DNA of 31,537 nucleotides from a virus. Lineage: Duplodnaviria; Caudoviricetes. Location: IMG/VR virus record IMGVR_UViG_3300020432_000027, positions 1-31,537 of that record; one strand, written 5' to 3'. Numbering within the stretch: the first letter of the stretch is position 1; every line of letters begins with the position of its first letter. A program made the position numbers and the translations under genes. Below the pieces are notes generated by a model that saw only the letters and a program-made list of their open reading frames with translations, was not told where the DNA came from and ran no database searches. Below are positions 1 through 31,537 of the stretch, piece after piece.

Positions 1-253
1 TAGGAATTACTATAGTTGAGTCAGATCCTAATGTTCCTTCAATTCTTAATACAGCATTACGAGACTGATCGGCTGCGCCGTTACTGGCTGTTAATGATGT
101 TGTGGCTCCTGTTGTACTGACAACGACTACACCACCAACGGCTTCGTCAACCATATCAATAACTTGTTGGTTAAGACGATCACCCCAAGAGTTTGCATTT
201 TCGCCATCAGCTTGTTTCTCTAATCTTAATCTTGTTGTATAACTACTAGGCAT
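1..253 (-). CDS. Tail fibre / tail-associated protein, N-terminal part (runs off the window edge)
   Basis: Not in the ORF track. Read manually from ATG at 253: MPSSYTTRLRLEKQADGENANSWGDRLNQQVIDMVDEAVGG..., open to position 1. The GE-x3-WG N-terminus is typical of fibre anchors in this phage type, and the gene follows the adaptor gene. Confidence 0.65.
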   Translation of the reverse strand, partial: MPSSYTTRLRLEKQADGENANSWGDRLNQQVIDMVDEAVGGVVVVSTTGATTSLTASNGAADQSRNAVLRIEGTLGSDSTIVIP

Positions 254-255
254 AA

Positions 256-918
256 TTAATTACTTCCTTTTACTAATGTATTATCGCCTCCAGCTGGTGA
301 GGCATTATTTCTCATATCATCCTGTCTTGTCCTTCTGGCTTCATTTAATAAGTCAGTAAAGGCTCGTTGATACTCTTGTTCCCAAATTTGAGCCGCAGAG
401 TAATTTTTCATAAACATACAAGCTTCCTTCATACTAGCATAAAACAATGCATTAGAACAATATTCAGTAAAGAAATTCTCTTGATGCACTGAGGTAGCTG
501 CTGTTGGTTGAACGATATAAGACATTTCACAATCATAAGCCGACACGGGTGTAGGAGCTATAAGTAAATTATTAAAACCAAAGTTTGCATAATATCTAGG
601 CACTCCCACACTTGTACGTTGTGGCCAATAATCATTTAAATATTCGTCGGTCTTTTGTAATAAATTAATACGTGTGCCATCAGACTTTATAATATTTAAA
701 TTTTTTATAATTAATGTATTTACAGGTTTGGTAATAAATGGATCACCGATAACCATGTTTGATGTTGCATATTGCACAACACCATATGAATCTATTTCTC
801 TTGTTAATCTGGCTTCAGCTCTTTCAATAAAAGCTGGGATGTCACCTACAAACTCTGTGCTGGTATCTTCACTTGTTGTTTTAATTCTGTTTACTAATTG
901 GTTAAATGTTATACTCAT
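256..918 (-). CDS. Head-tail adaptor / tail tubular A-like protein
   Basis: 220 aa with a helical N-terminus (FIERAEARL), GVPRYYA...LLIAPTP...Y beta motifs and a helical C-terminus; position in the tail module. Confidence 0.6.
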   Translation of the reverse strand: MSITFNQLVNRIKTTSEDTSTEFVGDIPAFIERAEARLTREIDSYGVVQYATSNMVIGDPFITKPVNTLIIKNLNIIKSDGTRINLLQKTDEYLNDYWPQRTSVGVPRYYANFGFNNLLIAPTPVSAYDCEMSYIVQPTAATSVHQENFFTEYCSNALFYASMKEACMFMKNYSAAQIWEQEYQRAFTDLLNEARRTRQDDMRNNASPAGGDNTLVKGSN

Positions 919-1889
919 ATCTTCTTAGCCTTCCATATTTCAGAAGTACCACCAAAAACTTTAGGTGTCCATATTCCTCTTATATGTGTTCTAAATCTAG
1001 CACTAACTCCTGTTAATACCAAGTTACCGTCACCGTTTATGTTTGGTGATATAACTCTTGTTCTTACTAATGGTTGGAAGTTTGCTTTACCTCCCATACC
1101 TGCGTGTATGCTACATTGATAGTATAATGTAGTTGGGCCATCATTCGCAACAAATATTTGTGTGTATGCCCCAGGATTACCTGGAGTTCCTACAGTTTGT
1201 ACGTTAGTTGAAAAAAGTGTGCTTCTGGCCTCATCCAAATAAAACCTTAATGGATGACCATCATTAGTACTATCGGATTGATCAAAGGTATATAGTGCAC
1301 GATCTTTGACTAAATTTAAACCATACTGTTGTCTACCGTCTATAAAGTATTTGTTAGCTCCTCCTACATTTACAACCGTTACTTTAAATGTTTTACCACC
1401 GTTATATATCACTGGGTTTGCCCCAGCCTCTATGTTTTCATTACCTGTTGCAAATGTCGCCGATGTTTGTGATGGTATAACATTCGTTCCAAAAAAAGCT
1501 AAAGCATCTCTTACTACAAATCTTGGTGCTAATCCTGTTAAAGAAACTTTTGGGCTACTAGTAAATGATGTGCTTCTTAGTGTAGTTATTAATGCTACTC
1601 CTGTAACATTTTGTGTTTTAACAACTACAGCTGTTGCCGATCGTAAGCTAAATCCTATGCTTGTTCTAGTGGTGGATACACTTGCATTAGCTGCTGTGGC
1701 TACACTACGAAGAGATAAATTTATTCCTACATTAGTTACAAAAGCCGTGCCTGGAATAGTTACTGCTACAGAACGAAGAGCAGTGGATAGTGAAACTCCT
1801 GTTACTGTAACCGATCGGTCTACAACACTACGGTTCCACGCACCTGAGTTCCAAGTATTCCTACTGTATCCACTAGTAACCACAGACAT
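915..1889 (-). CDS. Virion structural protein with 22-aa repeats and an inserted cupredoxin-like domain
   Basis: V/T/S-rich repeats with LRS at aa 38, 60, 82 and 104; domain YTFDQSD...GHPLRF...LYYQCSIHAGMGG. Confidence 0.7.
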   Translation of the reverse strand: MSVVTSGYSRNTWNSGAWNRSVVDRSVTVTGVSLSTALRSVAVTIPGTAFVTNVGINLSLRSVATAANASVSTTRTSIGFSLRSATAVVVKTQNVTGVALITTLRSTSFTSSPKVSLTGLAPRFVVRDALAFFGTNVIPSQTSATFATGNENIEAGANPVIYNGGKTFKVTVVNVGGANKYFIDGRQQYGLNLVKDRALYTFDQSDSTNDGHPLRFYLDEARSTLFSTNVQTVGTPGNPGAYTQIFVANDGPTTLYYQCSIHAGMGGKANFQPLVRTRVISPNINGDGNLVLTGVSARFRTHIRGIWTPKVFGGTSEIWKAKKI

Positions 1890-1905
1890 AGACGATTAAC
1901 CTCGA

Positions 1906-2343
1906 CTATGAAAGTGTGATAATAGCAGTCGATGCAGCAGCAGCTGGGAATGATATAGTAAATGTACCGTTAGTCGATACTTTATCAGACCCAAAGTCTA
2001 AGACAGCAATAGCTTTATTACTATTAGATGAATTATATATTAGTGCTCCTCTAGCTGAGAATGTTGTACTTGTAAAAGATATATCAGAAAAATCGATAAT
2101 TGCTGATCCACCAGCAGCAGATGTTGCACCGAGTGAAATAGTCACACCACTTAGTGTGCCTCCACCAGAAGCATACCCACCACTTGATGCCACTTCATTA
2201 GAAGATGAGAATACAGATGTACCCGCAGATAATGAAGCTGCACTTGTAAATAAAGCTATCTTTAAGGTATCAGTTTTAATCTGATGCCCTTCTTGTAAAA
2301 CGTCTCTTTTAAAAGAGTTGCACACAGCTTGTGTAATGGCCAT
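1906..2343 (-). CDS. Conserved virion structural protein
   Basis: 145 aa, S/A/T/G-rich, SFK...KIALFT...NEV...GY-x-GG pattern seen in marine phage tail modules; GAGG RBS for the next gene at its end. Confidence 0.6.
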   Translation of the reverse strand: MAITQAVCNSFKRDVLQEGHQIKTDTLKIALFTSAASLSAGTSVFSSSNEVASSGGYASGGGTLSGVTISLGATSAAGGSAIIDFSDISFTSTTFSARGALIYNSSNSNKAIAVLDFGSDKVSTNGTFTISFPAAAASTAIITLS

Positions 2344-2345
2344 TT

Positions 2346-2615
2346 TTAGTTACCTCTCTTTGTAAATGTTGAATCATCAGGACTCCATCCAGCATCACCA
2401 GTTGTAGCTAGTACAGTATCTGGACGTGCATCCCTCAAGTTTTCATCGTCATTAATCCTTGGAGTTTTGTTCTGCGGGTGATCTAATATATTATATCGAC
2501 CATCCGTTTCCGAAGCTCCAACAACCAACCCCGTCGGCTCTTTGACTCTCTCAGAGTATTTAAATCTAAACCCTGATCGGTCGCAGATAAAGTATGCATA
2601 CTTACCTCTTGCCAT
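2346..2615 (-). CDS. Conserved phage hypothetical protein
   Basis: GKYA-x2-ICDRSGFR...HPQ...LRDARP; TAATG coupling to the upstream gene. Confidence 0.6.
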   Translation of the reverse strand: MARGKYAYFICDRSGFRFKYSERVKEPTGLVVGASETDGRYNILDHPQNKTPRINDDENLRDARPDTVLATTGDAGWSPDDSTFTKRGN

Positions 2616-3307
2616 TATAACCTAAACGATGGCTTAATCAAAAGACTAGCTCTTTCTTTATCTGCATACATTGCTGATGTTAATTCTTCTTCGTACATTT
2701 GTTTTAACATACCAGCTCTTTCGGATGTAATGCCTGGTCTTTTAATAGACATTTTATAAGCTAAGCCGGTAGCTAAACATGGTAAGAATCTAAAAGGAAC
2801 ATCAGGATCTTGATCGGACTTTGTTATATCTTCAACTCTGTTAAAGCTAAAATATGATAATATAGGTGTGCCACTTGAAGTTGTGGTATCTGGTGTAGGC
2901 CATAAATATAATTCAGCTGCATCTCTTAATCTATTGATAGCATACTGTGTTGGTCTACCCGTTTGTGTCTTGTTTGTAATTCTTTGATAAGCTTCCATAG
3001 TAATACGTTCTAAAGCTAAGTCTGTGGTTGTTGAACCACTTACTGTTCTATGAACAAGTTCAGTTATATCTATGAGTGAAGATGGTAATGTGTATTCAGC
3101 TGTACCACTTGTTATATCCAGTGTGGCTAAGTTTTGTTTCCATAGTAATATACCACGGTTCATCCAATCGATAAGGAGAAGATTGAGTGTACGTCGTGCC
3201 TCTAGTGGTTCAAACCCTAACGTCTGCTCACCACCTAACATAGCCATAGCCTCTTCGATTACATCAGCTATATCTAAATTAAATGTTGTTGTGCCTGAAG
3301 TTGCCAT
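2615..3307 (-). CDS. Head-tail adaptor / neck-type protein
   Basis: 230 aa; ARRTLNLL, GTAEYTLP, GRPTQY, LYLWPTPD motifs; same general architecture as 256..918. Confidence 0.6.
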   Translation of the reverse strand: MATSGTTTFNLDIADVIEEAMAMLGGEQTLGFEPLEARRTLNLLLIDWMNRGILLWKQNLATLDITSGTAEYTLPSSLIDITELVHRTVSGSTTTDLALERITMEAYQRITNKTQTGRPTQYAINRLRDAAELYLWPTPDTTTSSGTPILSYFSFNRVEDITKSDQDPDVPFRFLPCLATGLAYKMSIKRPGITSERAGMLKQMYEEELTSAMYADKERASLLIKPSFRL

Positions 3308-3308
3308 A

Positions 3309-3422
3309 TTATTTCTTCTTCTTTTGTTTTAATAAGTTCTCAAGTTCTTTGGCTTGAGAAGCATGAGTCTTAGATGCTTTTTTAAGAGCACTTATAATTT
3401 TACGTATTTTCTGTGGTTGCAT
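3309..3422 (-). CDS. Small basic hypothetical protein (37 aa)
   Basis: Below the ORF-track cutoff: MQPQKIRKIISALKKASKTHASQAKELENLLKQKKKK; fills the gap between neighbours almost exactly. Confidence 0.6.
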   Translation of the reverse strand: MQPQKIRKIISALKKASKTHASQAKELENLLKQKKKK

Positions 3423-3427
3423 TATAA

Positions 3428-3811
3428 TTACCTATCGTCGAAGTCAGTTCCAAACGATGGGTTTACAGTACCACCAGTAAAAAATTTACTTTTAAGTTTA
3501 CCACCACCAGCTCTTTTTGCAACTCCTTTAAATTCACGTTTAGGTTTAACATTATCTGTATCTATTTTTCTATCAATACTTGCAAAAGATTTAAACCTTT
3601 TATCAGATGCTCTTTGTGCAGAAGTTTCTTTAGGAGAATAGCTTTTACCTTTTCCGGGTTCATATCTTGTATCATATTCAAAGCTTTCTGTAATAGGGTT
3701 TACAATAGTAGTATCGAACTCAATTTCTTTGCCCTTAAATGAAGTTCTTTTTGGTTTCTTCTGTTGTCTTTTTCTAGTTTCTTTTGATATTTTTATTTTT
3801 TTTTCACTCAT
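3428..3811 (-). CDS. Basic hypothetical protein with C-terminal GG motifs
   Basis: 127 aa, K/R-rich, ends ...RAGGGKLKSKFFTGGTVNP...; ATGA overlap with the upstream gene. Confidence 0.65.
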   Translation of the reverse strand: MSEKKIKISKETRKRQQKKPKRTSFKGKEIEFDTTIVNPITESFEYDTRYEPGKGKSYSPKETSAQRASDKRFKSFASIDRKIDTDNVKPKREFKGVAKRAGGGKLKSKFFTGGTVNPSFGTDFDDR

Positions 3812-4476
3812 GTCTTATCCTTATCCGAATACAAATTGTTAAACGTTGTTTCCCAGTCCATATAACTATCGTGTTGTTCTGCGGAGTGTTCCCACTGTGA
3901 CGGTACAAAGTCTGGTGGTCCTTCTCCAACAACCCATAGTGCAGGATTGGTTACACGTACACGATTGTTTGGCAGTGCTACTATACAACCTTTATAGGGA
4001 CCAGATGTTAATTCCAACACATGTGATTGTTTATGTTGTGCTGGATCATCCGATATATAACTGTCGGTATAATCAACCGTAAACATGTACTTACCATTAT
4101 AGAACTCTCCGGCTATCTTACACAACCACGGACTCGAACTAATTCGATCCATTCTGATGACAGCATGATTACGACTGGAGCAGTCCCAAGGTTGGGCTAA
4201 ATGAGTCTGTATGTTTGGTGGCCATTCATCAAACGGTGTGTCCCCCACTAAAGACGTTATTGGTATACGTGCCCACATAGCTCCACCGTGGGGATTAGGG
4301 TGATCTTCGCCACATCCTGTAAACACAACTTGAAAACTCAAACAACGGTCTGGGATAGTGCACACTGCAAAAGCCAAAGCATGTAGAAACTCACCTTGGT
4401 ATTTTTCGTGGTTATGTGTGAACTCTTTCCTCACCCAACATTTAAAATGCGGGATGTTAGAAATCGTATAAGCCAC
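3808..4476 (-). CDS. Conserved phage protein of unknown function (candidate enzyme)
   Basis: 222 aa globular protein rich in W/C/H; QPWDC, FTVDY, QHKQSH and ALPNNR motifs; overlaps both neighbours. Confidence 0.7.
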   Translation of the reverse strand: MAYTISNIPHFKCWVRKEFTHNHEKYQGEFLHALAFAVCTIPDRCLSFQVVFTGCGEDHPNPHGGAMWARIPITSLVGDTPFDEWPPNIQTHLAQPWDCSSRNHAVIRMDRISSSPWLCKIAGEFYNGKYMFTVDYTDSYISDDPAQHKQSHVLELTSGPYKGCIVALPNNRVRVTNPALWVVGEGPPDFVPSQWEHSAEQHDSYMDWETTFNNLYSDKDKT

Positions 4477-4772
4477 TATTTAACCTTGCCGCCTCGTCTC
4501 ATGTACTTAGAAGTCTTACCGCCTTTAGCCATATACTTAGATGTTTTACCCCCGCCTTTCATTCTGTATTTAGATGTTTTACCACCACCCATAAGTTTGG
4601 CTTTACCACCTTTTTTCATTTTACCTTTACCATCAGCTGCAAAAAACGGAACTTTTTTTCCATCCTTCATAACCATTTTTAATTTACCACCACCGGCAGC
4701 TTTGTATTTAGTACCTTTGGTTCTACCGCCAGCCATCATTTTTTTCTTTGTTGTTTTCTTTTTCATTACCAT
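4476..4772 (-). CDS. Very basic protein with M-x-x-GG-K repeats
   Basis: 98 aa K/G/M-rich: MKKGGKAK, LMGGGKTSK, MKGGGKTSK, MAKGGKTSK, MRRGGKVK. Confidence 0.75.
   Translation of the reverse strand: MVMKKKTTKKKMMAGGRTKGTKYKAAGGGKLKMVMKDGKKVPFFAADGKGKMKKGGKAKLMGGGKTSKYRMKGGGKTSKYMAKGGKTSKYMRRGGKVK
4482..4625 (-). repeat. Degenerate 30-33 bp coding tandem repeat
   Basis: ttagaagtcttaccgcc (4508), ttagatgttttacccc (4538), ttagatgttttaccacc (4571). Confidence 0.7.
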
Positions 4773-4773
4773 T

Positions 4774-5232
4774 TTATAGTGCTCCTTGTAAGTACATTAT
4801 TTCAAGTGTTAATATTATTATCGCCGCCACAATCGATACAGTTATAATAATTGTATTTTTGAGTCGACGTTTCTTTTCTGCTAATGCTTTCAAAGTTTGT
4901 TTTCTACGTGCTCGTTCATTAGCAATTTCTTTTTGTAGTCTTTCCCACTGTCCCGGTGAACCAAACAATAAAAATAGTTCTCGCATTTCATCACGAATAC
5001 GTTTGGCTTCCTCTTTTCGAAAGTGAGCTTCGATTGCTGTCTGCTCAGCTCCCGTCAATTTCCCAAGTATACCACCCTTTTTTTCTGCTGCAAAGCTTAA
5101 ATCAGCTTCGGCTTTTGCTAATTTTGTAATAGGTGCTACTAATGTGCTTAAATCTCTACCGGCTTTAACTGCTGATGATATAGCCGAACTAGCAGTCTTT
5201 AATGCTGCAAAAGCTGTTAATGGATCAATCAT
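4774..5232 (-). CDS. Hypothetical protein, coiled coil plus C-terminal transmembrane helix
   Basis: MIDPLTAFAA N-terminus, charged helix, IIITVSIVAAIIILTL transmembrane segment. Confidence 0.7.
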   Translation of the reverse strand: MIDPLTAFAALKTASSAISSAVKAGRDLSTLVAPITKLAKAEADLSFAAEKKGGILGKLTGAEQTAIEAHFRKEEAKRIRDEMRELFLLFGSPGQWERLQKEIANERARRKQTLKALAEKKRRLKNTIIITVSIVAAIIILTLEIMYLQGAL

Positions 5233-5238
5233 CGCCGT

Positions 5239-5514
5239 TTATCTCTTTCTTTTTGTTTTTACCTTTTGTTTACGTCCACTCGCACTAATAGGATAACGAA
5301 TGGATGTAGGTTTTGGACCTACGTTAGTCTTGGCTCTTTTTCTTCTAACAGCCGCAGCTTTCTGTCCTGCTGTCATTCTATTAGCTACTGCCTTTGGACG
5401 ACAGACCGGATACTTTCTTTTTGACGACTTAGCTGATTTACGACCACACTTTTTACCTGTGGATATATCGACCCAGTTTTCTTTGAACCATGTCTTTAAA
5501 CCTTTTTTAGCCAT
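5239..5514 (-). CDS. Basic hypothetical protein
   Basis: Start reassigned to ATG 5514 (MAKKGLKTWFKENWVD...CGR...YPVCRP), TAATG-coupled to the upstream stop. Confidence 0.7.
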   Translation of the reverse strand: MAKKGLKTWFKENWVDISTGKKCGRKSAKSSKRKYPVCRPKAVANRMTAGQKAAAVRRKRAKTNVGPKPTSIRYPISASGRKQKVKTKRKR

Positions 5515-5777
5515 TATGTAATTGTGGTTACTTTCTTTCGTGTAACAGCACCACACCCTTTAGCTATTATTTTAGTTGGTCCACCACCTTTTAATTTAAT
5601 CTTACCACCTCCAGCTTTACTAGGCTTCGGCCCTCTAAAATCTTTTCTCTTTTTACCACTAGGATCTTTTATCTTACCCGCACATATCTTTGATGCATAG
5701 GCATTTGCATAAGCACTTGGATAAACTGCGAACTTACGTTTGGCAGCAGCTTTACCTCTAGGACATAGTTTTGTCAT
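5514..5777 (-). CDS. Basic hypothetical protein
   Basis: KF-x-VYPSAYANAY motif; GG motifs near the C-terminus; TAATG coupling on both sides. Confidence 0.7.
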   Translation of the reverse strand: MTKLCPRGKAAAKRKFAVYPSAYANAYASKICAGKIKDPSGKKRKDFRGPKPSKAGGGKIKLKGGGPTKIIAKGCGAVTRKKVTTIT

Positions 5778-5932
5778 TATTTACCTCTCTTCTTTCTACT
5801 AGCACAATGTGCTCGTTGTGAAAAACCTTTTGGGTTTTTGCAGTTAATAGACTTCTTGTACTTTCGGGTCCACTTTTTCTTTTGCGGTCCTTTCGTTACT
5901 TGTTGTCTTATATTAGCACGACTTATTGCCAC
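5777..5932 (-). CDS. Small basic hypothetical protein (51 aa)
   Basis: Below the cutoff; GTG start: MAISRANIRQQVTKGPQKKKWTRKYKKSINCKNPKGFSQRAHCASRKKRGK. The SINC-x-NPKGFSQRAHC motif is recognisable from marine phages, and the ORF fills the gap. Confidence 0.7.
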   Translation of the reverse strand: MAISRANIRQQVTKGPQKKKWTRKYKKSINCKNPKGFSQRAHCASRKKRGK

Positions 5933-5933
5933 A

Positions 5934-6155
5934 TTAAATACCTACTAATATCTTTGCGATAACTGATGTTGCTCCTGATTGCATAACAACCGTAGCACAC
6001 ACAGCACCAATAACTAACCATTTAACTTGAAAGATAGATCGTTTAACACAACCCATATCTGTTTTAAGTTCAGATACATCTTCACGTAACTGAGCCTCAC
6101 GTTCAATGTGACGTGTTAATTCAAGTTTAAGATCTGTTAAATCTTTATCAGTCAT
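5934..6155 (-). CDS. Small coiled-coil plus transmembrane protein (XhlA/holin-like architecture)
   Basis: Heptad N-terminal half, then KWLVIGAVCATVV hydrophobic segment. Confidence 0.5.
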   Translation of the reverse strand: MTDKDLTDLKLELTRHIEREAQLREDVSELKTDMGCVKRSIFQVKWLVIGAVCATVVMQSGATSVIAKILVGI

Positions 6156-6158
6156 AGT

Positions 6159-6269
6159 TTAGAATATCCAACACCACAATAGTAAAGCAACTATCGCAGC
6201 TATGTACCAGTGTTTTTTACACGTGGTGCATTTAATTTTTTCTTTTATCTTTTCCCATATCATACTCAT
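6159..6269 (-). CDS. Small membrane protein (36 aa)
   Basis: Below the cutoff: MSMIWEKIKEKIKCTTCKKHWYIAAIVALLLWCWIF; fills the gap. Confidence 0.55.
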   Translation of the reverse strand: MSMIWEKIKEKIKCTTCKKHWYIAAIVALLLWCWIF

Positions 6270-6271
6270 GT

Positions 6272-6574
6272 CTAACATTTCCATCTCCTTCTTGCTTGAC
6301 AAATTCTTTTGTTTGGTGTCTTTCGACAGTTAATATTATGCATCTTGGCTTGACCCGCAGATCGTGCACAAAATGACTTTCTTCTTTTGGCAGCTTTACT
6401 TCCTTTTGCAACTTTACCTGTAACAGCAGTTTTTAATTTAGATCCGGGATTGGCACGACGATAGGCAGCTACACCTTTAGCTGTCATACCGGCACCTTGC
6501 TTAGTCGGTCTAAAATTACCTGACTTAACACTAGACTTTATGCCCATGCCCTTTTTCTTTTTACGAACGGCCAT
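6272..6574 (-). CDS. Basic protein, DUF6321-like
   Basis: GMTAKGVAAYRRANPGSKLKTAVT...RRKSFCARS...ARRRWKC. Confidence 0.7.
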   Translation of the reverse strand: MAVRKKKKGMGIKSSVKSGNFRPTKQGAGMTAKGVAAYRRANPGSKLKTAVTGKVAKGSKAAKRRKSFCARSAGQAKMHNINCRKTPNKRICQARRRWKC

Positions 6575-6577
6575 GTG

Positions 6578-6859
6578 CTATCCTACAAAAAATGTACCAG
6601 CTACACTAACTCCTGCATTCATAGTAACATGCAGATTTGTTTCGTAACGAATACCCGCATCTTCAATATACTGATCAGATGAACCACCGGCGATTAGTCT
6701 TTGTTTCATAATAATTGATCCAGCTGCACCACCGTCTCTTAATACAATGTCAGTTGCTGAAGCCATACCATTTACTAAACTGTATCCTCTAAGTCTGCCC
6801 GGGATCGAATCTATCGTAGATGTAGATGTTGCGAATATTGCTTTTATATTTGTTGCCAT
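6578..6859 (-). CDS. Small virion structural protein (putative)
   Basis: 93 aa, beta-rich, directly after the major capsid gene; AAGGA RBS. Confidence 0.55.
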   Translation of the reverse strand: MATNIKAIFATSTSTIDSIPGRLRGYSLVNGMASATDIVLRDGGAAGSIIMKQRLIAGGSSDQYIEDAGIRYETNLHVTMNAGVSVAGTFFVG

Positions 6860-6877
6860 ATTTAATTCCTTATATTT

Positions 6878-6915
6878 AACAATAAATAATAGGGGCCATT
6901 ACTGACCCCCATTAT
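6878..6915 (-). terminator. Intrinsic terminator after the major capsid gene
   Basis: Minus strand AUAAUGGGGGUCA-GUAA-UGGCCCCUAUUAU (13-bp stem, GNRA loop) followed by UUAUUGUU. Confidence 0.75.
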
Positions 6916-6925
6916 CATTTATATC

Positions 6926-7888
6926 CTAGGATGATCCCGCAGAACCATAGTAAGATCTCCAGTCACTGAAACCAAAGCTATATCTTTCTCTAGCTTTAAA
7001 TCTCAAGTTACCAGTATCAAAGTCTGGTTCCATCTTCGTAGCCAAAGGTGCTCTTACGAACATTTTAGCTCCGTTAGGAACATCTGTTTTAATGAAGTAT
7101 GCATTGGCATCTGTGAATCTGTGGTTCACAAAATACCCACTAGGTAGCATACTCATTGAACGGATGGCATTAATATCATTGACATTAGTTACACCATCTT
7201 TGTTAGTTGGTCCAGAGCCGTTAGCTGCGAAACCAAAGTGAATAGGTGTAGTTGACAATGTACTAGCTAAGATTTTCTCAGCAGTAAATTGTAAGTCAGG
7301 TGGAATGTGCAATGATCTTGCACGTGATCCAATTAAGATATTTCTATCATCCTTAGTATTTTGAATAGCAATCAAGGCAGTTTCTAGTGTTGTTTCAGAA
7401 AGATCTGAAGCTGCTAGTAAGTTGTCTTGAGTACCACCCACTACAGGGTGAGAGTTTGAGAAGAACGGTTGTCCATCTCCACCCGGGAACGATGTGCTGA
7501 AACCATTGTTAAACACATTAGCAGCTTTAGTCTGCTTAGTAGTTGACATAGCTCTAGCCAAACCTCTTGCACGAATTTTTGCAAATGTGTCATACAAGTT
7601 GTCTTCCATAGCTTCCTCAGTTACTGCGAAAGCAAGAGCTACTGTCTCATGTGAATAACGGCTGGTGAATGATTCTGTTGCCGAATCAAACTGTACAGCT
7701 GCACCTTCTGATTTAGTTGGTGCCTCACCGAATCCAGTGAATAGAACTTCTTCTTCAAAAGCTCTGTCTGAGTTTTCTACTTCAAATAAAGGAACGTGTT
7801 CGTCCTCTATTGAACCATACTCCAATCCAAAGACTGCATTTAATCCAGGAAGGAGCTGTTTTGCGATATTACCTCTATTTATAGCCAT
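6926..7888 (-). CDS. Major capsid protein (HK97 fold, Mu gpT-like)
   Basis: 320 aa; LLPGLNAVFG, SDRAFEEEV, K-x-EG, ALAFAVTEEAMEDNLY, DG-x-PFFS-x-SHP, KARERYSFG-x-SDWR; strong GGAGG RBS; followed by a terminator. Confidence 0.9.
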   Translation of the reverse strand: MAINRGNIAKQLLPGLNAVFGLEYGSIEDEHVPLFEVENSDRAFEEEVLFTGFGEAPTKSEGAAVQFDSATESFTSRYSHETVALAFAVTEEAMEDNLYDTFAKIRARGLARAMSTTKQTKAANVFNNGFSTSFPGGDGQPFFSNSHPVVGGTQDNLLAASDLSETTLETALIAIQNTKDDRNILIGSRARSLHIPPDLQFTAEKILASTLSTTPIHFGFAANGSGPTNKDGVTNVNDINAIRSMSMLPSGYFVNHRFTDANAYFIKTDVPNGAKMFVRAPLATKMEPDFDTGNLRFKARERYSFGFSDWRSYYGSAGSS

Positions 7889-7900
7889 AATATTTCCCTC

Positions 7901-8491
7901 CTATATGTCAGTTATAGAAACGACTGACCCTTTACCGTAGTCATCTCTATGTAAGTTAAGTTTAACCTCAAACTTTGGAAATTGATCGGTTGCATTTTCA
8001 CCAGGTAGTGTAGACCTTCTAAGCACTCTCAATGCTTTTGCAGCCTCATCTCCTGCTCCGCCTTTCATGCCGAAACCAGAGATACCTGTGATAGTTGAAC
8101 CAGAACCTAAAGTTACATCAAAGTTCAAACCGACTTGAGTGTCTGCGACAGTCGCATCTGCTTGTACTATATATGTAGCATTAGGGTCATCAAGAACTAA
8201 AGCTTTTGGATTACCAGTTGTTGATGAAGTGTCTGCTGGAAAATAGTTACTAAACGTAGGTTGCTTAGTAACAGGATCTACCCAGTTAACACCCATAAAA
8301 ACTCCAGCTTGTAGATTGCCAGTAGCTGATACTTTATGAATAGTACCGTTAACAATTTTTACTAAATCGCCTTGGAAAATGTTTTCGTCATTACCGTTAG
8401 TAATGTCGTACTCATTCATACCACTCGTATTGTATCCACCACCACGCATTCTCGAAGGCTGAAGTCCATTCAGATTTTTAGATGTTGCCAT
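7901..8491 (-). CDS. Capsid decoration / cement protein (putative)
   Basis: Start reassigned to MATSKN (GGAGG RBS); IFQGDLV, GVFMG and V-x-DDP motifs; immediately upstream of the major capsid gene. Confidence 0.6.
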   Translation of the reverse strand: MATSKNLNGLQPSRMRGGGYNTSGMNEYDITNGNDENIFQGDLVKIVNGTIHKVSATGNLQAGVFMGVNWVDPVTKQPTFSNYFPADTSSTTGNPKALVLDDPNATYIVQADATVADTQVGLNFDVTLGSGSTITGISGFGMKGGAGDEAAKALRVLRRSTLPGENATDQFPKFEVKLNLHRDDYGKGSVVSITDI

Positions 8492-8538
8492 CTTAACCTC
8501 CTTCAAAAGTTAGTGTTGTTTATAATAACCAAACACTT

Positions 8539-9036
8539 TTACTTATCAAAGTGTGTTGGCCTACCTGTGGTAACTTTTGATCGACTGTTGTTAGAGATTG
8601 GCATACGAGGATCGTTTTTGCTCATAAGTTGTCTATTAATTGCATCGGTTTGAGATTGTGTAAATTCTTCTACATGATCTCTATACCCTTCGTTGTTTTC
8701 CATAGTGTTTGCGGCTAAAGCTACATCCCCACGGATAACAAGGTTGCCTAGACTATTTGCAGCTTGGTTTGTAAAACCAGCACTCATTTCAGGAACATCT
8801 TCAGGTTTAACAAAATCCCAACCTTCATATTGTTTCGTCTGAACATTTTGATCATCATATTGCCCCTTGAGAGATACTCTAACCCATCTGAGAACAAGTC
8901 CCTTTTCTTTATATCGATTAGCTACCTCTTCAGGAATCTTTAACCAGTTTTGTTTCTCGTAAGTTCCTCTTTGTTTACGAGATGTCGTCTGTGCGGAACG
9001 ATTCGCAGCTTTTACGTTTTGAGTTTTACTAGTCAT
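8539..9036 (-). CDS. Conserved head-module hypothetical protein
   Basis: LRWVR...G-x2-D-x2-NV...EGWDFV...DPRMPI; lies between scaffold and decoration genes. Confidence 0.7.
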   Translation of the reverse strand: MTSKTQNVKAANRSAQTTSRKQRGTYEKQNWLKIPEEVANRYKEKGLVLRWVRVSLKGQYDDQNVQTKQYEGWDFVKPEDVPEMSAGFTNQAANSLGNLVIRGDVALAANTMENNEGYRDHVEEFTQSQTDAINRQLMSKNDPRMPISNNSRSKVTTGRPTHFDK

Positions 9037-9062
9037 ATCAATTATTACCTTTCATATCCACG

Positions 9063-10040
9063 TTATACATTTACAGTAGTGTAGTCATCGCCAGCCTTCT
9101 CGACCTTGGCTTTTTCTCTAGCATACACATCAAGTGGCACTCCCATCTTTTTAGCAAGGCGAACATCTTCTTGAGATAATCGTATCTTGCCTTTAGACGA
9201 GGCCGAAGTACGTGACTTTCCAGCCACCACTTGAGCAGGTTTTGTCGGATCATCCTGCTCTCCGAACTTATGAGGAAATTCTTTTTTGATTCTCCTCGAT
9301 ACCTCATTATAAAACTCTTTAGTGTTCGGATCAAAGCCCTCTTGTAAAAGTTGTTCATTAATCACTAAAGCACCCTGAGTCATAATAGGATCTTTTTGAA
9401 ACCACGTTTCATTATCTTCCTTCCATTCAATAGCTAAACTGTTTGGTTTAACTCTTTGTTGAACTGGTTGTTGTGGTTCTTCTTGTTTTTGTTTATTTTG
9501 TTGATCTTCTTGATACCATCGTTTTGCATCAACAAATTGTAATTTTGTTGTAACATCAGCAATAGCCTTTTGTGCTTCCAACATTTTATCTTTGTCTCCA
9601 GAGTCATAAGCTGACTTGTAAGCTTCTTCAGAATTTTTAAGTTGTTGTTGTAAACTTTTTTCTTGGTTGGTAAGACTAGCTATTTCAGTATCTTTTAATT
9701 TTTTATCTTGAGAGTTTAACTGTTCTTGAAGTTGTTGTATTTGTTGTTCAGCTAACAACAACTTTTCTTCTTTTTCTTTACGTTGTTTTACTAATCTGTT
9801 AATTCTTTTCCTAGCCCCTTCAGTTTCTATACCATCAAGCTCTTTAGTGGCTTCTACATCTGTGGTTTCTATTTCAACTTCTGGTTCTGGTTCGGGTTTT
9901 TTTTCTTCCAAACCACTTAAACCTTCGACAACATATTCAGGCTCTTGCTTGGCAGGGGCTTCTGTTTGTTGTTGTGATTGTGGGTTTGAGATGTCTATTT
10001 CTTGATAGCCATCGTCTTGTGATTTATTTTCTTCGTTCAT
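9063..10040 (-). CDS. Capsid scaffolding protein (putative)
   Basis: Acidic disordered N-terminus, long E/Q/K coiled coil, C-terminal LS...AKKMGVPLDVYA helix-turn-helix; position upstream of the capsid genes. Confidence 0.75.
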   Translation of the reverse strand: MNEENKSQDDGYQEIDISNPQSQQQTEAPAKQEPEYVVEGLSGLEEKKPEPEPEVEIETTDVEATKELDGIETEGARKRINRLVKQRKEKEEKLLLAEQQIQQLQEQLNSQDKKLKDTEIASLTNQEKSLQQQLKNSEEAYKSAYDSGDKDKMLEAQKAIADVTTKLQFVDAKRWYQEDQQNKQKQEEPQQPVQQRVKPNSLAIEWKEDNETWFQKDPIMTQGALVINEQLLQEGFDPNTKEFYNEVSRRIKKEFPHKFGEQDDPTKPAQVVAGKSRTSASSKGKIRLSQEDVRLAKKMGVPLDVYAREKAKVEKAGDDYTTVNV

Positions 10041-10089
10041 TTTTTCTCCGCAGTTACGAGTTACGATTACGTTAAGTTATTATTATATG

Positions 10090-10515
10090 TTATTTATTAT
10101 TTACATCCAAATAGTTTGGATCAAGATCAGCTGGGTCAGGAACAACCATAAGTATCTGGTCATCAAACAACAACAGCATTCTAATACCTTTATAAAAAAA
10201 CTTATCGCCTTGATATTTACCATAAACAACATAGTCACCAGGTTTACACCATGATCGTCCTTTAAATTTATCGTGATCAGCATAAGCCAACTCACCAACT
10301 TTTAATACACGACCAAGAGTCGTTAAATATTTAGCATCGTCTTTGAATTTATCAGGAAGTAAAATACCTCCTTTTGTTTTTTCTCTAATTGCTACAGGCC
10401 TAATCAAAACATGATAACCCGGTATATCGGGTAATACTTTCGGGTCAGGGGATTCTTTATTAGTAATCCAATCGTCGTTACCGGCTACAGTTGTTGCTAC
10501 TCCTGCTGCTTTCAT
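10090..10515 (-). CDS. groES: Phage co-chaperonin GroES
   Basis: PGYHVLIRP, EKTKGGILLP mobile loop, G-x-VLKVG, KPGDYVVYGKYQG, DDQIL. Confidence 0.9.
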   Translation of the reverse strand: MKAAGVATTVAGNDDWITNKESPDPKVLPDIPGYHVLIRPVAIREKTKGGILLPDKFKDDAKYLTTLGRVLKVGELAYADHDKFKGRSWCKPGDYVVYGKYQGDKFFYKGIRMLLLFDDQILMVVPDPADLDPNYLDVNNK

Positions 10516-10518
10516 TTA

Positions 10519-10719
10519 TTAGTCTCCTTCTTCTGTGTCATTATATAAGTTTTTTTCTGTTAATTTAATCTCTTCTAAAGCCATAGTCAACCCTTCAATG
10601 ATTCCAATCTGGTATTTGTATTCTGAAAAATTTTCAGCTGATCCACTAATTATTGTTTCAGTTAAATTATTTTTTTGTTCAGTTAATTGTTTTCGTAAAT
10701 AGTCTAGGCCGGCATCCAT
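10519..10719 (-). CDS. Small helical hypothetical protein
   Basis: 66 aa, G-x5-EYKYQIGIIEGL; typical small gene found upstream of phage groES. Confidence 0.65.
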   Translation of the reverse strand: MDAGLDYLRKQLTEQKNNLTETIISGSAENFSEYKYQIGIIEGLTMALEEIKLTEKNLYNDTEEGD

Positions 10720-11321
10720 ACTTCATGTCTTTCAAATAATTCTTTTTCTGATTCATACATAGCATCAAGATATTCTTGTTTTATCATAGCTTCTTGAACA
10801 GTGATTGGACCAGCTGCATCACGGCCTCCAACAATTAGTTTGCCGTGCATATAGATTGATGGTTCGTCAAACTTTTCACCAAGAGCATCAATCATAATTA
10901 TAAGATCTTTACATAAAGTTTCCATGTATCCAATTTTAATATCAGGATAGTTATTAATTGTGTAATGATCATAATAATCTTTAACAACATTTTTATTCTC
11001 TACTATTTTAGTCAGGAATGTTTCGTAGTCTTCAGCTTTACATTTTCTTTCAAGTCTAATGTCCTCTTGCCAATTCCATTTGTTACCATATTTATTTGCT
11101 TTTTTTCTAGCTCTATGATGAAACAAACTATGTGCAAATGTCATAGGGTGTCTTAAAAAGGCAAAGGTTTGTTTGTGTGTAGGAGGTGTATTGTGAGAAT
11201 TATATATTTCATCACCAACAGCTTTAGCTCCTTCTACATAATTAAACAACATCTGTTTTACCCATCGTCCCCCAGTTTTAGGGACATGGATAAACATACT
11301 ATTTTTAAGTTCGACTGCCAT
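10704..11321 (-). CDS. Sulfotransferase-family protein
   Basis: FIHVPKTGG (5'-PSB loop) and FAFLRHP-x6-S (3'-PB motif); start taken at MAVELK. Confidence 0.75.
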   Translation of the reverse strand: MAVELKNSMFIHVPKTGGRWVKQMLFNYVEGAKAVGDEIYNSHNTPPTHKQTFAFLRHPMTFAHSLFHHRARKKANKYGNKWNWQEDIRLERKCKAEDYETFLTKIVENKNVVKDYYDHYTINNYPDIKIGYMETLCKDLIIMIDALGEKFDEPSIYMHGKLIVGGRDAAGPITVQEAMIKQEYLDAMYESEKELFERHEVWMPA

Positions 11322-12024
11322 GTAAAAACAAAAAATCTCCATCAGTTATTTCGGGCATTGTTAGTGCCACTTTTCTTCCATGCTCCACATCTGTTATAGT
11401 TTGTAAACCTTTACCTCTATGGTTATACATACAACTATAACCTCTATCAAAACAAAATTTAAATGATGTTTCAACTGGATACTTATTAAATTTTGGATAT
11501 ATCTCAACCATTAAATGTGGTTTATGTTTTTCAATAACATCTTTTGCTCCGTTAAGAACATCAAGCTCAGTGCCCTCCGTATCTATTTTTATAAAACAAA
11601 TATTATTTGCAGATCGATGTTGATTATCTAGTGTGGATACTTCAACAGGGATAGGATATCCATCGACTAAATTTTGAAACGATGAATTAGATAATCGTTT
11701 ATTATCTACATAAAAATTTTCAGTTTTTGTTTTTTCTCCAATAGCAAGATTGTAAGGACTAAAATTTAAATAATCATCTTTAACTTTACACAGTTGTTCA
11801 AACACTTCAGGTACAGCTTCATATCCATAAACATGGTCAGCATGTTTAACAAACCACCTAGAGTATTGACCAACCCCAGCTCCTACATCAAGAACTGTCC
11901 CTTTAGGATCAATATATGGTTTTGTTTTTCCTATTAAAAATTCTTTAATATGAAGATCATAATAGTACGGATTAAACACTCGTCGTTGTAATACTTCTTT
12001 TGAAAGATTAGGATTAACTATCAT
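11305..12024 (-). CDS. FkbM-family SAM methyltransferase
   Basis: VLDVGAGVG, YEA, NLAIG, TLD, FIKIDTEGTELDVLNGA, P-x-LMVE. Confidence 0.9.
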   Translation of the reverse strand: MIVNPNLSKEVLQRRVFNPYYYDLHIKEFLIGKTKPYIDPKGTVLDVGAGVGQYSRWFVKHADHVYGYEAVPEVFEQLCKVKDDYLNFSPYNLAIGEKTKTENFYVDNKRLSNSSFQNLVDGYPIPVEVSTLDNQHRSANNICFIKIDTEGTELDVLNGAKDVIEKHKPHLMVEIYPKFNKYPVETSFKFCFDRGYSCMYNHRGKGLQTITDVEHGRKVALTMPEITDGDFLFLHGSRT

Positions 12025-12202
12025 AATATTTTAAATGGCTTTTTATAGCCGTGCCTTTAGGTTCTTTAGGAAAATAAACATCGACATGAGATCCACAACC
12101 AGGACAACTAAAGTTTGATACTATTAGATACTCCTCCTCTTCTTCCTCAATATCATGATCTCCACCCCATATTAACTCTGTATGACAGTGCCAACATCTC
12201 AT
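12014..12202 (-). CDS. Small zinc-ribbon protein
   Basis: CWHC...LIWGGDHD...CPGC; AAGGAG RBS. Confidence 0.7.
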   Translation of the reverse strand: MRCWHCHTELIWGGDHDIEEEEEEYLIVSNFSCPGCGSHVDVYFPKEPKGTAIKSHLKYYDS

Positions 12203-12204
12203 AA

Positions 12205-13206
12205 TTATTTATCTCCTTGTGGTTTTAAAATTACCTGTAGTGCAATCCGTTCTCCAGTATCAACATGTGTGCCTCTATGCCAACCAAAGTTCGGTTCAAA
12301 TAATATAAAATTACTTTCATCGGATGTAAAGTGTTTTAGTTTATTAGTTAAGAAATCAGATTGTTGTGTATTGTTTTTAAACTGTCTAGAAAAGTATGAG
12401 TTCTTCCGTGCCCACAATGGTAGCTTTGCATTAACAGCTCGTTGTTCTGGTGTTGCCAAAGTGTTTGAGAGTTGATTACTTTTACAAAACAACATTTCAA
12501 CATCATCAAACTTCCAACGATGACTTTTTGGTATATAAGCAAAAGGACCATTACCTCTTTGAACAGTATTAAGATAAATCATAGTTTTAATATAACTATA
12601 TTTTGGATCTATATGTAATGTATATAGATCGTTTTTAGGTTTATGTTTTTGATCTGTTTGAAAGTATTCGTTAAATGTATCGTCTTTATCACTGATGTGT
12701 AAATTAACATCAGTTATTAAGTATGGTTTAGGTAATAATTTTAAATCGTTATAAATTGTATTTAAAATATTATAAACTTCATGATCAAAAGGAAGTCTCA
12801 TGATTCTATCCTGGAATCGTGTATCTCTTGTAGGCTGTGTTTTTTTTAAGTTTACTATATCTTTTTCTAAAGAATCAACTAATTCATCCGTGTTAATAAT
12901 AGTTTCATAACATCCTAATTCACTAAATTTATTTGGTCCTTTGTAGTTTATTGTTTTACTAGCCTGTAATAATGCAAAACCAGATAAGGCTGCTTGTAGT
13001 TGTTTTTTTAAAATAGGTGAAGGCTCTAATTGATTATATAAATCATTAACACCCATTGAAAATAAATTTATGTTTGATTCTTGTAAAGCTCTTAATAACG
13101 TATCGTAAATTTGAGGATAGTCATTATTAGTTGGTTTGTAACCTTCGTCATCAAAACTAACGGCAGGATCTGGGAGAACAACACCGTGGTTAGTGATATA
13201 ATCCAT
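12205..13206 (-). CDS. 2OG-Fe(II) dioxygenase (PhyH-like)
   Basis: LHIDP (HxD), MIYL, GPF-x-YIP-x-SH, distal WHRG and R-x-ALQ: the 2-His-1-carboxylate triad plus the 2OG-binding Arg. Confidence 0.8.
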   Translation of the reverse strand: MDYITNHGVVLPDPAVSFDDEGYKPTNNDYPQIYDTLLRALQESNINLFSMGVNDLYNQLEPSPILKKQLQAALSGFALLQASKTINYKGPNKFSELGCYETIINTDELVDSLEKDIVNLKKTQPTRDTRFQDRIMRLPFDHEVYNILNTIYNDLKLLPKPYLITDVNLHISDKDDTFNEYFQTDQKHKPKNDLYTLHIDPKYSYIKTMIYLNTVQRGNGPFAYIPKSHRWKFDDVEMLFCKSNQLSNTLATPEQRAVNAKLPLWARKNSYFSRQFKNNTQQSDFLTNKLKHFTSDESNFILFEPNFGWHRGTHVDTGERIALQVILKPQGDK

Positions 13207-16200
13207 TAGGTCGTTTTAACTCTGCCACCAACTCTCATAGCTACTTTTGCAAATCTTTCATTTTCTTGTTTTTTTACATCAGTATGGTGGAGTTCATTGT
13301 AAAGTTGTTGAGTAGCTGCTGTTAAAGTTTCATAATCATCAGCCTCTAATATAGCTTTCATATATTTATCACTACCCGGCTTTTCAAATGTATCAGCTAA
13401 AAATAAAACTGTTTGATCATCCCCAGACAGCTCACGAGCATCTTTAGCTTTTTCTATAGAATCCGGAATGTCTTCTATACCAACTCTGTCAGCTATATTT
13501 TTATATCGTTGTTTAGCTGTTACGAGTGATGGTTTTGTATATTGAAATAATCCCGCAGCTGTGCTTTTTGGGTTCTTAGCTTGTGGATTTTTATCACTTT
13601 CCATCTCAGCTATAATTTCTGTAAACACGTCTAAATTAGATTTAGCTTTATCTCTGTCTTGTATTTGAAGTCTGTTAAAAGCTTCATCAATAATAAAATT
13701 TCTTGTCATAATTTCTGGTACCTCTAATCCTTCTGTTGTCGTTCCCTCTCCTACAGTTTTAGGTATATCACCAAAAACTTCTTTTGACAACTGTTCATCA
13801 CTCATCTCAGGAGCCGGTGATTCAGTAGGGGTTGGAGTAGGCATAGGGGAACCCATATCTCTTGGTTTGTCCATGGGTGGTGCAACATTAGCCACAAGGC
13901 CGCCTCCACCCACCGCATCAGCAGCCAACATCATAGCTTGGGCTGCCTGCATTCCTGGATCAGCTATATTAGCTGTTTGTTGTCCCATTTTACTACTATC
14001 AGCCATAAATGAAGCTGTTGGAACAGAACCACCCGGTGCTAAATTTATTGGTGGTTGTTTTGCATCTTGTTGTCCTACTAATTTAAGTAAGTCCATAACA
14101 ACTTTAGATGTTAGTTGATCATTATTTTTCTTTTTAGCATCTTCTATTTTAGCAGCTTCAACCATAGCATCAATGTCAACTTCCTTAGATTTAAGATCAA
14201 GCTCTCTGTCTTTAAAGTTTAACTCAGCTGCTGTTTTTTGAGCATCTATTCCTTTTTGAACTTTATCTAATTCAAGTTGTTGTTTTTGTAAGTTAAGATT
14301 TTGTTGTTCAATACTATCTAAACCACCTTGTGCTTTTAGTTTGTTAGCTTCAAGAATCTGTTTGGCTGACTCGGACATAATCATACCCATTGTAGCTCCT
14401 TGGTCTACCTGACCTTCTTGAGCTTTCATCAATCCACCCATTTGTTCTTGGAATCTTAAAACCATGTGTTCTCTAATGTTAGCTAATAAGACTGGAGTTA
14501 CTTGTTTCATAACTGGGTTAGCTCCGTTGAGTGGGTCTTGCACGTAAGCCGACTTCACCTGTATGTGAGCATCGTGGTCCTGACCCGGGAAAGCTTTTAT
14601 TGGTTTACCTTGTGTAGCCATCATAATATCAGCTATTGGATCTTGTGGCTGAGCTGGTGGTTTTTCGATAATAAATCTTTCAGGATTATCTACATTAGCT
14701 GATGTTAATACAGATTTATACACTTCTTTCATATTGAATGTACCCGGAGTTGCTTGTGATGCCATTTGAAAAATTAATTGTGATTGAGCTAATCTATGAG
14801 CACTTGATGGTATGTTTGGATCTGATACTGGAAGAATATCTACTCGTCCATCAAAATCTTGTTTTTTAATTTGTGCTTGACCTCCGACTACATCATAGGG
14901 ATAATCAGGAGGTAAGAACTCGAAATTAATACGAGCTAATATTTTAAACTCGTCTCGTTGAGACTTGTGGAGTCGTTTGTGAATTGCTGAAAAGAACTTA
15001 CCTGATGCTTCTAATAATGCTAATGTCGTGCCAACCGGACCATAGTTCGATGCATCAGACACAACCTGTTCTGTCGTGTCAGCAAACTTCTGACCAGCTG
15101 TTGCTAAGAATCCAAGCATTTGAAACAGAACTTGTGATGGTTCTTTATAGGGTAGGGGCACTATCGACTTGTTTAAATCTATACCTGTTGACTCAACGTC
15201 CCGAAATTCTCCGGGCATTATTGGTGAGTTATCTCCTACTACACGAACCCCTCTAGCTTTAAACCCACCCGGTAAGTTTGCAAACTGTCCAGCATCAACC
15301 AAAGCTCTCATTGCCGCCGTAGCTGACATTGTAAGATTACCTAAGAAATGTATTAGTCCTAGTCCGTAGAAACCAAAACCCGGTACAAATTTATAACTAA
15401 CAAAGTGTTCACGTTTTATATAACGAGAATCACCATCGTTCCAGTTACGTCGAATGCTAAGAATTTTTTTACTGGATTTATCGACTGTAACGATGTATGG
15501 CCAAGCTTCACCACCGGGACTATTAAATGGCTCTGGTAAATTTAAGTATAAGTGCTGTTCTAATAAAACGTGTGTTGTGTCGTATGGCTGTTCATCATAA
15601 GCTGATAATCCCATAACCTGTTCAGCTTTGGCTGTAATCATGCCTCTTTCTTCTTGTTCCGGCTCACCAACTTCAACATCTCTATACATTCCTGCATTCA
15701 TGTCTTTTTTTAAATCGTTTGATGATCTGTAAATAACGTGAGTGTATCGATCAGCTCTTCGAAGATCAGGAACTAAATTTGATACATGAAACTGATCAAT
15801 AGGAATAAATTCTGATATTGGTCGTCCTAATGTTTCATCGTAGTAAACTTTTTTAACAGCCGTACCGATTAACGGTAAATGAAATAATAATCTTTCTGTC
15901 TCATCAAAATACTCTGGCATTTCTTCCGTGAGTTGATAATTCATGTAATCTTTCACACGTTTAGCTTGCTGTTCTTTTACCGGAGTTAAGTTACCTAGCA
16001 CTTGTGTTTTTACTGGGCCTTTACTCGGAAATAATTCTTGAGCAGCTTTTGATTGAAATTTAACGGCATTCTCAATAATTAACGGATGTGTTGCTGTACA
16101 AGCACCATCAAATGGTTCTGTTGTTTCTTGTAATTTTAATCCTAATAAGTCAAACCCACGTTCAAATGTTTGTTCCCATTCTTGTCTTGACTCTTCATCA

Positions 16201-16484
16201 GCTTTAAAATTATCAAAGACGGTCGTTGATAAATCTGTTAAGTCTTCTTCGTCCATGTATTCGGCAAGGTTGCCATAAAAATCTTTTATTGATGCTAAAA
16301 CTGTGCCGGCATTTTCGTTTAAATCAACGGATATTTCTCCTGTGGTTGTATCAACATCAACAGCTACATCTTCTTCTTGTTCAGGATCTACGTTAACATC
16401 AACACCGGAAAGACCTTGAGTCATTTCTTTTACATCGGTGTTTACTTTTTCTATTTTTTCAAAGGGATTTTTTTCTACTGCCAT
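13206..16484 (-). CDS. Portal protein with C-terminal lytic transglycosylase / lysozyme-like domain
   Basis: Follows terL. Portal motifs GFDLLG...EPFDGAC...HPLI, ELFP-x-KGPVKT, KKVYYD, GFYGLGLIH, PGEFRD and LPYKEPS; then a coiled coil, a P/M/A-rich linker and E962-S-x14-GLFQY. Confidence 0.85.
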   Translation of the reverse strand: MAVEKNPFEKIEKVNTDVKEMTQGLSGVDVNVDPEQEEDVAVDVDTTTGEISVDLNENAGTVLASIKDFYGNLAEYMDEEDLTDLSTTVFDNFKADEESRQEWEQTFERGFDLLGLKLQETTEPFDGACTATHPLIIENAVKFQSKAAQELFPSKGPVKTQVLGNLTPVKEQQAKRVKDYMNYQLTEEMPEYFDETERLLFHLPLIGTAVKKVYYDETLGRPISEFIPIDQFHVSNLVPDLRRADRYTHVIYRSSNDLKKDMNAGMYRDVEVGEPEQEERGMITAKAEQVMGLSAYDEQPYDTTHVLLEQHLYLNLPEPFNSPGGEAWPYIVTVDKSSKKILSIRRNWNDGDSRYIKREHFVSYKFVPGFGFYGLGLIHFLGNLTMSATAAMRALVDAGQFANLPGGFKARGVRVVGDNSPIMPGEFRDVESTGIDLNKSIVPLPYKEPSQVLFQMLGFLATAGQKFADTTEQVVSDASNYGPVGTTLALLEASGKFFSAIHKRLHKSQRDEFKILARINFEFLPPDYPYDVVGGQAQIKKQDFDGRVDILPVSDPNIPSSAHRLAQSQLIFQMASQATPGTFNMKEVYKSVLTSANVDNPERFIIEKPPAQPQDPIADIMMATQGKPIKAFPGQDHDAHIQVKSAYVQDPLNGANPVMKQVTPVLLANIREHMVLRFQEQMGGLMKAQEGQVDQGATMGMIMSESAKQILEANKLKAQGGLDSIEQQNLNLQKQQLELDKVQKGIDAQKTAAELNFKDRELDLKSKEVDIDAMVEAAKIEDAKKKNNDQLTSKVVMDLLKLVGQQDAKQPPINLAPGGSVPTASFMADSSKMGQQTANIADPGMQAAQAMMLAADAVGGGGLVANVAPPMDKPRDMGSPMPTPTPTESPAPEMSDEQLSKEVFGDIPKTVGEGTTTEGLEVPEIMTRNFIIDEAFNRLQIQDRDKAKSNLDVFTEIIAEMESDKNPQAKNPKSTAAGLFQYTKPSLVTAKQRYKNIADRVGIEDIPDSIEKAKDARELSGDDQTVLFLADTFEKPGSDKYMKAILEADDYETLTAATQQLYNELHHTDVKKQENERFAKVAMRVGGRVKTT

Positions 16485-16493
16485 TATTACTCT

Positions 16494-18074
16494 CTAAATA
16501 TTATTTATGTTCCAGTACGTTGCTTTATTCTTTTTATAAATATTTTCGTCTTCACTATTATAGTTCGGATCGTATGGATGTTGCAAGTGCCATGATTCTT
16601 TAAGGTATAGCACAGCCATGACCATTGAGTCAACCTGATCGTCATGAGCTGCATTGGGAAAAGATATAGCTTCATCAAACATAGTCTGTGCCCACGTTTT
16701 ATTAGGTAACCATACTCGACCAGCTTCAAGTAAGGGTGATGCCGCATAAGCTCTCGAAACTTTATCTCTGTCCGGTGTGTATTCAAGTATTGGTAAACCA
16801 GCTCGTCGTAGATCTTGTATCAACGATTGTCCACTGGCTTTTTTTTCAATTACAATTAAGTCTGGTTGGTGTTCTTCAAAACTATCTTGAGCTGTGCTTC
16901 TTAGTTCTGGATACTCCAATCGATCTCTAATGTTACCTAATAAAATTAAATGTCCTACTTCATACTCTTTGCCTGAACTATCTTTTTCCATTTGTGTAAA
17001 TATGCCCCACGTTTGAATTACACTATAGTCAGCTGTTGTTCGAGTTGAGAAAGCTGTATCCATAGTTTGTATAATAAAATCACAATGAGGTGGTTCTTCT
17101 TCTTTCCAAATGTTAAACCAGCTCTTTTTAAATATACCACCTTCATCTGGCACGGGATTTTGCATGTACAGTGATTCCCAATACCGTGAACCGTTATGTC
17201 GTCGTATCTCCATCTCATCATTTTTTAAAACTTCTTTTGGTTTCCATTCCGGAAAATATGATTCGCCTACTGGTATGTTTAGTAATCGGCTACTGCTTTC
17301 ATCAACCCATGCCGGTATTCGTAAAACATCCCATGGTATAGTTGAGGCCCCATCCCCTTTAGCATCACTCTCACAAGATAATAACCACCCACAAATATCA
17401 TCTTCATGATACCGTGTGTTAATAATAACTATAGAACCATTCGGCATGAGTCTAGTTCGTAAACCTGCCGGATACCATTCTTTTATATATCGTCTACCCG
17501 TTTCACTAAAAGCATCTTCTTCTGACATCACATCATCTAGTAGAGCTACGTGTGCACCACGGCCAGCTATCTGTGTTCGTACACCAGCAGCTACATACAC
17601 ACCATTTTGGTTTGTCTGCCACTTTCCGGCAGCTCGTACGTCCGATCGTAACTTCACTCCTCGAAATACATTTTGATATAAACCCGAACCTACCAAATCC
17701 CTGACGGAACGTCCAAAATCTGAGGCTAACGTATCAGAGTGAGATACCGATAAAATTTCATGTTGAGGATGTCTGCCTAGGTACCAGGCCGGAAATAATT
17801 TTGAACAGATAACAGATTTGGAACTACGAGGTGGTAAGAATACCATTAGACGTTTGAGTTCTCCTTCTTCAACCTTTTGTAATTTTTCACTAATAACTTC
17901 AATATGTCTACCCATCTTGAAATCAGCTATTAACTTTGGAGCAAATGTTTTTACAAAAGCTAAAAAGTTATCTTTGCTTTTAACAAGAGACTGAACGGCT
18001 AATTTCTGAAGAAGTTTTTTTTTAGTTGTTTCGTCAGAAGCTAACTCACTTATCGGTATCTTTGGATTTTCCAC
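16494..18074 (-). CDS. terL: Terminase large subunit
   Basis: Walker A PPRSSKS, GRGA, Walker B LLDD, coupling NTRY, YMQNP; nuclease motifs MDTA, DYS, IEKKASG, HDDQVDS. Confidence 0.95.
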   Translation of the reverse strand: MENPKIPISELASDETTKKKLLQKLAVQSLVKSKDNFLAFVKTFAPKLIADFKMGRHIEVISEKLQKVEEGELKRLMVFLPPRSSKSVICSKLFPAWYLGRHPQHEILSVSHSDTLASDFGRSVRDLVGSGLYQNVFRGVKLRSDVRAAGKWQTNQNGVYVAAGVRTQIAGRGAHVALLDDVMSEEDAFSETGRRYIKEWYPAGLRTRLMPNGSIVIINTRYHEDDICGWLLSCESDAKGDGASTIPWDVLRIPAWVDESSSRLLNIPVGESYFPEWKPKEVLKNDEMEIRRHNGSRYWESLYMQNPVPDEGGIFKKSWFNIWKEEEPPHCDFIIQTMDTAFSTRTTADYSVIQTWGIFTQMEKDSSGKEYEVGHLILLGNIRDRLEYPELRSTAQDSFEEHQPDLIVIEKKASGQSLIQDLRRAGLPILEYTPDRDKVSRAYAASPLLEAGRVWLPNKTWAQTMFDEAISFPNAAHDDQVDSMVMAVLYLKESWHLQHPYDPNYNSEDENIYKKNKATYWNINNI

Positions 18075-18768
18075 CTTTTACAATCTTTAATCCTACAACA
18101 TCTGCCAGACGTTCTATGTCTTTGTCAGTATCGTTCGTTAATAATTCCGATGTTGTAATATTTTGTTCAATTTTAGAAACATCGACAAACATACCCAAAT
18201 GTTTCCCAATATTTTCTAATGATCGGTTAGCATTTGTGTGATCACCTTCGGCTATGGAGTTTTGATACACTTCATGCATCTTTTCCAGGACTTTTTCTTT
18301 TGTCCAACTAATACGTTTCAAAGCTTGTTCTTGATATTCCTCAATACGAGCTTGTACTTTTTTATTATTAAGTAGCTGGCGGGCACGTCGGCGGGTTAGT
18401 CCGTTGGTGTCGTCTTCTTTATACCCAGCAACCTTGTAGGCATTGAGTTCATCACCGGTAGCTGCGTATTCCATACAAAATTTTTCCTGCATTGGAGTCA
18501 TGCCTCTGGGCAATGTGGATTTTGCAAACATTTTATGCTTGGCTGGTCGTTCTAACATCTCTTCTTTTCTCCTTTCGTACTCTTCAGGGTTTTTTCTTTT
18601 TAGGGTAAGCATACGACGTCGTTCAAGTTCCTGTTTCATCTCGTAGATTCGTCCCCCTTGTCTTGTTTTGTATGTCGCAGCTGTTTCTTTAATTAAATTT
18701 ATCAGCTCTTGTTCTTTCATACGACCATACAAGACATGCGGTCGTGGATTCTTTCCCTTTTTTGTCAT
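18046..18768 (-). CDS. terS: Terminase small subunit with N-terminal extension
   Basis: TPMQEKFCMEY...AYKVAGY...ARQLL...VQARI helix-turn-helix, ENIGKHLGMF; overlaps the terL start; AGGAG RBS. Confidence 0.85.
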   Translation of the reverse strand: MTKKGKNPRPHVLYGRMKEQELINLIKETAATYKTRQGGRIYEMKQELERRRMLTLKRKNPEEYERRKEEMLERPAKHKMFAKSTLPRGMTPMQEKFCMEYAATGDELNAYKVAGYKEDDTNGLTRRRARQLLNNKKVQARIEEYQEQALKRISWTKEKVLEKMHEVYQNSIAEGDHTNANRSLENIGKHLGMFVDVSKIEQNITTSELLTNDTDKDIERLADVVGLKIVKGGKSKDTDK

Positions 18769-18808
18769 AGTGTTTTACTCCTATCACTATTATTAGTATA
18801 CCTGTAGT

Positions 18809-18856
18809 AGTTTAGGTAGCCAATGTATCACTGGAAAGGGGGCGACTACCTAAACT
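18809..18856 (-). promoter_or_regulatory. Structured 5' leader hairpin of the late transcript
   Basis: Perfect 11-bp inverted repeat AGTTTAGGTAG (18809-18819) / CTACCTAAACT (18846-18856). Confidence 0.65.
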
Positions 18857-18862
18857 TTATAG

Positions 18863-18891
18863 ACTATAAGTTATTTGTTGACGAATAACAA
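18863..18891 (-). promoter_or_regulatory. Sigma70-type promoter toward terS
   Basis: TTGTTA-N17-TATAGT on the minus strand; predicted +1 at 18856. Confidence 0.55.
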
Positions 18892-18906
18892 GTTTTAAAT
18901 TAGAAT
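18878..18906 (+). promoter_or_regulatory. Sigma70-type promoter for the methyltransferase operon
   Basis: TTGACG-N17-TAGAAT, ending 12 nt before ATG 18919. Confidence 0.7.
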
Positions 18907-18918
18907 GACGGCATATTT

Positions 18919-19518
18919 ATGAGGCCTGAAGATTTTTTATATACACCCATGGTTTTATTAGACCATCGATTAATGGAATATCAATTTTGTATGCAAAATA
19001 TTGTCAATCCTAAAGGACATTACGTAGAATTTGGAGTATACCAAGGAAAATCTATAAATTATTTGGCTAATTTAAATAAAAAAATTACATTTCATGGTTT
19101 TGATAGCTTTGAAGGGCTGCCAGAGCAGTGGTTCATGGGCCATAAAGTTATAGAAAAGGGACATTTTGCTGTATCAGAGCTACCAAAAGTAGTACCAAAC
19201 GTGGTTTTACACGAAGGTTGGTTTGAAGACACCATTCCTGTGTGGAAAAAAGACCACAAACGACATGTGTCGTTTATAAATATTGATTGTGATCTCTATA
19301 AATCTACAAAAACTGTACTTGAATTGCTTAATGATCAGATAGTAGCTGGTACGTTGATACGATTTGATGATTTATTACCATCACCTATATCACCTTATCC
19401 TAAATGGGAGGAAGGGGAATGGAAAGCTTTGGTTGAATGGTGTGTAAATTTTAAGAGAGAAGTTGTCCCGTTAGCTCGTTCATGGAAACAAGGGTGTATT
19501 ATGAAAGTTACGTTGTGA
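18919..19518 (+). CDS. Class I SAM methyltransferase, TylF/MycF-like
   Basis: VEFGVYQGKS, GFDSFEGLPE, GWFEDT, INIDCDLY-x-ST, FDD. Confidence 0.85.
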   Translation: MRPEDFLYTPMVLLDHRLMEYQFCMQNIVNPKGHYVEFGVYQGKSINYLANLNKKITFHGFDSFEGLPEQWFMGHKVIEKGHFAVSELPKVVPNVVLHEGWFEDTIPVWKKDHKRHVSFINIDCDLYKSTKTVLELLNDQIVAGTLIRFDDLLPSPISPYPKWEEGEWKALVEWCVNFKREVVPLARSWKQGCIMKVTL

Positions 19519-19715
19519 TTACAACAAGTATTGGACGAACATTTATCTATACTTGTGGTCATATCGTTATAGCCATTAATGTTGTCTATTGGCTAACGGG
19601 GGCTTCATTGCTTGAGTCTGGTATTGTAGCTTTAGTAGAACCATGTATTAATGGATGTTGGTATTATATACTTGATAGATATTGGACAACACGGATGAAA
19701 GCACTAGATGGCTGA
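19515..19715 (+). CDS. DUF2061-like small membrane protein
   Basis: RTFIYT-x-GH...LTG...ALVEP...YYILDRYW; GTG 19515 overlaps the upstream TGA (the ORF track starts at 19482). Confidence 0.7.
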   Translation: MITTSIGRTFIYTCGHIVIAINVVYWLTGASLLESGIVALVEPCINGCWYYILDRYWTTRMKALDG

Positions 19716-20379
19716 AAGAATTATGGATCCAAACAACATTCGGCCAGATCATTTAGAACGATATAACTTTGCCTGTAAGAAACTTGAAGAACTGACCGAA
19801 CCAGACCACGTTCTTGATATTGGTTGCGGTATTGGCTATGGCTCTGTGATTATGCAAAACATAATGTCAAGCTGGGTAGACTGTATTGATAAATCTAAAG
19901 AGGCACACGAAGTATTTTTAAAGTCGTATGATAACAAAGCTCCTAGAGTTAATTATATTCTACAAGATTTTACAAAGTTGAAGAAAGGGTTATTACGAGA
20001 TAACTATGATGCTGTTGTGTCGTTTGAATTTATTGAACACATACCACCTAATTTAGCTCAAAGTGTATTTGATTTAGCCGGAGAGAAAACAAATTTATTT
20101 ATCTGCTCATCACCGAACGAACGAGTAAGACCACACCAGCTCCCTCCGGTCAATGAGTTTCACTACAAACACTACACCCCAGAAGAGTTTGAGGCTATGG
20201 GTAAACAAGCTGGGTTTACCGATGTTGATTTCTTTTGTCAGACTAGTGGGAAACACTACGACGTACGGCCGGGCCTCGAAGGAGGCAAATTTATGATAGC
20301 TGTATTTTCTAAGGGGGCGATGGGTACCCTAGATTTTAAAACAAGGGGGCCTATTCTACACAAAGAAAATGTAGTATAA
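19708..20379 (+). CDS. Class I SAM methyltransferase
   Basis: HLERYNFA, VLDIGCGIGYGS, YDAVVSFEFIEHI, SSPN, FH-x-KHY. Confidence 0.88.
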   Translation: MAERIMDPNNIRPDHLERYNFACKKLEELTEPDHVLDIGCGIGYGSVIMQNIMSSWVDCIDKSKEAHEVFLKSYDNKAPRVNYILQDFTKLKKGLLRDNYDAVVSFEFIEHIPPNLAQSVFDLAGEKTNLFICSSPNERVRPHQLPPVNEFHYKHYTPEEFEAMGKQAGFTDVDFFCQTSGKHYDVRPGLEGGKFMIAVFSKGAMGTLDFKTRGPILHKENVV

Positions 20380-20503
20380 GTCTGATTTTTGCTGAATTTT
20401 TAAGAGTTTCATATGACATATACATACACACTGTAGTGTTTTTCTGTGCCCCCTCAGTCGTATTGTGGTAGAAGTGCAGTCGTAAAAAAAAATAAAAAAA
20501 GTG

Positions 20504-20536
20504 TTGACAAATATTATGGATAGGGTACACTATAAT
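20504..20536 (+). promoter_or_regulatory. Early sigma70-type promoter
   Basis: TTGACA-N16-TACACT(ATAAT), preceded by A-tracts (UP-like). Confidence 0.65.
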
Positions 20537-20574
20537 AGTAATTTTAATATTAACTTTTATATGGAGAAATGATA

Positions 20575-20823
20575 ATGAAACAATTAGAATTACCACTCAA
20601 ATTTAAACCTAATACTTACGAGAGTTATACGGATATTCAGAAGAAAGAATATTGGTATGCTAATTACTGCATTCAATTACAGAAGATAGATACGGCAGTA
20701 AGAATGCTAAAAGGTCTTATAGACCAAATAGACTACGGCATTGAAGTGCCTGAAAGTGCTTGGTCTAATACAGCCGTTAAAGGTCGTATCAGAAAGATTT
20801 GCAACGATTTAAAAGATAAGTAA
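20575..20823 (+). CDS. Early hypothetical protein
   Basis: Own promoter, GGAGAAATGATA RBS and own terminator; ATG 20575 is better spaced than 20569. Confidence 0.7.
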   Translation: MKQLELPLKFKPNTYESYTDIQKKEYWYANYCIQLQKIDTAVRMLKGLIDQIDYGIEVPESAWSNTAVKGRIRKICNDLKDK

Positions 20824-20843
20824 ATCTATTTCCTTCCTAAATG

Positions 20844-20874
20844 AAAACCCCAGAGTAATCTCTGGGGTTTTTTT
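20844..20874. terminator. Bidirectional intrinsic terminator
   Basis: AAAACCCCAGAG-TAAT-CTCTGGGGTTTT-TTT between convergent genes. Confidence 0.9.
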
Positions 20875-20888
20875 ATGGAGAAGTTTTT

Positions 20889-21116
20889 TTATTTGTAGAT
20901 GTTCTCGGGATCTCGAATCCAATAGTAGGACATAATTATCGAGCATACTAGATATAGGATCAGGCATCCGATGAAGATCATACTATCGACCGGTAGGATC
21001 TCAAGTTGGATCGGATAGATCGTCCCGAGTAGAAAAGAGATCGCCACGACATTCGCCATGGCAATCCAAAAGAATATAGTGTTTAATTTAATCATCATAA
21101 AATTCTTCCGGTTCAT
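20889..21116 (-). CDS. Small two-transmembrane membrane protein
   Basis: Two hydrophobic segments; overlaps the end of the upstream gene; true start may be ATG 21098 or 21095. Confidence 0.55.
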   Translation of the reverse strand: MNRKNFMMIKLNTIFFWIAMANVVAISFLLGTIYPIQLEILPVDSMIFIGCLILYLVCSIIMSYYWIRDPENIYK

Positions 21117-21300
21117 TAATGTATCGCATAAACCCGTCTACTAACATATCAAAGTATCCGGCTTCGCAAACAAAACTTTTGCCCCACCATTGTAGGTCGT
21201 CAGCCACATAGTTATCTACGAAATGTTTAGATTGTTCGGTTAATGGTTCAAGTAGAATAACTGAACCATGATTCTGTATTGTAAAATGTTCTGTAATCAT
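21088..21300 (-). CDS. Early acidic hypothetical protein (70 aa)
   Basis: Start reassigned to MITEHF after AGGAGAAATGAT; NHGSVILL-x-P...WWG motif. Confidence 0.7.
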   Translation of the reverse strand: MITEHFTIQNHGSVILLEPLTEQSKHFVDNYVADDLQWWGKSFVCEAGYFDMLVDGFMRYINEPEEFYDD

Positions 21301-21330
21301 ATCATTTCTCCTATTCTGATTATTATTACA

Positions 21331-21363
21331 ATTATAGAGTAGCACATTAAAAAGCTATGTCAA
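21331..21363 (-). promoter_or_regulatory. Early sigma70-type promoter
   Basis: TTGACA-N16-TACTCT(ATAAT) with a TG extended -10. Confidence 0.65.
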
Positions 21364-21439
21364 CCCCTTATTTATTTTTTTTGTCTTGATATAAAGCCCG
21401 TGAGTGAGTAAATAGACTAGCCGGAATAGTAAAGTACAA

Positions 21440-21479
21440 AGAAAAAAACGGGGTTCACATCACTACCCAAGAAAAAAAC
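21440..21479 (+). repeat. 40-bp bipartite repeat, copy 1
   Basis: AGAAAAAAACGGGGT-N13-CAAGAAAAAAAC. Confidence 0.75.
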
Positions 21480-21486
21480 AAGGCAC

Positions 21487-21521
21487 AAAAAAAAGCCCGT
21501 AGAAATTAATCTACGGACTTT
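21487..21521 (-). terminator. Intrinsic terminator
   Basis: Minus strand AAAGUCCGUAGA-UUAAUU-UCUACGGGCUUU plus a U-tract. Confidence 0.85.
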
Positions 21522-21540
21522 CGTTGGAAGGAACTTTAGA

Positions 21541-21747
21541 TTACTCGTCCATATACATCAGGTCTTCATCTGTGATGCCCTTCTTGGCACACCACTCATC
21601 AAACTTCTTCTGCGAAGACCAAAAGCCGAACTGATTATAAAAACCTTGAGGGTTGCCACCTCTTGTGGTAATCGCCTCGTCAACATTACCAGCTTCTAAC
21701 TCTGCTAATGCTTGTTCATCTAATTGTTCTTGTGTTAGTTTTGGCAT
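21541..21747 (-). CDS. Early acidic hypothetical protein (68 aa)
   Basis: Own promoter, AAGGAGAAATGAT RBS and terminator. Confidence 0.75.
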   Translation of the reverse strand: MPKLTQEQLDEQALAELEAGNVDEAITTRGGNPQGFYNQFGFWSSQKKFDEWCAKKGITDEDLMYMDE

Positions 21748-21768
21748 ATCATTTCTCCTTTCAATTTT

Positions 21769-21797
21769 ATACTACCAAAAAAGAAACCCCGTGTCAA
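21769..21797 (-). promoter_or_regulatory. Early sigma70-type promoter
   Basis: TTGACA-N17-TAGTAT with a TG extension; embedded in the upstream terminator hairpin. Confidence 0.75.
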
Positions 21798-21840
21798 CAT
21801 AGGAAAGACGACGGGGCTTCTACCATTTTGGAGAAATGAT
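21777..21840 (-). ncRNA. Predicted ~64-nt antisense small RNA
   Basis: Promoter at 21847-21875, +1 at 21840, 5' AUCAUUUCUCC, then stem AGAAGCCCCGU/ACGGGGUUUCU and a U-tract. Confidence 0.6.
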
Positions 21841-21846
21841 TTTGTA

Positions 21847-21875
21847 TCACTACCACAATAGCACACATATGTCAA
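21847..21875 (-). promoter_or_regulatory. Promoter for the predicted sRNA
   Basis: TTGACA-N17-TAGTGA(T) with a TG extension; same -10 as the promoter at 28738. Confidence 0.6.
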
Positions 21876-21876
21876 G

Positions 21877-21916
21877 AGAAAAAAACGGGGTGAATACAGC
21901 TAGGCAAGAAAAAAAC
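21877..21916 (+). repeat. 40-bp bipartite repeat, copy 2
   Basis: AGAAAAAAACGGGGT-N13-CAAGAAAAAAAC; a further AAGAAAAAAACG lies at 21949-21960. Confidence 0.75.
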
Positions 21917-22018
21917 CCTATTTAGAACCATTCTAAAGTAAATAATATAAGAAAAAAACGTGGATTGTCCAGCAAAATCAATGGTTTATAGGTGTTCCAT
22001 ATAATTTTATATTTTTTG

Positions 22019-22047
22019 TTGACATTGGGTTCATATAGGGGTATGGT
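22019..22047 (+). promoter_or_regulatory. Main rightward early promoter
   Basis: TTGACA-N17-TATGGT with an AT-rich upstream region. Confidence 0.8.
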
Positions 22048-22103
22048 AGTAGTCATAATATGTATTAATTAATAATATCAACCATTTATAGGAGATTTGT
22101 AAA

Positions 22104-22415
22104 ATGAAACAATTAGTATACGAACACGAGTTTATTAACGATTTAATATCTGATGATTATGCGAGTTTTACTCGTGAGGGTGCAAAGGAATTATATGAGC
22201 ATTTGATAGATTGGGAAGAGGACACGGGCGAAGTCTACGACTTTGACAGAGTGGCAATCCGTTGCGAGTGGTCAGAATATGACAGTTTGGAAAAGTGTTT
22301 GGAGAATTACGACAATATCAAAACATTTGATGAACTTTGTGACCATACAACAGTTTTAAAAATTCACGACTACACGGGCAAGGATACGGGTAGAATAATG
22401 ATAGCAGATTTTTAA
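22104..22415 (+). CDS. Acidic early protein
   Basis: AGGAG RBS; F-x2-EGA-x2-LYE-x-L...D-x-VAIRCEWSEY; very D/E-rich. Confidence 0.8.
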   Translation: MKQLVYEHEFINDLISDDYASFTREGAKELYEHLIDWEEDTGEVYDFDRVAIRCEWSEYDSLEKCLENYDNIKTFDELCDHTTVLKIHDYTGKDTGRIMIADF

Positions 22416-22425
22416 GGGGGAAATC

Positions 22426-22638
22426 ATGGGTAAAGTTAAAGAATATTATTTTGAAAAAGAATCTAAAGACATAGAAGAAGCTATAAGAAATTATGACTAT
22501 CCGGACGGGCAACCCGTTCCAGATGCTCGTTTGGTGGCTTTGGATATATTTGAGGACTTAAAACCACAATTTCACGACATAGAAGAAATACAAGACGGTG
22601 TACAATTCTACTATGACGAGAAATTATGTAATCCATAA
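22426..22638 (+). CDS. Acidic early hypothetical protein
   Basis: AAGGGGG RBS; MGKVKEY start typical of phage early genes. Confidence 0.75.
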   Translation: MGKVKEYYFEKESKDIEEAIRNYDYPDGQPVPDARLVALDIFEDLKPQFHDIEEIQDGVQFYYDEKLCNP

Positions 22639-22660
22639 ACAAATAGGAAAGGGGTAAATT

Positions 22661-22849
22661 ATGGAAAATTTTGTTGATGATATAAAGAAGTTGGAGGATA
22701 TACGACACTTCTTAATTAAAGCAAGTACGAGCAACAATGCTGATACAATCAATGCTTGTAATGGTCTTGCTCTTGAAAAATTAAATAAACATATTGAAAC
22801 TAAAGTTAGAGTTATGAGCCAATTTGAAGAAAGTGAGGCAGAAAAATGA
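22661..22849 (+). CDS. Early hypothetical protein
   Basis: GGAAAGGGG RBS; ATGA coupling downstream. Confidence 0.7.
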   Translation: MENFVDDIKKLEDIRHFLIKASTSNNADTINACNGLALEKLNKHIETKVRVMSQFEESEAEK

Positions 22850-23061
22850 GTTTAAATGTAAAAAATGTAAGATACTTTAGAACTAGACGAGGTCTAGGAT
22901 ATGAGGTCAAAACTGATAAGGGCACTATATGGAATGACGGAAATGGTGGTGCTACTTATTTTGAAGCTGACTATCCTAAATACCACGATAAAGATTTTTC
23001 ACATCTAACGGAATTGGATTTAGAAGCTATCATTGATAAATACGAGGGGGTAGAAAAATGA
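22846..23061 (+). CDS. Early hypothetical protein
   Basis: GAGG RBS; NDGNGG motif; ATGA coupling. Confidence 0.75.
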   Translation: MSLNVKNVRYFRTRRGLGYEVKTDKGTIWNDGNGGATYFEADYPKYHDKDFSHLTELDLEAIIDKYEGVEK

Positions 23062-23237
23062 AATGCTACACAGTAGAATATAAAACCACTAATAAAATAA
23101 AAGAAAGAGAGTTTAACGATTTGTCTAAAGCCCACGAGTTTGCAGAGGTGCAAGGCATGGAGGGACATGACGTTAGAATTTATGACAACACACGAGAAAG
23201 CAGAAAAATAATTGCTGAAGATTGGGGGGTAAGATGA
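23058..23237 (+). CDS. Early hypothetical protein (59 aa)
   Basis: Below the cutoff: MKCYTVEYKTTNKIKEREFNDLSKAHEFAEV...; GAGGGGG RBS, ATGA overlaps at both ends. Confidence 0.65.
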   Translation: MKCYTVEYKTTNKIKEREFNDLSKAHEFAEVQGMEGHDVRIYDNTRESRKIIAEDWGVR

Positions 23238-23413
23238 ATAAAAAATATCTTGTAACAACTTATGCTACTGCCGAATGGGAGTGCATTGTAGAAGCTGACT
23301 CTGTAGAGGAAGCTGAAGAAAAAGTTTGGGAGGGGGATTATGATGAGTTAAACAATGGTGACCCTATCAAAATTGAAGATGAACAAATAAAATCTATAGT
23401 GGAGCAAGAGTAA
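23234..23413 (+). CDS. Acidic early protein with VEA-x-S-x-EEA motif (DpnD/PcfM-like)
   Basis: Start at MNKKY; IVEADSVEEAEEKV. Confidence 0.7.
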   Translation: MNKKYLVTTYATAEWECIVEADSVEEAEEKVWEGDYDELNNGDPIKIEDEQIKSIVEQE

Positions 23414-23673
23414 TGACTAAATTTTCATTAATAACATTTCAGATAACTAACGGAGATTGTCAACATTATGAATACTCGTTCTATGAACGTAAAAATAGAG
23501 CCGGAGTTAGTGATAAAGAAATCATTCAAGATTTTATAGGTAGTGAAGTAGAAGTAGACAAAAATGATGAACATTTGTTTTGGTTTAACGATTGCAGAAC
23601 TATTGAAATCTATGGAATTGACCCTATAACCTATGTGGAAATAGGAGTCTTTAAGAAATTTGGAGTATTGTGA
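23413..23673 (+). CDS. Early hypothetical protein
   Basis: GGAG RBS, TAATG coupling. Confidence 0.7.
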   Translation: MTKFSLITFQITNGDCQHYEYSFYERKNRAGVSDKEIIQDFIGSEVEVDKNDEHLFWFNDCRTIEIYGIDPITYVEIGVFKKFGVL

Positions 23674-23963
23674 TGCCTAAAATAATAGACATAAAATCAA
23701 AAAAACCATTTAAACAAACTAAACTTTGTGATGACCACCAAATTGAGTGGGTGGTTAAAGAGGTGGTAAAGGTGATAAAGAAAGCTGATGCTAAAGGGTT
23801 TGATGCTTTCAATACGAGCAGAGGACTAGCACAACTATGTGTAAGTTATATACACGACTCTGCACCTGATACACTATCAGCTCAACATTTATTATTAACA
23901 ACAATAGGCATAGAACTATCCCAAAAAGTAGAAGAAAGATTGGAGGATAGAGATGACCATTAA
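23670..23963 (+). CDS. Early hypothetical protein
   Basis: GGAG RBS, coupled start. Confidence 0.7.
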   Translation: MMPKIIDIKSKKPFKQTKLCDDHQIEWVVKEVVKVIKKADAKGFDAFNTSRGLAQLCVSYIHDSAPDTLSAQHLLLTTIGIELSQKVEERLEDRDDH

Positions 23964-24132
23964 AGATGAATTAAATAGAACAATGGCTGAACCTAAAACA
24001 TTTAAAGAGTTTATTAGATGGTTGGAGGTATGGTCGCCCGTTGATTGGGAAGAAATGCAACGATTTGAAGATGAAGCAGGTGCATCAGTATGGATTAGAT
24101 TTGATTTAGACAAGGAGGAAGATGATGAGTAA
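23953..24132 (+). CDS. Acidic early hypothetical protein (59 aa)
   Basis: Below the cutoff: MTIKDELNRTMAEPKTFKEFIRWLEVWSP...KEEDDE; GGAGG RBS. Confidence 0.65.
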   Translation: MTIKDELNRTMAEPKTFKEFIRWLEVWSPVDWEEMQRFEDEAGASVWIRFDLDKEEDDE

Positions 24133-24340
24133 AAAATATCATATTGACTTCACAAGTTTGGTAGTTGATCACAGAACTTATGAGAAACTAAACTCAGATA
24201 AATTTCAATACTCAAATCGTAAAGAGTTTATAAAGAGATTAGTTGATGACGATATTATAGAGATTGTTAACATTGAAGAAGCAGATGAAGATGTCTCTAT
24301 AGATAATTTTAATTTTTATAAATATTTTGGAGAAGAGTGA
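24122..24340 (+). CDS. Acidic early hypothetical protein
   Basis: AAGGAGG RBS. Confidence 0.7.
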   Translation: MMSKKYHIDFTSLVVDHRTYEKLNSDKFQYSNRKEFIKRLVDDDIIEIVNIEEADEDVSIDNFNFYKYFGEE

Positions 24341-24561
24341 TGCTTGAGGCAGTAATAGTAACCATATGGGTTGAGTTAGCTGACGGCACATTGAAGTACA
24401 AAAGACTAGGAACGACCACGGATTGTGAGGGAGTGGCGACAAAACTATTTGAAAAGTACGAGCAAAATTCCAAACGACTAGTCGCCGTCAAATGTGATAC
24501 AGCAGAAAGTTTAAAATTAAAAGAAGAAACATTTAAAGGATTATATCCCTATGATAAATAA
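24337..24561 (+). CDS. Early hypothetical protein
   Basis: GGAG RBS; hydrophobic N-terminus, two Cys. Confidence 0.65.
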   Translation: MMLEAVIVTIWVELADGTLKYKRLGTTTDCEGVATKLFEKYEQNSKRLVAVKCDTAESLKLKEETFKGLYPYDK

Positions 24562-24700
24562 CAAAATAATTATGTATATTGATGACGAGAACTATATTGT
24601 AGAGGCAAATGGCAGGAGAGCAACTACAAGTCAAGGGGTACACATAAAAGTACCCTCAGATTACATCAAACATTTTACACGACTTAAAAATGACAGATAA
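24551..24700 (+). CDS. Small hypothetical protein (49 aa)
   Basis: Below the cutoff; AAGGA RBS; bridges its neighbours. Confidence 0.45.
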   Translation: MINNKIIMYIDDENYIVEANGRRATTSQGVHIKVPSDYIKHFTRLKNDR

Positions 24701-24872
24701 GATTACAAATATTGAGACGATATATTATCTGTTTTTCTCTGGCTTGATGTCTAAATCAAGAGCAAGTCAGCAACTTAAACAACTAAATGCCCCAAACTAC
24801 GAAGAAAGACTTTTGACTCTTGAGGGACATAGAAAGGAAAGAGTAGCCAATGGGCGAAAGCAATTTATATAA
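24690..24872 (+). CDS. Small hypothetical protein
   Basis: In the ORF track; same strand, overlapping neighbours. Confidence 0.55.
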   Translation: MTDKITNIETIYYLFFSGLMSKSRASQQLKQLNAPNYEERLLTLEGHRKERVANGRKQFI

Positions 24873-24975
24873 ATTTTTAAAATTATGTTATGGATATTTT
24901 TGTTTTTTTATAATATATTTTACAGTAGGGCTTTTCGGAGTATCAATATTGAATAGTATTTTTAACTTTATGTGA
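24850..24975 (+). CDS. Small membrane protein (41 aa)
   Basis: Below the cutoff: MGESNLYKFLKLCYGYFCFFIIYFTVGLFGVSILNSIFNFM. Confidence 0.45.
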   Translation: MGESNLYKFLKLCYGYFCFFIIYFTVGLFGVSILNSIFNFM

Positions 24976-25121
24976 TGACTTCGTATATGGATAAATGGAC
25001 GGCGAGAAGAATAAAATTTTTAGATAAAGTCATAGCATTAGACATAAAGCAATTTAAGACACAAAAAGAATATGCAGATAAGGTATTAAAAATGTATGAT
25101 GATATAATGGGTGGCAGATGA
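24975..25121 (+). CDS. Small hypothetical protein (48 aa)
   Basis: Below the cutoff; TGATG coupling upstream and ATGA downstream. Confidence 0.5.
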   Translation: MTSYMDKWTARRIKFLDKVIALDIKQFKTQKEYADKVLKMYDDIMGGR

Positions 25122-25201
25122 CACCACAATGGCTCAGAACTTTGACACTATACTCAGTAATACTCTTGGGTATCGTGTTTTTCCTTATAAGTATAATATA
25201 G
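25118..25201 (+). CDS. Small membrane peptide (27 aa)
   Basis: MTPQWLRTLTLYSVILLGIVFFLISII; ATGA coupling. Confidence 0.4.
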   Translation: MTPQWLRTLTLYSVILLGIVFFLISII

Positions 25202-25241
25202 GTATTACTACAACAATATACTAAAGGTATCCACATAGACT

Positions 25242-25320
25242 CCTATGTATACCTATAAATCCTAAGTACACCTATGTATTCAGCTAGGTATACATATAGA
25301 TACTCATAGATACATATAGT
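25242..25320. repeat. Phased CCTA/ATAG repeats with a 12-bp inverted repeat
   Basis: TATGTATACCTA (25244-25255) / TAGGTATACATA (25285-25296); CCTA at 25242, 25252, 25261, 25271; ATAG at 25296, 25306, 25316. Confidence 0.65.
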
Positions 25321-25361
25321 TCCCCTCGGGAGATAACCCAACCTACCATGCTTTTTTCCTG

Positions 25362-25390
25362 TTGACAACCCCTCCCGTGTATTTTATAGT
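25362..25390 (+). promoter_or_regulatory. Sigma70-type promoter for the replication operon
   Basis: TTGACA-N17-TATAGT. Confidence 0.85.
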
Positions 25391-25428
25391 ACAATTTGGG
25401 AAAAACGAGGTGTGAAAGGGGGAAAAAC

Positions 25429-27072
25429 ATGGAACACCAAACAGACTCTAAATTCATAAAGCACATACCGTGCGACAACTGTGGGTCATCTGACGGTAAC
25501 TCACTATATTCAGACGGACATACTTACTGTTTCGTATGCAACACACATACACCCGGCGACAACCCGGCCCCTGTACCTAAACAGGAACCACCGAAGCCAC
25601 AAACCCTACCGAACGGCATCATTGATGAACTGACAGATCGCCACATATCCAGGGAGACCTGCCAACGATACGGAGTGAAACACAATCGTGTTGACACACA
25701 GATCAGCCGTCACCTCTATCCGTACACCGACAAAAACGGGAATCACATCGGGACTAAAGTCAGAGATACCCAAACCAAGGACTTCAAATATATAGGCGAT
25801 AGCCGTAACAGTATACTTTTTGGGCAGCACATCTTTGCCAAGGGTGGTAAATACATAACTATCTTCGAAGGAGAAGTGGATGCTCTGTCAGGCTACGAGA
25901 TGCTCGGATCACGATGGCCGTGCGTATCCATCAAAAACGGTGCTCAGTCAGCTGTATCAGACTGCCAGAAGAACTTTGAATATATCAACAGCTTTGACAC
26001 GATAGTCCTCTGCTTTGATAACGATGAACCCGGACGTAAAGCATCACAACAGGTTGCCGATCTGTTTCCACCCAACAAAGTCAAAGTCGTAGACCTCCAC
26101 CTCAAAGATGCAAACGAATACATTGCCACCAATAACCGTAAAGGATTCACACAGCTCTGGTGGGAAGCTCGAGACTACACACCGGAGGGTATAATCCTCG
26201 GAGAGTCAACGTGGGACTTGATAGAAAACGAGAAACCACAAGAGTCCTTGCCCTACCCGTGGCGGGGTATGAACGATATGACATACGGTATGAGAAAATC
26301 AGAACTCACCTGTTGGTGTGCCGGCTCGGGTATCGGCAAGTCTAGTGTTATGCGAGAACTAGCCCACCACATTGTAAAGAACACCACAGAATCCGTTGGC
26401 TGTCTATTCTTGGAGGAAAGTGTCCTCCGCACAGCTAAAGGACTAATGTCTGTTGAGGCCAACCTCCCCCTACACCTACCCACAACAACGGCCTCAATGG
26501 ACATTAAAAAAGATGCATGGAATCAAACACTTGGCACCGGTAGAGTCAGATTATGGGATCACTTTGGTGCTACAAACATAGATAATGTCATTAGTAAGAT
26601 ACAATATTTGTCCTCTGGACTAGCATGTAAGTACATAATTGTTGATCATCTGCATATGATTGTCGGTGCTCATGAGGGTAACGATGAACGACGAGCCATA
26701 GATACAATCATGACCAGACTCAGAACTCTCGTGCAAGAACAAGGTATACATCTAATGCTTGTATCTCACCTAAGACGAACACTACCACAAAACAACACAG
26801 CCGAAGAGGGAGGAAGCATATCTCTAGCTGACCTCAGAGGTTCACATGGTATTGCTCAGTTATGTGATATGGTGTTTGCTTTGATACGAAACGGACAAGC
26901 TGATACTGAAGACAAACGAAATTTAACAACGATACGAGTATTGAAAAACAGATTCAGTGGAGAAACCGGGCCATGTTGTTGGTTGAAGTGGGACAAAAAT
27001 ACTGGTAGGATGCAAGAACAAAAACAACCCGAACCAGCAGGAGAGAGTGATACGGATGCCGTCTTCCTTTAA
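25429..27072 (+). CDS. DNA primase-helicase (T7 gp4-like)
   Basis: Zn finger CDNC...CFVC, TOPRIM EGEVDA and FDND, Walker A AGSGIGKS, IVDHL, SHLRR, DLRGS, KNRF; start at MEHQ after GAAAGGGGG. Confidence 0.95.
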   Translation: MEHQTDSKFIKHIPCDNCGSSDGNSLYSDGHTYCFVCNTHTPGDNPAPVPKQEPPKPQTLPNGIIDELTDRHISRETCQRYGVKHNRVDTQISRHLYPYTDKNGNHIGTKVRDTQTKDFKYIGDSRNSILFGQHIFAKGGKYITIFEGEVDALSGYEMLGSRWPCVSIKNGAQSAVSDCQKNFEYINSFDTIVLCFDNDEPGRKASQQVADLFPPNKVKVVDLHLKDANEYIATNNRKGFTQLWWEARDYTPEGIILGESTWDLIENEKPQESLPYPWRGMNDMTYGMRKSELTCWCAGSGIGKSSVMRELAHHIVKNTTESVGCLFLEESVLRTAKGLMSVEANLPLHLPTTTASMDIKKDAWNQTLGTGRVRLWDHFGATNIDNVISKIQYLSSGLACKYIIVDHLHMIVGAHEGNDERRAIDTIMTRLRTLVQEQGIHLMLVSHLRRTLPQNNTAEEGGSISLADLRGSHGIAQLCDMVFALIRNGQADTEDKRNLTTIRVLKNRFSGETGPCCWLKWDKNTGRMQEQKQPEPAGESDTDAVFL

Positions 27073-28741
27073 ATATACAGTATTAGATATAGAAACCGAT
27101 GAGATACCGGTAACAAAGATACATTGTATATGTTGCATGGATTTTGAAACAGGAGAAACAAAAGAGTTTATTGATAACCTTGACGAGTTTGTAGAGTTTC
27201 ATAAACAAGACCCGGAAAGAATATATATTATGCACAACGGTGTCAGTTTTGATGCTATCGTTCTTAGTCGACTATTACAGATTTGTTTACCACCAAAAAG
27301 AGTATGGGATACAATGCTAGCTTCACAGATGATACAACCACACAGAGATGGTGGCCATAGCTTGAAAGCCTGGGGCGAACGATTACAATGTGAGAAGATA
27401 GACTTCAAGGATAACTTTGAAACATACAGCAACGAGATGCTCTACTATTGTCGTCAGGATGTAGCCCTGACTCGTAAACTAGCCCAACATCTACAGCCGT
27501 TGCTCAAACCATTTGGTAAAGCACCGGTGAGACTAGAACATAAAGTCAGACACATAATTACACAGCAAGAACTCAACGGTTTTTACCTTGACCAGAAGAA
27601 AGCATCAATGCTGATGGCTGATCTTGAGGACAACTCCGGTCAGATAAAACAAGACTTACAGAAAATATTTCCACCAATAATAACAGAGAGATACAGTGAC
27701 AAGACCGGTAAACGATTAAAAGATAACGTCGAAGTATTCAATCCAAACTCTCGTCAACAAATAATAAAACGATTGAAAGCTGTGGGGTGGCAGCCCGATC
27801 CTCAACGACTAACCCCAAAAGGACAACCTATAGTGGACGAATCGGTGCTCTCAGAGATTGATTTATCTGAAGCTAAAAAGATGTCAGAGTTTTTATTAAT
27901 GCAGAAAAGAGTATCACAAATAAAATCATGGCTCGAAGCTGTAGGACCAGACAGCCGGGTGCATGGCAGAGTTATAACAATCGGCTGTGTGACACACCGT
28001 ATGAGTCATTATAGTCCTAACATGGCACAGATACCCGCCAGTTATTCTCCGTATGGCCCGGAGTGTAGAGATTGTTGGACAGTAGAAGACCCCGTAAATT
28101 ATTGTCTTGTTGGTTCAGATGCTTCATCACTAGAGATACGATGCTTTGCTCACTACCTTAATAATCAAAAGTATACAGACATTGTTGTTGGTGGTGACAT
28201 TCACAATGTGCACAAAGAAGCTTTGGGTTTAGCTGATCGATCAGTATGTAAAACTTGGTTGTATGCCTACATCTACGGAGCCGGCAATGAAAAGCTAGGC
28301 AAGGTTGTTGGGGGTGGTATGTCTGAGGGCAAACAACTACGAGATAAGTTTGAGTCAGCCTTTCCAATGATAAGAGAACTAAAGAATAAAATTACGGCTA
28401 TGATACGATCCAACCACGGTAACATAAAAGCTATTGATGGCAGACTTTTAGAATGTCGAAGTGAGCACTCAGCTTTAAATGTTTTATTACAAAGCTGTGG
28501 TAGTATTGTATGCAAACATTTTCTTTGTGAGATTGATCGCATGGTCAAAGAGAAAAAGTTAGATGCAAGACCGGTAGCCAATGTGCATGATGAAGTACAG
28601 TGGGAGGTCAAAAGAGATCAAGCCGAAGAGTTCGGTCAGATTACTAAACAAGCTATGAAACAAGCTGAAAAGATTTTACAGTTCAACTGTCCTTTAGATA
28701 GTGAATATCATATTGGGACAACTTGGAAAGAAACTCATTGA
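27047..28741 (+). CDS. DNA polymerase family A with 3'-5' exonuclease (T7 gp5-like)
   Basis: Exo motifs DIET, HNGVSFD, YCRQD; motif A DASSLEIR, motif B R-x3-KTWLYAYIYG, motif C VHDE; start may be ATG 27056. Confidence 0.95.
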   Translation: MIRMPSSFKYTVLDIETDEIPVTKIHCICCMDFETGETKEFIDNLDEFVEFHKQDPERIYIMHNGVSFDAIVLSRLLQICLPPKRVWDTMLASQMIQPHRDGGHSLKAWGERLQCEKIDFKDNFETYSNEMLYYCRQDVALTRKLAQHLQPLLKPFGKAPVRLEHKVRHIITQQELNGFYLDQKKASMLMADLEDNSGQIKQDLQKIFPPIITERYSDKTGKRLKDNVEVFNPNSRQQIIKRLKAVGWQPDPQRLTPKGQPIVDESVLSEIDLSEAKKMSEFLLMQKRVSQIKSWLEAVGPDSRVHGRVITIGCVTHRMSHYSPNMAQIPASYSPYGPECRDCWTVEDPVNYCLVGSDASSLEIRCFAHYLNNQKYTDIVVGGDIHNVHKEALGLADRSVCKTWLYAYIYGAGNEKLGKVVGGGMSEGKQLRDKFESAFPMIRELKNKITAMIRSNHGNIKAIDGRLLECRSEHSALNVLLQSCGSIVCKHFLCEIDRMVKEKKLDARPVANVHDEVQWEVKRDQAEEFGQITKQAMKQAEKILQFNCPLDSEYHIGTTWKETH

Positions 28742-28767
28742 CAACTATTTTTTTATGTGTTAGTGAT
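28738..28767 (+). promoter_or_regulatory. Promoter upstream of ssb
   Basis: TTGACA-N17-TAGTGA(T) with a TG extension; the -35 overlaps the pol stop codon. Confidence 0.6.
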
Positions 28768-28826
28768 AAGACTTAATATTAATAGACTTATATATGGATA
28801 AGTCACAACTTTAAAAGGAGAAATCT

Positions 28827-29342
28827 ATGGCAAATTCGTCAAAGAACGACAGACCAAAGGATGTTATTGTCCAAGGTATCTGTCATTACAATCATTTATT
28901 TGAACCCGACAATACTTTTCCACCACCAAAGTTTAAAATTACTTTGCAAGTGGATGATAAAAATAAAAAGACACTTGAGTCTTTAGGTTTGAATGTAAAG
29001 AGTTCTGATACCAAACCGGAGCTTGGTAATTATATTGAAGTTAAAACAAACTTTTATAAAAAAGATGGAACTGAAAATCCCATTAAGCCGAGAGTGTTTG
29101 ATACGAACAACAGACAACTAACTATTCAGGATGTACCAAACGGCCGTCTTGGTCGTGGTACGGAAGTGTATGTTAAGTTGAATCCATATCCATACACGTC
29201 ACCCACAGGATCAAAGGGAGTTACAGCTATCCTTCGTTCTGTAAAAATAATTAAATTTGTGGCAGACACAAGCTCCGGGGCTGAGGACTTTCCTGAAGTA
29301 AATGCCCCACCGGTGGCTGAAGAATCAGCTACTTTTAATTAG
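28827..29342 (+). CDS. Single-stranded DNA-binding protein (T7 gp2.5 / DUF2815-like)
   Basis: G-x3-Y-x-HLFEP, P-x-VFD, LGRGTEV, GVTAIL-x-SV-x-I; acidic tail with a near-terminal Phe; AAGGAG RBS. Confidence 0.8.
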   Translation: MANSSKNDRPKDVIVQGICHYNHLFEPDNTFPPPKFKITLQVDDKNKKTLESLGLNVKSSDTKPELGNYIEVKTNFYKKDGTENPIKPRVFDTNNRQLTIQDVPNGRLGRGTEVYVKLNPYPYTSPTGSKGVTAILRSVKIIKFVADTSSGAEDFPEVNAPPVAEESATFN

Positions 29343-29350
29343 GAGTTATC

Positions 29351-30199
29351 GTGGCGACTATTGACACGTTAGTACAAGATATTTATCGGTTGTTTGATGC
29401 CGGTGGTGTTGAACCTACAGATGAACAGCTTGAGGCTTTCTCAAAGTCGGTCACGAATTCTATTAGAAATTCTTTCCGGTATAAACCAAACGAGTCACGG
29501 GGACTTCGTATGTCGGCTCTTGGTAAACCGGAAAGACAATCTTGGTATGAATGTCATCGTCCCGATTTACGAGAACATTTAACAGCCGAAACAAAAATAA
29601 AGTTTTTATATGGCCATATACTAGAAGACTTGTTGTTATTGTTTGCTCGTATGGCGGGACATGATGTTACCGAAGAACAAAAAGAATTAGAACTTGATGG
29701 TGTTAAAGGACACAAAGATGCGACTATTGATGGTTGGATATGTGATATTAAAAGTGCCTCAAGCTTTGGATTTAAAAAATTTAAAAGTAATAACTTAACA
29801 AAAGAAAACGATTCTTTTGGTTATCTATATCAAATCAAAGCTTATGGAGAAGCTGAACAAAACGACAAGCTTTGTTTCTTAGCTATTGATAAACAGTTTG
29901 GACATATAGCTGTCTGCACTCCGGATAAAAAAGAACTACCAGATGTAAAAGAAAAGATAGCTAAACTTAAAACCTGCCTTGAGTCAGACACACCGCCGCC
30001 GAGATGTTATCCTGATGAAACTGATGGAGTTACCGGGAACAGGAAGCTAGGTGTAAATTGTTCTTACTGTTCATTTAAAAATGAATGTTGGAGTGACTCT
30101 AACAAAGGTAAAGGATTACGAAAATTTATTTATAGCAATGGCCCTCGTTGGTTAACAACAGTTAAGAACGAACCTAAAGTTCCCGAAGATATTCCCTAA
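29351..30199 (+). CDS. PD-(D/E)XK exonuclease, Cas4-like
   Basis: LRMS-x-LG, GHILE, GHKD-x7-DIKSAS, Q-x3-Y, CSYC-x5-C. Confidence 0.85.
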   Translation: MATIDTLVQDIYRLFDAGGVEPTDEQLEAFSKSVTNSIRNSFRYKPNESRGLRMSALGKPERQSWYECHRPDLREHLTAETKIKFLYGHILEDLLLLFARMAGHDVTEEQKELELDGVKGHKDATIDGWICDIKSASSFGFKKFKSNNLTKENDSFGYLYQIKAYGEAEQNDKLCFLAIDKQFGHIAVCTPDKKELPDVKEKIAKLKTCLESDTPPPRCYPDETDGVTGNRKLGVNCSYCSFKNECWSDSNKGKGLRKFIYSNGPRWLTTVKNEPKVPEDIP

Positions 30200-30690
30200 T
30201 GTTTAGTCGCATAAAGAAAAAAAAGGTAAAAGGAATTATCTTTCGGTCCGTCTTTGAATCAGAAGTTTGTAAGAAACTTATGGACAATAAAGTATTCTTT
30301 GAGTATGAAACCCTGACTATACCTTTTTCAGTCCCAGAATCTTATCATACCTATGTGCCTGATGTCGTATTGGCTAACGGCATAATTATTGAAATTAAGG
30401 GGCAGTTAACACTTGCAAATAGAGATAAACATTTGTATATACAAAGACAACTGCCAGAACTGGATATTCGTTTCGTTTTGCAAAATTCTAAATCAAAACT
30501 TTACAAAGGAAGTAAAACAACTTATGCTCAGTGGTTAAACAAACATAATTTTTTATGGGCAGATAAAACAATACCTCAAGAATGGATAGATGAAGAACCA
30601 AAAGAAGAACCAGACCGACTATTTATCAAAAGAAAAAGCAAGCCGTATAAGTATCGATCCCTCGACCAGTACAGAAAGAGAAAATCATGA
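30199..30690 (+). CDS. Endonuclease I / Holliday junction resolvase (T7 gp3-like)
   Basis: FRSVFE, YE, YVPD, IIIEIKG, LDIRFV, TYAQW, IPQEW. Confidence 0.9.
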   Translation: MFSRIKKKKVKGIIFRSVFESEVCKKLMDNKVFFEYETLTIPFSVPESYHTYVPDVVLANGIIIEIKGQLTLANRDKHLYIQRQLPELDIRFVLQNSKSKLYKGSKTTYAQWLNKHNFLWADKTIPQEWIDEEPKEEPDRLFIKRKSKPYKYRSLDQYRKRKS

Positions 30691-30994
30691 AGGAGAAAAC
30701 GAAAGAACCTTATTCAGAGCCATCATTTATCAAGCACTGCTGGATGCTAGTGCTACCGAAATTACTAGCAAAGAAAACATGGTCATTCAGCAAGATGCTG
30801 TACGATGGTTTACTAAAACTGCTGGGGTTACTGCCTCTTGGTTTGTTGATGTTTGTGATCTTGCTAATCTTAATTATAGCCAAGTTCGTGACTTTGCTGG
30901 TAGACTCATCCGTGAACCTGAAAAGGTTGATTTTGAACGAAAAAGGTTGAATGTGTTGTTAAACATGAGACATGGAGAAGATAATGACAAGTAA
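30590..30994 (+). CDS. Conserved phage hypothetical protein
   Basis: ERTLFRAIIYQALLDA...A-x2-WF...F-x2-VCDLA; exact start uncertain. Confidence 0.65.
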   Translation: MKNQKKNQTDYLSKEKASRISIDPSTSTERENHEGENERTLFRAIIYQALLDASATEITSKENMVIQQDAVRWFTKTAGVTASWFVDVCDLANLNYSQVRDFAGRLIREPEKVDFERKRLNVLLNMRHGEDNDK

Positions 30995-31217
30995 CGATCC
31001 GGTTAACCACCCAGCTCATTACACAGTAAACGAAGGTATAGAGTGTATAGAGGCGATTGAAGCTACTCTTACACCCGAAGAGTTTCGTGGATATTTGCGG
31101 GGACAGGTCATAAAGTATGTTTGGAGATGTAATTATAAAGGCAAACGATTAGAAGATTTAGAAAAAGCTGAGTGGTACTTAAAAAAATACATTAACACAT
31201 TAAAGAAAGGACAATAA
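30984..31217 (+). CDS. DUF3310 (SaV / T7 gp1.7-like) protein
   Basis: DPVNHPAHY...IECIEAI...G-x2-IKYVWR...K...EDLEKAEWYL; start at MTSND after GGAG. Confidence 0.88.
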   Translation: MTSNDPVNHPAHYTVNEGIECIEAIEATLTPEEFRGYLRGQVIKYVWRCNYKGKRLEDLEKAEWYLKKYINTLKKGQ

Positions 31218-31219
31218 TT

Positions 31220-31447
31220 ATGGATCCAATATCTGTGATAGTAGGATTAGCTATGAATTTTTATACATTAAATAACATAGATTTTTTTCAACAACGAGCT
31301 ATTAATGAAAAAACAATGGATTGTGAGTGGGAGTACGTTGGTAAAACTAAAGCTGATCCAGCTAACACCAGCTTAACTGTTTTTGGCAATGTGTTTTTTA
31401 AACATAAATGTGAGAACAAAAAAGATGGTGTTGATACAAAACAATAA
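31220..31447 (+). CDS. Hypothetical protein
   Basis: AAGGA RBS; hydrophobic N-terminus, C-x-W...C. Confidence 0.6.
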   Translation: MDPISVIVGLAMNFYTLNNIDFFQQRAINEKTMDCEWEYVGKTKADPANTSLTVFGNVFFKHKCENKKDGVDTKQ

Positions 31448-31537
31448 GTCTCCTTTTCGAACGACAGAATATAACAAGTGGGACAATCCAGCTAAACAAG
31501 CCGTTAGAAATTTTTTATTAGGGCTTGGTTGTCAGTT
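31425..31537 (+). CDS. Hypothetical protein, N-terminal part (runs off the window edge)
   Basis: MVLIQNNKSPFRTTEYNKWDNPAKQAVRNFLLGLGCQ..., open to the end of the window. Confidence 0.5.
   Translation, partial: MVLIQNNKSPFRTTEYNKWDNPAKQAVRNFLLGLGCQ

Follow-up and report, generated by a model that had tools for sequence, protein, structure and literature searches.

A candidate 64-nt small RNA complementary to the ribosome-binding-site tag of shuffled early gene cassettes in a tailed phage

Why do three unrelated early genes of one phage begin behind the same 11 bases, and why does a fourth, reversed copy of these bases stand close by? We addressed this question in a linear virus record of 31,537 nucleotides (31.5 kb, 37% G+C, 54% complete), the whole of which is called the window here; complete relatives of the phage are about 59 kb long. 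The capsid protein of the window is 54% identical to its homologue in Pelagibacter phage HTVC023P and the DNA polymerase 44% identical to that of HTVC103P/104P, and we infer that the host is a marine alphaproteobacterium. DNA comparison gave no cultured relatives, and a search of host genomes with the pattern of the small-RNA unit described below returned seven matches, all by chance. The phage is likely lytic, and the integrase domain PF00589 was found in none of five related records (three of them complete, but these from sister clades).

The motif, GGAGAAATGAT, occurs in the window on the plus strand at 20563 and 21830 and on the minus strand at 21311 and 21758, that is, four times where 0.01 copies are expected, and none of 100 shuffled sequences reached four copies. 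The enrichment was limited to exact copies, since with two mismatches allowed we counted 13 sites vs 12.0 expected. Three of the copies mark the start sites of short gene cassettes, as claimed in an earlier note on this DNA, and the fourth, reversed, lies at the predicted +1 of a candidate small RNA. The same note held that the three genes are separately promoted and that a partial copy precedes ssb; indeed, each gene has its own TTGACA-N16/17-TAnnnT site, and GGAGAAAT is present before ssb.

Cassette 1, on the minus strand, carries the exact tag at 21748–21758 (predicted duplex with the small-RNA seed, −16.3), followed by an ORF of 68 aa (21541–21747) from a family of nine, whose protein gave no Pfam, PHROG or Atlas match, and by a 3′ end (21484–21533) made of a TTCCTTCC motif (21526–21533) and a terminator. 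A spacer repeat lies between the cassettes (21440–21479) and is 80% identical to a second copy at 21877–21916, upstream of the small-RNA promoter. Cassette 2, also on the minus strand, has a promoter (21336–21363) that shares 64 nt of inverted homology with that of the plus-strand cassette, an exact tag (21301–21311) and an ORF of 70 aa (21088–21300) with four close homologues only; behind it comes a small hydrophobic ORF whose end is at 20889. Cassette 3, on the plus strand, has a promoter of the type given above (20504–20531), an exact tag (20563–20573) and an ORF of 82 aa (20575–20823). The converging cassettes are separated by a TTCCTTCC motif (20830–20837, plus strand) with a two-way terminator, together spanning 20830–20876. 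The promoter modules of the array are duplicated and inverted. In relatives, the cassette layout is promoter, tag, short ORF, TTCCTTCC, terminator and spacer repeat, and the array, placed between a methyltransferase gene and the small-RNA unit, draws on some ten unrelated ORF types, whose order and number change from locus to locus. The unit stands at the head of the array in every locus that has both. None of 12 cassette proteins gave a Pfam match or a named or informative PHROG match. One cassette family (L001:3247-3477, L275:2883-3125) carries CxxC and CxxCH motifs and looks zinc-finger-like; it has nine homologues in the protein collection and no Pfam match. In most cassettes of the clade, TTCCTTCC lies between stop codon and terminator, where it could pair with a Shine-Dalgarno (SD) sequence or bind a protein; the 3′ ends of the sister lineage L275 are related and CC-rich.

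We then looked at the reversed copy. The coordinates given in the earlier note proved correct: on the minus strand, TTGACA (21875–21870), N17 and TAGTGA (21852–21847) form a predicted promoter (21847–21875) with an extended −10 TG, and a 6-nt spacer after TAGTGA sets the predicted +1 at 21840. The predicted RNA of 64 nt (21777–21840) folds into two hairpins and a U tract, with a z-score of −5.35 vs shuffles. Its seed, nt 1–11 (21830–21840), is complementary to the cassette tag at every position. The note had described the 5′ end as largely unpaired; this was not borne out, as nt 1–7 are predicted to pair with nt 13–19 (pairing probability 0.8–0.97) in a 5′ hairpin (21822–21840) with a 7-bp stem that exposes CUCC in its loop, CUCCA. 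The inner strand, nt 13–19, is a mimic of the target, weakened by a G-U pair. The second hairpin (21777–21821) resembles an intrinsic terminator, with an 11-bp stem plus 3 bp before the U tract, and its G-U pairs are possible on the minus strand only. This terminator doubles as the promoter of the next cassette, the −35 and −10 boxes of the promoter of cassette 1 (21769–21797, similar to the PeSL modules discussed below) lying inside and just behind it.

A consensus promoter scan missed the small-RNA promoter because its −10 box lacks the last T, at −7, which is usual in Alphaproteobacteria (PMC8407463, in part). TTGACA-N17-TAGTGA is found a second time in the window, at 28738–28766 upstream of ssb, and is kept there in the loci L016 and L069; this promoter form may represent a weaker or later class. 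Over 18500–25500, Rfam covariance models, C4 and LhrC included, gave nothing but sub-threshold matches. In four RNA runs each for the window and for L275, all of them weak (0–6% of words), no contig covered the unit. At the sequence level, the unit has what a trans-acting anti-SD small RNA should have, namely a promoter and a terminator of its own and no conserved ORF.

Which start regions would such an RNA bind? Among the 54 start regions of the window, the three cassette starts ranked 1 to 3 for the seed, at −16.3 to −16.7 vs −12.6 for the next, and when the folded RNA was cofolded with each region they ranked 1, 3 and 4. Across 20 loci, predicted pairing with the seed extended over 11 bp for 52 of 88 SD-led ORFs and over 8 bp or more for 71 of them, the loci being related and the ORF rows including mis-starts, second genes and antisense ORFs. 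Pairing was shorter in two cassette families (8–9 bp) and in a third (7 bp). In the family of cassette 3, the tag carries an A-to-G change in 10 of 16 members that keeps a G-U pair, yet the two such wobble-compatible changes count for little because pairing would tolerate four of seven non-SD transitions in any case. The leader of the first early-operon gene, 22104, ranked fifth of 54 (cofold −10.7) through a site at 22081–22095 (plus strand) that pairs with nt 7–11 and 13–19, and ACCATTT-N3-GGAGA precedes this gene in all nine distinct clade variants listed; by this prediction the gene may be a fourth target. A site at 24340 ranked second of 54 and was discarded, as it is conserved in neither L016 nor L069, which shows that energy ranking yields false positives. 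We also set aside a second seed that the earlier note had placed in the terminator loop, against 22643–22651 upstream of ORF 22661: the match is present in the window, but the loop is variable (exact in three of eight distinct sequences and absent in L275) and predicted binding to ORF 22661 reached −4.2 kcal/mol only. No RBS of ORF 22661 was retrieved in relatives.

Conservation of the unit was studied in relatives collected without reference to the seed. Of 73 loci retrieved through the neighbouring methyltransferase, nine contain the unit (two of these, L006 and L007, being near-identical), and two seed-free patterns retrieved the contigs of the same nine loci. A metagenome scan, in which 17 of 87 matches were homologues, had selected on the seed and was hence left out of the following comparison. 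All nine loci keep nt 1–19 unchanged. In the eight full-length sequences from them, nt 1–19 were thus invariant, while the bases just upstream of +1 and the promoter spacer varied; the −35 box and TGTGGTAGT were retained despite the variable spacer. The invariance of nt 12–19, equal to that of the seed, would be explained by nt 13–19 mimicking the target in the 5′ hairpin. Across the eight distinct RNAs, 100% of cells were paired, against 39–57% in slid controls, these scores being inflated by relatedness, and three terminator pairs (columns 20/59, 24/55 and 27/52) were changed on both sides; none of 500 shuffles reached this covariation on cells changed. The seven pairs of the 5′ hairpin never vary within the clade, so that no covariation can be seen there. 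The unit is a real non-coding unit under selection.

The sister lineage L275 was found through one cassette protein (60% identity), and a seed-blind pattern led to it a second time. Its layout is the same, its cassettes are orthologous, and its unit, though diverged, folds alike into two hairpins (5′ hairpin of 5 bp with a 6-nt loop), with a promoter at the small-RNA position (TTGACT-N16-TATACA) and another embedded in the terminator (TTGACT-N17-TAGAAT). The seed of L275 is one U shorter, and the tags of all four of its cassettes are one A shorter. Accordingly spelled, GGAGAATG occurs six times in L275, at the four cassette starts, before the first early gene and, reversed, in the seed, and is absent from the window, whereas GGAGAAATG occurs four times in the window and never in L275; the orthologue of gene 22104 carries the full L275 tag. 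Each RNA was predicted to outbind that of the other lineage on its own tags (3/3 in the window, 5/5 in L275), by 1.8–6.5 kcal/mol over the eight sites, with the other lineage's RNA still binding window tags at −8.6 to −11. A search for seed and RBS covariation in relatives had been proposed in the earlier note, and this joint change of one base is what it gave: the seed is complementary to the starts and co-varies with them in one independent event. Being a single event on one contig, it is nevertheless the strongest evidence that the sequences offer for a small RNA. No lineage beyond L275 came out of scans that used gene 22104, the terminator motif or the zinc-finger-like cassette; a protein, P0013, that is 73% identical to the L275 protein hints at another one.

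Altogether, these results suggest, with a probability that we put at about two in three, that the unit encodes a trans-acting small RNA blocking translation of swappable early cassettes via their common RBS tag. The core of the note's proposal, an RNA acting over a shared RBS, thus gained comparative support (the unit is conserved, its stem shows compensatory changes, the rival ORF is broken in some variants, and seed and tags changed jointly in L275); its unpaired 5′ end and its loop seed against ORF 22661 were not supported. We infer the following course for nucleation, displacement, repression and timing. Host RNA polymerase would transcribe the 64-nt RNA, whose exposed CUCC loop would nucleate on a GGAG Shine-Dalgarno. 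Only messages that continue with AAAUGAU would push the weaker inner strand aside and close 9–11 pairs, and because displacement would need AAAUGAU, ordinary GGAG sites of the host would be largely spared. The duplex would cover the SD and the spacer up to the start codon. As the RNA and its targets use host-type promoters, a pulse or a ceiling of cassette protein is the likely outcome, and any new cassette recombining in behind the tag would come under the same control.

Other explanations of the reversed copy have to be weighed against this small RNA. The tags could serve only as recombination homology of PeSL-like cassettes, the reversed copy being a relic kept by gene conversion. PeSLs, which combine a promoter, a stem-loop and a Shine-Dalgarno, do recombine (PMC2839356, in part), promoter modules in the window array are duplicated and inverted, the promoter region of the unit shows a 34-nt inverted likeness to the start of cassette 1, and sister clades hold tags with no reversed copy. 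We consider this improbable, given that no more than 9–11 bp are in common, bounded by the predicted +1 and the hairpin loop, that the flanks differ, and that both lineages retained a unit with a promoter of its own, a hairpin and a compensated terminator. Slightly more improbable than a relic is a unit acting in cis only, as a leader that folds onto the next RBS in read-through RNA or occludes the embedded promoter. The seed is predicted to fold onto the next tag in such RNA (−35.4 kcal/mol, with the same fold in L275), and the terminator overlaps the next promoter; this fold fits a cis-only unit and a fail-safe of the trans-acting RNA alike. The next cassette, however, has a promoter of its own, the cassette adjoining the unit often has the weakest tag, and cassettes that are distant or on the opposite strand carry the same tag, changed likewise in L275.

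If the 19-bp imperfect inverted repeat at +1 were an operator, bound as DNA by a dimeric protein, the arms at 1–7 and 13–19 over the start site would be accounted for. Such an operator is very unlikely in view of the centre of the repeat, which is invariant and matches the SD, of the half-site spacing, which is one base shorter in L275, of the cassette sites, which lack the left arm, and of the mismatch in the repeat, which becomes a G-U pair in the RNA. The constancy of the seed across the clade while cassette content varies would let the RNA act across genomes, and its main aim might then be host mRNAs or co-infecting relatives, with its own cassettes secondary; since seed and own tags changed together in L275, we give this very little credence. 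Finally, the plus-strand ATG at 21836 might start a 29-aa gene, which would turn the motif into a fourth RBS. The frame is open over 29 codons in 12 of 18 variants, but a stop at codon 9 breaks it in four of the 18 (two more are cut by contig ends). Moreover, the ATG is just 2 nt from GGAG, changes in the ORF are mostly residue-altering and no plus-strand promoter match was found between 21080 and 21985, all of which makes this gene the least credible of the alternatives.

How does the candidate RNA compare with systems already described? In Cluster K mycobacteriophages and in Microbacterium cluster EF, start-associated sequences (SAS) are RBSs conserved beyond 16S pairing (PMC3203893, PMC7302621, PMC11373665, each in part); they precede unrelated non-structural genes, and their function is given as unknown, still so in 2024–2025 in the parts available of PMC11373665 and PMC12699233. 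The window tag likewise recurs at the RBS of unrelated non-structural genes and is conserved over more than the SD, but its sequence is unrelated to the Cluster K consensus. In four K1 phages, a reversed SAS away from starts was described, and an RNA or protein binder left open (PMC3203893, 2011, in part), whereas in the window the reversed copy makes up the 5′ end of a compact unit with promoter and terminator, and copy and tag co-vary. In Adephagia, we located the reversed SAS in a hairpin loop of the 92–93 intergenic region; AnnaSerena has no counterpart. The loop matched the SAS within two mismatches in three of eight Cluster K phages, with no co-variation, so the parallel is weak, and an extension of the small-RNA model to phages of Cluster K or EF was not supported. 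About 330 nt of structured sequence were seen before the late genes of Cluster K phages (L260:18545-18880, L261-L267), with matches in 188 records; TAGACT is invariant there, and seven of eight aligned sequences show a CU-rich hairpin loop.

In the T4-type phages RB49 and phi1, PeSLs consist of a Sigma70-like promoter, an overlapping stem-loop and an SD that flank ORFans in a variable region, and these cassettes are gained, lost and reordered (PMC2839356, in part). The window array similarly has repeated promoter/stem-loop/SD modules around ORFans of varying order and number, although RB49 and phi1 belong to an unrelated phage family and the main text of that paper, as far as available, mentions no antisense RNA. 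The C4 antisense RNA of P1 and P7 serves lysogeny and controls one operon, icd-ant (PMC8198154, in part). Like C4, the window RNA is a phage RNA at the head of a region, predicted to repress the phage's own genes (PMC8198154, in part), but it is 64 nt long, has its own terminator, several separately promoted targets and no Rfam match. LhrC, one of several CU-rich anti-SD sRNAs, blocks translation through a CU-rich motif and rearranges its structure on binding, and the window RNA shares with it a CU-rich anti-SD loop and a predicted rearrangement, while LhrC is chromosomal, multicopy and stress-induced and its targets carry no standardised tag on mobile cassettes (PMC4132741, in part). By analogy, the window RNA would work like C4 and LhrC and is a member of neither. 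Type I toxin-antitoxin systems have one antitoxin RNA per toxin and long complementarity, with which the window, having one RNA and 7–11 bp for many unrelated ORFs, does not agree.

We propose tentatively, as the more doubtful part of our reading, a plug-in riboregulon in which one small RNA reads a standard RBS address on every mobile cassette. No phage small RNA against a common tag on shuffled cassettes was found among the openly accessible papers searched, part of the text of the review PMC12197685 included. If the riboregulon exists, newly acquired, possibly host-toxic genes would come pre-wired for timed shut-off, the cassettes of co-infecting relatives could be silenced too, start-associated sequences in phages would have a first mechanism, and cassette shuffling would be tied to control by RNA in a family of marine phages in which no integrase was found. 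Over-conserved phage RBS tags have been known since 2011, and the locus offers a compact candidate reader of 64 nt. It also suggests a simple route to specificity for an anti-SD loop, and its two natural seed/tag pairs, one base apart, are a ready-made swap experiment that requires no cultured host.

Other features were noted around the locus and in sister clades. A palindrome, TTTAGAACCATTCTAAA, lies at the early divergence point of the window (21921–21937); close variants are found in several sister clades, L275 holds three copies of this type, and an operator, an origin or a packaging signal are possible roles. At 25200–25330, ahead of the primase promoter, TATAC/GTATA repeats of low complexity form a possible replication origin. 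Sister clades repeat RBS tags of their own 2–7 times, and in 27 of their loci no reversed non-start copy of at least nine bases was found, meaning that tag sharing alone requires no RNA. Early genes of L002, L004, L005, L024 and L025 have a non-canonical start tag, AGAAAGTGAG, in 3–7 copies lacking GGAG and with no reversed copy nearby. Just before the first early gene, sister-clade loci (L008, L019, L032-L035, L037-L039, L042, L045, L046, L049, L055, L058, L060, L062-L064 and L067) show a stem of 16–17 bp, varying in sequence yet paired, which may be a further RNA element or a site for RNase III. Its loop of 23–27 nt holds ATTT(C/T)CTTC, which could pair 8–9 bp with these clades' own tag, AAGGAGATA; in L038, the loop is a 10-bp complement of the RBS of the divergent gene. 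Finally, a cassette ORF type was seen in a sister clade (L274:4001-4279) right behind the CU-loop leader and with the RBS of that clade, indicating that ORFs move between architectures.
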